Origin: Rebecca billardiae RCC1528
Taxonomy: Eukaryota > Protista > Haptophyta
NCBI GenBank assembly: GCA_965240325.2
Contig: OZ251228.1
Coordinates: 868,001-932,000 of the forward strand
Length of the DNA stretch: 64,000 nucleotides
Direction: 5' to 3'
The notes below the pieces were generated by a model. The model worked only from the letters and a program-made list of their open reading frames with translations, made no database searches and was not told the DNA's origin. Made by a program: the position numbers and the translations under genes. Of this stretch, positions 1 to 64,000 are shown one piece after another (positions within the stretch are counted from its first letter, which is position 1; the number at the start of each line of letters is the position of its first letter).

Positions 1-273
1 CACCGCTGACCGTGAGTAGTCACCGTCAGACGACTGTAGCCGTACTAACTACGTGTCGTTAGTTAGCTAAATAAGCATCATAGTTAGATCTACTGATAGA
101 ATGAGTTCGCCTTACGGCTCGGTCTGCTACTGATGATGTAATATTATAAGTCATTATACTATTATTAACACTATACCGGCAGAACTCGTAAGCTACCGGA
201 CTACGGAGTAATATGACTGACGTAGCTACTATGACAGCGGGTTCGGTGCGGCGGCCAGTGCTTAAAATGATAC

Positions 274-276
<3 letters not shown>

Positions 277-340
<64 letters not shown>
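277..340. repeat. (TA)32 microsatellite
   Basis: Perfect TA run read directly; lies 106 bp upstream of element copy 1. Confidence 0.98.
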
Positions 341-341
<1 letters not shown>

Positions 342-916
342 CTATACTATCAGGCTGGCTACGAGAATAATTTCTGTGCCGCTAAGATCGACACACGCAG
401 CTCAGGCAGGCGAGTATACCTTTAATCACGTCAGATGCGTACTATATGTTATGGCCCGCGGTGCAGGGCGGAGCGCGCAGCGTGGAGCCCGCACCAGCGG
501 GCCCGAACCACGTTTCAAAAAGATCTTTGATCAAGAAAAAAGGGACGGGGGGCGATTTTTAGGGCTGGCGGAGACCGAGTTTCGAGTTTTTGAGATCGCA
601 TAGAGAGGTCTATTAGGCCGAAAATAAGCGCGCCCAGCTGATTCCCTTAAGTAAAGTGCGATCTGGACGTCAGCTGGACGTGACATTAGTGTAACGGTTC
701 GTTACGAGCGCGATTTTAAGTATGAGATTGCCGCCAACCGCCAACCGATAAAAACGGCAAGGCAAGGGCTCGGGAAACTTGATCACTTGTAAATGTGAAT
801 AGTAAAATGCTCTCCCCGAGCGCGCCTGTCGCCTCGCAGGCCGCGCGTCTCGCTCCCTCTCCCCGAGGCTGAGCTCGCGGCCCGCCTGTCACCTCGCAGG
901 CGCGCGCCACGGACAC

Positions 917-2090
917 ATGCGCGACGAGATCGCGGCGGGGGCGGCGAGATCGCGGCGGGGGCGACGGGCAACAACCTGCCCGCGGGCGCGTTCGTCACTC
1001 GAGGAGCAGCGCGCAAGGGCGAGCCGAGTCCGGAGCACGCGAGCTCGTCGCTCGCCGACCGGAGCAGAGCGCGCCGCCCGCCGCCGCCGAGCGAGCGGCG
1101 CGGCAGACCTGATGAGCCGGATGCGCCCGGAGCTCGCGCGGCTGAAGGGCGAGCTCGAGCACGCGAGCTCGCGCCTCGACGCCGAGCCCGAGCTCCTCCT
1201 CAACTCAGTCGACGGCGGCGCGGAGGTCCGGCAGCAGCGTGAGGACTCACAGACAGTGTGAGTGAGCCGCGCGCAGCTCAGCCTGCCGCTGGCAGCCGCC
1301 GGCTTCGAGGCCGACGCGGCGGAGGAGGCGGCGGGCGACGAGATCGCGGCGGGGGCGGCGAGATCGCGGCGGGGGCGACGGGCAACAACCTGCCCGCGGG
1401 CGCGTTCGTCACTCGAGGAGCAGCGCGCAAGGGCGAGCCGAGTCCGGAGCACGCGAGCTCGTCGCTCGCCGACCGGAGCAGAGCGCGCCGCCCGCCGCCG
1501 CCGAGCGAGCGGCGCGGCAGACCTGATGAGCCGGATGCGCCCGGAGCTCGCGCGGCTGAAGGGCGAGCTCGAGCACGCGAGCTCGCGCCTCGACGCCGAG
1601 CGCGAGCTCCTCCTCAACTCGGTCGACGGCGGCGCGGAGGTCCGGCAGCAGCGTGAGGACTCACAGACAGTGTTACGAGTGAGCCGCGCGCAGCTCAGCC
1701 TGCCGCTGGCAGCCGCCGTCTTCGAGGCCGACGCGGCGGAGGAGGCGGCGGGCGAGCACGGCGGCGCGGTGGAGCAGGCGCGCACGCGCGGCGGCAGGCG
1801 CGACGCGCCGCTCGCCTCGTTCCACCGCCCCGAGCTCCGCTCGGTCGGTCTCGGTGCGCGGCTGCGCAGCCGGCAGGCCGGCGGGCCAGCAGTCGCGCTC
1901 TCGCTCTGCCGGCACGAGGCGTGCCGGCTGAGCGACCAGCGGCCCGTCGTCGAGCGCATGGCGCAGGGCGAGTACCTCAAGCAGGTGCGCCCGCTCGCGC
2001 GCACGCGCCGGCTCGCGACCAGCGGCCCTTCGTCGAGCGCATGGCGCAGCGCGAGCACCTTGCAAGCTGAAGCAGGTGCGCCCGCACGCG
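917..2090 (+). pseudogene. Captured coiled-coil gene fragment, possibly golgin/GRIP-like
   Basis: Heptad-like E/R/L-rich peptides. Ends in VVERMAQGEYLKQ followed by the donor-like GTGCGC, reminiscent of the GRIP-domain EYLK start. That segment is itself locally duplicated (~1932-1990 and ~2015-2085). Confidence 0.35.
921..1752 (+). repeat. 414-bp tandem duplication (2 copies) of a coiled-coil-coding fragment inside element copy 1
   Basis: GCGACGAGATCGCGGCGGGG at 921 and 1335; near-identical peptide ADLMSRMRPELARLKGELEHASSRLDAE in both copies; copy 1 is 3 nt shorter and has an in-frame TGA at 1259-1261. Confidence 0.95.
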
Positions 2091-2959
2091 CGCACGCGCC
2101 GGCCCGGCGCCGCGCGGCGCCTCTCGCCCTCTCGCCCTGCGCGCGCCGCCGCCCCGCTTCCCCGCGCGGCCCGTCCGCGCCTCTCGCCCTGCGAGCGCGC
2201 CGCCCCGCTTCCCCGCGCGGCCCGTCCGCTGGTGTCCCATGCCACCCTTGGCCGTGCGCGCCCGCATACTCGCGCCGAGTCCGAGACTCGGTCTCGGGTC
2301 TGACTCTCCCTCTCAGAGTGGCTGAACTGTCTTTCTGACTCGGACTGACTGACTCGTCAGTCTCATTCTCAACCACTGCGCCGCGGGCCCCGAACTGCGT
2401 TGGTTCTACGGAAAAGGACCGCGGAACGCGGTCATTGTCCATCGCGAATATTTAGACGGACTCGCGAGCTGCCAGCTGCCTGGCGGCATCGGCCCCGGAG
2501 CGCCAGCCCAACGCCCGAGTCGCCAATCGGTGCACGGTCGAGGCCAGCTACGGGCTCGCCAACCGCGCCGGCGCAGGGACAGGCCGCGTGGGCCGTGGCG
2601 GCCTGGCACTTGGCACACCGCAGAGCCGGCGTGGCCAAGTCCGATCGAGGTGCAGATAGAGTTGCCCTGCGCCGCCAGGCCCACGGGCACCTTCCGTGCC
2701 GTCGAAAACGGAAAAGCCACCATCACGGCCGGCCCTCGGCCGCACCGTTGCCACCCTCAGGGGGCAGTAGACACTAGAGCGCCTGCAGCAACCTGGCCAC
2801 GCCCACGGTCCGGGCGGCGCCACTAGGTAGCACGTCTGCAGCGAGTCGGCCATACCCACGGTTGGGACTCTGCGCTGCGCCGAGCAAAGGAGGCCACCAG
2901 CTATGGTTGGCGCAAGCGACTGTAAAATGAAGCGCGACGATTTTGCGCCCACGCCAGGG

Positions 2960-3619
2960 TCATCGCCCCGGCGGTCGAACCAGCGCGCGCAGACATGGGA
3001 GCCAGTTGTCCTTTCTGTGCCGGCCCACGCGATGCAGCGGCGCCCACGGTTTGATTTGCTCCAGCTCGATCACCCCGTCGTCTCTGCAGCGGAGGACGGA
3101 CTCCCCCACCCACTCCAGCCCGTCCCACAGGCCGTTGCCCTGGTATGCGCTGGTGCGCTGGACGTACCATTCTTGCTTGAGCTCCCCCAAGCGCAGGCGC
3201 TCGGACAGCTCCTCATCCTCCAAGGCCTCTGGCAGGTCGGACTTGTTCGCCATGATCAACAATGGCGTGTGTGGCTCGAGCGTGGAGGCCACGTGCTGCA
3301 GGGCATCCGCAGCCTCGTCTAAGCGATCGGCGTCGCCACTGTCGACGACGAATATCACGGCGTGCACCACCCCTGACAGGTACTGCGACCACAGGTCGCG
3401 AGACTGTCCCGGCAGGTCGTACACTGCAATGGACGCCGTGTCATACGCAAACGTCAGCAACGTCGCGCCCATGCTGGTCGCGGGCACGACCGTGACGCGG
3501 TCTTCCAGGAAGAGCGACGTGATGAGCGTGGTCTTGCCGCAGCCATCGAGGCCGAGCATGAGCACCCGCGCCTCCTGGTACACGAATTTCACGCAGAAGC
3601 GCGAAAATATGCCGCCCAT
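2960..3619 (-). CDS. Divergent ARF/ARL-family small GTPase
   Basis: MG start (myristoylation glycine), G1 GLDGCGKTT, G3 DLPGQ, IFVVDSGDADRL, G4 NKSD, G5 TSA, GL.DGLEW; intronless; C-terminal extension. Confidence 0.88.
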   Translation of the reverse strand: MGGIFSRFCVKFVYQEARVLMLGLDGCGKTTLITSLFLEDRVTVVPATSMGATLLTFAYDTASIAVYDLPGQSRDLWSQYLSGVVHAVIFVVDSGDADRLDEAADALQHVASTLEPHTPLLIMANKSDLPEALEDEELSERLRLGELKQEWYVQRTSAYQGNGLWDGLEWVGESVLRCRDDGVIELEQIKPWAPLHRVGRHRKDNWLPCLRALVRPPGR

Positions 3620-4032
3620 GTCTGAGGCCACCGGGGGCGGCCGGTAGCTTGCAATCATCGCGGAACGATTGCGGCTCCAGCCGGTTGGAAGTTGGCTCAG
3701 TTAGAAGTTGAGTGTCCGATCCCGCGACGACGAAGAACTTCCACTCGGAGACGCTACTTATTACAAAACGACGAGTTTCTACCCGCGCTACCCACCGACG
3801 CCATGCTTCTCCAATAAGTTCCGGTCTCGCGCCCGCCGCGCGCCCGGACAGGCGGACACGCGTAAAAAGCTGCCTGATGCGCCGCGCTGTCGATCCATCA
3901 GTCACAGTGTTTGTCATGTGACTGTGTCCATTTGTCCATGCACTTTCGGCGCACGCGCTGAGACCGGACGGGGCGACGGGCAGCCTGGCTCGCGGGGACG
4001 TGCGCGACGGCAGCCGAGCACGGGGGCCGCTC

Positions 4033-5255
4033 TCAGAACACGATGGTGTCGAGCATCGTGCCGAGCGCCTGGATGATGTTCGAGCTCATGAGCTTGAGCA
4101 CGTCCTGCGCAGCGCGCACGGCCGACAGCGCGCGCGGGGCGCGTGGGCGGCGTGCGGCTGAGCGCGCGACATGGGTCGCCCCTGCGCGCGCGCGTGCGCC
4201 GCGCGCGTCGCGCCGCGTCGCGTCGCGCGCACGTCCTCGATGCGCTTCTTCGCGTCGATCTTGCCCACGTTGTGCACGACGAGCTTCTCGGCGTCCATCG
4301 ACATCTCCTGCTGCACGGCCTTCTCGTACGCGGCCGAGAGCTTGCGCATGTCCTCGACGACCTGCTCGGTCTCGTCGGCCTGCTCGGAGTAGTCGTCCAC
4401 CTTCAGGCCCGCCGTCCACGACTTTTTGTGCAGGTTCATGAGCATCTTCTGCTCGAGCTCGTTCTTGCGGTACGAGATGGCGATGGAGTAGTAGTGCCGG
4501 TTGAGCCCGTGGATGAGCGCCTGGATGGAGGGCTTGTTCAGGTGGCCGATGTTCGAGGTGGTCTGCCGCGGCTCCTGCCCGAGCATGATCAGCTGCGGGT
4601 TGATCGACCTGAACGCGTCGATCACGACCTTCCCCTTCACCGACTGGATCGGGTCGATCACCACCGCCACTGCGCGCTGATTCAACGCCTCAAACGACTG
4701 CTGCGTGTTGATGTCCACGCCCGACAGCCAGCACCCAAAGCCCGGGTGCGAGTGGTACCAGCCCACGACCATCTCGGGCCGCCCGGTCTGCTTGAGCATG
4801 TCGAGCATTTTCGTCTGAAACACGGGGTCCACCGCCTCCACGCTCACGCCCGTCCCCGTCTGCGGCATCGCGAACACGTCGATGCACTTGACCGTGTACT
4901 CGTCCACAAACTCGCCCAGCATCAGCCCCATCACCTCCATGGGCACGCCGGCACGGCCTGCGCGCGGCGCGGCAGGAGGAGGGGTGGTGCGCAGCGGTGA
5001 CGACCACGGGCGCGCTCGGGCGGCGGGACGTGACGCGCGGGTGCAGCTGCGCTCGCGTGCGCGCCGCGCGCTGCGCTCGGACGCTGCCGGCCAAAGCTCG
5101 AGCGCCGCGCGCGCCGCCGCACCGTGCTTGAGCATTTTGAGCAGCGCCATCGACGAGACGTAGACCATCTCGGCCGTGTCCACCACGGGCGCGTCAGGCG
5201 GGGGCGCGCCGCCGCCCTGCGCCTGCGCCTGGAACAACCGCTGGATGCGGTCCAT
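4033..5255 (-). CDS. RPN11: 26S proteasome lid deubiquitinase Rpn11 (PSMD14); exons 5255-5123, 4957-4233, 4104-4033
   Basis: [38 protein letters not shown] motif [18 protein letters not shown]-terminus [22 protein letters not shown] introns 4958-5122 and 4105-4232 restore the conserved protein. Confidence 0.98.
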
Positions 5256-5452
5256 CGTGAGAGCGGTCGCCGCGCTTGCCGCCGCCGCGTCAAGCTTGCG
5301 CAAGCGGCGCGCAGCGGACCACGATGGCGGCTGGCGCAAGACGCAAGCGAAGACTTGGGATTTCCATTTTCGTCCGCCGCCATTTCTTTTGCTGCCATTT
5401 CTTTTTCTCCGCGTGGACGTGACCCCCAGCCTGCTGCGAGACGACGCGCGGC
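5256..5452. promoter_or_regulatory. Putative bidirectional promoter, RPN11/REX4
   Basis: The divergent ATGs (5255 and 5453) are separated by only 197 bp, with a pyrimidine-rich core at ~5360-5410. Confidence 0.55.
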
Positions 5453-6595
5453 ATGGGGAAGCGCGCCCGCGACGATGGCGGCGCTCAGCCGAAGCGAGCA
5501 GCCGCAAGGCGAAGTGGCAAGGGCAAGAATGCCCCGGTGGCCAAGCCACACTCGCACGCTGCGCCAAGTGCCCAAGCGGCAGGTGGGCAGCCAGCGCCTC
5601 GCGAGCCGGCGGCCGGCGCAGCCCGGCGCGCGGCCGCGCCCGTCGTGCAGCCCAACTGGGAGAGGCTGAAGGCGCAGCTCGCGGGTGCCAGTGCGAAGGA
5701 CGGCTCGCGTCCAGCAGAGCCCGACGTCGCCGGGCAGCGCGGCGCGAGCCCGAGCGCCAAGGACGACGGGCCGGCGCCGCTGACCGATCTCCTCGCCGTC
5801 GACTGCGAGATGGTCGGCGTCGGCCCGGACGGCGAGCGCTCGGCGCTGGCGCGCGTGGTGGTCGTGAATGCGGCCGGCCGCAAGGTGTACGACGCGCTCG
5901 TGCGCCCGCGCGAACGCGTCACCGACTACCGCACCTTCGTCACGGGCCTCGTCGCGCGCGACCTGAGCGGGGCGGCCGCGCGCGACTTCTTCGAGGTGCA
6001 GAAGGAAGTGGCGGAGCTCACGCGCGGGCGGACGCTGGTGGGGCACGCGCTGCACAACGACCTCGCGGCACTGATGCTCACGCACCCGAAGCACCTCGTG
6101 CGCGACACGAGCCAGTACGCGCCGCTGCGCACTGTCGCGAGCGCGCGCGCAGGCAAGCCGGGCAAGAGCCGGCCGCGAGCGCTGCGCAAGCTCGCCGCGG
6201 AGGTGCTGGGCATGGAGATCCAGAGCGGCGCGCACGACCCGGCCGAGGACGCGATCGCGTCGCTCAGGCTGTACCAGCGCTACCAGAAGGAGTGGGAGCG
6301 CGCGCTGCGCGCCGGGCCCGAGCGCCGCGCGGCGATGATCAAGGGCGCGCGCGTGAAGAAGCGCTCCAAGCAGCCGCTGCGAAGTGGCGCGCGCGCTGCC
6401 GGCAGCGGGCGTGGGCGCGAGCGCGGCACGAGCGGCCGAGAGCCGCGGCCAGGCGCGCGCCCCAAGGCCTCCGCAGCGCACGGCTCGGCATTGGACGATG
6501 GCGGTCACGCCGCGCGCGTGCAGGCAGCTTTGCCGGCACCGCGGCCCGTCTCTCGCGCGGGCACGAAGCTGTCGCGGCCGGCATTTCTCCACTGA
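5453..6595 (+). CDS. REX4: RNA exonuclease 4 (DEDDh, REX4/REXO4)
   Basis: NWERLK N-terminal motif, [50 protein letters not shown]. Confidence 0.95.
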
Positions 6596-6898
6596 CCAAC
6601 ATGATCGACCGTTGAATCTGACAGACGACCAGGTCCAGGAGACAGGAGTGAGGTTATTCGGGCTACCGCGCACGCGCGTCTGGCCGCCTCTTGTTTAAGC
6701 TCATCTGCGATGGTTACGTTTATCTTCAATCATGACGACTACTCAGATGTGCGCGCATATATATAATATGATCGGCTACGCCGATCTTCGGGTAGTAAAC
6801 AACGACGTTGAGGGCGCACGGCCCTGGTAGTTAAAGTGAGTCTAGTAGTTGTCGTGCGCATTCTTCACCGCCGAATCACGATGCGCGCGCCCCGCTCT

Positions 6899-8560
6899 TC
6901 ATTCAGTCTTCACGCAGCCGGCGTGCCCCTCGAGCGCGCGCACGCACTCTGACTCGGCGGTGTCCCACGCCCACAGCCGCACGACCGCGTCGCTGTCGTC
7001 GCCCGCGCTCGCCGCGACGCGCCCGTCGGCCGAGAGTGCGACCGCCTCCACCCAGCCGGCGTGCGCTAGCAGCACAGCCTCGCACGGCCCGCGCGCGGCG
7101 AGCAGGGGCGCTCGCGCGCAGTGCTCGCGCCCGCGCGCCCAGCTGGCGCGGGCGGCCGGGTGCGCGGCGCGCGGCGCGCGCCGCGCCCACGCGGTCGCGG
7201 ACTCGTGCGGCTCCGAGCCAACCGGCTGCTCGAGGCACAGCGCGAGGCAGCGGCCCGGCGCCGTGGCGGCGGCGGAGGTGCTCAGCCGCGCGAGCTGCAG
7301 CCAGTCCGCGACGCGCGCGCGCAGCGCCGCAGCCTCCGCGCGCGCGGCCGCGCCCGGCTCGCCGCCGCCGCCGCCGCGCGCGTCGGCGTCGGCGAGCGCC
7401 GCGGCCGTGTCCGCGAGGTCGCGCACGTACTCGGTCTCGAGGCCGTGCCGCGCGCGCGCCTCCCACCCGTCCGCGCCCGCGTCGGTGAGCTCGCGCGCCG
7501 CGTCGGCCGCGCGCCCGGCCGCGAGCAGCGCTTGCACTAGCTCCTCGCACCGGCGCACATTGAGCACGGCGGCGTCGCGGCCGGCGAAGGCCGAGGCGCG
7601 CGGCGGAGAGGAGCAGGGGCTGCGGCGCGACGCGCCGCCGCCCGTCCTCGCCGCCGGTGGCCTTCGGGTGGCGCAGCGGTTTGGCGGCCTCGCCCGCCCA
7701 CGTGCCAGCCCAGAAATCTGCGAGCGCGTGCGCGTCGGCCGCGCGGGCGTACCGTGCCGCCGCCGCCTCGGCCACCTGATGAGGCGGTGGTACCAGCGCA
7801 AACAAAGGGCCGTCGCCGCCGGCGGCGAGCAGCGAGCCGAGCGCGTCGCGCACGGCGAGCCACACGGGCAGCCGCACCACCGCCGGCACCCAGAACTCGA
7901 ACACGGACGCCAGCACGTCCTCGTGCAGAGAGAGCGAGCCTCCTCCAGCTCGGCACTCGAGAGGCCGCGGCGCGACGCGCAGATGGCGCCGCACGCGCGC
8001 CGCACGAGCATCGCGCCGTGCAGCCGCTCGACGCGCTCGAAGGTGGCGGCGACGGCGGCGCGCGCGTCGGCGGGCAGGTGCGCGGGCGGCGGCTCGCCCG
8101 AGCGCCACTCCGCCGCCGCGTCGGCGAGCAGCACGGCGTGCAGCGCGCTCGGCGCCTCTCCGAGTGCCGAGCGCACCGCCTCGGCCTGCCGCGCGTCGAG
8201 CGTGCGCCCCGCCGCGCCGAGCCGGCCTCGCACCACCGCCTCCGCGTCCGCCGCCGAGAGCCCGCCGAGCTGCAGCGCGGGCACGCCCAGCTGCGCGAGC
8301 CGCGTCGCGCACCCGTAACGGTAGCCGCCAGCGTCACCGCCAGCGTCACCGCCAGCGTCAGCGCCCGAGTCGATCTGCGCCAAAAGGCAAAAAGGACAGA
8401 GTCAAGAAGCGTGTCGAGCGGCGCGGTGGAGACTCACCGTGGAGAGCAGCGCGGAGTAGCGCACGCGCTCGCCGCCCTCAAGCACCGCCTCGTGCTCGTG
8501 CGCCGCGAACGAGCGGCTCGCGCCGCCGTCCTCGCTGGAGCCCGACGTGACGACGCGGCT
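6899..8560 (-). pseudogene. Frameshifted, truncated NACHT-WD40 (NWD1/NWD2-like) fragment
   Basis: Family motifs alternate between two frames: FERVERLHGAMLV..ASRRGLSSAELEE / LSLHEDVL..W.P.VVRLP / WYHR / ALADFWAG.W...QPL / NVRRCEEL. One WD40 repeat (HAGWVEAVALSADG..SAGDD..VRLW) follows, and the second is cut by a stop. A probable intron lies at ~8375-8437. Confidence 0.72.
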
Positions 8561-9278
8561 CCGCGGTCTGCGCGCGCGCAGCCGCGCAAGCACCTGGGTA
8601 TTTTTCGACCACTCTTGTCTCAAGTGCGGCAGCTCAAAAAATGGCGTTTCGCTTCAAAGAATAATCGAATATACCAGCACCCTATGGGGGTTGAAAGAGA
8701 TCGTACCTGTGCAAATACAAGAATTGATTGCCACCCGCCACATTGACGTCGCGCATCCGAGTAAGCTAGAGTGACCAAGAGTATATCACTCAATATCAGC
8801 GTGGCGGGAACGCCGGTTCGGGCTACCCGCGCAATGACATCTCGCGTGTATGAATCGAGGGTAATCAAGGGGCTTAAACCCGCCACTGAGAAGCTGACGG
8901 TTCATGACTTCATATGCAGGCATAATACTTTAATTCAAGCGACATAAAAGCCGACCCAACTTCTCTTTTCTATGGTTGGCGAGCTGTTTCAGGCTCTTAC
9001 AATTCAGGCATCTTACTATGACGGAATGTTCGAACACACGGCTGGTGTTATGTGCTATTCCACCCTGCATTCCCCTAAGTGTTACTATCGTTAAAATTAA
9101 GGGGCAGTACAAACGCAATCATTTGCAGCGATATCCATGCTCATACGCTAGGCCACCTACCGGGAAAAACCCAAAATCCTGCGCGCATCCTCTTTTTGAT
9201 TTTGCGGAGCACGTGCGCCGCCCCCCCCGGCTTTCGCTCACGCTCAGACCTTTCGGGGGGGGGCGTGCGCCATTATAA

Positions 9279-9377
9279 GTGGTGTTATTGGTACAATAAC
9301 TGAGAGTGTGTACGAGCTGCGTGACGGCGGGGCTCGCCGTGTGGCCTCTCACTCTGTTGCACCCAGCTCGCAGAATT
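9279..9377. repeat. ~98-bp structured dispersed repeat, copy 1
   Basis: Identical to 22780-22876 except for a 2-nt (AG) indel. Stems: GTTATTG/CAATAAC, ACGGCG/CGCCGT, CGAGCTG/CAGCTCG. Confidence 0.92.
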
Positions 9378-9712
9378 CGTCATGAACCTTCTACGGGTAC
9401 ACGGCTGGCTGCTGCATCACCTGGAGTGAGATGGCTTCTCGGGCGCTTCCGAGCCATTCCACTTCTTCGCAAGGCGAGCTGCTCTAAGGCGGCTCTTGTC
9501 GCCCCCCTCGGAGCCCCAAAGGGCATTCGGCGGGTATCATCGGCGCGCACCTCGCTCCTCGATCGCGCGAGGTAGGACTCGGCAGCGCACAACAGCTGCG
9601 CGCCAGACACCTCTCGCCTCGACCTCCAGCAGAGGATGCCCAACTCGTCTCAGCAAGCCGCTCGGCTGCGCACCTACCGCCGCACGCCCGAGCCGCGCAT
9701 TGCCACGACCAG

Positions 9713-9741
9713 CAATAATAATTATTATTATTATTATTTAT
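9713..9741. repeat. (AAT)n/(ATT)n microsatellite
   Basis: AATAATAATTATTATTATTATTATT read directly. Confidence 0.85.
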
Positions 9742-9962
9742 TACTCGATATCATCTGACGATGACTACGAAATTAATCAGCCCCGCGCGCTGACAATAAG
9801 TAATAACGGTATGATAATGATGCGCGCCTTTTGCGCGGCCGGGCCGAGATCGATCGACTAAGTGCCATCGGTACGTCGTCGGTCGTGGCGGACGTTCGCC
9901 GTTCGGACTCCTAGTCCTGTCCAGTCGTGTAGTCCGCTCACTGCTGTCGTCGCCGTCATCAG

Positions 9963-9980
9963 TATATATATATATATATA
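9963..9980. repeat. (TA)9 microsatellite
   Basis: Read directly. Confidence 0.9.
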
Positions 9981-10445
9981 GGCGTCATCTGCAGACCTAC
10001 GCATGGTGCCTGGTACTGGTAACAGTAGTGCTAACGTGGTGCGCGGCCATCGCGCGTGGTCCGACCGGCCGACCGGGCCGACCGCCCAGACCGGGCGGAC
10101 GATGACGCGCGACTCAGAGCCGAATGCATGGCGCCGCCTTATATTTATTCGTGGCCCGCGTAATGTCAGCCCGCGCGCGGAGGCCGCGGACCATCGGGAT
10201 CATGCTGCTTCGGGATCGGCATCATCAGCAGGCATCGTCACGACTGCTGATGATCGATGCCGCTTACTTGACGATTAGCATCACCATTATCATCAATCAC
10301 CCGAGGCCGATTATATTAAATTATACTGCTCATACATGCCTATACGCCTACTGCTAGTTAGATCTAGTATATAGCAGCCTACGGCCGGCGAGCCCGCCGA
10401 GTCGTAGTCGTCGTCGATCATCATAATCTGATTATTATTTAGTCG

Positions 10446-12989
10446 TCACTTATCGATCTCGCTGCCGCGCTCATCCGTATCACTGGCGCCCCCGGCAATG
10501 TCGTCACCACCGTCAGCGCTGGCATCGGTGGCCGCGTCACCGTCGATTGTGCTCCGCCTTCGATCATCGCCGGTGCCGCCCACGATCGGAGTGTCATGCC
10601 CAGCCTGGACTTGCGGCGCGCCGTCCGCGGCACCACGCGGCGAGGTCGGCCCCTCGACATCCTCGTCCCTCTGCGCAAGCTTCTCGTCCAAGTCGAAGGC
10701 CACGTCCACCAGCTCGACGAGCCGCGCCACCCACTTGTCCGCCGCGGCCGCCTCCACGTCCGTGTGCTTCCAGCGCGCTGCCGAGCCCTTGCGCTCGCCT
10801 GCGGGCGGAGGCGGGGCGCGCGGGGAGCGGCGCGGAGGCTGAGCGGCGGTGCGCGAGCGCGGCGAGGCGCGGCGTGTCCGCGCGCGCGCGCACCGAGCCT
10901 CGCCTGCACGCCCGCCGCAAAGTCGGCCGCGCCGATCAGCTGCTGGTTGAGCGCGAGCTCGGTGAGCAGGCACGCGCGCAGGCTGGAGCGCCGCTCGTAG
11001 CTCGCGCTCAGCGCGCGCCTGCACACGACGAGCGCGGCCGGCGCGCACGTCTCCAGCCGCGCCTCGCACGCCTCCAGCCACTCGAGCGACGCGCGCAGCC
11101 GCGCGTCGCCGGCGTGCGCCGAGGCCGCGGGCGCGCGCTTGCGCACCTCGTCGCGCGAGCAGCTGAGCGCCTGCAGCGCCTGCAACAGGCGGCCGCAGCG
11201 GCAGCGGCACGCGCGGCGCGCGCGGACGGCGCGGCGCGGGGCGGTGCGCTCGGCGTGGGGTGGCGCGTGCAGGGCGGCGCGGCGCGCGGGGCGGCGCACT
11301 GCCCACCTGCTCGAGGTCGGGCTGGCCGAAGATCGCGTCGATGCGCGCCTGCACGCGCGCGAGCGTCGAGTGCGCGCGCAGCGGCTCGCTGAGCGCCGCC
11401 AGCAGCGCGTCGAGCGCTCGCATCTCCACGCGCCGCAGCTGCTCGGCGAGGGCGGGCACGCTGGGCTCGGGGACGTGCGCCGTGGCGAGCCCGGCGTACA
11501 GCGCGTCGGGCGCGCTCAGCCGCGCGCCGCTCAGCGTGGCGTACATCCCGACGAAGCCCGGCGGGTGCGTGGCGAAGTGGTGGAGCGCGCCCGCATCCGG
11601 ACACAGCCCGATCAAGCACTCGGGCATGCCCACGCTGGCGCGGCCGCTCAGCACGCGCCGGTTGGCGGCGAGGAAGAGGCCGAGGCCGGCGCCGAGCGCG
11701 AGGCCGTCGGCGATCGCGACGACGGGCTTGCGCCGCGCCACCTCCGCCACCGCCGCCAGCGCCGCGTACTCGAGGTGCAGGAAGCACGCGCGCTCTGACA
11801 CGGACGGCAGCTGCGCGATGCAGCGCACGTCGCCGCCCGCCGAGAACGCGCGCTCGTCCTCCGAGCGGATGAGCAGCGCGCGCACGGAGGGGTCGTCCGC
11901 CGCGGCGGTGGCGACGTCGAGGATCTGGCCGAGCATCCCCGCGTCCAGCGCGTTCAGCTGCGAGCCGCGTGCGAGCACGAGCTCCGTCAGCCCGTTGGGG
12001 TGCGTGTGCACGAGCACGCCGCTGCGGCGCGGCCGCGGCTGCGGCGGCTGGCCGGCCGCCGCCGCCGCCGCCGCCGACGCGTCGGCGGGCACGTCCGCCG
12101 CGCCGCCCTCGAGCAGCGGGCGGAGCGCCGAGAGCGTGCGCCAGCTGCGATCGCCGTCCACGAGCCGCTGGTGGATCACGCGGTCGACCGCCGCGCCCAT
12201 CGCGAGCGTCTGCTCAGCCGAGTAGGAGTGCGCGGCGAGCAGCGCCTCGGCCCACGAGGGCGGCGCGTCCGCGCCGCCCTCGGCGTGCGCGTCGCCCGGG
12301 TCGGCGCGCGCGGCGGGGTCGGCGTGCTCATCGTCGTCCAGCACCTCGTCCTCCCAAGGGGCGCCCTCGGCCAGCGCGTCGTCGCCCACGCTGCACGCGC
12401 TGCGCAGCTCGACGAGCAGGGGCAAGATGCGCTCCGCGCGCGTGCGCCGCAGCAGCCGGCTCGCACGCGCGGCGGTGAGCGCACACGCATCGGCGAGCTC
12501 GGGCTGGCCGAGCTGGCGGTGGGTGGACCACGTCGCCGTGCTCATCACCAGGCTTCGCACCAGCGCGAGCTGCGCGTCCGGGGGTGCCTCCGCGAGCGCG
12601 CGCTCCAGCATGGCGTGCACGCGCGGACGCTCGGCGAGCGGCAGGGCTGGGTCGGTGAGGTACGAGGCGAAGAAGCCGCGCGCGCCGTTGGACGCGCTGA
12701 ACACGTGGCGCATCGCGGTCTGAAACTCCGCCGGCGGCTCGCAGCCCCCGGCCGACGCGGCCTCCAGGGCTGCGCACAGCCGCGCGCCGATGCGGCTCGC
12801 CTCGTCAAACGTGGCGCGCCGGATCTCGTCGCGCGTGGGGAGCGAGGCGGCGGAGGCCGCGCCCCGCGAGGGCGGCGGCGTGGACAAGGCGACGATCACG
12901 CTCGTCCGGCCGCCCTGCGACAGCCGTCGAGCCGCCGCCGGGCCGCGGGACGCCCCGACGGCCGAAAGGACGGCCAGTGCAGGCAGCAT
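10446..12989 (-). CDS. Crotonase-fold 3-hydroxyisobutyryl-CoA hydrolase-like protein with an extra N-terminal domain; exons ~12989-11307, 11179-10894, 10798-10446
   Basis: LNALD, RAFSAGGDV, KPVVAIADGLALGAGLGL, MPECLIGLCPDAG, GARL...DALYAGLAT. Splicing of GT-AG introns 11180-11306 and 10799-10893 gives DFAAGVQARLGERKGSAARW, matching the HIBCH C-terminal DF.EGVRA.L.DK...P.W. Hydrophobic N-terminus MLPALAVLSAVG. Confidence 0.85.
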   Translation of the reverse strand: MLPALAVLSAVGASRGPAAARRLSQGGRTSVIVALSTPPPSRGAASAASLPTRDEIRRATFDEASRIGARLCAALEAASAGGCEPPAEFQTAMRHVFSASNGARGFFASYLTDPALPLAERPRVHAMLERALAEAPPDAQLALVRSLVMSTATWSTHRQLGQPELADACALTAARASRLLRRTRAERILPLLVELRSACSVGDDALAEGAPWEDEVLDDDEHADPAARADPGDAHAEGGADAPPSWAEALLAAHSYSAEQTLAMGAAVDRVIHQRLVDGDRSWRTLSALRPLLEGGAADVPADASAAAAAAAGQPPQPRPRRSGVLVHTHPNGLTELVLARGSQLNALDAGMLGQILDVATAAADDPSVRALLIRSEDERAFSAGGDVRCIAQLPSVSERACFLHLEYAALAAVAEVARRKPVVAIADGLALGAGLGLFLAANRRVLSGRASVGMPECLIGLCPDAGALHHFATHPPGFVGMYATLSGARLSAPDALYAGLATAHVPEPSVPALAEQLRRVEMRALDALLAALSEPLRAHSTLARVQARIDAIFGQPDLEQVGSAPPRAPRRPARATPRRAHRPAPRRPRAPRVPLPLRPPVAGAAGAQLLARRGAQARARGLGARRRRAAARVARVAGGVRGAAGDVRAGRARRVQARAERELRAALQPARVPAHRARAQPAADRRGRLCGGRAGEARCARARTRRASPRSRTAAQPPRRSPRAPPPPAGERKGSAARWKHTDVEAAAADKWVARLVELVDVAFDLDEKLAQRDEDVEGPTSPRGAADGAPQVQAGHDTPIVGGTGDDRRRSTIDGDAATDASADGGDDIAGGASDTDERGSEIDK

Positions 12990-13066
12990 GGCGTCGGCCA
13001 CGTCGATCTCAGTCCTGCAGCTTTTGGGCAGCTTGAAGCTGTGGCCTGTCGTCAGTATATGGAGTT

Positions 13067-13107
13067 TGCTAAGAGTCACGGCTCGATGATTCGATGATGA
13101 TTTGCCA
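13067..13107. repeat. Split repeat A, terminal copy
   Basis: TGCTAAGAGTCACGGCTCGATGATT[CGATGATGATT]TGCCA; matches 15615-15644 apart from the bracketed 11-nt micro-duplication. Confidence 0.9.
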
Positions 13108-13776
13108 GGCAGCTACGTTAATCATCAGACAGAGGGGCAGCAGTCCGGTCCGCCCAGACGACGAGTGGCCATGTCTTCCAGCGCCTCGCGTTCGCGAGGC
13201 GTGCCCGAAACAGCTACACACTCACCGGTGCCCTGGGGCACCGGCGCAACCCGCATCCAACACTCCGCATATCGCAGACACGACATATCCACCCGCGCTT
13301 GCACACGCACGCCCCCCCCCCGCCTGCTTGCTGACCATGAAAGGACTGGCCCCGGGTGCGGACGCCAAGCGCATGCTCATCCCGACACGACGGCGAACAC
13401 CTGCGGTGTGCCTGTGCGGAGGCACTGGGGAGCGACACGCGGAGTGTGGGCCGCCCTCCTTCCTGAGCAGCGCCCGGCCCTCAGGTGGAGACCGCGCCCG
13501 TCCCGGCCTCCCCGCGGCGGCCGCGAGCCCCCCCCCCCCCCCCCCCTTTTCCCCATCCTGCCCGTTTCGCGACAAACCCCTCTCCCCCCGAAACGCACGA
13601 CGGGCCGCCGTGGTCCGGGGGACCGGCGGGGCCACTCCGGACCTGGGTTTTGAAATTTGATTTCAACCCCGCGCGCCGAAATGCCTTTGGCACCAGCACC
13701 GACCTCGCTCGCACCGCAGTGCTTCCGCACCCGCCCCCCGGCCCTCCGCAGCCCCGCGCCCGCCACACCGGCCACC

Positions 13777-14847
13777 ATGCCCCCTTACCAGCACGGCTTT
13801 TTCCGCGACCGTCTCAACAGCAGGAGCGCCTTGAGCTTCTTCCCCTCTTCCAACAACTTCGAGCGCGGGCTGCAGGTGGAACGGCCGAGCACCCCCACCG
13901 CCAGGCGGGATGCGGGCCAGCAGATGTGCACGACGATGATCAAGCTGAGCGCGCGCTGCCTGAGCGACGTGGCGCCCAACTCGCAAGGCGGGCGACTGCT
14001 CTCAGGACTCACCCAGGACCCCAAAGGCAATAAGCACGTTTTCTCCTTCACCGGCTCGGTGCTCGAGAACATGACCATCTGCCGCCGCCTGGCCACCAGC
14101 CTGTGCATGCCGAACATTCTCACGGCGTGCACCACGGAGCTCACGCAGGAGATGCTCGCGCTGTCGGCGGCCGACCTCGCAACCCAGGCGAAGGACGTGT
14201 CCCTCACGCTCCCGGTTAGCCCCACGATGACGCTCGTGCAGTTTCACAGGGCCCTCTACGAGCAGATCGTGCCCGACATCAACAAGTACGTGACCAACGG
14301 TGAGCACGTCGAGACCAACATCTACTCCGGCGGTGTGAACCTGATCTTCCTCCGCCTGCGTTTCATGCCCATCGACCCCGAGCACCCCATCTTCTTCGCG
14401 CCGCTCAAGCCGAGCCGCCGCATCGCCGGCGCCGCCCGCGTCCCACACAACCTGTGGGGCGTGCCGCCCGCGCCGCCTGTGCCGCCCGCGCCGCCCGCCG
14501 CTGCGCGCCGCCCTGCTCCTCAGCCGGCCGACCAACAGGCGGCGGACCCCGCCGGCCCGGAGGCGGAGGAGCCCGAGGGGGAGGGTTCGGACGATGCCAT
14601 CCCGCCACCCCAGCCACCAACCGCGGCCGCGCCGTCGGACGGGCCCGAGGTGCAACAGGCCAGGCCGGCGCTCGGGGAGTCCAACTACCGCCTGGTCCTG
14701 CCCCCCGGCGCCGCGGCAGCCGGCAAGCGCGCGGCGACCGAGCCGTCCACGCCGGCGGAGGAGGATGGGCCCTCCTCCGCTGGCGGGAGCGACGCCAAGC
14801 CGGCCAAGCAGGCTCGCACCGCGTCCCTCGGCGACCCCCCCCCGTGA
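13777..14847 (+). CDS. Element-borne protein of unknown function (globular ~205-aa N-terminal part plus Pro/Ala/acidic disordered tail)
   Basis: ATG in GCCACCATG context; strong C/G third-position bias; complex non-repetitive protein sequence; no motif recognised. Confidence 0.7.
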   Translation: MPPYQHGFFRDRLNSRSALSFFPSSNNFERGLQVERPSTPTARRDAGQQMCTTMIKLSARCLSDVAPNSQGGRLLSGLTQDPKGNKHVFSFTGSVLENMTICRRLATSLCMPNILTACTTELTQEMLALSAADLATQAKDVSLTLPVSPTMTLVQFHRALYEQIVPDINKYVTNGEHVETNIYSGGVNLIFLRLRFMPIDPEHPIFFAPLKPSRRIAGAARVPHNLWGVPPAPPVPPAPPAAARRPAPQPADQQAADPAGPEAEEPEGEGSDDAIPPPQPPTAAAPSDGPEVQQARPALGESNYRLVLPPGAAAAGKRAATEPSTPAEEDGPSSAGGSDAKPAKQARTASLGDPPP

Positions 14848-14941
14848 CCTGGCTGCCGCCGCGCCGCAGTCGCTGGCGTAGAGCCGCGCGCGGCGCTGGC
14901 GCGCCAGACGCGCCCGGTTGGGCAGCGCAGGCACCCTCAGC

Positions 14942-15061
14942 GGCCAGGACGACGACTTCCTCAACGGCAAGGGCGACGACTTCCTCTGCGGCCAGGGCGA
15001 CGACTTCCTCAACGGCAAGGACGACGACTTCCTCAACGGCAAGGGCGACGACTCCCTCAAC
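14942..15061 (+). repeat. 24-bp minisatellite x5 (GGCMAGGRCGACGACTTCCTCAAC)
   Basis: Five consecutive units; translation GQDDDFLN/GKGDDFLC/GQGDDFLN/GKDDDFLN/GKGDDSLN. Confidence 0.93.
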
Positions 15062-15496
15062 TCGGCAAGGCCACTAGGCCGCGCACACCGGCCCGGGCGA
15101 CCACATCCACTACCTGCACTACGGCATCAACTTGAACAGCCTCGGACGACGACGACACGGGCAACTACATGATGACCAAGGCCGACGACGACTGCAAAAC
15201 AGCGGCATCCCCGGGCGCCTACTAGTACTACCTCAGTGACCGTGTGATCAGCATCGGTTACGACGACTCCCTCACCCGCGGCCAACGCGCTCCGACATCC
15301 TCCATTAACTCCATTCAGTACTTCGACAGACGAATCAGGAGAGCTGCGCCCTCGTGCCTGTGTCTTTAAATCATAGAATTAGTCCCAGATGGGGCCGGCT
15401 GGCCCTCAGCGTCGGTCCGCGGCTGATCCACGCCCAGTGGGTGCGGTCGCTGCGGGCCCCCACTCCAAAACGAGCATCAGGGGGGGGCGTGGTGGG

Positions 15497-15644
15497 TTAG
15501 GGTGGCGTCGTGACGCCACCCAAAACGAGCACAGGCGGGAGGGACCCGATCGACGGGTCCGGACCATGAGCTCGCCGCGTACTCGCAAACCCACGTTACC
15601 CGTAACATAGCATTTGCTAAGAGTCACGGCTCGATGATTTGCCA
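15497..15644. repeat. Internal B+A junction of the split repeats
   Basis: B (15497-15612), TT, A (15615-15644); the junction reads TAGCA-TT-TGCTA, i.e. inverted arms around a TT spacer. Confidence 0.93.
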
Positions 15645-15783
15645 CCAAAGAGCACGGGTGCGCGCCGAGGATGGCCAACAGCGGCGGGGCATGCAGGATG
15701 CCGTACCAGCCGAGCGTGCGGCTGTGGGGAGCGGACTGGCGTTGATCGCCATCCGGGCGATGTCGACGTCGACGTCGGCATCG

Positions 15784-17019
15784 TTACTCGTCGGACGTGT
15801 GGTTGTCCTCGTCCAGTTCGGCGTGAGCGGCTCGCGCGTGGTCGCGCGGCGGCGCGGGGCGGGCGGTGCCCGCACGTGGGGCAGTCGCCCCTGCAGGTCG
15901 GTCTCTGCCGACGGGTCGGTCCTTGTGGACATCGGGGGTGGTCCCCGGGGGACCAGGCGGCTGCCGCCCCAGCGGTTGCACCGGAAGCTTGGTCGGCTTC
16001 ACCGTGCGCGCGAGGGCGGCCGCAGCAGCCTGCTGCTTAGCCACGGCAGCGTCGACCGCCCGATCGGCGGCGCGCAGGATCTCGTCCACTTGCGGAGAGA
16101 TCTCCGGGAGAGCCGGGCGGTGCAGATCCTCGATCTGCTTGGCGCGTAGCGCATACGCAGCGTGCTGCTCGTCGCCAGGCTGCATGTTTGCAGCGAATCG
16201 CGAGCGAAGGATAGGTACCGCTTTGACGGAGCCAGTGATTTCCAGAAGCTTATCGATGGTATTCCAGCAAGCTTCGAGCTCGATTTCGAGCTCCTCAGAA
16301 TCGAGGTCGTTGCGACCGAAGCTGTCCAGCAGATATTGGATCGTACCGGCCACGTTGTACAGGTAGTATTCCACCGCGTTGGAGTAAATGTACCCCTTGA
16401 AAAGCGCCGATTGGCGCGAGTAGTCGCGTCCCATCACCCATAGGTTCCGAGCTGCGTCGGTATCTGGCACCATCAGCCGTGGGACAGTCCGGTCGCGAGG
16501 GTCCACTCCGGCGTCCACGCGGCCCGGATTCCCATCAACGAAGCGACAAAAACGCCGATTCGTCGAAGGATCCAGACGCCGCGCGTCCTCGTCGTGCCTG
16601 GTAGCCGCCGCCGAGAGCCGCTCGTTCGCCTGTCGCAGCTCACCGTTCGTCGACTCCAACTCCCGTAGTCGCGATTCCATTCGCCCCAGGCGATCCTCCA
16701 GTACCGCCTCGTCCACTGCGAGCCCACGTGCGTTTGCGTTGTGCGCTCGCGGCGGTAGCGTGTGTTCACCGGGTAGCCGGTTCTCAGCACCACGCTGAAG
16801 GCGACCGCCAGCACCGGTAGGGCCAGCGTCGTCCGGTTCAGCGTCTTCGTCACCAGGAGCCCCCACCGAGGGCTCGCTGCCGGTAACGGCACCATCGGCG
16901 CCGGGCGACCCACCGTCGTCGCCAGGCGTGAGAGAGTGGAGGCCGGATTCGCCCTCCGCTCCCCCGATTGGGGTGGCTGGTGCTCCTCGTGTGCCGCGCC
17001 GGCGGCGTGAGGAGCCCAT
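15784..17019 (-). CDS. Gag-like ORF1 of the split-repeat element (411 aa)
   Basis: Starts ~90 bp inside terminal repeat B (MGSSRRRR). Disordered N-terminus, coiled coil (LEDRLGRMESRLRELESTNGELRQANERL), helical core and basic Pro-rich tail. Third-position usage is less GC-skewed than host genes. The Gag call is positional and compositional only. Confidence 0.65.
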   Translation of the reverse strand: MGSSRRRRGTRGAPATPIGGAEGESGLHSLTPGDDGGSPGADGAVTGSEPSVGAPGDEDAEPDDAGPTGAGGRLQRGAENRLPGEHTLPPRAHNANARGLAVDEAVLEDRLGRMESRLRELESTNGELRQANERLSAAATRHDEDARRLDPSTNRRFCRFVDGNPGRVDAGVDPRDRTVPRLMVPDTDAARNLWVMGRDYSRQSALFKGYIYSNAVEYYLYNVAGTIQYLLDSFGRNDLDSEELEIELEACWNTIDKLLEITGSVKAVPILRSRFAANMQPGDEQHAAYALRAKQIEDLHRPALPEISPQVDEILRAADRAVDAAVAKQQAAAAALARTVKPTKLPVQPLGRQPPGPPGTTPDVHKDRPVGRDRPAGATAPRAGTARPAPPRDHARAAHAELDEDNHTSDE

Positions 17020-17110
17020 GCCGATCCGTTTGGGTCCTCGGCCCTGTCGTCCGATTGGACTGGCCGGTGGTAGCTGCCCACGCGCCGCCGAGGCGGCGCG
17101 GAGCGCTCGT

Positions 17111-17226
17111 TTAGGGTGGCGTCGTGACGCCACCCAAAACGAGCACAGGCGGGAGGGACCCGATCGACGGGTCCGGACCATGAGCTCGCCGCGTACTCGC
17201 AAACCCACGTTACCCGTAACATAGCA
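17111..17226. repeat. Split repeat B, terminal copy (116 bp)
   Basis: Identical to 15497-15612. Hairpins GGGTGGCGTC-GT-GACGCCACCC, GGACCCG-ATCGA-CGGGTCC and GTTAC-CC-GTAAC. Confidence 0.95.
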
Positions 17227-17287
17227 GTTCAATCGTCCGTCCGTTCAATTTCAACTTGGCCAACGGCCAATTGAGCCTCACCACGAC

Positions 17288-19129
17288 ATGGAGCCCTCGC
17301 TCGCGGACGATGGCGCCGCCGCCGCGTCCCCAGTCTTCGAGGTGCAGTGCGCGCTGTGTGCCGAACGTATCCGCAGCCAGCCGTGGGCGCGGCTCGCCTG
17401 CGGCGACGAGCGCGTCGCGAACAAGGCGTGCCTCTCCCAGCGCGCGCTCGCGTCCGGGTACGGCCGGCCGGGATGCAAGCGCGTGACAAAGGCGGCGTCG
17501 GCGACGACGAAGTACGACGGCATTCACGAGCTGCGCACGTGGCGTCATATCGCCGTCGTCGCGACGTGCGCCGGCTGCGCCGCGCCGGATGGGTCGACAG
17601 CCGTGCAGCGCGGGCCGCCCCCCAGCGACACGGCGGCAGCTCCGACAGCGACGGCTGGCCTGACGCTGGGCGACCTGCCGACGGACGTGGTCTCGCGCAT
17701 CCTCTGCTGCGTCGAGAGTACGCATGATCTGGCGAGTGTCAACGCCACGTCGCGCCTCTTCCGCGACGGGCCCGGCGAACGCTCGCCGGTGGAGCACGCG
17801 CTGCGCGAGCGCGCGCGGCAGCGCGGGCACGAGGGCGCGCTGCCGGCGGCTCTGCCCGCGCACGCGTGCTCGTGGCGGGCGGAGCTGTTCGCGCGCGAGC
17901 GCGTGCTGGAGCACGCGGATATGCACGCGTGCGTGGCCGTATCCGGCAACACCGAACCGGGTACGGCGTTCAGCGCGTTTGTGGACGCATCGGGTGGGAT
18001 GCACACCTGCGGTGAGCAGAATCAGGACGAAGACGGAGGCCCACACATGGCACTGGGCCATCCGGAGCTGCGCGGCTCGCCCGTGCCCGTGCCGACGCGC
18101 GTGTCGTCGCTCTCGGCGGTATGCATGCGAGCGGTGGCTGCTGGCTGTAAACACCTGCTTGCGCTGAGCGACTGTGGTGCCGTGTACGCGTGCGGTTCGA
18201 ATGCCTTCGGCGCGCTGGGCCTGGGCGGAGGCGATTCCGCCGATCCATACGCGTTCGCTGCGCTGGGCATGAGCAACATGGGTCCCGTCGTGGGAATCGC
18301 TGCTGCTACATTCCGCAGCCACGCGATCACCGCAGCGGGCGGTGTGTATAGCTGGGGATGTAACGAGGACGGCGAGCTCGGCCTCGGCGACACTGAGGAC
18401 CGGCTGGAGCCTGTGCGCGTCGAGGCGCTGGACGGCGTGCGCGTGGGCGGGCTCGCTGCGGGGGGCATGCACACGCTGCTACTCTCTACGGACGGTGTCG
18501 TTTACGCTTGCGGTGAAGATAGTGAATTTGATTCCTTTGCTCTCGGCATTGACGACTCGAACCAGCTGGGCCACGGCGACCGTCAAGATCATCTCACGCC
18601 GAGGCGCATCGAGGCGCTGCAGGGCGTGCGCGCCGTGCACGTGAGTGCGGGCATGAGCCACAGCCTGGTGGTCGATGCCACAGGCAGCGTGCACTCGTTC
18701 GGGAGAGGGGGAGGTGGTTCCCTTGGCCATGGGGACTTCTCCGACGAACCAGTGCCCAGGCGCATCGAGGCGCTGCAGGGCGTGCGCATCGTGCGTGCCA
18801 GGGCGGGCCTTGGGTGCAGCGCGGTGATGGGCGCGGACGGCAGCGTGTACACGTTTGGCTACAACGACTGCGGCCTGCTCGGCATCGGCTCGGCTGGCGC
18901 AAACCAGCCGCTTCCGGTGCGCGTGCACGCCCCAGCGCATGGCCAATTTGTGGACTGCTTTCTCAACAGCTGGCAGACGCTTTGGATCGCGTCAGACGGC
19001 GGCGCATATTCGCACGGCAAGCAGTCGGCCGCGCTCGGCCACGGCGTGAACCATGCCGATGGGATGGACGACCTCTTCTCTCCTGCGCGGATTGCGCAGC
19101 TCCCACCCCTGCGGCGCCGGGGTGCGTAG
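17288..19129 (+). CDS. F-box-like plus RCC1-repeat beta-propeller protein
   Basis: LGDLPTDVVSRIL (F-box-like); repeated V.AG..H.L.L...G.VY.[CW]G....GQLG.G; PRRIEALQGV twice at a 156-nt spacing; Cys-rich N-terminus. Confidence 0.9.
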   Translation: MEPSLADDGAAAASPVFEVQCALCAERIRSQPWARLACGDERVANKACLSQRALASGYGRPGCKRVTKAASATTKYDGIHELRTWRHIAVVATCAGCAAPDGSTAVQRGPPPSDTAAAPTATAGLTLGDLPTDVVSRILCCVESTHDLASVNATSRLFRDGPGERSPVEHALRERARQRGHEGALPAALPAHACSWRAELFARERVLEHADMHACVAVSGNTEPGTAFSAFVDASGGMHTCGEQNQDEDGGPHMALGHPELRGSPVPVPTRVSSLSAVCMRAVAAGCKHLLALSDCGAVYACGSNAFGALGLGGGDSADPYAFAALGMSNMGPVVGIAAATFRSHAITAAGGVYSWGCNEDGELGLGDTEDRLEPVRVEALDGVRVGGLAAGGMHTLLLSTDGVVYACGEDSEFDSFALGIDDSNQLGHGDRQDHLTPRRIEALQGVRAVHVSAGMSHSLVVDATGSVHSFGRGGGGSLGHGDFSDEPVPRRIEALQGVRIVRARAGLGCSAVMGADGSVYTFGYNDCGLLGIGSAGANQPLPVRVHAPAHGQFVDCFLNSWQTLWIASDGGAYSHGKQSAALGHGVNHADGMDDLFSPARIAQLPPLRRRGA

Positions 19130-19326
19130 CACTCGGTGCGCGATGGCGCGGGGGCAGTCGCGACCGGCCGGCACGTGCTGGCGTCGTGGAAGCCGATGAT
19201 ATTGATGACTTCGCCGGTGGCGCGTGGCGGCACGTGATAGTTGGCGGCACTCGATGATACGATGCGGCAGCGCCCCTGCCAATCGCTCGACCGCCGCAAC
19301 ACGAAGGGTGCCGGTGCGGTTCGGAA

Positions 19327-19720
19327 TGAGCCTCGGTCGACCGCTGCTTGCTTGGCCTTGCTTGCGGGACCAGATAGTTGCATTCGTTGAGGCCGTTGCG
19401 CAGCTGGGCGCTTGGCGCGCGGTCGCACTCACTGCTCCGCGCGGACCAAAGCCGACAGCCGACTAACGCTATTGTCTCGGTCTATGCACGCACGAGTTCG
19501 CGCGCGGAATGTCAATGTCATTGTTGCCAATGAGCCTCGGCTCAGTCGGTCCATTGCTAGGCTCATGGGACCAGATGCGGCTGCATTGGCCAGTTGAGGC
19601 CGTGACTCGGCGCGCTGCAGCTGGGCGCTTGGCGCGCGGTCGCACTCACTGCTCCGCGCGACCTAAAGCCGACAGGCGACTATCGTCTATGCAAGATATT
19701 TCGCATGCTCGAATTCGCGC
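19327..19720. repeat. Degenerate ~205-217-bp tandem duplication (2 copies)
   Basis: CAGCTGGGCGCTTGGCGCGCGGTCGCACTCACTGCTCCGCGCG at 19401 and 19618; ATGAGCCTCGG at ~19327 and ~19530. Confidence 0.8.
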
Positions 19721-20278
19721 GCCAATATGGCCGGTGGCGGTTGGCACCACGCGGTCCAGCGCGCACGCAGCGCGGCCCGAGGGTCCGTGCACGACCGGTG
19801 ACCTGAACTCGGTCTGTGGGCCGGCTCCGAGTCCGAACGCGCGTCGGAATCCTGGTGCGAGGCATCCGGAACGTGGTGCATGACGCACTCGCCGCCCAGT
19901 CGTCAGACACATGCTGTATAGTACTGCGGCAGTCCGCGCGCGAATCGGCGCTGTACCGTTGCACAGGTAGTCTACAGGGGTCTCAACAATTAAACGTCAC
20001 ATTCTGACTGAGCTGCACGCCACTGCTCACCCTGCCCCCCTGGGCTGATCCAGGCGGCCCCCACGGCCCGTGCACGACGGTTTCGACCCAGCGCGTCAGC
20101 CCCAGCGCGCGTGGGCTGGAGTTGGGCACACCAGCAGGTCACACGGCTGCAGGCGTATGCAGCCTGTCGCAGCTGGCCACGGATCCTGCTGCGCAGGCTT
20201 CATTAAAGCTGTGTTCTCCAGAATATAGTCATAGTGATCATGATGACATCCGTCTACTCTGATACGTTCCGAATTTCT

Positions 20279-21526
20279 CTAGAGCATCAGAGACAGTGCC
20301 GCACGCCATCGTGGAAGCACCGGCACCGAGGGTTCCGGTCGAGGGGTCCGACGAGATCGCCGCCGCGCGACTCGCGACCGAGCCCACAACGCTGCCGCGG
20401 CGAGCGCGACGCCGACGGCCGCGACGGCGAGCAGCGACATCAGGGTGTCCATCGACTCGGTGGGTGAGCGCAGGCTCTGCGCCCATGCCACGCGCGTTGG
20501 CCAGAAGGCCCGGGCGCCTGGATCGGCCGCCGAGGCTTCGGCCGTCCTCCCGTGTCGCGCGGCCGCGCCAAAGAAGGCAACGTCGTACACGTGGAAGCCA
20601 ACCTGCGCCTTGCTGTGCGCCATGTCCCGCGCGGAGCAGCGGAAGCACACGTGCGTGTCCGGCGAGAAGGTGAAGAGCTCTGTGCCGGGGAAGGCGTCGC
20701 GTACCCACGCCGCGCATGCAGCCGGGCTCCAGCGCGACCAGGTGAAGCCGCTGCGGTACGAGCCACACGCCGTGTCGCGGAAGCGCAGGCCTCCGCCCAG
20801 CCCAGGCGGTGAGGGCGGCAGCGGCGGCGAGGGCGGCGACAGCGGCGGCGGCGACATCGGCGGCATCGGCGGAAGCGCCGGCGGCGAGGGCGATGTCGGC
20901 GGCGGCGGGGAGCTCGGCGGTGGCGCTTGCGGCGGCGGGCTCGGCAGCACGGTGAGGTACGTGTTGTACCAAGAGTTGCGCGATCGCGCCGCGCCGGGCT
21001 CACACGCCAGGCATGTGTGCAAGTGAGCCGAGTAGGCAAAGTGCGGATGGCCGCCGCCGCGGGCGAGGATGCGGGCCTGGCAATGCGCGGCACTCGGCAC
21101 GCTCCTGGCGACGAAGTCGCCACAGCTGGTGCGCTTGGCGACGAGTGCGAAGTCCGACCGCAGCGCGGGTGGCGATGGTGGACGCGGCGGCGGTGGTGGC
21201 GGCCCCGCAGCAGCCGGCGGCGGAGACGGAGTGACCACTGTGAGGTGGTACACATCGTAGCCACGTGCGCGCCGCGCCTTCTTGTACTCGTCCGATGTGC
21301 AGGCCGTGCACAGCCCTGTCTGCTGCGACCAGGCAACGTAGCCACCCATGCCTACCGCGCCGGCCGCTGCGGCAGCGCACGCGGTGGCCGCATCGTAAGT
21401 GCCCAGCAGTGCGCCGCACGCGGCATCGCGCCTCACGATGGCGAGGCGGATCCCTGACGGGCGAACTGATCGAGGCGTGGGCAACGAGACCACACCTGCC
21501 ACGAGAATGGCTAATGTCGCCACCAT
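20279..21526 (-). CDS. Type-I membrane/cell-surface protein with three Cys-rich (PAN/apple-like) modules and Pro-rich linkers
   Basis: Signal peptide MVATLAILVAGVVSL; three modules of the form CG...C...CxxC...Y.[VT]Y; SPPP-rich linkers; hydrophobic LMSLLAVAAVGVALAAAALW followed by a basic tail. Confidence 0.8.
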   Translation of the reverse strand: MVATLAILVAGVVSLPTPRSVRPSGIRLAIVRRDAACGALLGTYDAATACAAAAAGAVGMGGYVAWSQQTGLCTACTSDEYKKARRARGYDVYHLTVVTPSPPPAAAGPPPPPPRPPSPPALRSDFALVAKRTSCGDFVARSVPSAAHCQARILARGGGHPHFAYSAHLHTCLACEPGAARSRNSWYNTYLTVLPSPPPQAPPPSSPPPPTSPSPPALPPMPPMSPPPLSPPSPPLPPSPPGLGGGLRFRDTACGSYRSGFTWSRWSPAACAAWVRDAFPGTELFTFSPDTHVCFRCSARDMAHSKAQVGFHVYDVAFFGAAARHGRTAEASAADPGARAFWPTRVAWAQSLRSPTESMDTLMSLLAVAAVGVALAAAALWARSRVARRRSRRTPRPEPSVPVLPRWRAALSLML

Positions 21527-21778
21527 TGCCGTGTGCACCGGCGGCCAAATTGCGGCGCTCACAGCATCAAGGGCTGGCAGTGCCGCCGCGGCAGGCAGCC
21601 ATGCTGCCTCCGTGGGCTGTGATGCCAGGGCTGTCGTCGTCGGTCACCCGGCGCCACCGGCCGGTGGTACTGCGGCGCGCGTTCTACGCGCGGTTCGGCA
21701 GAGGCGGGGCCTCTCTGCCGCACAGGGCGCGTGTGGGCGTCGTGTATCGTAGCTGAGTGCTTCGCTGCATCCGACACC

Positions 21779-22439
21779 ATGGCGGCTCTCGGCGCAGCCG
21801 CCCTCGGCCTGTCGGCTCTCGACACGGCAATCGGCAAATCGAGCCACCAAGCGACCATGGAGGTGCGCCTCGTGGATGAGAAGGTGCAGCAGCTGAAGGC
21901 GATCTCCAATTTGTCGGCGCTCATCGGTGGTTTCGCGATGGTGTCCATTGTTGAGCTCAACATCACCCCCGGCCACCCGCAGGTGCTCATGTTTGCGTTT
22001 GGCACGATGGCAGCAACTGTGATCGCGCTCATGATGTTTTCTATGGTGCGTCGCAGCCCGCGAGCCCCACTGATCCCTTCTCTCGCGCCATGGGCAGATA
22101 TCATATCGACCGTTCCGTGGCCACGCGCCCCGCGCCGTTTTGCCCTCACTGTGCCAGGTGCTGTGCTCGCTGATCATGGTGTACATCCTCAACTACCGCA
22201 CCGTGCACCTCAAGCCGTTTGACCAGATCGCATGGAACAGCCGCTGCGAGGCGGACTGGCGTCGAGCCTTCTCGGCCTTCAAGTCGGGCGTGCCGTGCTT
22301 CCTGCTCAACCTGGCTCTGCTCGCGTGGGTGCAATTTCAGGACTACTACGCCGCCGCCGCGGCTATCACTGCTATCGCACTGGCGGCCGTGTTCGTCTGG
22401 CTGTGGTACGTGAAGCAGAAGTGGGCCGAGGCACGATGA
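21779..22439 (+). CDS. ORAI: Orai-family (CRAC) Ca2+ channel subunit; exons 21779-22045 and 22158-22439
   Basis: TM1 QLKAISNLSALIGGFAMVSIVE aligns to Orai [22 protein letters not shown]; TM3 GVPCFLLNLALLAWVQF aligns to GTLLFLAEVVLLCWVKF; four TM segments; GT-AG intron 22046-22157. Confidence 0.9.
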
Positions 22440-22779
22440 CGTTACCATGCGGCATGCCACGTGGTCATGGTCATTATCTGGCACAACAGCGGCCGTGGCG
22501 CCAGGCGCCTGCTAGCAAGCCGCAGCGATCGTGTCAAGAACGGGCCTGCGCACACTGCACAGGCCGCTGGCGCGACGCTCACGCTGGCGCCGCGTCCGCC
22601 AGTCTCAGCTCAGAGTGACAGAGTCTCAGCAAGGGCGGACGCCTCAAACCGATACCCGGGCTGTCCCGACCGTCAGGCCGCCCTCAAAAGTCACGACCGT
22701 GATCGACCGTTCACCCGTCACGGGGCGACTACTACTAGTCACCAGAGTGCCGCGGGCAGAATAATAAGTGCCAATATAT

Positions 22780-22872
22780 GTGGTGTTATTGGTACAATAA
22801 CTGAGTGTGTACGAGCTGCGTGACGGCGGGGCTCGCCGTGTGGCCTCTCACTCTGTTGCACCCAGCTCGCAG

Positions 22873-22876
<4 letters not shown>
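22780..22876. repeat. ~98-bp structured dispersed repeat, copy 2
   Basis: Matches 9279-9377; abuts the TA tract. Confidence 0.92.

Positions 22877-22939
<63 letters not shown>
22876..22939. repeat. (TA)32 microsatellite
   Basis: Perfect TA run immediately preceding element copy 2. Confidence 0.98.
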
Positions 22940-22943
<4 letters not shown>

Positions 22944-25681
22944 ATGGCCCGCGGTGCAGGGCGGAGCGCGCAGCGTGGAGCCCGCAGTGCGGGCCCGAAC
23001 CACGTTTCAAAAAGATCTTTGATCAAAGGAAAAAGGGCCCGGGGCCGGGGCGATTTTCAGGGAGGTGGAGACCAAGTTTCGATTTTTTGAGACCGCATAG
23101 AGACGTTCATTCGGCAAGAAAAGACCGCGCCCACGATATTCCCTAAGTAAAGTGCGATATGCGTGTGAGCCGGACGTGAGTTTAACGTAACGCTTCGTTA
23201 CGAGCGAATCGTATTCGTCGTCCCGGATCGCGTGACGTCCGGACTGGCCACATCCGGGGATCGGAGGTGACGTGCCCGGCGCACGATGGCGGATGGGACC
23301 AACCCCTGGCTGCGAGCGCGCCTGCACGTGCCTGCGGACCCGCCTCCCGCTTGCTGCTCACGCAGTCAGCTGCGACCTTGGCGCATGATCGCAGAAGCAG
23401 TGCCGGCAGTACGGCCTGCATCAGCTACGGTGCCGCGCCGTCGTGGCGCGCGCGGTAGTTGCGTTTGCAGCCGGCTCGGGCGACGGCACGCGCGTGATGC
23501 GGCTCAGGTGTGTCAAATGCGGTCTCGTCGGCGCGCTTTCGCCTGCCACCTCGTGCACCCGTGCCGCCAGCTTCATCGTCTTCATGAGGACTGCTGAGAC
23601 TGCTGTCGCCATCCGCTCTCCATCACCCCGAGTCGCGCGGCGCGCGCGGTAGCAGGGCGTACGGTCACTCCCCCGTGCAACGGGTCAAGTGGCCAGAGTA
23701 CGTCTGGTCGTCGTTGGCTGGCACGGGCCGCAGCGCTAAAGCACCCTGCTGTCACACCCGACTCCTTCAGTACTCCGAGCTCCGCGGCACGACTCACTCG
23801 GCACGATCGCAGACGGGTCGGATCCGAGCTGATCAGCCAGTTGGACATTTGGCATCTATGATCTAAGCTAGTTGTCAGACGGACGTCCGATTTGACGGGT
23901 GCCGGGTGCGGTCTTGATCAGGTCCGCTGCTGTGATTGTGTGAAGTGTGAATGGCGGGCCGTAGGTCCGCCCCTTGTAGTGCCCGGGGAAAAGATAAGAA
24001 AAATAAAAAGAAAAGAAAATCGCCTCGCAGAGAAAAGAAAATCGCTTCGCTCACTACCGGGCGCCCTCGCAGCTCCGAGACTGACCACTGGGGACGCTCG
24101 GCCGAAAACATCTCCCCGATGGCGCGGAGCGCATGGGCGGCGCGCGCCAAATCCAACGCCGGCGCGGACATCACGCGAGGATTCCCTAGACGGGTTTTCG
24201 CCCGATTCGCGATTGCTGCCCTCGTCGTCTCGCGTGCAGGTCGACCGGGTCTAAATCGACGCGTTTGGAGCGGTACGCTCGGCGCGTCGACACGATCGTG
24301 AGACCTGGGGCGATCCTCGCCCGACGTGCACGTCGAAAGCTCGCACCGGCCATAGCACCATGCGCTGCGCACGATGACCGCCTCGCGCGATCCACCGTCG
24401 CGCGTCGGGCTCGGTGCGAGAAAGCCCTCATCACGAGGCGTCTCGCGGGCGGGAAGCGCCATCGCACGCGACGCAAGATTTGGCGCGGCCTTCTGAACTC
24501 GATCGCCGGAATCCGCGCACCGGACTCAGTCGTCGCTCGCGGTCCCTCAGCCGAAGCCCACGTCCGGCCTGCATGGCATCGACGGTGACCAACGCGACGG
24601 AAGCGCAGCGCCAACGGCGTACGACGCGCAGCGGACGCACCTCCCGGGTCTGTCGCCGTGGCAGCAACCGCGTCTTCGCGAGTTGGCGACCCTCGCCGCA
24701 GCGCGACACAGACAAGCCCGTGATGCCATCCGCAGAGAGATGAAACGTCGAGCATGCAACATCGCCGCGCCATCCTCGTCCATGGCGCAGGCGCTGCGGG
24801 ACGAGGCGGAAGTCGTCACGCCGGTGACGGATGCGCTGCAATTCGTGTGCCCGCGTGAGCAGCTCGTGCCCACTCTCGATCGCGAGTGGCACACGCTGTC
24901 GCTGTGCGCGCGCGCGCGCACAACCAACAGCTCCTCGTGCCGCCGAACACGCGGGCGCCATACCTGTCGAAGAGGCGAAGAGCGACGAGCGCGTGAACGT
25001 CAACGCGCTCGTGCTCAGCGTGGCGGCCGTGTACGATGTCAACGCGACCTGCGCCGAGCCCATCATGCCCGGAGCGGACATCGGCAAGCGTCCTCGCGAC
25101 GACCGCTCTCGGCTGGCGGCAGGAGGACATGCACACGATCTACTCTGGCGGCTTCGTCGGCGGCGAGGCGCTCGATTACGCCATCGCGGTCGAGATGCGG
25201 CACATACAGCGCGTACCCGCGCTCGCGCGGAGCAACGGGCTACCCGCCCCGCCCCGCGTGCTGCACGTTCCCTCGTGGGTGTGGGCCTCGCTGATGCGCA
25301 CAGAGTACAGACGTGTACACGTGGGAGAACTTCAGCCTTCACGTTCAGGTGTCACTGGTCCTCGCCCTCGGACTGTGGCCCGTCACCCACGGCCACGAGC
25401 GAATGTGGATGAAAGACGCGAACCCGCAGAGGAAATATTGCGACAGCACTGGCACGGCCCGCCGACCCCCCCGCCCGCCAGGGCACAGTTTAATGAGTCT
25501 CGCGCGGGATCGCAGGCAGGGCGACGGCCGGACTAATATAGTTAGACTGTACTCTTCAGTCGTCTCGGAACCGACTTCAACTGGCGAACTGCCACTACGG
25601 CAGAGAGCCGCGATTGCACGGCCACCGCGGGCCCCCAACTGCAATGATTCTATGCAGGAAAGGACCGCGGAACGCGGTCAT
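22940..25681 (+). mobile_element. Non-autonomous Helitron2/Helentron-like element, copy 2
   Basis: Same 5' ~260 bp and 3' ~55 bp as 447-2435. Inverted repeat GGCCCGCGGTG (22946-22956) / CACCGCGGGCC (25623-25633). Hairpin GACCGCG-GAA-CGCGGTC at 25663-25679. TATA on both flanks. Confidence 0.65.
25110..25455 (+). pseudogene. Degraded Ulp1/SENP (peptidase C48)-like fragment inside element copy 2
   Basis: Ordered motifs across frameshifts: EDMHTIYSGGFVGGEALDYAI, HVPSWVWASL, DVYTWENF, HWS (25353), KYCDSTG. No catalytic Cys motif seen. Confidence 0.45.
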
Positions 25682-25829
25682 ATAACTACTATGGCGGATC
25701 CATCCTCTCACCTCTGGCCAGTGTCAGGCATCACCAGTAGTACTTCGAGTAAGAGTCATCGGACGTACGAGTCGCGGCACATTGATTGCATGTAGCCCGT
25801 GAATGACGATGAGTAGAGAAATAAAGTGT

Positions 25830-28800
25830 CAGCCCAGCAGCGGCAGCCATCCCGTCGGCGACGACTGCCGGAAACTACCAGTCAGAGACCAGCCTGCAGC
25901 CACCGCTCGGCGCACTCCTCATCGGAGCGCGCGGCGAGAACGCGCGCGGAGACAGCCACGCTCGGCAGCGTCGAGCGCCGATGCCGCGAGCGGCTGCGCA
26001 GCCGTGCGCGCGTCTCCGTCCGCACGCAGCGCCCAACAAGCTCGTCCGAGCAGCGGCAGCCATTCCGTCGCCGCGCGGCGGCCATTCCGTCACCTCGCGG
26101 CGGCCATTCCGTAAACAGCCTGCAGCCACCGCTCGGCGCGCATCTCGGAGCGCGCGGCGAGGACGCCGGCGGAGACACAGCCACGCTTGGCAGCGTCGAG
26201 CGCCGATGCCGCGAGCGGCTGCGCCGCCGTGCGCGCGTCTCCGCCTGCACGTCGCGCCTAACAAGCTCGTCCCAGCAGCGGCGGCCATTCCGTCACCTCG
26301 CGGCGGCCATTCCGTCACCGGCCTGCAGCCACCGCTCGGCGCGCATCTCGGAGCGCGTGGCGAGGACGCCGGCGGAGACACAGCCACGCTTGGCAGCGTC
26401 GAGCGCCGATGCCGCGAGCGGCTGCGCCGCCGTGCGCGCGTCTCCGCCTGCACGCCGCGCCCAACAGCTCGTCCCAGCAGCGGCAGCCATTCCGTCGCCG
26501 CGCGGCGGCCATTCCGTCACCTCGCGGCGGCCATTCCGTCACCGGCCTGCAGCCACCGCTCGGCGCGCATCTCGGAGCGCGCGGCGAGGACGCCGGCGGA
26601 GACACAGCCACGCTCGGCAGCGTCGAGCGCCGATGCCGCCAGCGGCTGCGCCGCCGTGCGCGCGTCTCCGCCCGCACGTTGCGCCCAGCAAGCTCGTCCC
26701 AGCAGCGGCAGCCATTCCGTCGCCGCGCGGCGGCCATTCCGTCACCTCGCGGCGGCCATTCCGTCACCGGCCTGCAGCCACCGCTCGGCGCGCATCTCGG
26801 AGCGCGCGGCGAGGACGCCGGCGGAGACACAGCCACGCTTGGCAGCGTCGAGCGCCGATGCCGCGAGCGGCTGCGCCGCCGTGCTCGCGTCTCCGCCCAC
26901 ACGCCGCGCCCAACAGCTCGTCCCAGCAGCGGCAGCCATTCCGTCGCCTCGCGGCGGCCATTCCGTCACCTCGCGGCGGCCATTCCGTCACCGGCCTGCA
27001 GCCACCGCTCGGCGCGCATCTCGGAGCGCGTGGCGAGGACGCCGGCGGAGACACAGCCACGCTTGGCAGCGTCGAGCGCCGATGCCGCGAGCGGCTGCGC
27101 CGCCGTGCGCGCGTCTCCGCCTGCACGCCGCGCCCAACAGCTCGTCCCAGCAGCGGCAGCCATTGCGTCACCTCGCGGCGGCCATTCCGTCACCTCGCGG
27201 CGGCCATTCCGTAAACAGCCTGCAGCCACCGCTCGGCGCGCTCGTCGGAGCGCGCGGCGAGGACGCGCGCGGAGACACAGCCACGCTCGGCAGCGTCGAA
27301 CGCCGATGCCGCGAGCGGCTGCGTCGCCGTGCGCGCGTCTCCGCCTGCACGCTGCGCCCAGCAAGCTCGTCCCAGCAGCGGCAGCCATTCCGTCGCCTCG
27401 CGGCGGCCATTCCGTCACCTCGCGGCGGCCATTCCGTCACCGGCCTGCAGCCACCGCTCGGCGCGCATCTCGGAGCGCGTGGCGAGGACGCCGGCGGAGA
27501 CACAGCCACGCTTGGCAGCGTCGAGCGCCGATGCCGCGAGCGGCTGCGCCGCCGTGCGCGCGTCTCCGCCTGCACGCCGCGCCCAACAGCTCGTCCCAGC
27601 AGCGGCAGCCATTCCGTCGCCGCGCGGCGGCCATTCCGTCACCTCGCGGCGGCCATTCCGTAAACAGCCTGCAGCCACCGCTCGGCGCGCTCGTCGGAGC
27701 GCGCGGCGAGGACGCGCGCGGAGACACAGCCACGCTCGGCAGCGTCGAGCGCCGATGCCGCGAGCGGCTGCGTCGCCGTGCGCGCGTCTCCGCCTGCACG
27801 CTGCGCCCAACAGCTCGTCCCAGCAGCGGCAGCCATTCCGTCGCCTCGCGGCGGCCATTCCGTCACCTCGCGGCGGCCATTCCGTCACCGGCCTGCAGCC
27901 ACCGCTCGGCGCGCATCTCGGAGCGCGTGGCGAGGACGCCGGCGGAGACACAGCCACGCTTGGCAGCGTCGAGCGCCGATGCCGCGAGCGGCTGCGCCGC
28001 CGTGCGCGCGTCTCCGCCTGCACGCCGCGCCCAACAGCTCGTCCCAGCAGCGGCAGCCATTCCGTCACCTCGCGGCGGCCATTCCGTCACCTCGCGGCGG
28101 CCATTCCGTCACCGGCCTGCAGCCACCGCTCGGCGCGCATCTCGGAGCGCGCGGCGAGGACGCCGGCGGAGACACAGCCACGCTTGGCAGCGTCGAGCGC
28201 CGATGCCGCGAGCGGCTGCGCCGCCGTGCGCGCGTCTCCGCCTGCACGCTGCGCCCAACAGCTCGTCCCAGCAGCGGCAGCCATTCCGTCACCTCGCGGC
28301 GGCCATTCCGTCACCGGCCTGCAGCCACAGCTCGGCGCGCATCTCGGAGCGCGTGGCGAGGACGCCGGCGGAGACACAGCCACGCTTGGCAGCGTCGAGC
28401 TCCGATGCCGCGAGCGGCTGCGCCGCCGTGCGCGCGTCTCCGCCTGCACGCCGCGCCCAACAGCTCGTCCCAGCAGCGGCAGCCATTCCGTCGCCGCGCG
28501 GCGGCCATTCCGTCACCTCGCGGCGGCCATTCCGTCACCGGCCTGCAGCCACCGCTCGGCGCGCATCTCGGAGCGCGCGGCGAGGACGCCGGCGGAGACA
28601 CAGCCACGCTCAGCGTCGAGCGCCGATGCCCCGAGCCGCTGCGCCGCCGTGCGCGCGTCTCCGCCTGCACGCCGCGCCCAACAGCTCGTCCCAGCAGCGG
28701 CAGCCATTCCGTCGCCGCGCGGCGGCCATTCCGTCACCTCGCGGCGGCCATTCCGTCACCGGCCTGCAGCCACCGCTCGGCGCGCATCTCGGAGCGCGCG

Positions 28801-31800
28801 GCGAGGACGCCGGCGGAGACACAGCCACGCTCAGCGTCGAGCGCCGATGCCCCGAGCCGCTGCGCCGCCGTGCGCGCGTCTCCGCCTGCACGCCGCGCCC
28901 AACAGCTCGTCCCAGCAGCGGCAGCCATTCCGTCGCCGCGCGGCGGCCATTCCGTCACCTCGCGGCGGCCATTCCGTCACCGGCCTGCAGCCACAGCTCG
29001 GCGCGCATCTCGGAGCGCGCGGCGAGGACGCCGGCGGAGACACAGCCACGCTCGGCAGCGTCGAGCGTCGATGCCGCCAGCGGCTGCGCCGCCGTGCGCG
29101 CGTCTCCGCCCGCACGTTGCGCCCAGCAAGCTCGTCCCAGCAGCGGCAGCCATTCCGTCGCCGCGCGGCGGCCATTCCGTCACCTCGCGGCGGCCATTCC
29201 GTCACCGGCCTGCAGCCACCGCTCGGCGCGCATCTCGGAGCGCGCGGCGAGGACGCCGGCGGAGACACAGCCACGCTCGGCAGCGCCGAGCGTCGGTGCC
29301 GCGCAAACCAGCGCCGGCGTGCGCGGGTCTCCGCCTGCACGCCGCGCCCAACAGCTTGTCCCAGCAGCGGCAGCCATTCCGTCGCCGCGCGGCGGCCATT
29401 CCGTCACCTCGCGGCGGCCATTCCGTCACCGGCCTGCAGCCACCGCTCGGCGCGCATCTCGGAGCGCGCGGCGAGGACGCCGGCGGAGACACAGCCACGC
29501 TCGGCAGCGTCGAGCGCCGATGCCGCGAGCGGCTGCGCCGCCGTGCGCGCGTCTCCGCCCGCACGTTGCGCCCAGCAGCTCGTCCCAGCAGCGGCAGCCA
29601 TTCCGTCACCTCGCGGCGGCCATTCCGTCACCGGCCTGCAGCCACTGCTCGGCGCGCATCTCGGAGCGCGTGGCGAGGACGCCGGCGGAGACACAGCCAC
29701 GCTCGGCAGCGTCGAGCACCGATGCCGCGAGCCGCTGCGCCGCCGTGCGCGCGTCTCCGCCTGCACGCCGCGCCCAACAGCTCGGCCCAGCAGTGGCAGC
29801 CATTCTGTCGCCGCGCGGCGGCCATTCCGTCACCTCGCGGCGGCCATTCCGTCACCGGCCTGCAGCCACCGCTCGGCGCGCATCTCGGAGCGCGCGGCGA
29901 GGACGCCGGCGGAGATACAGCCACGCTCGGCAGCGTCGAGCGCCGCGTCGCGAGCGGCTGCGCCGCCGTGCGCGCGTCTCCGCCCACACGCCGCGCCCAA
30001 CAGCTCGTCCCAGCAGCGGCAGCCATTCCGTCGCCGCGCGGCGGCCATTCCGTCACCTCGCGGCGGCCATTCCGTCACCGGCCTGCAGGCACCGCTCGGC
30101 GCGCATCTCGAAGCGCGCGGCGAGGACGCCGGCGGAGACACAGCCACGCTTGGCAGCGTCGAGCGCCGATGCCGCGAGCGGCTGCGCCGCCGTGCGCGCG
30201 TCTCCGCCTGCACGCCGCGCCCAACAGCTCGTCCCAGCAGCGGCAGCCATTCCGTCGCCGCGCGGCGGCCATTCCGTCACCTCGCGGCGGCCATTCCGTC
30301 ACCGGCCTGCAGCCACCGCTCGGCGCGCATCTCGGAGCGCGCGGCGAGGACGCCGGCGGAGACACAGCCACGCTTGGCAAAGTCGAACACCGATGCCGCG
30401 AGCGGCTGCGCCGCCGTGCGCGCGTCTCCGCCCACACGTTGCGCCCAACAGCTCGTCCCAGCAGCGGCAGCCATTCCGTCGCCGCGCGGCGGCCATTCCG
30501 TCACCTCGCGGCGGCCATTCCGTCACCGGCCTGCAGCCACTGCTCGGCGCGCATCTCGGAGCGCGCGGCGAGGACGCCGGCGGAGACACAGCCACGCTCG
30601 GCAAAGTCGAACACCGATGCCGCGAGCGGCTGCGCCGCCGTGCGCGCGTCTCCGCCCACACGTTGCGCCCAACAGCTCGTCCCAGCAGCGGCAGCCATTC
30701 CGTCGCCGCGCGGCGGCCATTCCGTCACCTCGCGGCGGCCATTCCGTCACCGGCCTGCAGCCACTGCTCGGCGCGCATCTCGGAGCGCGCGGCGAGGACG
30801 CCGGCGGAGACACAGCCACGCTCGGCAAAATCGAGCGCCGATGTCGCGAGCGGCTGCGCCGCCGTGCGCGCGTCTCCGCCCGCACGTTGCGCCCAGCAAG
30901 CTCGTCCCAGCAGCAGCAGCCATTCCGCCGCCGCGCGGCGGCCATTCCGTCACCTCGCGGCGGCCATTCCGTCACCGGCCTGCAGCCAACGCTCGGCGCG
31001 CATCTCGGAGCGCGCGGCGAGGACGCCGGCGAAGACACAGCCACGCTTGGCAAAGTCGAGCCCCGATGCGGCCAGCGGCTGCGCCGCCGTGCGCGCAACT
31101 CCGCCCGCACGTTGCGCCCAGCAAGCTCGTCCCAGCAGCGGCAGCCATTCCGTCGCCGCGCGGCGGCCATTCCGTCACCTCGCGGCGGCCATTCCGTCAC
31201 CGGCCTGCAGCCACAGCTCGGCGCGCATCTCGGAGCGCGCGGCGAGGACGCCGGCGGAGACACAGCCACGCTCGGCAAAGTCGAACACCGATGCCGCGAG
31301 CGGCTGCGCCGCCGTGCGCGCGTCTCCGCCCACACGTTGCGCCCAACAGCTCGTCCCAGCAGCGGCAGCCATTCCGTCGCCGCGCGGCGGCCATTCCGTC
31401 ACCTCGCGGCGGCCATTCCGTCACCGGCCTGCAGCCACTGCTCGGCGCGCATCTCGGAGCGCGCGGCGAGGACGCCGGCGGAGACACAGCCACGCTCGGC
31501 AAAGTCGAGCGCCGATGCCGCGAGTGGCTGCGCCGCCGTGCGCGCAACTCCGCCCGCACGTTGCGCCCAGCAAGCTCGTCCCAGCAGCGGCAGCCATTCC
31601 GTCGCCGCGCGGCGGCCATTCCGTCACCTCGCGGCGGCCATTCCGTCACCGGCCTGCAGCCACCGCTCGGCGCGCATCTCGGAGAGCGCGGCGAGGACGC
31701 CGGCGGAGACACAGCCACGCTCGGCAAAGTCGAGCGCCGATGTCGCGAGCGGCTGCGCCGCCGTGCGCGCGTCTCCGCCCGCACGTTGCGCCCAGCAAGC

Positions 31801-34800
31801 TCGTCCCAGCAGCGGCAGCCACTCCGCCGCCGCGCGGCGGCCATTCCGTCACCTCGCGGCGGCCATTCCGTCACCGGCCTGCAGCCAACGCTCGGCGCGC
31901 ATCTCGGAGCGCGCGGCGAGGACGCCGGCGAAGACACAGCCACGCTTGGCAAAGTCGAGCCCCGATGCGGCCAGCGGCTGCGCCGCCGTGCGCGCAACTC
32001 CGCCCGCACGTTGCGCCCAGCAAGCTCGTCCCAGCAGCGGCAGCCATTCCGTCGCCGCGCGGCGGCCATTCCGTCACCTCGCGGCGGCCATTCCGTCACC
32101 GGCCTGCAGCCACTGCTCGGCGCGCATCTCGGAGCGCGCGGCGAGGACGCCGGCGGAGACACAGCCACGCTCGGCAGCGTCGAGCACCGATGTCGCGAGC
32201 GGCTGCGCCGCCGTGCGCGCGTCTCCGCCCGCACGTTGCGCCCAGCAAGCTCGTCCCAGCAGCGGCAGCCATTCCGTCGCCGCGCGGCGGCCATTCCGTC
32301 ACCTCGCGGCGGCCATTCCGTCACCGGCCTGCAGCCACCGCTCGGCGCGCATCTCGGAGCGCGCGGCGAGGACGCCGGCGGAGACACAGCCACGCTTGGC
32401 AGCGTCGAGCGCCGATGCCGCCAGCGGCTGCGCCGCCGTGCGCGCGTCTCCGCCCGCACGTTGCGCCCAGCAAGCTCGTCCCAGCAGCGGCAGCCATTCC
32501 GTCGCCGCGCGGCGGCCATTCCGTCACCTCGCGGCGGCCATTCCGTCACCGGCCTGCAGCCACCGCTCGGCGCGCATCTCGGAGCGCGCGGCGAGGACGC
32601 CGGCGGAGACACAACCACGCTTGGCAGCGTCGAGCGCCGATGCCGCGAGCGGCTGCGCCGCCGTGCGCGCGTCTCCGCCTGCACGCTGCGCCCAACAGCT
32701 CGTCCCAGCAGCGGCAGCCATTCCGTCACCTCGCGGCGGCCATTCCGTCACCTCGCGGCGGCCATTCCGTCACCGGCCTGCAGCCACCGCTCGGCGCGCA
32801 TCTCGGAGCGCGCGGCGAGGACGCCGGCGGAGACACAGCCACGCTTGGCAAAGTCGAGCGCCGATGCCGCGAGCGGCTGCGCCGCCGTGCGCGCGTCTCC
32901 GCCTGCACGCCGCGCCCAACAGCTCGTCCCAGCAGCGGCAGCCATTCCGTCGCCGCGCGGCGGCCATTCCGTCACCTCGCGGCGGCCATTCCGTCACCGG
33001 CCTGCAGCCACCGCTCGGCGCGCATCTCGGAGCGCGCGGCGAGGACGCCGGCGGAGACACAGCCACGCTCGGCAAAGTCGAACACCGATGCCGCGAGCGG
33101 CTGCGCCGCCGTGCGCGCGTCTCCGCCCACACGTTGCGCCCAACAGCTCGTCCCAGCAGCGGCAGCCATTCCGTCGCCGCGCGGCGGCCATTCCGTCACC
33201 TCGCGGCGGCCATTCCGTCACCGGCCTGCAGCCACTGCTCGGCGCGCATCTCGGAGCGCGCGGCGAGGACGCCGGCGGAGACACAGCCACGCTCGGCAAA
33301 GTCGAACACCGATGCCGCGAGCGGCTGCGCCGCCGTGCGCGCGTCTCCGCCCACACGTTGCGCCCAACAGCTCGTCCCAGCAGCGGCAGCCATTCCGTCG
33401 CCGCGCGGCGGCCATTCCGTCACCTCGCGGCGGCCATTCCGTCACCGGCCTGCAGCCACTGCTCGGCGCGCATCTCGGAGCGCGCGGCGAGGACGCCGGC
33501 GGAGACACAGCCACGCTCGGCAAAATCGAGCGCCGATGTCGCGAGCGGCTGCGCCGCCGTGCGCGCGTCTCCGCCCGCACGTTGCGCCCAGCAAGCTCGT
33601 CCCAGCAGCAGCAGCCATTCCGCCGCCGCGCGGCGGCCATTCCGTCACCTCGCGGCGGCCATTCCGTCACCGGCCTGCAGCCAACGCTCGGCGCGCATCT
33701 CGGAGCGCGCGGCGAGGACGCCGGCGAAGACACAGCCACGCTTGGCAAAGTCGAGCCCCGATGCGGCCAGCGGCTGCGCCGCCGTGCGCGCAACTCCGCC
33801 CGCACGTTGCGCCCAGCAAGCTCGTCCCAGCAGCGGCAGCCATTCCGTCGCCGCGCGGCGGCCATTCCGTCACCTCGCGGCGGCCATTCCGTCACCGGCC
33901 TGCAGCCACCGCTCGGCGCGCATCTCGGAGCGCGCGGCGAGGACGCCGGCGGAGACACAGCCACGCTCGGCAAAGTCGAACACCGATGCCGCGAGCGGCT
34001 GCGCCGCCGTGCGCGCGTCTCCGCCCACACGTTGCGCCCAACAGCTCGTCCCAGCAGCGGCAGCCATTCCGTCGCCGCGCGGCGGCCATTCCGTCACCTC
34101 GCGGCGGCCATTCCGTCACCGGCCTGCAGCCACTGCTCGGCGCGCATCTCGGAGCGCGCGGCGAGGACGCCGGCGGAGACACAGCCACGCTCGGCAAAGT
34201 CGAGCGCCGATGCCGCGAGTGGCTGCGCCGCCGTGCGCGCAACTCCGCCCGCACGTTGCGCCCAGCAAGCTCGTCCCAGCAGCGGCAGCCATTCCGTCGC
34301 CGCGCGGCGGCCATTCCGTCACCTCGCGGCGGCCATTCCGTCACCGGCCTGCAGCCACCGCTCGGCGCGCATCTCGGAGCGCGCGGCGAGGACGCCGGCG
34401 GAGACACAGCCACGCTCGGCAAAGTCGAGCGCCGATGTCGCGAGCGGCTGCGCCGCCGTGCGCGCGTCTCCGCCCGCACGTTGCGCCCAGCAAGCTCGTC
34501 CCAGCAGCGGCAGCCACTCCGCCGCCGCGCGGCGGCCATTCCGTCACCTCGCGGCGGCCATTCCGTCACCGGCCTGCAGCCAACGCTCGGCGCGCATCTC
34601 GGAGCGCGCGGCGAGGACGCCGGCGAAGACACAGCCACGCTTGGCAAAGTCGAGCCCCGATGCGGCCAGCGGCTGCGCCGCCGTGCGCGCAACTCCGCCC
34701 GCACGTTGCGCCCAGCAAGCTCGTCCCAGCAGCGGCAGCCATTCCGTCGCCGCGCGGCGGCCATTCCGTCACCTCGCGGCGGCCATTCCGTCACCGGCCT

Positions 34801-37800
34801 GCAGCCACCGCTCGGCGCGCATCTCGGAGCGCGCGGCGAGGACGCCGGCGGAGACACAGCCACGCTCGGCAGCGTCGAGCACCGATGTCGCGAGCGGCTG
34901 CGCCGCCGTGCGCGCGTCTCCGCCCGCACGTTGCGCCCAGCAAGCTCGTCCCAGCAGCGGCAGCCATTCCGTCGCCGCGCGGCGGCCATTCCGTCACCTC
35001 GCGGCGGCCATTCCGTCACCGGCCTGCAGCCACCGCTCGGCGCGCATCTCGGAGCGCGCGGCGAGGACGCCGGCGGAGACACAGCCACGCTTGGCAGCGT
35101 CGAGCGCCGATGCCGCCAGCGGCTGCGCCGCCGTGCGCGCGTCTCCGCCCGCACGTTGCGCCCAGCAAGCTCGTCCCAGCAGCGGCAGCCATTCCGTCGC
35201 CGCGCGGCGGCCATTCCGTCACCTCGCGGCGGCCATTCCGTCACCGGCCTGCAGCCACCGCTCGGCGCGCATCTCGGAGCGCGCGGCGAGGACGCCGGCG
35301 GAGACACAACCACGCTTGGCAGCGTCGAGCGCCGATGCCGCGAGCGGCTGCGCCGCCGTGCGCGCGTCTCCGCCTGCACGCTGCGCCCAACAGCTCGTCC
35401 CAGCAGCGGCAGCCATTCCGTCACCTCGCGGCGGCCATTCCGTCACCTCGCGGCGGCCATTCCGTCACCGGCCTGCAGCCACCGCTCGGCGCGCATCTCG
35501 GAGCGCGCGGCGAGGACGCCGGCGGAGACACAGCCACGCTTGGCAGCGTCGAGCGCCGATGTCGCGAGCGGCTGCGCCGCCGTGCGCGCGTCTCCGCCCG
35601 CACGTTGCGCCCAGCAAGCTCGTCCCAGCAGCGGCAGCCATTCCGCCGCCGCGCGGCGGCCATTCCGTCACCTCGCGGCGGCCATTCCGTCACCGGCCTG
35701 CAGCCACCGCTCGGCGCGCATCTCGGAGCGCGCGGCGAGGACGCCGGCGAAGACACAGCCACGCTTGGCAAAGTCCAGCCCCGATGCGGCCAGCGGCTGC
35801 GCCGCCGTGCGCGCAACTCCGCCCGCACGTTGCGCCCAGCAAGCTCGTCCCAGCAGCGGCAGCCATTCCGTCGCCGCGCGGCGGCCATTCCGTCACCTCG
35901 CGGCGGCCATTCCGTCACCGGCCTGCAGCCACCGCTCGGCGCGCATCTCGGAGCGCGCGGCGAGGACGCCGGCGGAGACACAGCCACGCTCGGCAAAGTC
36001 GAGCACCAATGCCGCGAGCGGCTGCGCCGCCGTGCGCGCGTCTCCGCCCACACGTTGCGCCCAACAGCTCGTCCCAGCAGCGGCAGCCATTCCGTCGCCG
36101 CGCGGCGGCCATTCCGTCACCTCGCGGCGGCCATTCCGTCACCGGCCTGCAGCCACTGCTCGGCGCGCATCTCGGAGCGCGCGGCGAGGACGCCGGCGGA
36201 GACACAGCCACGCTCGGCAAAGTCGAGCGCCGATGCCGCGAGTGGCTGCGCCGCCGTGCGCGCAACTCCGCCCGCACGTTGCGCCCAGCAAGCTCGTCCC
36301 AGCAGCGGCAGCCATTCCGTCGCCGCGCGGCGGCCATTCCGTCACCTCGCGGCGGCCATTCCGTCACCGGCCTGCAGCCACCGCTCGGCGCGCATCTCGG
36401 AGCGCGCGGCGAGGACGCCGGCGGAGACACAGCCACGCTCAGCGTCGAGCGCCGATGCTCCGAGCCGCTGCGCCGCCGTGCGCGCGTCTCCGCCTGCACG
36501 CCGCGCCCAACAGCTCGTCCCAGCAGCGGCAGCCATTCCGTCGCCGCGCGGCGGCCATTCCGTCACCTCGCGGCGGCCATTCCGTCACCGGCCTGCAGCC
36601 ACCGCTCGGCGCGCATCTCGGAGCGCGCGGCGAGGACGCCGGCGGAGACACAGCCACGCTCAGCGTCGAGCGCCGATGCCCCGAGCCGCTGCGCCGCCGT
36701 GCGCGCGTCCCCGCCCGCACGCCGCGCCCAACAGCTCGTCCCAGCAGCGGCAGCCATTCCGTCGCCGCGCGGCGGCCATTCCGTCACCTCGCGGCGGCCA
36801 TTCCGTCACCGGCCTGCAGCCACCGCTCGGCGCGCATCTCGGAGCGCGCGGCGAGGACGCCGGCGGAGACACAGCCACGCTCAGCGTCGAGCGCCGATGC
36901 CCCGAGCCGCTGCGCCGCCGTGCGCGCGTCTCCGCCCGCACGTTGCGCCCAACAGCTCGTCCCAGCAGCGGCAGCCATTCCGTCGCCGCGCGGCGGCCAT
37001 TCCGTCACCTCGCGGCGGCCATTCCGTCACCGGCCTGCAGCCACAGCTCGGCGCGCATCTCGGAGCGCGCGGCGAGGACGCCGGCGGAGACACAGCCACG
37101 CAAGGCAGCGTCGAGCGCCCATGCCGCCAGCGGCTGCGCCGCCGTGCGCGCGTCTCCGCCCGCACGTTGCGCCCAGCAAGCTCGTCCCAGCAGCGGCAGC
37201 CATTCCGTCGCCGCGCGGCGGCCATTCCGTCACCTCGCGGCGGCCATTCCGTCACCGGCCTGCAGCCACCGCTCGGCGCGCATCTCGAAGCGCGCGGCGA
37301 GGACGCCGGCGGAGACACAGCCACGCTCGGCAGCGCCGAGCGTCGGTGCCGCGCAAACCAGCGCCGGCGTGCGCGGGTCTCCGCCTGCACGCCGCGCCCA
37401 ACAGCTTGTCCCAGCAGCGGCAGCCATTCCGTCGCCGCGCGGCGGCCATTCCGTCACCTCGCGGCGGCCATTCCGTCACCGGCCTGCAGCCACCGCTCGG
37501 CGCGCATCTCGGAGCGCGCGGCGAGGACGCCGGCGGAGACACAGCCACGCTCGGCAGCGTCGAGCGCCGATGCCGCGAGCGGCTGCGCCGCCGTGCGCGC
37601 GTCTCCGCCCGCACGTTGCGCCCAGCAGCTCGTCCCAGCAGCGGCAGCCATTCCGTCACCTCGCGGCGGCCATTCCGTCACCGGCCTGCAGCCACCGCTC
37701 GGCGCGCATCTCGAAGCGCGCGGCGAGGACGCCGGCGGAGACACAGCCACGCTCGGCAGCGCCGAGCGTCGGTGCCGCGCAAACCAGCGCCGGCGTGCGC

Positions 37801-40800
37801 GGGTCTCCGCCTGCACGCCGCGCCCAACAGCTTGTCCCAGCAGCGGCAGCCATTCCGTCGCCGCGCGGCGGCCATTCCGTCACCTCGCGGCGGCCATTCC
37901 GTCACCGGCCTGCAGCCACCGCTCGGCGCGCATCTCGGAGCGCGCGGCGAGGACGCCGGCGGAGACACAGCCACGCTCGGCAGCGTCGAGCGCCGATGCC
38001 GCGAGCGGCTGCGCCGCCGTGCGCGCGTCTCCGCCCGCACGTTGCGCCCAGCAGCTCGTCCCAGCAGCGGCAGCCATTCCGTCACCTCGCGGCGGCCATT
38101 CCGTCACCGGCCTGCAGCCACTGCTCGGCGCGCATCTCGGAGCGCGCGGCGAGGACGCCGGCGGAGACACAGCCACGCTCGGCAGCGTCGAGCACCGATG
38201 CCGCGAGCCGCTGCGCCACCGTGCGCGCGTCTCCGCCTGCACGCCGCGCCCAACAGCTCGGCCCAGCAGTGGCAGCCATTCTGTCGCCGCGCGGCGGCCA
38301 TTCCGTCACCTCGCGGCGGCCATTCCGTCACCGGCCTGCAGCCACCGCTCGGCGCGCATCTCGGAGCGCGCGGCGAGGACGCCGGCGGAGATACAGCCAC
38401 GCTTGGCAGCGTCGAGCGCCGCGTCGCGAGCGGCTGCGCCGCCGTGCGCGCGTCTCCGCCCACACGCCGCGCCCAACAGCTCGTCCCAGCAGCGGCAGCC
38501 ATTCCGTCGCCGCGCGGCGGCCATTCCGTCACCTCGCGGCGGCCATTCCGTCACCGGCCTGCAGGCACCGCTCGGCGCGCATCTCGAAGCGCGCGGCGAG
38601 GACGCCGGCGGAGACACAGCCACGCTTGGCAGCGTCGAGCGCCGATGCCGCGAGCGGCTGCGCCGCCGTGCGCGCGTCTCCGCCTGCACGCCGCGCCCAA
38701 CAGCTCGTCCCAGCAGCGGCAGCCATTCTGTCGCCGCGCGGCGGCCATTCCGTCACCTCGCGGCGGCCATTCCGTCACCGGCCTGCAGCCACCGCTCGGC
38801 GCGCATCTCGGAGCGCGCGGCGAGGACGCCGGCGGAGACACAGCCACGCTCGGCAAAGTCGAACACCGATGCCGCGAGCGGCTGCGCCGCCGTGCGCGCG
38901 TCTCCGCCCACACGTTGCGCCCAACAGCTCGTCCCAGCAGCGGCAGCCATTCCGTCGCCGCGCGGCGGCCATTCCGTCACCTCGCGGCGGCCATTCCGTC
39001 ACCGGCCTGCAGCCACTGCTCGGCGCGCATCTCGGAGCGCGCGGCGAGGACGCCGGCGGAGACACAGCCACGCTCGGCAAAGTCGAGCGCTGATGCCGCG
39101 AGTGGCTGCGCCGCCGTGCGCGCAACTCCGCCTGCACGTTGCGCCCAGCAAGCTCGTCCCAGCAGCGGCAGCCATTCCGTCGCCGCGCGGCGGCCATTCC
39201 GTCACCTCGCGGCGGCCATTCCGTCACCGGCCTGCAGCCACCGCTCGGCGCGCATCTCGGAGCGCGCGGCGAGGACGCCGGCGGAGACACAGCCACGCTC
39301 GGCAAAGTCGAGCGCCGATGTCGCGAGCGGCTGCGCCGCCGTGCGCGCGTCTCCGCCCGCACGTTGCGCCCAGCAAGCTCGTCCCAGCAGCGGCAGCCAT
39401 TCCGCCGCCGCGCGGCGGCCATTCCGTCACCTCGCGGCGGCCATTCCGTCACCGGCCTGCAGCCAACGCTCGGCGCGCATCTCGGAGCGCGCGGCGAGGA
39501 CGCCGGCGAAGACACAGCCACGCTTGGCAAAGTCGAGCCCCGATGCGGCCAGCGGCTGCGCCGCCGTGCGCGCAACTCCGCCCGCACGTTGCGCCCAGCA
39601 AGCTCGTCCCAGCAGCGGCAGCCATTCCGTCGCCGCGCGGCGGCCATTCCGTCACCTCGCGGCGGCCATTCCGTCACCGGCCTGCAGCCACCGCTCGGCG
39701 CGCATCTCGGAGCGCGCGGCGAGGACGCCGGCGGAGACACAGCCACGCTCGGCAAAGTCGAGCACCGATGCCGCGAGCGGCTGCGCCGCCGTGCGCGCGT
39801 CTCCGCCCACACGTTGCGCCCAACAGCTCGTCCCAGCAGCGGCAGCCATTCCGTCGCCGCGCGGCGGCCATTCCGTCACCTCGCGGCGGCCATTCCGTCA
39901 CCGGCCTGCAGCCACTGCTCGGCGCGCATCTCGGAGCGCGCGGCGAGGACGCCGGCGGAGACACAGCCACGCTCGGCAAAGTCGAGCGCCGATGCCGCGA
40001 GTGGCTGCGCCGCCGTGCGCGCAACTCCGCCCGCACGTTGCGCCCAGCAAGCTCGTCCCAGCAGCGGCAGCCATTCCGTCGCCGCGCGGCGGCCATTCCG
40101 TCACCTCGCGGCGGCCATTCCGTCACCGGCCTGCAGCCACCGCTCGGCGCGCATCTCGGAGCGCGCGGCGAGGACGCCGGCGAAGACACAGCCACGCTTG
40201 GCAAAGTCGAGCCCCGATGCGGCCAGCGGCTGCGCCGCCGTGCGCGCAACTCCGCCCGCACGTTGCGCCCAGCAAGCTCGTCCCAGCAGCGGCAGCCATT
40301 CCGTCGCCGCGCGGCGGCCATTCCGTCACCTCGCGGCGGCCATTCCGTCACCGGCCTGCAGCCACCGCTCGGCGCGCATCTCGGAGCGCGCGGCGAGGAC
40401 GCCGGCGGAGACACAGCCACGCTTGGCAGCGTCGAGCGCCGATGCCGCGAGCGGCTGCGCCGCCGTGCGCGCGTCTCCGCCTGCACGCTGCGCCCAACAG
40501 CTCGTCCCAGCAGCGGCAGCCATTCCGTCACCTCGCGGCGGCCATTCCGTCACCGGCCTGCAGCCACAGCTCGGCGCGCATCTCGGAGCGCGTGGCGAGG
40601 ACGCCGGCGGAGACACAGCCACGCTTGGCAGCGTCGAGCTCCGATGCCGCGAGCGGCTGCGCCAACGTGCGCGCGTCTCCGCCTGCACGCCGCGCCCAAC
40701 AGCTCGTCCCAGCAGCGGCAGCCATTCCGTCGCCTCGCGGCGGCCATTCCGTCACCTCGCGGCGGCCATTCCGTCACCGGCCTGCAGCCACCGCTCGGCG

Positions 40801-43800
40801 CGCATCTCGGAGCGCGTGGCGAGGACGCCGGCGGAGACACAGCCACGCTTGGCAGCGTCGAGCGCCGATGCCGCGAGCGGCTGCGCCGCCGTGCGCGCGT
40901 CTCCGCCTGCACGCCGCGCCCAACAGCTCGTCCCAGCAGCGGCAGCCATTCCGTCGCCGCGCGGCGGCCATTCCGTCACCTCGCGGCGGCCATTCCGTAA
41001 ACAGCCTGCAGCCACCGCTCGGCGCGCTCGTCGGAGCGCGCGGCGAGGACGCGCGCGGAGACACAGCCACGCTCGGCAGCGTCGAGCGCCGATGCCGCGA
41101 GCGGCTGCGTCGCCGTGCGCGCGTCTCCGCCTGCACGCTGCGCCCAACAGCTCGTCCCAGCAGCGGCAGCCATTCCGTCGCCTCGCGGCGGCCATTCCGT
41201 CACCTCGCGGCGGCCATTCCGTCACCGGCCTGCAGCCACCGCTCGGCGCGCATCTCGGAGCGCGTGGCGAGGACGCCGGCGGAGACACAGCCACGCTTGG
41301 CAGCGTCGAGCGCCGATGCCGCGAGCGGCTGCGCCGCCGTGCGCGCGTCTCCGCCTGCACGCCGCGCCCAACAGCTCGTCCCAGCAGCGGCAGCCATTCC
41401 GTCACCTCGCGGCGGCCATTCCGTCACCTCGCGGCGGCCATTCCGTCACCGGCCTGCAGCCACCGCTCGGCGCGCATCTCGGAGCGCGCGGCGAGGACGC
41501 CGGCGGAGACACAGCCACGCTTGGCAGCGTCGAGCGCCGATGCCGCGAGCGGCTGCGCCGCCGTGCGCGCGTCTCCGCCTGCACGCTGCGCCCAACAGCT
41601 CGTCCCAGCAGCGGCAGCCATTCCGTCACCTCGCGGCGGCCATTCCGTCACCGGCCTGCAGCCACAGCTCGGCGCGCATCTCGGAGCGCGTGGCGAGGAC
41701 GCCGGCGGAGACACAGCCACGCTTGGCAGCGTCGAGCTCCGATGCCGCGAGCGGCTGCGCCGCCGTGCGCGCGTCTCCGCCTGCACGCCGCGCCCAACAG
41801 CTCGTCCCAGCAGCGGCAGCCATTCCGTCGCCGCGCGGCGGCCATTCCGTCACCTCGCGGCGGCCATTCCGTCACCGGCCTGCAGCCACCGCTCGGCGCG
41901 CATCTCGGAGCGCGCGGCGAGGACGCCGGCGGAGACACAGCCACGCTCAGCGTCGAGCGCCGATGCCCCGAGCCGCTGCGCCGCCGTGCGCGCGTCTCCG
42001 CCTGCACGCCGCGCCCAACAGCTCGTCCCAGCAGCGGCAGCCATTCCGTCGCCGCGCGGCGGCCATTCCGTCACCTCGCGGCGGCCATTCCGTCACCGGC
42101 CTGCAGCCACAGCTCGGCGCGCATCTCGGAGCGCGCGGCGAGGACGCCGGCGGAGACACAGCCACGCTCAGCGTCGAGCGCCGATGCCCCGAGCCGCTGC
42201 GCCGCCGTGCGCGCGTCTCCGCCTGCACGCCGCGCCCAACAGCTCGTCCCAGCAGCGGCAGCCATTCCGTCGCCGCGCGGCGGCCATTCCGTCACCTCGC
42301 GGCGGCCATTCCGTCACCGGCCTGCAGCCACAGCTCGGCGCGCATCTCGGAGCGCGCGGCGAGGACGCCGGCGGAGACACAGCCACGCTCGGCAGCGTCG
42401 AGCGTCGATGCCGCCAGCGGCTGCGCCGCCGTGCGCGCGTCTCCGCCCGCACGTTGCGCCCAGCAAGCTCGTCCCAGCAGCGGCAGCCATTCCGTCGCCG
42501 CGCGGCGGCCATTCCGTCACCTCGCGGCGGCCATTCCGTCACCGGCCTGCAGCCACCGCTCGGCGCGCATCTCGGAGCGCGCGGCGAGGACGCCGGCGGA
42601 GACACAGCCACGCTCGGCAGCGCCGAGCGTCGGTGCCGCGCAAACCAGCGCCGGCGTGCGCGGGTCTCCGCCTGCACGCCGCGCCCAACAGCTTGTCCCA
42701 GCAGCGGCAGCCATTCCGTCGCCGCGCGGCGGCCATTCCGTCACCTCGCGGCGGCCATTCCGTCACCGGCCTGCAGCCACCGCTCGGCGCGCATCTCGGA
42801 GCGCGCGGCGAGGACGCCGGCGGAGACACAGCCACGCTCGGCAGCGTCGAGCGCCGACGCCGCGAGCGGCTGCGCCGCCGTGCGCGCGTCTCCGCCCGCA
42901 CGTTGCGCCCAGCAGCTCGTCCCAGCAGCGGCAGCCATTCCGTCACCTCGCGGCGGCCATTCCGTCACCGGCCTGCAGCCACTGCTCGGCGCGCATCTCG
43001 GAGCGCGTGGCGAGGACGCCGGCGGAGACACAGCCACGCTCGGCAGCGTCGAGCACCGATGCCGCGAGCCGCTGCGCCGCCGTGCGCGCGTCTCCGCCTG
43101 CACGCCGCGCCCAACAGCTCGGCCCAGCAGTGGCAGCCATTCTGTCGCCGCGCGGCGGCCATTCCGTCACCTCGCGGCGGCCATTCCGTCACCGGCCTGC
43201 AGCCACCGCTCGGCGCGCATCTCGGAGCGCGCGGCGAGGACGCCGGCGGAGATACAGCCACGCTCGGCAGCGTCGAGCGCCGCGTCGCGAGCGGCTGCGC
43301 CGCCGTGCGCGCGTCTCCGCCCACACGCCGCGCCCAACAGCTCGTCCCAGCAGCGGCAGCCATTCCGTCGCCGCGCGGCGGCCATTCCGTCACCTCGCGG
43401 CGGCCATTCCGTCACCGGCCTGCAGGCACCGCTCGGCGCGCATCTCGAAGCGCGCGGCGAGGACGCCGGCGGAGACACAGCCACGCTTGGCAGCGTCGAG
43501 CGCCGATGCCGCGAGCGGCTGCGCCGCCGTGCGCGCGTCTCCGCCTGCACGCCGCGCCCAACAGCTCGTCCCAGCAGCGGCAGCCATTCCGTCGCCGCGC
43601 GGCGGCCATTCCGTCACCTCGCGGCGGCCATTCCGTCACCGGCCTGCAGCCACCGCTCGGCGCGCATCTCGGAGCGCGCGGCGAGGACGCCGGCGGAGAC
43701 ACAGCCACGCTCGGCAAAGTCGAACACCGATGCCGCGAGCGGCTGCGCCGCCGTGCGCGCGTCTCCGCCCACACGTTGCGCCCAACAGCTCGTCCCAGCA

Positions 43801-46800
43801 GCGGCAGCCATTCCGTCGCCGCGCGGCGGCCATTCCGTCACCTCGCGGCGGCCATTCCGTCACCGGCCTGCAGCCACTGCTCGGCGCGCATCTCGGAGCG
43901 CGCGGCGAGGACGCCGGCGGAGACACAGCCACGCTCGGCAAAGTCGAACACCGATGCCGCGAGCGGCTGCGCCGCCGTGCGCGCGTCTCCGCCCACACGT
44001 TGCGCCCAACAGCTCGTCCCAGCAGCGGCAGCCATTCCGTCGCCGCGCGGCGGCCATTCCGTCACCTCGCGGCGGCCATTCCGTCACCGGCCTGCAGCCA
44101 CTGCTCGGCGCGCATCTCGGAGCGCGCGGCGAGGACGCCGGCGGAGACACAGCCACGCTCGGCAAAATCGAGCGCCGATGTCGCGAGCGGCTGCGCCGCC
44201 GTGCGCGCGTCTCCGCCCGCACGTTGCGCCCAGCAAGCTCGTCCCAGCAGCAGCAGCCATTCCGCCGCCGCGCGGCGGCCATTCCGTCACCTCGCGGCGG
44301 CCATTCCGTCACCGGCCTGCAGCCAACGCTCGGCGCGCATCTCGGAGCGCGCGGCGAGGACGCCGGCGAAGACACAGCCACGCTTGGCAAAGTCGAGCCC
44401 CGATGCGGCCAGCGGCTGCGCCGCCGTGCGCGCAACTCCGCCCGCACGTTGCGCCCAGCAAGCTCGTCCCAGCAGCGGCAGCCATTCCGTCGCCGCGCGG
44501 CGGCCATTCCGTCACCTCGCGGCGGCCATTCCGTCACCGGCCTGCAGCCACAGCTCGGCGCGCATCTCGGAGCGCGCGGCGAGGACGCCGGCGGAGACAC
44601 AGCCACGCTCGGCAGCGTCGAGCGTCGATGCCGCCAGCGGCTGCGCCGCCGTGCGCGCGTCTCCGCCCGCACGTTGCGCCCAGCAAGCTCGTCCCAGCAG
44701 CGGCAGCCATTCCGTCGCCGCGCGGCGGCCATTCCGTCACCTCGCGGCGGCCATTCCGTCACCGGCCTGCAGCCACAGCTCGGCGCGCATCTCGGAGCGC
44801 GCGGCGAGGACGCCGGCGGAGACACAGCCACGCTCGGCAGCGTCGAGCGTCGATGCCACCAGCGGCTGCGCCGCCGTGCGCGCGTCTCCGCCCGCACGTT
44901 GCGCCCAGCAGCTCGTCCCAGCAGCGGCAGCCATTCCGTCACCTCGCGGCGGCCATTCCGTCACCGGCCTGCAGCCACTGCTCGGCGCGCATCTCGGAGC
45001 GCGTGGCGAGGACGCCGGCGGAGACACAGCCACGCTCGGCAGCGTCGAGCACCGATGCCGCGAGCCGCTGCGCCGCCGTGCGCGCGTCTCCGCCTGCACG
45101 CCGCGCCCAACAGCTCGGCCCAGCAGTGGCAGCCATTCTGTCGCCGCGCGGCGGCCATTCCGTCACCTCGCGGCGGCCATTCCGTCACCGGCCTGCAGCC
45201 ACCGCTCGGCGCGCATCTCGGAGCGCGCGGCGAGGACGCCGGCGGAGATACAGCCACGCTCGGCAGCGTCGAGCGCCGCGTCGCGAGCGGCTGCGCCGCC
45301 GTGCGCGCGTCTCCGCCCACACGCCGCGCCCAACAGCTCGTCCCAGCAGCGGCAGCCATTCCGTCGCCGCGCGGCGGCCATTCCGTCACCTCGCGGCGGC
45401 CATTCCGTCACCGGCCTGCAGGCACCGCTCGGCGCGCATCTCGAAGCGCGCGGCGAGGACGCCGGCGGAGACACAGCCACGCTTGGCAGCGTCGAGCGCC
45501 GATGCCGCGAGCGGCTGCGCCGCCGTGCGCGCGTCTCCGCCTGCACGCCGCGCCCAACAGCTCGTCCCAGCAGCGGCAGCCATTCCGTCGCCGCGCGGCG
45601 GCCATTCCGTCACCTCGCGGCGGCCATTCCGTCACCGGCCTGCAGCCACCGCTCGGCGCGCATCTCGGAGCGCGCGGCGAGGACGCCGGCGGAGACACAG
45701 CCACGCTCGGCAAAGTCGAACACCGATGCCGCGAGCGGCTGCGCCGCCGTGCGCGCGTCTCCGCCCACACGTTGCGCCCAACAGCTCGTCCCAGCAGCGG
45801 CAGCCATTCCGTCGCCGCGCGGCGGCCATTCCGTCACCTCGCGGCGGCCATTCCGTCACCGGCCTGCAGCCACTGCTCGGCGCGCATCTCGGAGCGCGCG
45901 GCGAGGACGCCGGCGGAGACACAGCCACGCTCGGCAAAGTCGAACACCGATGCCGCGAGCGGCTGCGCCGCCGTGCGCGCGTCTCCGCCCACACGTTGCG
46001 CCCAACAGCTCGTCCCAGCAGCGGCAGCCATTCCGTCGCCGCGCGGCGGCCATTCCGTCACCTCGCGGCGGCCATTCCGTCACCGGCCTGCAGCCACTGC
46101 TCGGCGCGCATCTCGGAGCGCGCGGCGAGGACGCCGGCGGAGACACAGCCACGCTCGGCAAAATCGAGCGCCGATGTCGCGAGCGGCTGCGCCGCCGTGC
46201 GCGCGTCTCCGCCCGCACGTTGCGCCCAGCAAGCTCGTCCCAGCAGCAGCAGCCATTCCGCCGCCGCGCGGCGGCCATTCCGTCACCTCGCGGCGGCCAT
46301 TCCGTCACCGGCCTGCAGCCAACGCTCGGCGCGCATCTCGGAGCGCGCGGCGAGGACGCCGGCGAAGACACAGCCACGCTTGGCAAAGTCGAGCCCCGAT
46401 GCGGCCAGCGGCTGCGCCGCCGTGCGCGCAACTCCGCCCGCACGTTGCGCCCAGCAAGCTCGTCCCAGCAGCGGCAGCCATTCCGTCGCCGCGCGGCGGC
46501 CATTCCGTCACCTCGCGGCGGCCATTCCGTCACCGGCCTGCAGCCACAGCTCGGCGCGCATCTCGGAGCGCGCGGCGAGGACGCCGGCGGAGACACAGCC
46601 ACGCTCGGCAGCGTCGAGCGTCGATGCCGCCAGCGGCTGCGCCGCCGTGCGCGCGTCTCCGCCCGCACGTTGCGCCCAGCAAGCTCGTCCCAGCAGCGGC
46701 AGCCATTCCGTCGCCGCGCGGCGGCCATTCCGTCACCTCGCGGCGGCCATTCCGTCACCGGCCTGCAGCCACAGCTCGGCGCGCATCTCGGAGCGCGCGG

Positions 46801-49800
46801 CGAGGACGCCGGCGGAGACACAGCCACGCTCGGCAGCGTCGAGCGTCGATGCCACCAGCGGCTGCGCCGCCGTGCGCGCGTCTCCGCCCGCACGTTGCGC
46901 CCAGCAAGCTCGTCCCAGCAGCGGCAGCCATTCCGTCGCCGCGCGGCGGCCATTCCGTCACCTCGCGGCGGCCATTCCGTCACCGGCCTGCAGCCACAGC
47001 TCGGCGCGCATCTCGGAGCGCGTGGCGAGGACGCCGGCGGAGACACAGCCACGCTCGGCAAAATCGAGCGCCGATGTCGCGAGCGGCTGCGCCGCCGTGC
47101 GCGCGTCTCCGCCCGCACGTTGCGCCCAGCAAGCTCGTCCCAGCAGCAGCAGCCATTCCGCCGCCGCGCGGCGGCCATTCCGTCACCTCGCGGCGGCCAT
47201 TCCGTCACCGGCCTGCAGCCAACGCTCGGCGCGCATCTCGGAGCGCGCGGCGAGGACGCCGGCGAAGACACAGCCACGCTTGGCAAAGTCGAGCCCCGAT
47301 GCGGCCAGCGGCTGCGCCGCCGTGCGCGCAACTCCGCCCGCACGTTGCGCCCAGCAAGCTCGTCCCAGCAGCGGCAGCCATTCCGTCGCCGCGCGGCGGC
47401 CATTCCGTCACCTCGCGGCGGCCATTCCGTCACCGGCCTGCAGCCACCGCTCGGCGCGCATCTCGGAGCGCGCGGCGAGGACGCCGGCGGAGACACAGCC
47501 ACGCTCAGCGTCGAGCGCCGACGCCCCGAGCCGCTGCGCCGCCGTGCGCGCGTCTCCGCCTGCACGCCGCGCCCAACAGCTCGTCCCAGCAGCGGCAGCC
47601 ATTCCGTCGCCGCGCGGCGGCCATTCCGTCACCTCGCGGCGGCCATTCCGTCACCGGCCTGCAGCCACAGCTCGGCGCGCATCTCGGAGCGCGCGGCGAG
47701 GACGCCGGCGGAGACACAGCCACGCTCGGCAGCGTCGAGCGTCGATGCCGCCAGCGGCTGCGCCGCCGTGCGCGCGTCTCCGCCCGCACGTTGCGCCCAG
47801 CAAGCTCGTCCCAGCAGCGGCAGCCATTCCGTCGCCGCGCGGCGGCCATTCCGTCACCTCGCGGCGGCCATTCCGTCACCGGCCTGCAGCCACCGCTCGG
47901 CGCGCATCTCGGAGCGCGCGGCGAGGACGCCGGCGGAGACACAGCCACGCTCGGCAGCGCCGAGCGTCGGTGCCGCGCAAACCAGCGCCGGCGTGCGCGG
48001 GTCTCCGCCTGCACGCCGCGCCCAACAGCTTGTCCCAGCAGCGGCAGCCATTCCGTCGCCGCGCGGCGGCCATTCCGTCACCTCGCGGCGGCCATTCCGT
48101 CACCGGCCTGCAGCCACCGCTCGGCGCGCATCTCGGAGCGCGCGGCGAGGACGCCGGCGGAGACACAGCCACGCTCGGCAGCGTCGAGCGCCGATGCCGC
48201 GAGCGGCTGCGCCGCCGTGCGCGCGTCTCCGCCCGCACGTTGCGCCCAGCAGCTCGTCCCAGCAGCGGCAGCCATTCCGTCACCTCGCGGCGGCCATTCC
48301 GTCACCGGCCTGCAGCCACTGCTCGGCGCGCATCTCGGAGCGCGTGGCGAGGACGCCGGCGGAGACACAGCCACGCTCGGCAGCGTCGAGCACCGATGCC
48401 GCGAGCCGCTGCGCCACCGTGCGCGCGTCTCCGCCTGCACGCCGCGCCCAACAGCTCGGCCCAGCAGTGGCAGCCATTCTGTCGCCGCGCGGCGGCCATT
48501 CCGTCACCTCGCGGCGGCCATTCCGTCACCGGCCTGCAGCCACCGCTCGGCGCGCATCTCGGAGCGCGCGGCGAGGACGCCGGCGGAGATACAGCCACGC
48601 TCGGCAGCGTCGAGCGCCGCGTCGCGAGCGGCTGCGCCGCCGTGCGCGCGTCTCCGCCCACACGCCGCGCCCAACAGCTCGTCCCAGCAGCGGCAGCCAT
48701 TCCGTCGCCGCGCGGCGGCCATTCCGTCACCTCGCGGCGGCCATTCCGTCACCGGCCTGCAGGCACCGCTCGGCGCGCATCTCGAAGCGCGCGGCGAGGA
48801 CGCCGGCGGAGACACAGCCACGCTTGGCAGCGTCGAGCGCCGATGCCGCGAGCGGCTGCGCCGCCGTGCGCGCGTCTCCGCCTGCACGCCGCGCCCAACA
48901 GCTCGTCCCAGCAGCGGCAGCCATTCCGTCGCCGCGCGGCGGCCATTCCGTCACCTCGCGGCGGCCATTCCGTCACCGGCCTGCAGCCACCGCTCGGCGC
49001 GCATCTCGGAGCGCGCGGCGAGGACGCCGGCGGAGACACAGCCACGCTCGGCAAAGTCGAACACCGATGCCGCGAGCGGCTGCGCCGCCGTGCGCGCGTC
49101 TCCGCCCACACGTTGCGCCCAACAGCTCGTCCCAGCAGCGGCAGCCATTCCGTCGCCGCGCGGCGGCCATTCCGTCACCTCGCGGCGGCCATTCCGTCAC
49201 CGGCCTGCAGCCACTGCTCGGCGCGCATCTCGGAGCGCGCGGCGAGGACGCCGGCGGAGACACAGCCACGCTCGGCAAAGTCGAACACCGATGCCGCGAG
49301 CGGCTGCGCCGCCGTGCGCGCGTCTCCGCCTGCACGCCGCGCCCAACAGCTCGGCCCAGCAGTGGCAGCCATTCTGTCGCCGCGCGGCGGCCATTCCGTC
49401 ACCTCGCGGCGGCCATTCCGTCACCGGCCTGCAGCCACCGCTCGGCGCGCATCTCGGAGCGCGCGGCGAGGACGCCGGCGGAGATACAGCCACGCTCGGC
49501 AGCGTCGAGCGCCGCGTCGCGAGCGGCTGCGCCGCCGTGCGCGCGTCTCCGCCCACACGCCGCGCCCAACAGCTCGTCCCAGCAGCGGCAGCCATTCCGT
49601 CGCCGCGCGGCGGCCATTCCGTCACCTCGCGGCGGCCATTCCGTCACCGGCCTGCAGGCACCGCTCGGCGCGCATCTCGAAGCGCGCGGCGAGGACGCCG
49701 GCGGAGACACAGCCACGCTTGGCAGCGTCGAGCGCCGATGCCGCGAGCGGCTGCGCCGCCGTGCGCGCGTCTCCGCCTGCACGCCGCGCCCAACAGCTCG

Positions 49801-52800
49801 TCCCAGCAGCGGCAGCCATTCCGTCGCCGCGCGGCGGCCATTCCGTCACCTCGCGGCGGCCATTCCGTCACCGGCCTGCAGCCAACGCTCGGCGCGCATC
49901 TCGGAGCGCGCGGCGAGGACGCCGGCGGAGACACAGCCACGCTTGGCAAAGTCGAACACCGATGCCGCGAGCGGCTGCGCCGCCGTGCGCGCGTCTCCGC
50001 CCACACGTTGCGCCCAACAGCTCGTCCCAGCAGCGGCAGCCATTCCGTCGCCGCGCGGCGGCCATTCCGTCACCTCGCGGCGGCCATTCCGTCACCGGCC
50101 TGCAGCCACTGCTCGGCGCGCATCTCGGAGCGCGCGGCGAGGACGCCGGCGGAGACACAGCCACGCTCGGCAAAGTCGAACACCGATGCCGCGAGCGGCT
50201 GCGCCGCCGTGCGCGCGTCTCCGCCCACACGTTGCGCCCAACAGCTCGTCCCAGCAGCGGCAGCCATTCCGTCGCCGCGCGGCGGCCATTCCGTCACCTC
50301 GCGGCGGCCATTCCGTCACCGGCCTGCAGCCACTGCTCGGCGCGCATCTCGGAGCGCGCGGCGAGGACGCCGGCGGAGACACAGCCACGCTCGGCAAAAT
50401 CGAGCGCCGATGTCGCGAGCGGCTGCGCCGCCGTGCGCGCGTCTCCGCCCGCACGTTGCGCCCAGCAAGCTCGTCCCAGCAGCAGCAGCCATTCCGCCGC
50501 CGCGCGGCGGCCATTCCGTCACCTCGCGGCGGCCATTCCGTCACCGGCCTGCAGCCAACGCTCGGCGCGCATCTCGGAGCGCGCGGCGAGGACGCCGGCG
50601 AAGACACAGCCACGCTTGGCAAAGTCGAGCCCCGATGCGGCCAGCGGCTGCGCCGCCGTGCGCGCAACTCCGCCCGCACGTTGCGCCCAGCAAGCTCGTC
50701 CCAGCAGCGGCAGCCATTCCGTCGCCGCGCGGCGGCCATTCCGTCACCTCGCGGCGGCCATTCCGTCACCGGCCTGCAGCCACCGCTCGGCGCGCATCTC
50801 GGAGCGCGCGGCGAGGACGCCGGCGGAGACACAGCCACGCTCGGCAAAGTCGAACACCGATGCCGCGAGCGGCTGCGCCGCCGTGCGCGCGTCTCCGCCC
50901 ACACGTTGCGCCCAACAGCTCGTCCCAGCAGCGGCAGCCATTCCGTCGCCGCGCGGCGGCCATTCCGTCACCTCGCGGCGGCCATTCCGTCACCGGCCTG
51001 CAGCCACTGCTCGGCGCGCATCTCGGAGCGCGCGGCGAGGACGCCGGCGGAGACACAGCCACGCTCGGCAAAGTCGAGCGCCGATGCCGCGAGTGGCTGC
51101 GCCGCCGTGCGCGCAACTCCGCCCGCACGTTGCGCCCAGCAAGCTCGTCCCAGCAGCGGCAGCCATTCCGTCGCCGCGCGGCGGCCATTCCGTCACCTCG
51201 CGGCGGCCATTCCGTCACCGGCCTGCAGCCACCGCTCGGCGCGCATCTCGGAGAGCGCGGCGAGGACGCCGGCGGAGACACAGCCACGCTCGGCAAAGTC
51301 GAGCGCCGATGTCGCGAGCGGCTGCGCCGCCGTGCGCGCGTCTCCGCCCGCACGTTGCGCCCAGCAAGCTCGTCCCAGCAGCGGCAGCCACTCCGCCGCC
51401 GCGCGGCGGCCATTCCGTCACCTCGCGGCGGCCATTCCGTCACCGGCCTGCAGCCAACGCTCGGCGCGCATCTCGGAGCGCGCGGCGAGGACGCCGGCGA
51501 AGACACAGCCACGCTTGGCAAAGTCGAGCCCCGATGCGGCCAGCGGCTGCGCCGCCGTGCGCGCAACTCCGCCCGCACGTTGCGCCCAGCAAGCTCGTCC
51601 CAGCAGCGGCAGCCATTCCGTCGCCGCGCGGCGGCCATTCCGTCACCTCGCGGCGGCCATTCCGTCACCGGCCTGCAGCCACTGCTCGGCGCGCATCTCG
51701 GAGCGCGCGGCGAGGACGCCGGCGGAGACACAGCCACGCTCGGCAGCGTCGAGCACCGATGTCGCGAGCGGCTGCGCCGCCGTGCGCGCGTCTCCGCCCG
51801 CACGTTGCGCCCAGCAAGCTCGTCCCAGCAGCGGCAGCCATTCCGTCGCCGCGCGGCGGCCATTCCGTCACCTCGCGGCGGCCATTCCGTCACCGGCCTG
51901 CAGCCACCGCTCGGCGCGCATCTCGGAGCGCGCGGCGAGGACGCCGGCGGAGACACAGCCACGCTTGGCAGCGTCGAGCGCCGATGCCGCCAGCGGCTGC
52001 GCCGCCGTGCGCGCGTCTCCGCCCGCACGTTGCGCCCAGCAAGCTCGTCCCAGCAGCGGCAGCCATTCCGTCGCCGCGCGGCGGCCATTCCGTCACCTCG
52101 CGGCGGCCATTCCGTCACCGGCCTGCAGCCACCGCTCGGCGCGCATCTCGGAGCGCGCGGCGAGGACGCCGGCGGAGACACAACCACGCTTGGCAGCGTC
52201 GAGCGCCGATGCCGCGAGCGGCTGCGCCGCCGTGCGCGCGTCTCCGCCTGCACGCTGCGCCCAACAGCTCGTCCCAGCAGCGGCAGCCATTCCGTCACCT
52301 CGCGGCGGCCATTCCGTCACCTCGCGGCGGCCATTCCGTCACCGGCCTGCAGCCACCGCTCGGCGCGCATCTCGGAGCGCGCGGCGAGGACGCCGGCGGA
52401 GACACAGCCACGCTCGGCAGCGTCGAGCGCCGATGCCGCGAGCGGCTGCGCCGCCGTGCGCGCGTCTCCGCCCGCACGTTGCGCCCAGCAGCTCGTCCCA
52501 GCAGCGGCAGCCATTCCGTCACCTCGCGGCGGCCATTCCGTCACCGGCCTGCAGCCACTGCTCGGCGCGCATCTCGGAGCGCGTGGCGAGGACGCCGGCG
52601 GAGACACAGCCACGCTCGGCAGCGTCGAGCACCGATGCCGCGAGCCGCTGCGCCACCGTGCGCGCGTCTCCGCCTGCACGCCGCGCCCAACAGCTCGGCC
52701 CAGCAGTGGCAGCCATTCTGTCGCCGCGCGGCGGCCATTCCGTCACCTCGCGGCGGCCATTCCGTCACCGGCCTGCAGCCACCGCTCGGCGCGCATCTCG

Positions 52801-55800
52801 GAGCGCGCGGCGAGGACGCCGGCGGAGATACAGCCACGCTCGGCAGCGTCGAGCGCCGCGTCGCGAGCGGCTGCGCCGCCGTGCGCGCGTCTCCGCCCAC
52901 ACGCCGCGCCCAACAGCTCGTCCCAGCAGCGGCAGCCATTCCGTCGCCGCGCGGCGGCCATTCCGTCACCTCGCGGCGGCCATTCCGTCACCGGCCTGCA
53001 GGCACCGCTCGGCGCGCATCTCGAAGCGCGCGGCGAGGACGCCGGCGGAGACACAGCCACGCTTGGCAGCGTCGAGCGCCGATGCCGCGAGCGGCTGCGC
53101 CGCCGTGCGCGCGTCTCCGCCTGCACGCCGCGCCCAACAGCTCGTCCCAGCAGCGGCAGCCATTCCGTCGCCGCGCGGCGGCCATTCCGTCACCTCGCGG
53201 CGGCCATTCCGTCACCGGCCTGCAGCCACCGCTCGGCGCGCATCTCGGAGCGCGCGGCGAGGACGCCGGCGGAGACACAGCCACGCTCGGCAAAGTCGAA
53301 CACCGATGCCGCGAGCGGCTGCGCCGCCGTGCGCGCGTCTCCGCCCACACGTTGCGCCCAACAGCTCGTCCCAGCAGCGGCAGCCATTCCGTCGCCGCGC
53401 GGCGGCCATTCCGTCACCTCGCGGCGGCCATTCCGTCACCGGCCTGCAGCCACTGCTCGGCGCGCATCTCGGAGCGCGCGGCGAGGACGCCGGCGGAGAC
53501 ACAGCCACGCTCGGCAAAGTCGAACACCGATGCCGCGAGCGGCTGCGCCGCCGTGCGCGCGTCTCCGCCTGCACGCCGCGCCCAACAGCTCGGCCCAGCA
53601 GTGGCAGCCATTCTGTCGCCGCGCGGCGGCCATTCCGTCACCTCGCGGCGGCCATTCCGTCACCGGCCTGCAGCCACCGCTCGGCGCGCATCTCGGAGCG
53701 CGCGGCGAGGACGCCGGCGGAGATACAGCCACGCTCGGCAGCGTCGAGCGCCGCGTCGCGAGCGGCTGCGCCGCCGTGCGCGCGTCTCCGCCCACACGCC
53801 GCGCCCAACAGCTCGTCCCAGCAGCGGCAGCCATTCCGTCGCCGCGCGGCGGCCATTCCGTCACCTCGCGGCGGCCATTCCGTCACCGGCCTGCAGGCAC
53901 CGCTCGGCGCGCATCTCGAAGCGCGCGGCGAGGACGCCGGCGGAGACACAGCCACGCTTGGCAGCGTCGAGCGCCGATGCCGCGAGCGGCTGCGCCGCCG
54001 TGCGCGCGTCTCCGCCTGCACGCCGCGCCCAACAGCTCGTCCCAGCAGCGGCAGCCATTCCGTCGCCGCGCGGCGGCCATTCCGTCACCTCGCGGCGGCC
54101 ATTCCGTCACCGGCCTGCAGCCACCGCTCGGCGCGCATCTCGGAGCGCGCGGCGAGGACGCCGGCGGAGACACAGCCACGCTTGGCAAAGTCGAACACCG
54201 ATGCCGCGAGCGGCTGCGCCGCCGTGCGCGCGTCTCCGCCCACACGTTGCGCCCAACAGCTCGTCCCAGCAGCGGCAGCCATTCCGTCGCCGCGCGGCGG
54301 CCATTCCGTCACCTCGCGGCGGCCATTCCGTCACCGGCCTGCAGCCACTGCTCGGCGCGCATCTCGGAGCGCGCGGCGAGGACGCCGGCGGAGACACAGC
54401 CACGCTCGGCAAAGTCGAACACCGATGCCGCGAGCGGCTGCGCCGCCGTGCGCGCGTCTCCGCCCACACGTTGCGCCCAACAGCTCGTCCCAGCAGCGGC
54501 AGCCATTCCGTCGCCGCGCGGCGGCCATTCCGTCACCTCGCGGCGGCCATTCCGTCACCGGCCTGCAGCCACTGCTCGGCGCGCATCTCGGAGCGCGCGG
54601 CGAGGACGCCGGCGGAGACACAGCCACGCTCGGCAAAATCGAGCGCCGATGTCGCGAGCGGCTGCGCCGCCGTGCGCGCGTCTCCGCCCGCACGTTGCGC
54701 CCAGCAAGCTCGTCCCAGCAGCAGCAGCCATTCCGCCGCCGCGCGGCGGCCATTCCGTCACCTCGCGGCGGCCATTCCGTCACCGGCCTGCAGCCAACGC
54801 TCGGCGCGCATCTCGGAGCGCGCGGCGAGGACGCCGGCGAAGACACAGCCACGCTTGGCAAAGTCGAGCCCCGATGCGGCCAGCGGCTGCGCCGCCGTGC
54901 GCGCAACTCCGCCCGCACGTTGCGCCCAGCAAGCTCGTCCCAGCAGCGGCAGCCATTCCGTCGCCGCGCGGCGGCCATTCCGTCACCTCGCGGCGGCCAT
55001 TCCGTCACCGGCCTGCAGCCACCGCTCGGCGCGCATCTCGGAGCGCGCGGCGAGGACGCCGGCGGAGACACAGCCACGCTCGGCAAAGTCGAACACCGAT
55101 GCCGCGAGCGGCTGCGCCGCCGTGCGCGCGTCTCCGCCCACACGTTGCGCCCAACAGCTCGTCCCAGCAGCGGCAGCCATTCCGTCGCCGCGCGGCGGCC
55201 ATTCCGTCACCTCGCGGCGGCCATTCCGTCACCGGCCTGCAGCCACTGCTCGGCGCGCATCTCGGAGCGCGCGGCGAGGACGCCGGCGGAGACACAGCCA
55301 CGCTCGGCAAAGTCGAGCGCCGATGCCGCGAGTGGCTGCGCCGCCGTGCGCGCAACTCCGCCCGCACGTTGCGCCCAGCAAGCTCGTCCCAGCAGCGGCA
55401 GCCATTCCGTCGCCGCGCGGCGGCCATTCCGTCACCTCGCGGCGGCCATTCCGTCACCGGCCTGCAGCCACCGCTCGGCGCGCATCTCGGAGAGCGCGGC
55501 GAGGACGCCGGCGGAGACACAGCCACGCTCGGCAAAGTCGAGCGCCGATGTCGCGAGCGGCTGCGCCGCCGTGCGCGCGTCTCCGCCCGCACGTTGCGCC
55601 CAGCAAGCTCGTCCCAGCAGCGGCAGCCACTCCGCCGCCGCGCGGCGGCCATTCCGTCACCTCGCGGCGGCCATTCCGTCACCGGCCTGCAGCCAACGCT
55701 CGGCGCGCATCTCGGAGCGCGCGGCGAGGACGCCGGCGAAGACACAGCCACGCTTGGCAAAGTCGAGCCCCGATGCGGCCAGCGGCTGCGCCGCCGTGCG

Positions 55801-58800
55801 CGCAACTCCGCCCGCACGTTGCGCCCAGCAAGCTCGTCCCAGCAGCGGCAGCCATTCCGTCGCCGCGCGGCGGCCATTCCGTCACCTCGCGGCGGCCATT
55901 CCGTCACCGGCCTGCAGCCACTGCTCGGCGCGCATCTCGGAGCGCGCGGCGAGGACGCCGGCGGAGACACAGCCACGCTTGGCAGCGTCGAGCACCGATG
56001 TCGCGAGCGGCTGCGCCGCCGTGCGCGCGTCTCCGCCCGCACGTTGCGCCCAGCAAGCTCGTCCCAGCAGCGGCAGCCATTCCGTCGCCGCGCGGCGGCC
56101 ATTCCGTCACCTCGCGGCGGCCATTCCGTCACCGGCCTGCAGCCACCGCTCGGCGCGCATCTCGGAGCGCGCGGCGAGGACGCCGGCGGAGACACAGCCA
56201 CGCTTGGCAGCGTCGAGCGCCGATGCCGCCAGCGGCTGCGCCGCCGTGCGCGCGTCTCCGCCCGCACGTTGCGCCCAGCAAGCTCGTCCCAGCAGCGGCA
56301 GCCATTCCGTCGCCGCGCGGCGGCCATTCCGTCACCTCGCGGCGGCCATTCCGTCACCGGCCTGCAGCCACCGCTCGGCGCGCATCTCGGAGCGCGCGGC
56401 GAGGACGCCGGCGGAGACACAACCACGCTTGGCAGCGTCGAGCGCCGATGCCGCGAGCGGCTGCGCCGCCGTGCGCGCGTCTCCGCCTGCACGCTGCGCC
56501 CAACAGCTCGTCCCAGCAGCGGCAGCCATTCCGTCACCTCGCGGCGGCCATTCCGTCACCTCGCGGCGGCCATTCCGTCACCGGCCTGCAGCCACCGCTC
56601 GGCGCGCATCTCGGAGCGCGCGGCGAGGACGCCGGCGGAGACACAGCCACGCTTGGCAAAGTCGAGCGCCGATGCCGCGAGCGGCTGCGCCGCCGTGCGC
56701 GCGTCTCCGCCTGCACGCCGCGCCCAACAGCTCGTCCCAGCAGCGGCAGCCATTCCGTCGCCGCGCGGCGGCCATTCCGTCACCTCGCGGCGGCCATTCC
56801 GTCACCGGCCTGCAGCCACCGCTCGGCGCGCATCTCGGAGCGCGCGGCGAGGACGCCGGCGGAGACACAGCCACGCTCGGCAAAGTCGAACACCGATGCC
56901 GCGAGCGGCTGCGCCGCCGTGCGCGCGTCTCCGCCCACACGTTGCGCCCAACAGCTCGTCCCAGCAGCGGCAGCCATTCCGTCGCCGCGCGGCGGCCATT
57001 CCGTCACCTCGCGGCGGCCATTCCGTCACCGGCCTGCAGCCACTGCTCGGCGCGCATCTCGGAGCGCGCGGCGAGGACGCCGGCGGAGACACAGCCACGC
57101 TCGGCAAAGTCGAACACCGATGCCGCGAGCGGCTGCGCCGCCGTGCGCGCGTCTCCGCCCACACGTTGCGCCCAACAGCTCGTCCCAGCAGCGGCAGCCA
57201 TTCCGTCGCCGCGCGGCGGCCATTCCGTCACCTCGCGGCGGCCATTCCGTCACCGGCCTGCAGCCACTGCTCGGCGCGCATCTCGGAGCGCGCGGCGAGG
57301 ACGCCGGCGGAGACACAGCCACGCTCGGCAAAATCGAGCGCCGATGTCGCGAGCGGCTGCGCCGCCGTGCGCGCGTCTCCGCCCGCACGTTGCGCCCAGC
57401 AAGCTCGTCCCAGCAGCAGCAGCCATTCCGCCGCCGCGCGGCGGCCATTCCGTCACCTCGCGGCGGCCATTCCGTCACCGGCCTGCAGCCAACGCTCGGC
57501 GCGCATCTCGGAGCGCGCGGCGAGGACGCCGGCGAAGACACAGCCACGCTTGGCAAAGTCGAGCCCCGATGCGGCCAGCGGCTGCGCCGCCGTGCGCGCA
57601 ACTCCGCCCGCACGTTGCGCCCAGCAAGCTCGTCCCAGCAGCGGCAGCCATTCCGTCGCCGCGCGGCGGCCATTCCGTCACCTCGCGGCGGCCATTCCGT
57701 CACCGGCCTGCAGCCACCGCTCGGCGCGCATCTCGGAGCGCGCGGCGAGGACGCCGGCGGAGACACAGCCACGCTCGGCAAAGTCGAGCACCGATGCCGC
57801 GAGCGGCTGCGCCGCCGTGCGCGCGTCTCCGCCCACACGTTGCGCCCAACAGCTCGTCCCAGCAGCGGCAGCCATTCCGTCGCCGCGCGGCGGCCATTCC
57901 GTCACCTCGCGGCGGCCATTCCGTCACCGGCCTGCAGCCACTGCTCGGCGCGCATCTCGGAGCGCGCGGCGAGGACGCCGGCGGAGACACAGCCACGCTC
58001 GGCAAAGTCGAGCGCCGATGCCGCGAGTGGCTGCGCCGCCGTGCGCGCAACTCCGCCCGCACGTTGCGCCCAGCAAGCTCGTCCCAGCAGCGGCAGCCAT
58101 TCCGTCGCCGCGCGGCGGCCATTCCGTCACCTCGCGGCGGCCATTCCGTCACCGGCCTGCAGCCACCGCTCGGCGCGCATCTCGGAGCGCGCGGCGAGGA
58201 CGCCGGCGGAGACACAGCCACGCTCGGCAAAGTCGAGCGCCGATGTCGCGAGCGGCTGCGCCGCCGTGCGCGCGTCTCCGCCCGCACGTTGCGCCCAGCA
58301 AGCTCGTCCCAGCAGCGGCAGCCACTCCGCCGCCGCGCGGCGGCCATTCCGTCACCTCGCGGCGGCCATTCCGTCACCGGCCTGCAGCCAACGCTCGGCG
58401 CGCATCTCGGAGCGCGCGGCGAGGACGCCGGCGAAGACACAGCCACGCTTGGCAAAGTCGAGCCCCGATGCGGCCAGCGGCTGCGCCGCCGTGCGCGCAA
58501 CTCCGCCCGCACGTTGCGCCCAGCAAGCTCGTCCCAGCAGCGGCAGCCATTCCGTCGCCGCGCGGCGGCCATTCCGTCACCTCGCGGCGGCCATTCCGTC
58601 ACCGGCCTGCAGCCACCGCTCGGCGCGCATCTCGGAGCGCGCGGCGAGGACGCCGGCGGAGACACAGCCACGCTCGGCAGCGTCGAGCACCGATGTCGCG
58701 AGCGGCTGCGCCGCCGTGCGCGCGTCTCCGCCCGCACGTTGCGCCCAGCAAGCTCGTCCCAGCAGCGGCAGCCATTCCGTCGCCGCGCGGCGGCCATTCC

Positions 58801-61800
58801 GTCACCTCGCGGCGGCCATTCCGTCACCGGCCTGCAGCCACCGCTCGGCGCGCATCTCGGAGCGCGCGGCGAGGACGCCGGCGGAGACACAGCCACGCTT
58901 GGCAGCGTCGAGCGCCGATGCCGCCAGCGGCTGCGCCGCCGTGCGCGCGTCTCCGCCCGCACGTTGCGCCCAGCAAGCTCGTCCCAGCAGCGGCAGCCAT
59001 TCCGTCGCCGCGCGGCGGCCATTCCGTCACCTCGCGGCGGCCATTCCGTCACCGGCCTGCAGCCACCGCTCGGCGCGCATCTCGGAGCGCGCGGCGAGGA
59101 CGCCGGCGGAGACACAACCACGCTTGGCAGCGTCGAGCGCCGATGCCGCGAGCGGCTGCGCCGCCGTGCGCGCGTCTCCGCCTGCACGCTGCGCCCAACA
59201 GCTCGTCCCAGCAGCGGCAGCCATTCCGTCACCTCGCGGCGGCCATTCCGTCACCTCGCGGCGGCCATTCCGTCACCGGCCTGCAGCCACCGCTCGGCGC
59301 GCATCTCGGAGCGCGCGGCGAGGACGCCGGCGGAGACACAGCCACGCTTGGCAGCGTCGAGCGCCGATGTCGCGAGCGGCTGCGCCGCCGTGCGCGCGTC
59401 TCCGCCCGCACGTTGCGCCCAGCAAGCTCGTCCCAGCAGCGGCAGCCATTCCGCCGCCGCGCGGCGGCCATTCCGTCACCTCGCGGCGGCCATTCCGTCA
59501 CCGGCCTGCAGCCACCGCTCGGCGCGCATCTCGGAGCGCGCGGCGAGGACGCCGGCGAAGACACAGCCACGCTTGGCAAAGTCCAGCCCCGATGCGGCCA
59601 GCGGCTGCGCCGCCGTGCGCGCAACTCCGCCCGCACGTTGCGCCCAGCAAGCTCGTCCCAGCAGCGGCAGCCATTCCGTCGCCGCGCGGCGGCCATTCCG
59701 TCACCTCGCGGCGGCCATTCCGTCACCGGCCTGCAGCCACCGCTCGGCGCGCATCTCGGAGCGCGCGGCGAGGACGCCGGCGGAGACACAGCCACGCTCG
59801 GCAAAGTCGAGCACCAATGCCGCGAGCGGCTGCGCCGCCGTGCGCGCGTCTCCGCCCACACGTTGCGCCCAACAGCTCGTCCCAGCAGCGGCAGCCATTC
59901 CGTCGCCGCGCGGCGGCCATTCCGTCACCTCGCGGCGGCCATTCCGTCACCGGCCTGCAGCCACTGCTCGGCGCGCATCTCGGAGCGCGCGGCGAGGACG
60001 CCGGCGGAGACACAGCCACGCTCGGCAAAGTCGAGCGCCGATGCCGCGAGTGGCTGCGCCGCCGTGCGCGCAACTCCGCCCGCACGTTGCGCCCAGCAAG
60101 CTCGTCCCAGCAGCGGCAGCCATTCCGTCGCCGCGCGGCGGCCATTCCGTCACCTCGCGGCGGCCATTCCGTCACCGGCCTGCAGCCACCGCTCGGCGCG
60201 CATCTCGGAGCGCGCGGCGAGGACGCCGGCGGAGACACAGCCACGCTCAGCGTCGAGCGCCGATGCTCCGAGCCGCTGCGCCGCCGTGCGCGCGTCTCCG
60301 CCTGCACGCCGCGCCCAACAGCTCGTCCCAGCAGCGGCAGCCATTCCGTCGCCGCGCGGCGGCCATTCCGTCACCTCGCGGCGGCCATTCCGTCACCGGC
60401 CTGCAGCCACCGCTCGGCGCGCATCTCGGAGCGCGCGGCGAGGACGCCGGCGGAGACACAGCCACGCTCAGCGTCGAGCGCCGATGCCCCGAGCCGCTGC
60501 GCCGCCGTGCGCGCGTCCCCGCCCGCACGCCGCGCCCAACAGCTCGTCCCAGCAGCGGCAGCCATTCCGTCGCCGCGCGGCGGCCATTCCGTCACCTCGC
60601 GGCGGCCATTCCGTCACCGGCCTGCAGCCACCGCTCGGCGCGCATCTCGGAGCGCGCGGCGAGGACGCCGGCGGAGACACAGCCACGCTCAGCGTCGAGC
60701 GCCGATGCCCCGAGCCGCTGCGCCGCCGTGCGCGCGTCTCCGCCCGCACGTTGCGCCCAACAGCTCGTCCCAGCAGCGGCAGCCATTCCGTCGCCGCGCG
60801 GCGGCCATTCCGTCACCTCGCGGCGGCCATTCCGTCACCGGCCTGCAGCCACAGCTCGGCGCGCATCTCGGAGCGCGCGGCGAGGACGCCGGCGGAGACA
60901 CAGCCACGCAAGGCAGCGTCGAGCGCCCATGCCGCCAGCGGCTGCGCCGCCGTGCGCGCGTCTCCGCCCGCACGTTGCGCCCAGCAAGCTCGTCCCAGCA
61001 GCGGCAGCCATTCCGTCGCCGCGCGGCGGCCATTCCGTCACCTCGCGGCGGCCATTCCGTCACCGGCCTGCAGCCACCGCTCGGCGCGCATCTCGAAGCG
61101 CGCGGCGAGGACGCCGGCGGAGACACAGCCACGCTCGGCAGCGCCGAGCGTCGGTGCCGCGCAAACCAGCGCCGGCGTGCGCGGGTCTCCGCCTGCACGC
61201 CGCGCCCAACAGCTTGTCCCAGCAGCGGCAGCCATTCCGTCGCCGCGCGGCGGCCATTCCGTCACCTCGCGGCGGCCATTCCGTCACCGGCCTGCAGCCA
61301 CCGCTCGGCGCGCATCTCGGAGCGCGCGGCGAGGACGCCGGCGGAGACACAGCCACGCTCGGCAGCGTCGAGCGCCGATGCCGCGAGCGGCTGCGCCGCC
61401 GTGCGCGCGTCTCCGCCCGCACGTTGCGCCCAGCAGCTCGTCCCAGCAGCGGCAGCCATTCCGTCACCTCGCGGCGGCCATTCCGTCACCGGCCTGCAGC
61501 CACCGCTCGGCGCGCATCTCGAAGCGCGCGGCGAGGACGCCGGCGGAGACACAGCCACGCTCGGCAGCGCCGAGCGTCGGTGCCGCGCAAACCAGCGCCG
61601 GCGTGCGCGGGTCTCCGCCTGCACGCCGCGCCCAACAGCTTGTCCCAGCAGCGGCAGCCATTCCGTCGCCGCGCGGCGGCCATTCCGTCACCTCGCGGCG
61701 GCCATTCCGTCACCGGCCTGCAGCCACCGCTCGGCGCGCATCTCGGAGCGCGCGGCGAGGACGCCGGCGGAGACACAGCCACGCTCGGCAGCGTCGAGCG

Positions 61801-64000
61801 CCGATGCCGCGAGCGGCTGCGCCGCCGTGCGCGCGTCTCCGCCCGCACGTTGCGCCCAGCAGCTCGTCCCAGCAGCGGCAGCCATTCCGTCACCTCGCGG
61901 CGGCCATTCCGTCACCGGCCTGCAGCCACTGCTCGGCGCGCATCTCGGAGCGCGCGGCGAGGACGCCGGCGGAGACACAGCCACGCTCGGCAGCGTCGAG
62001 CACCGATGCCGCGAGCCGCTGCGCCACCGTGCGCGCGTCTCCGCCTGCACGCCGCGCCCAACAGCTCGGCCCAGCAGTGGCAGCCATTCTGTCGCCGCGC
62101 GGCGGCCATTCCGTCACCTCGCGGCGGCCATTCCGTCACCGGCCTGCAGCCACCGCTCGGCGCGCATCTCGGAGCGCGCGGCGAGGACGCCGGCGGAGAT
62201 ACAGCCACGCTTGGCAGCGTCGAGCGCCGCGTCGCGAGCGGCTGCGCCGCCGTGCGCGCGTCTCCGCCCACACGCCGCGCCCAACAGCTCGTCCCAGCAG
62301 CGGCAGCCATTCCGTCGCCGCGCGGCGGCCATTCCGTCACCTCGCGGCGGCCATTCCGTCACCGGCCTGCAGGCACCGCTCGGCGCGCATCTCGAAGCGC
62401 GCGGCGAGGACGCCGGCGGAGACACAGCCACGCTTGGCAGCGTCGAGCGCCGATGCCGCGAGCGGCTGCGCCGCCGTGCGCGCGTCTCCGCCTGCACGCC
62501 GCGCCCAACAGCTCGTCCCAGCAGCGGCAGCCATTCTGTCGCCGCGCGGCGGCCATTCCGTCACCTCGCGGCGGCCATTCCGTCACCGGCCTGCAGCCAC
62601 CGCTCGGCGCGCATCTCGGAGCGCGCGGCGAGGACGCCGGCGGAGACACAGCCACGCTCGGCAAAGTCGAACACCGATGCCGCGAGCGGCTGCGCCGCCG
62701 TGCGCGCGTCTCCGCCCACACGTTGCGCCCAACAGCTCGTCCCAGCAGCGGCAGCCATTCCGTCGCCGCGCGGCGGCCATTCCGTCACCTCGCGGCGGCC
62801 ATTCCGTCACCGGCCTGCAGCCACTGCTCGGCGCGCATCTCGGAGCGCGCGGCGAGGACGCCGGCGGAGACACAGCCACGCTCGGCAAAGTCGAGCGCTG
62901 ATGCCGCGAGTGGCTGCGCCGCCGTGCGCGCAACTCCGCCTGCACGTTGCGCCCAGCAAGCTCGTCCCAGCAGCGGCAGCCATTCCGTCGCCGCGCGGCG
63001 GCCATTCCGTCACCTCGCGGCGGCCATTCCGTCACCGGCCTGCAGCCACCGCTCGGCGCGCATCTCGGAGCGCGCGGCGAGGACGCCGGCGGAGACACAG
63101 CCACGCTCGGCAAAGTCGAGCGCCGATGTCGCGAGCGGCTGCGCCGCCGTGCGCGCGTCTCCGCCCGCACGTTGCGCCCAGCAAGCTCGTCCCAGCAGCG
63201 GCAGCCATTCCGCCGCCGCGCGGCGGCCATTCCGTCACCTCGCGGCGGCCATTCCGTCACCGGCCTGCAGCCAACGCTCGGCGCGCATCTCGGAGCGCGC
63301 GGCGAGGACGCCGGCGAAGACACAGCCACGCTTGGCAAAGTCGAGCCCCGATGCGGCCAGCGGCTGCGCCGCCGTGCGCGCAACTCCGCCCGCACGTTGC
63401 GCCCAGCAAGCTCGTCCCAGCAGCGGCAGCCATTCCGTCGCCGCGCGGCGGCCATTCCGTCACCTCGCGGCGGCCATTCCGTCACCGGCCTGCAGCCACC
63501 GCTCGGCGCGCATCTCGGAGCGCGCGGCGAGGACGCCGGCGGAGACACAGCCACGCTCGGCAAAGTCGAGCACCGATGCCGCGAGCGGCTGCGCCGCCGT
63601 GCGCGCGTCTCCGCCCACACGTTGCGCCCAACAGCTCGTCCCAGCAGCGGCAGCCATTCCGTCGCCGCGCGGCGGCCATTCCGTCACCTCGCGGCGGCCA
63701 TTCCGTCACCGGCCTGCAGCCACTGCTCGGCGCGCATCTCGGAGCGCGCGGCGAGGACGCCGGCGGAGACACAGCCACGCTCGGCAAAGTCGAGCGCCGA
63801 TGCCGCGAGTGGCTGCGCCGCCGTGCGCGCAACTCCGCCCGCACGTTGCGCCCAGCAAGCTCGTCCCAGCAGCGGCAGCCATTCCGTCGCCGCGCGGCGG
63901 CCATTCCGTCACCTCGCGGCGGCCATTCCGTCACCGGCCTGCAGCCACCGCTCGGCGCGCATCTCGGAGCGCGCGGCGAGGACGCCGGCGAAGACACAGC
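25830..64000 (+). repeat. GC-rich tandem satellite, ~224-bp monomer (variants 225, 223, 221, 202 bp), ~170 head-to-tail copies, runs off the window
   Basis: Monomer CCTGCAGCCACCGCTCGGCGCGCATCTCGGAG...CCATTCCGTCACCGG recurs without interruption; internal 22-bp subrepeat GCGGCCATTCCGTCACCTCGCG; periodicity is visible in the ORF track (steps of 224/225/221/202). Confidence 0.99.

Follow-up and report, generated by a model that had tools for sequence, protein, structure and literature searches.

What is the 4.16-kb block of DNA (13065-17226/17229) that lies between an enoyl-CoA-hydratase (ECH) gene and an RCC1/F-box gene in the haptophyte Rebecca billardiae RCC1528, and how did it come to be there? 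The block is part of a 64-kb stretch of contig OZ251228.1, hereafter the window, and consists of two genes and two repeats, A and B, in the order A-ORF1(+)-24-bp minisatellite-B/A-ORF2(-)-B (Table 1). The best explanation, which we put forward tentatively, is a young non-autonomous split-direct-repeat element of DIRS-order type that is mobilised in trans.

Layout of the repeats and setting of the block

The sequence-only reading had described a split-direct-repeat layout, and this is borne out. A is an exact direct repeat of 27 nt (27/27), B is an exact, hairpin-rich repeat whose two copies are, as had been claimed, identical over 116 nt (116/116), and B1 directly abuts A2. The pattern is exact and far exceeds chance, the control of 100 dinucleotide shuffles having given 0 matches for the A/B repeats. 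The starts proposed for A, 13067 and 15615, correspond to the TG, while the identity itself begins 2 nt further left. There are 0 differences between the copies in the 143 nt of A and B, which are non-coding DNA, and the youth that had been attributed to the element is thereby upheld, as is the presence of a 24-bp minisatellite after the plus-strand ORF. Internal minisatellites are common in transposable elements. A and B each occur twice in the window, and a search of the rest of the window for similarity to the element found none. A broader repeat family around B (135 nt, 94%) amounts to merely 16 more bases, weakly similar, on its left side. Beyond A, B and the palindrome of B there is no significant similarity between the interiors of the two units, and a simple tandem duplication is therefore ruled out.

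Table 1. Features of the block, with positions counted from the first letter of the window
Feature	Position	Strand	Remarks
Left junction trinucleotide TTT	13065..13067	+	Alternative: GTT at 13064-13066 as left 3-bp target duplication
A1, terminal repeat	13065..13091	+	Identical to A2; starts TTT-GCTAAG; TG at 13067
Non-coding leader of unit 1	13092..13776	+	No codon periodicity; C19 run at 13528-13546
ORF1, 356 aa	13777..14847	+	Alternative ATG at 13681; true coding sequence
24-bp minisatellite	14935..15070	+	5.6 copies, 87% matches; spacer 3' of ORF1
Partial B-like fragment	15459..15485	+	Same orientation; 11 nt upstream of B1
B1, internal copy	15497..15612	+	Two strong hairpins; 3' end ...TAGCA
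A2, internal copy of A	15613..15639	+	Abuts B1 directly
ORF2, 411 aa plus stop	17019-15784	-	True coding sequence
B2, terminal copy of B	17111..17226	+	First palindrome reaches left to 17103
Right junction trinucleotide GTT	17227..17229	+	Target-derived, or right copy of 3-bp duplication

Smaller traces of the repeats are also seen. An 11-nt insertion (13092-13102) follows A1, beyond which another 6 nt agree with the sequence 3' of A2, and the partial B-like fragment aligns to positions 19-43 of B with matches in ~23/26 alignment columns and 2 gaps. Strong hairpins are confined to B, and the extended palindrome of B2 forms an interrupted stem of ~18 bp with a fold z-score of -4.2. When the minus strand is read, B2 is found upstream of ORF2, 91 nt from its ATG. 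A1 and B2 are placed in divergent promoter regions and A2 and B1 together in a convergent 3' region.

The two neighbouring host genes form a divergent pair, the start codons of which would be 75 + 61 = 136 bp apart without the block; the spacing of another divergent pair in the same window, RPN11/RNase_T, is ~198 bp. The host flanks meet the block precisely at the bases where B and A abut internally. The impression of an insertion that the sequence-only reading had gained is upheld, and the block is situated within a very short divergent promoter. The host protist is GC-rich and has few introns.

Two genes and the search for enzymes

Both ORFs were reported to be open, which they are, and both are true coding sequence. 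ORF1 (GC1/2/3 = 0.67/0.55/0.89) encodes ~225 aa of globular appearance followed by a Pro/Ala/Glu-rich tail. Its earlier description as Gag-like finds no backing: no homologue and no Pfam, PDB or database match was found, no CCHC zinc knuckle is present in a six-frame regex search of the element, and the AlphaFold model is unusable (pLDDT 45). The missing Gag match proves little, since the Gag-like ORFs of the DIRS order are poorly conserved. In ORF2 the lowest codon-position GC is GC2, and the protein begins with a disordered N-terminus, continues through a long coiled-coil helix into a helical domain and finishes in a tail that is again disordered. Its only homologues found are two MMETSP transcripts; the match at E = 3e-36 has 47% identity and is expressed, from a marine-protist transcriptome. 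A structure search of both ORFs, which had been suggested as a check, returned no fold matches, and the models were poor (pLDDT 45 and 48); no sequence matches bearing on a Gag-like first ORF were found either.

The CAI of ORF1 (0.65) lies inside the host range, and that of ORF2 (0.43) is lower than in any of the six host genes (0.53-0.81), in keeping with a foreign origin of ORF2. On codon usage, the roles first assigned to the two genes, in which ORF1 was the element's own and ORF2 the passenger, look reversed. To judge from its host-like codons and lack of relatives, ORF1 is likelier to be a captured or long-adapted passenger. ORF2, with its non-host codons, coiled coil plus helical domain and expressed protist relatives, is the likelier candidate for the element's own gene.

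Reverse transcriptase (RT), RNase H (RH), tyrosine recombinase (YR), transposase and Rep are encoded in no frame of the element. Pfam domains are found neither in ORF1 and ORF2 nor in the element's next ten ORFs by length (133-352 aa), and six-frame regex searches of the element detected neither YxDD inside an open frame nor HxxR...Y in the two coding frames; there is also no PF00589 match. The absence of RT, RH and YR noted from the sequence is confirmed by these searches (Pfam on 12 ORFs; six-frame regex). No YR was found elsewhere in the non-satellite part of the 64-kb window, no transposase, integrase or Rep/helicase was found in the window, and no related DNA or protein was found in viral, metagenome and prokaryote collections. 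Several of these observations speak against an element of DIRS type: the enzymes that define the order (RT, RNase H, MT and YR) are absent, no partner is seen in the window, and a single copy is present in 64 kb. Such an element would also be unusual in its cargo of two intact non-enzyme ORFs, one of them host-like in its codons.

Ends, junctions and competing origins

The element begins with TTTGCT... and ends with ...ATAGCA, and the flanking bases are G and G. The trinucleotides at the left, internal and right junctions are TTT, TTT and GTT. At the B1/A2 junction, TAGCA-TT-TGCTA, inverted half-sites of 5 bp surround TT, and we propose that this junction is the image of a circle junction. With a TT frequency of 0.024, the chance that both outer junctions carry NTT is ~6e-4. 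An NTT rule for ends and junctions has been described in the DIRS order (PMC3266345, PMC7192593). In DIRS1-like elements the start and the end are NTT (ATT, GTT, TTT), in agreement with the circle junction, and a one-base mismatch between the two is common (PMC3266345 Table 3). By analogy, TTT / TTT / GTT would fit this rule with one mismatch, the rule being sourced from DIRS1-like elements and not from PAT/Ngaro. The YR-retroelement reading is strengthened by NTT at the three junctions together with the kangaroo-like inverted ORF that follows the internal junction.

The position of these matches also bears on whether the locus ever moved. We consider it improbable that it is non-mobile, that is, that it comprises two lineage-specific host genes with repeats that arose through local duplication or through gene conversion, or an artefact of assembly where a dispersed repeat lies. 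Such an origin would suit the single locus in the 64-kb window, from which movement is not evident, the fully host-like codon usage of ORF1 and the expressed transcript that is homologous to ORF2, as would be found for any gene. A random duplication would not, however, make the flanks meet the block at the internal abutment point of B and A. The NTT and GTT matches are located at junctions, the identity of 143 nt of non-coding DNA is perfect, A and B have no consistent regulatory role and the codon usage of ORF2 is outside the host range, all of which weigh against host genes in place.

The junction bases are also compatible with a 3-bp duplication of GTT. This counts against the DIRS-type reading: the ends can equally be described as TG...CA plus an exact GTT duplication, free of mismatches, whereas YR integration needs TTT to be set against GTT. 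They could belong to a linear-DNA composite with 5'-TG...CA-3' ends, a short TIR and a GTT duplication, moved by a trans-acting DDE transposase or integrase, in which the internal CA-TT-TG would be left over from an earlier head-to-tail or circle junction. Both ends are bordered exactly by GTT (a 3-nt flank match has a composition-weighted chance of 0.025), TGCTA...TAGCA is a perfect 5-bp inverted repeat that can be weakly extended to ~11/15 by eye, and the empty site expected in the sequence-only reading is predicted. We nevertheless give such a composite a low probability. The inverted repeat, perfect over 5 bp and weak beyond, is very short, the internal A/B repeats with a 2-nt and not a 3-nt spacer are left unexplained, and the window contains neither a transposase nor an integrase. 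As A differs from B, the ends are not LTRs, and LTR-type integrases usually duplicate 4-6 bp (PMC12440569). LTR derivatives (LARD/TRIM), which would have identical long repeats at their two ends, are ruled out, as A and B are mutually unrelated and the flank repeat is 3 bp despite TG...CA.

Two different elements with common ends, arranged head to tail, would produce the same pattern of repeats, which is a further argument against the DIRS-type reading. The locus would then be a pair or co-integrate of two non-autonomous elements from a single family, ORF1 being in unit 1 (13065-15612) and ORF2 in unit 2 (15613-17226), which have in common only the 143-bp region (B plus A) that contains the cis site. 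The units would be circle-forming DNA elements, either YR/Crypton-like or rolling-circle/Helentron-like, and either the junction site of the first received the second or they fused as circles before integration. We regard this as rather unlikely. In its favour, A forms the 5' end of both units and the hairpin-rich B their 3' end, and the interiors are unrelated, with one gene per unit in opposite orientations and with differing codon usage; the TAGCA-TT-TGCTA inverted-repeat junction also resembles the sites of site-specific recombinases. It needs, however, a second insertion that abuts the first exactly, and ends that are 100% identical demand two very young copies, where for one young split-direct-repeat element such identity is automatic. 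Neither Rep/helicase nor YR is present in the window.

The rolling-circle variant can be compared with Helitrons in some detail. A canonical Helitron has 5'-TC...CTRR-3' ends, a 3' hairpin and an insertion between A and T; the ends TTTGCT... and ...ATAGCA and the flanks G and G do not fit, and we reject it. Type-2 Helitrons, or Helentrons, have a 5' T, insert upstream of T and carry hairpins at both ends and short asymmetric terminal inverted repeats. The block is like them in a short 5' end and a longer, hairpin-bearing 3' end that the units share, in cargo that differs between units and in a head-to-tail array, and a short conserved 5' end with a longer palindromic 3' end is usual for non-autonomous Helitron-type elements. 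The 5' T is present and unit 1 is followed by T, as expected of type 2, but a G comes after the outer right end, unless the boundary is moved one base. The block further differs in having no TC/CTRR ends, no 5' hairpin, its strong hairpins being in B alone, and no Rep/helicase. Multipartite ssDNA replicons, in which a common region is joined to a differing cargo in each unit, are comparable to the block. It is conceivable, if very improbable, that the element is autonomous in a new way: the ORF1 protein or that of the ORF2 family, a family with expression in another marine protist, would be a new recombinase or replication initiator acting on the hairpin-rich B/A site, and the locus would be a co-integrate of small circular one-gene replicons, an undescribed class of eukaryotic mobile DNA.

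Relation to DIRS-order elements and significance

Known elements offer partial parallels to the DIRS-type reading. Kangaroo of Volvox carteri and Pat1 as found in nematodes are likewise built as A1...B1A2...B2, with the B/A junction in mid-element. In kangaroo the internal repeats come before an inverted ORF, which lies between A2 and B2 (PMC4157794), and this geometry is that of the block, A1-ORF1(+)-B1A2-ORF2(-)-B2. Kangaroo and Pat1, however, encode Gag, RT/RH/MT and YR, the first ORF of Pat1-like elements being Gag-like with a zinc knuckle, whereas the ORFs of the 4.16-kb block have no such domain or motif. The inverted ORF of kangaroo is the YR; the inverted ORF2 of the block has no YR motif. 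The NTT ends of DIRS1-like elements match a 3-bp circle junction, and these elements integrate by recombining with an identical trinucleotide of the target (PMC3266345, PMC7192593), but they possess inverted terminal repeats, an ICR, RT/RH/MT and YR, where the block has split direct repeats. The four types of Ngaro in Cafeteria burkhardae include ORF1-deleted variants of 4.3-4.7 kb in host DNA. The Ngaro layout is A1-[ORFs]-B1A2B2, always with RT/RH and YR and with A2 and B2 contiguous; in the block, by contrast, A2 and B2 are 1.47 kb apart, with a reversed gene between them. TOC1 of Chlamydomonas reinhardtii, an active non-autonomous DIRS-order element, is a precedent for DIRS-order mobility without enzymes of its own, although it has no sequence relation to the block and the hosts differ. 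An element of this kind would be expected in several copies and beside an autonomous RT+YR partner with matching termini in its genome. The repeat of TOC1 is reportedly (Day et al. 1988) split between its two ends.

If the DIRS-type reading is correct, the element would be transcribed and then copied by an RT supplied in trans. The internal B1/A2 junction would act as the template from which the tips that escape transcription (27 nt of A and 116 nt of B) are restored, and the restored tips would be joined to give a circle. A YR supplied in trans would then recombine the junction TTT, flanked by the inverted TAGCA/TGCTA, with a target NTT, here GTT, so that either end keeps a single trinucleotide without any true duplication. 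Sharp repeat boundaries and 0 differences between copies are what restoration of the ends from an internal template predicts. The shortness of A, at 27 nt, counts against this reading.

Were A and B to turn out single-copy, this would be no more than a curious local repeat. If the DIRS-type reading holds, the block would be a rare non-autonomous split-direct-repeat element outside green algae, and unusual in retaining two intact unrelated genes in place of enzyme remnants. With 27 + 116 nt in cis and a palindromic junction, it would offer a compact test of the trans recognition of YR retroelements, and it would bear on whether such elements can move host-like genes about within a protist genome that is compact. 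A bidirectional promoter of ~136 bp is split by the insertion, which may thereby have rewired two host genes.

Repeat architecture and genomic setting

The window is eukaryotic chromosomal DNA, with about one gene per 2-2.5 kb, including Arf, RPN11, RNase_T, WD40, enoyl-CoA hydratase, an RCC1/F-box protein and Orai. Host genes that look spliced, RPN11 among them, were each searched as one uninterrupted open stretch. The block of interest has the order A1, ORF1, a 24-bp minisatellite of 5.6 copies, B1 abutting A2, ORF2 and B2 (see table). The split-direct-repeat (SDR) layout described in the sequence-only reading is thus borne out, with an exact A pair and an exact B pair whose internal copies abut. 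Both A and B are present in two copies in the 64-kb window, shuffled sequence gives no A or B matches, and the remainder of the window has no similarity to the block. A local tandem duplication, the alternative raised in the same reading, is ruled out since the interiors of the two units have no significant similarity in common beyond A, B and B's own palindrome. An identical repeat pattern would result from a head-to-tail pair or co-integrate of two one-gene elements, of the YR-DNA (tyrosine recombinase) or rolling-circle type, with a common region of 143 bp. This would suit the differing codon usage of units 1 and 2, but it requires a second insertion abutting the first exactly and the ends do not follow the Helitron rules; we regard it as rather unlikely.

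Features of the block and its surroundings
Feature	Position	Strand	Description
Block	13065-17226		about 4.16 kb
Unit 1	13065-15612		contains ORF1
Unit 2	15613-17226		contains ORF2
A1, A2	13065-13091, 15613-15639		exact direct repeat, 27 nt
B1, B2	15497-15612, 17111-17226		exact direct repeat, 116 nt
ORF1	13777-14847	+	codon periodicity
ORF2	17019-15784	-	411 aa; protein homologue
C19 run	13528-13546		non-coding leader, between A1 and ORF1
Minisatellite region	14918-15172		24-bp repeat
Partial B copy	15459-15485		same sense as B, 11 nt upstream of B1
Left junction			...GGAG / TTT GCTAAG...
Internal junction			...TAGCA / TTT GCTAAG...
Right junction			...TAGCA / GTT CAATC...
Enoyl-CoA hydratase gene	first ATG 12989	-	divergent neighbour of block
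RCC1 gene	ATG 17288		divergent neighbour of block
RPN11 gene	4089-5918	-	short introns apparent
Orai-like gene	21780-22436	+	short introns apparent
Tandem duplication	1923-2091		83 bp, 2 copies, 80% matches, within open stretch 1262-2335
Direct repeat	19400-19468, 19617-19685		69 nt, 93% identical, 217 bp apart
(TA)n microsatellite	~22876-22940		~32 units
Satellite array	26278-64000		transition 25890-26319

With the block removed, the start codons of the hydratase and RCC1 genes would lie 75 + 61 = 136 bp apart, against about 198 bp in the divergent RPN11/RNase_T pair, so that the block has the appearance of having been inserted into a short bidirectional promoter. A non-mobile local repeat or an assembly artefact would leave unaccounted for the fact that the host flanks join the block exactly at the point where B and A abut internally, and we consider such an origin quite improbable. 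A1 and B2 are situated in promoters, whereas A2 and B1 are side by side in a convergent 3' region. This leaves A and B with no consistent role in regulation; they have the look of structural ends.

B is rich in hairpins, with an ssDNA fold z-score of -3.0 for the region of the internal B1/A2 junction (15481-15645) and of -4.2 for B2, where the first palindrome reaches about 18 bp. The partial B copy upstream of B1 corresponds to B positions 19-43, matching in about 23 of 26 alignment columns with 2 gaps. This fragment is lacking at B2, where 8 extra bases lengthen the first hairpin, so that, judging from these sequences, B1 and B2 differ in the history of their left edges. A1 is followed immediately by an 11-nt insertion resembling a local duplication of a GATGAT motif (13092-13108 compared with 15640-15645), and past it 6 nt are again the same as the sequence following A2, a marginal match that could be due to chance. 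From this comparison, the original length of A may have been about 33 nt, a single indel having occurred after the repeat formed. One frame of the minisatellite translates into a repeating unit of 8 residues (GDDFLNGK type); having no codon periodicity, the region is probably non-coding.

Several other repeats were seen in the window. Its last 38 kb are one satellite array, which reaches the window end and has a period of 224 bp, a 449-bp higher-order dimer, about 169 copies with 91-94% matches, about 75% GC and a steadily negative GC skew. The 69-nt direct repeat is intergenic, downstream of the RCC1 gene, and the (TA)n microsatellite, striking because the DNA around it has about 70% GC, is downstream of the Orai-like gene. 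The open stretch 1262-2335 contains, in addition to its DNA tandem and upstream of it (nt ~1265-1756), the peptide SRAQLSLPLAA...EADAAEEAAG twice in its translation, at residues ~2-26 and ~141-165. The open stretch of the enoyl-CoA hydratase has a non-coding look past about residue 600.

Junctions of the block

The junctions can be read in two ways. In the first, the block ends in TG...CA, its ends forming a perfect inverted repeat of 5 bp, and is flanked by an exact GTT duplication of 3 bp; the composition-weighted probability of such a 3-bp flank match by chance is 0.025. The outer flanks thus fit a DDE-type composite perfectly, but such an element leaves the internal junction unaccounted for and is in our view quite improbable as the explanation. 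In the second reading a core of three nucleotides recurs at the junctions, reading TTT at the left end, TTT at the internal junction and GTT at the right end. The frequency of TT in this DNA is 0.024, and NTT at both outer junctions would be expected by chance with a probability of about 6e-4. This second reading agrees with what has been reported for elements of the DIRS order: 23 of 28 DIRS1-like elements have NTT at both start and end, matching the 3-bp circle junction and often with one base different between start and end, and they integrate by recombination of the trinucleotide with an identical one in the target, without duplication (PMC3266345). The internal junction is in addition a small palindrome, TAGCA-TT-TGCTA, a sequence built like the core site of a recombinase.

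Coding content

The GC content of the window is 65-78% and long open frames arise by chance on every strand, so that openness alone is no proof of coding. That both ORFs are open, as first described, is nevertheless backed by independent signs of coding in each. ORF1 is strongly codon-periodic (GC1/2/3 = 0.67/0.55/0.89, with GC3 = 0.91 over the first 225 codons). ORF2, in which GC2 is the lowest of the codon positions, has a homologue: its residues 183-394 match a protein of 224 aa in the transcriptome of a marine eukaryote (MMETSP) with 47% identity and E = 3e-36, the alignment containing an identical run of 19 residues, and a variant second transcript is also present. A full HMMER search with ORF2 against 1.84 billion representatives found only these two MMETSP transcripts, P0001 and P0002. 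On the strength of this homologue, ORF2 is a real gene despite its low codon adaptation.

The claim that the block has no RT, RNase H or recombinase was confirmed. Pfam identified no domain in ORF1, in ORF2 or in ten further ORFs, the longest remaining in the element (133-352 aa). Motif searches were likewise negative for a zinc knuckle, for YxDD inside an open frame and for HxxR...Y in a coding frame. Sequence searches of the PDB with both ORFs, including a profile search, gave nothing, and a PHROG search gave no match below E = 0.02. Neither ORF1, also with its globular part alone, nor ORF2 had a match in a word-index protein search. No match was found to ORF1 in viral or prokaryote contigs, or to the ORF2 alignment in metagenome, viral or prokaryote contigs. 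No part of the element matched Rfam at E <= 1, and thus it has no ribozyme or tRNA-like part; there are no tRNA genes in the window. Words from A and B were not found in viral contigs. The sole metagenome match to a 22-mer of the B hairpin, a 24-nt identity (L001:621-644) in a bacterial-looking contig of 44% GC, was rejected as due to chance.

The description of the element's protein as Gag-like finds no support: ORF1 is matchless in every search made and its AlphaFold model (pLDDT 44.8) is unusable, and ORF2 has no significant structural neighbour. The structure search foreseen for both ORFs was carried out for ORF2, whose model is also poor (pLDDT 48.1); its Foldseek matches in the PDB and BFVD were confined to generic helical bundles, none of them at E <= 1e-3. 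With moderate confidence, ORF2 is predicted to form a long coiled-coil helix and, after it, a helical bundle. The codon adaptation index, calculated with six host genes of the same window as reference (0.53-0.81, leave-one-out), is 0.65 for ORF1, within the range of the host genes, and 0.43 for ORF2, the level of non-coding frames. This sharp gap suggests that the two halves of the element are of different origin. It also reverses the roles first assigned to the ORFs, since on codon usage ORF2 is likelier to be the element's own gene and ORF1 likelier to be the passenger.

A possible DIRS-type element

We tentatively propose that the block is a young, non-autonomous SDR element of the DIRS-order type, a reading we favour over the others and consider possible. 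What is observed directly is the architecture, the exact repeats, the absence of enzymes, the junction trinucleotides, two coding ORFs and an insertion-like position. The whole unit would be transcribed and the transcript copied by the RT of a partner element. The internal B1/A2 junction would then serve to rebuild the tips left out of the transcript (A, 27 nt; B, 116 nt) and to close a circle, which the tyrosine recombinase of the partner would integrate at NTT. Restoration of the tips from this junction would account for both the sharp ends of the repeats and their identity.

The geometry of the element, with the internal B/A in the middle, is of the kangaroo and nematode Pat1 type. In both of these the internal repeats lie mid-element, followed in kangaroo by an inverted ORF (PMC4157794). 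The block has the repeats of the SDR families and none of their enzymes (RT/RH, YR or MT), and is therefore not filed as a PAT or Ngaro element; it probably behaves like such an element in trans. TOC1 is a non-autonomous element of the DIRS order that can be active, and Ngaro elements, including ORF1-deleted variants of 4.3-4.7 kb, are present in Cafeteria burkhardae, which has a GC content of about 70%. Precedents for such elements exist, and the idea that the block is a mobile element is plausible and now better grounded.
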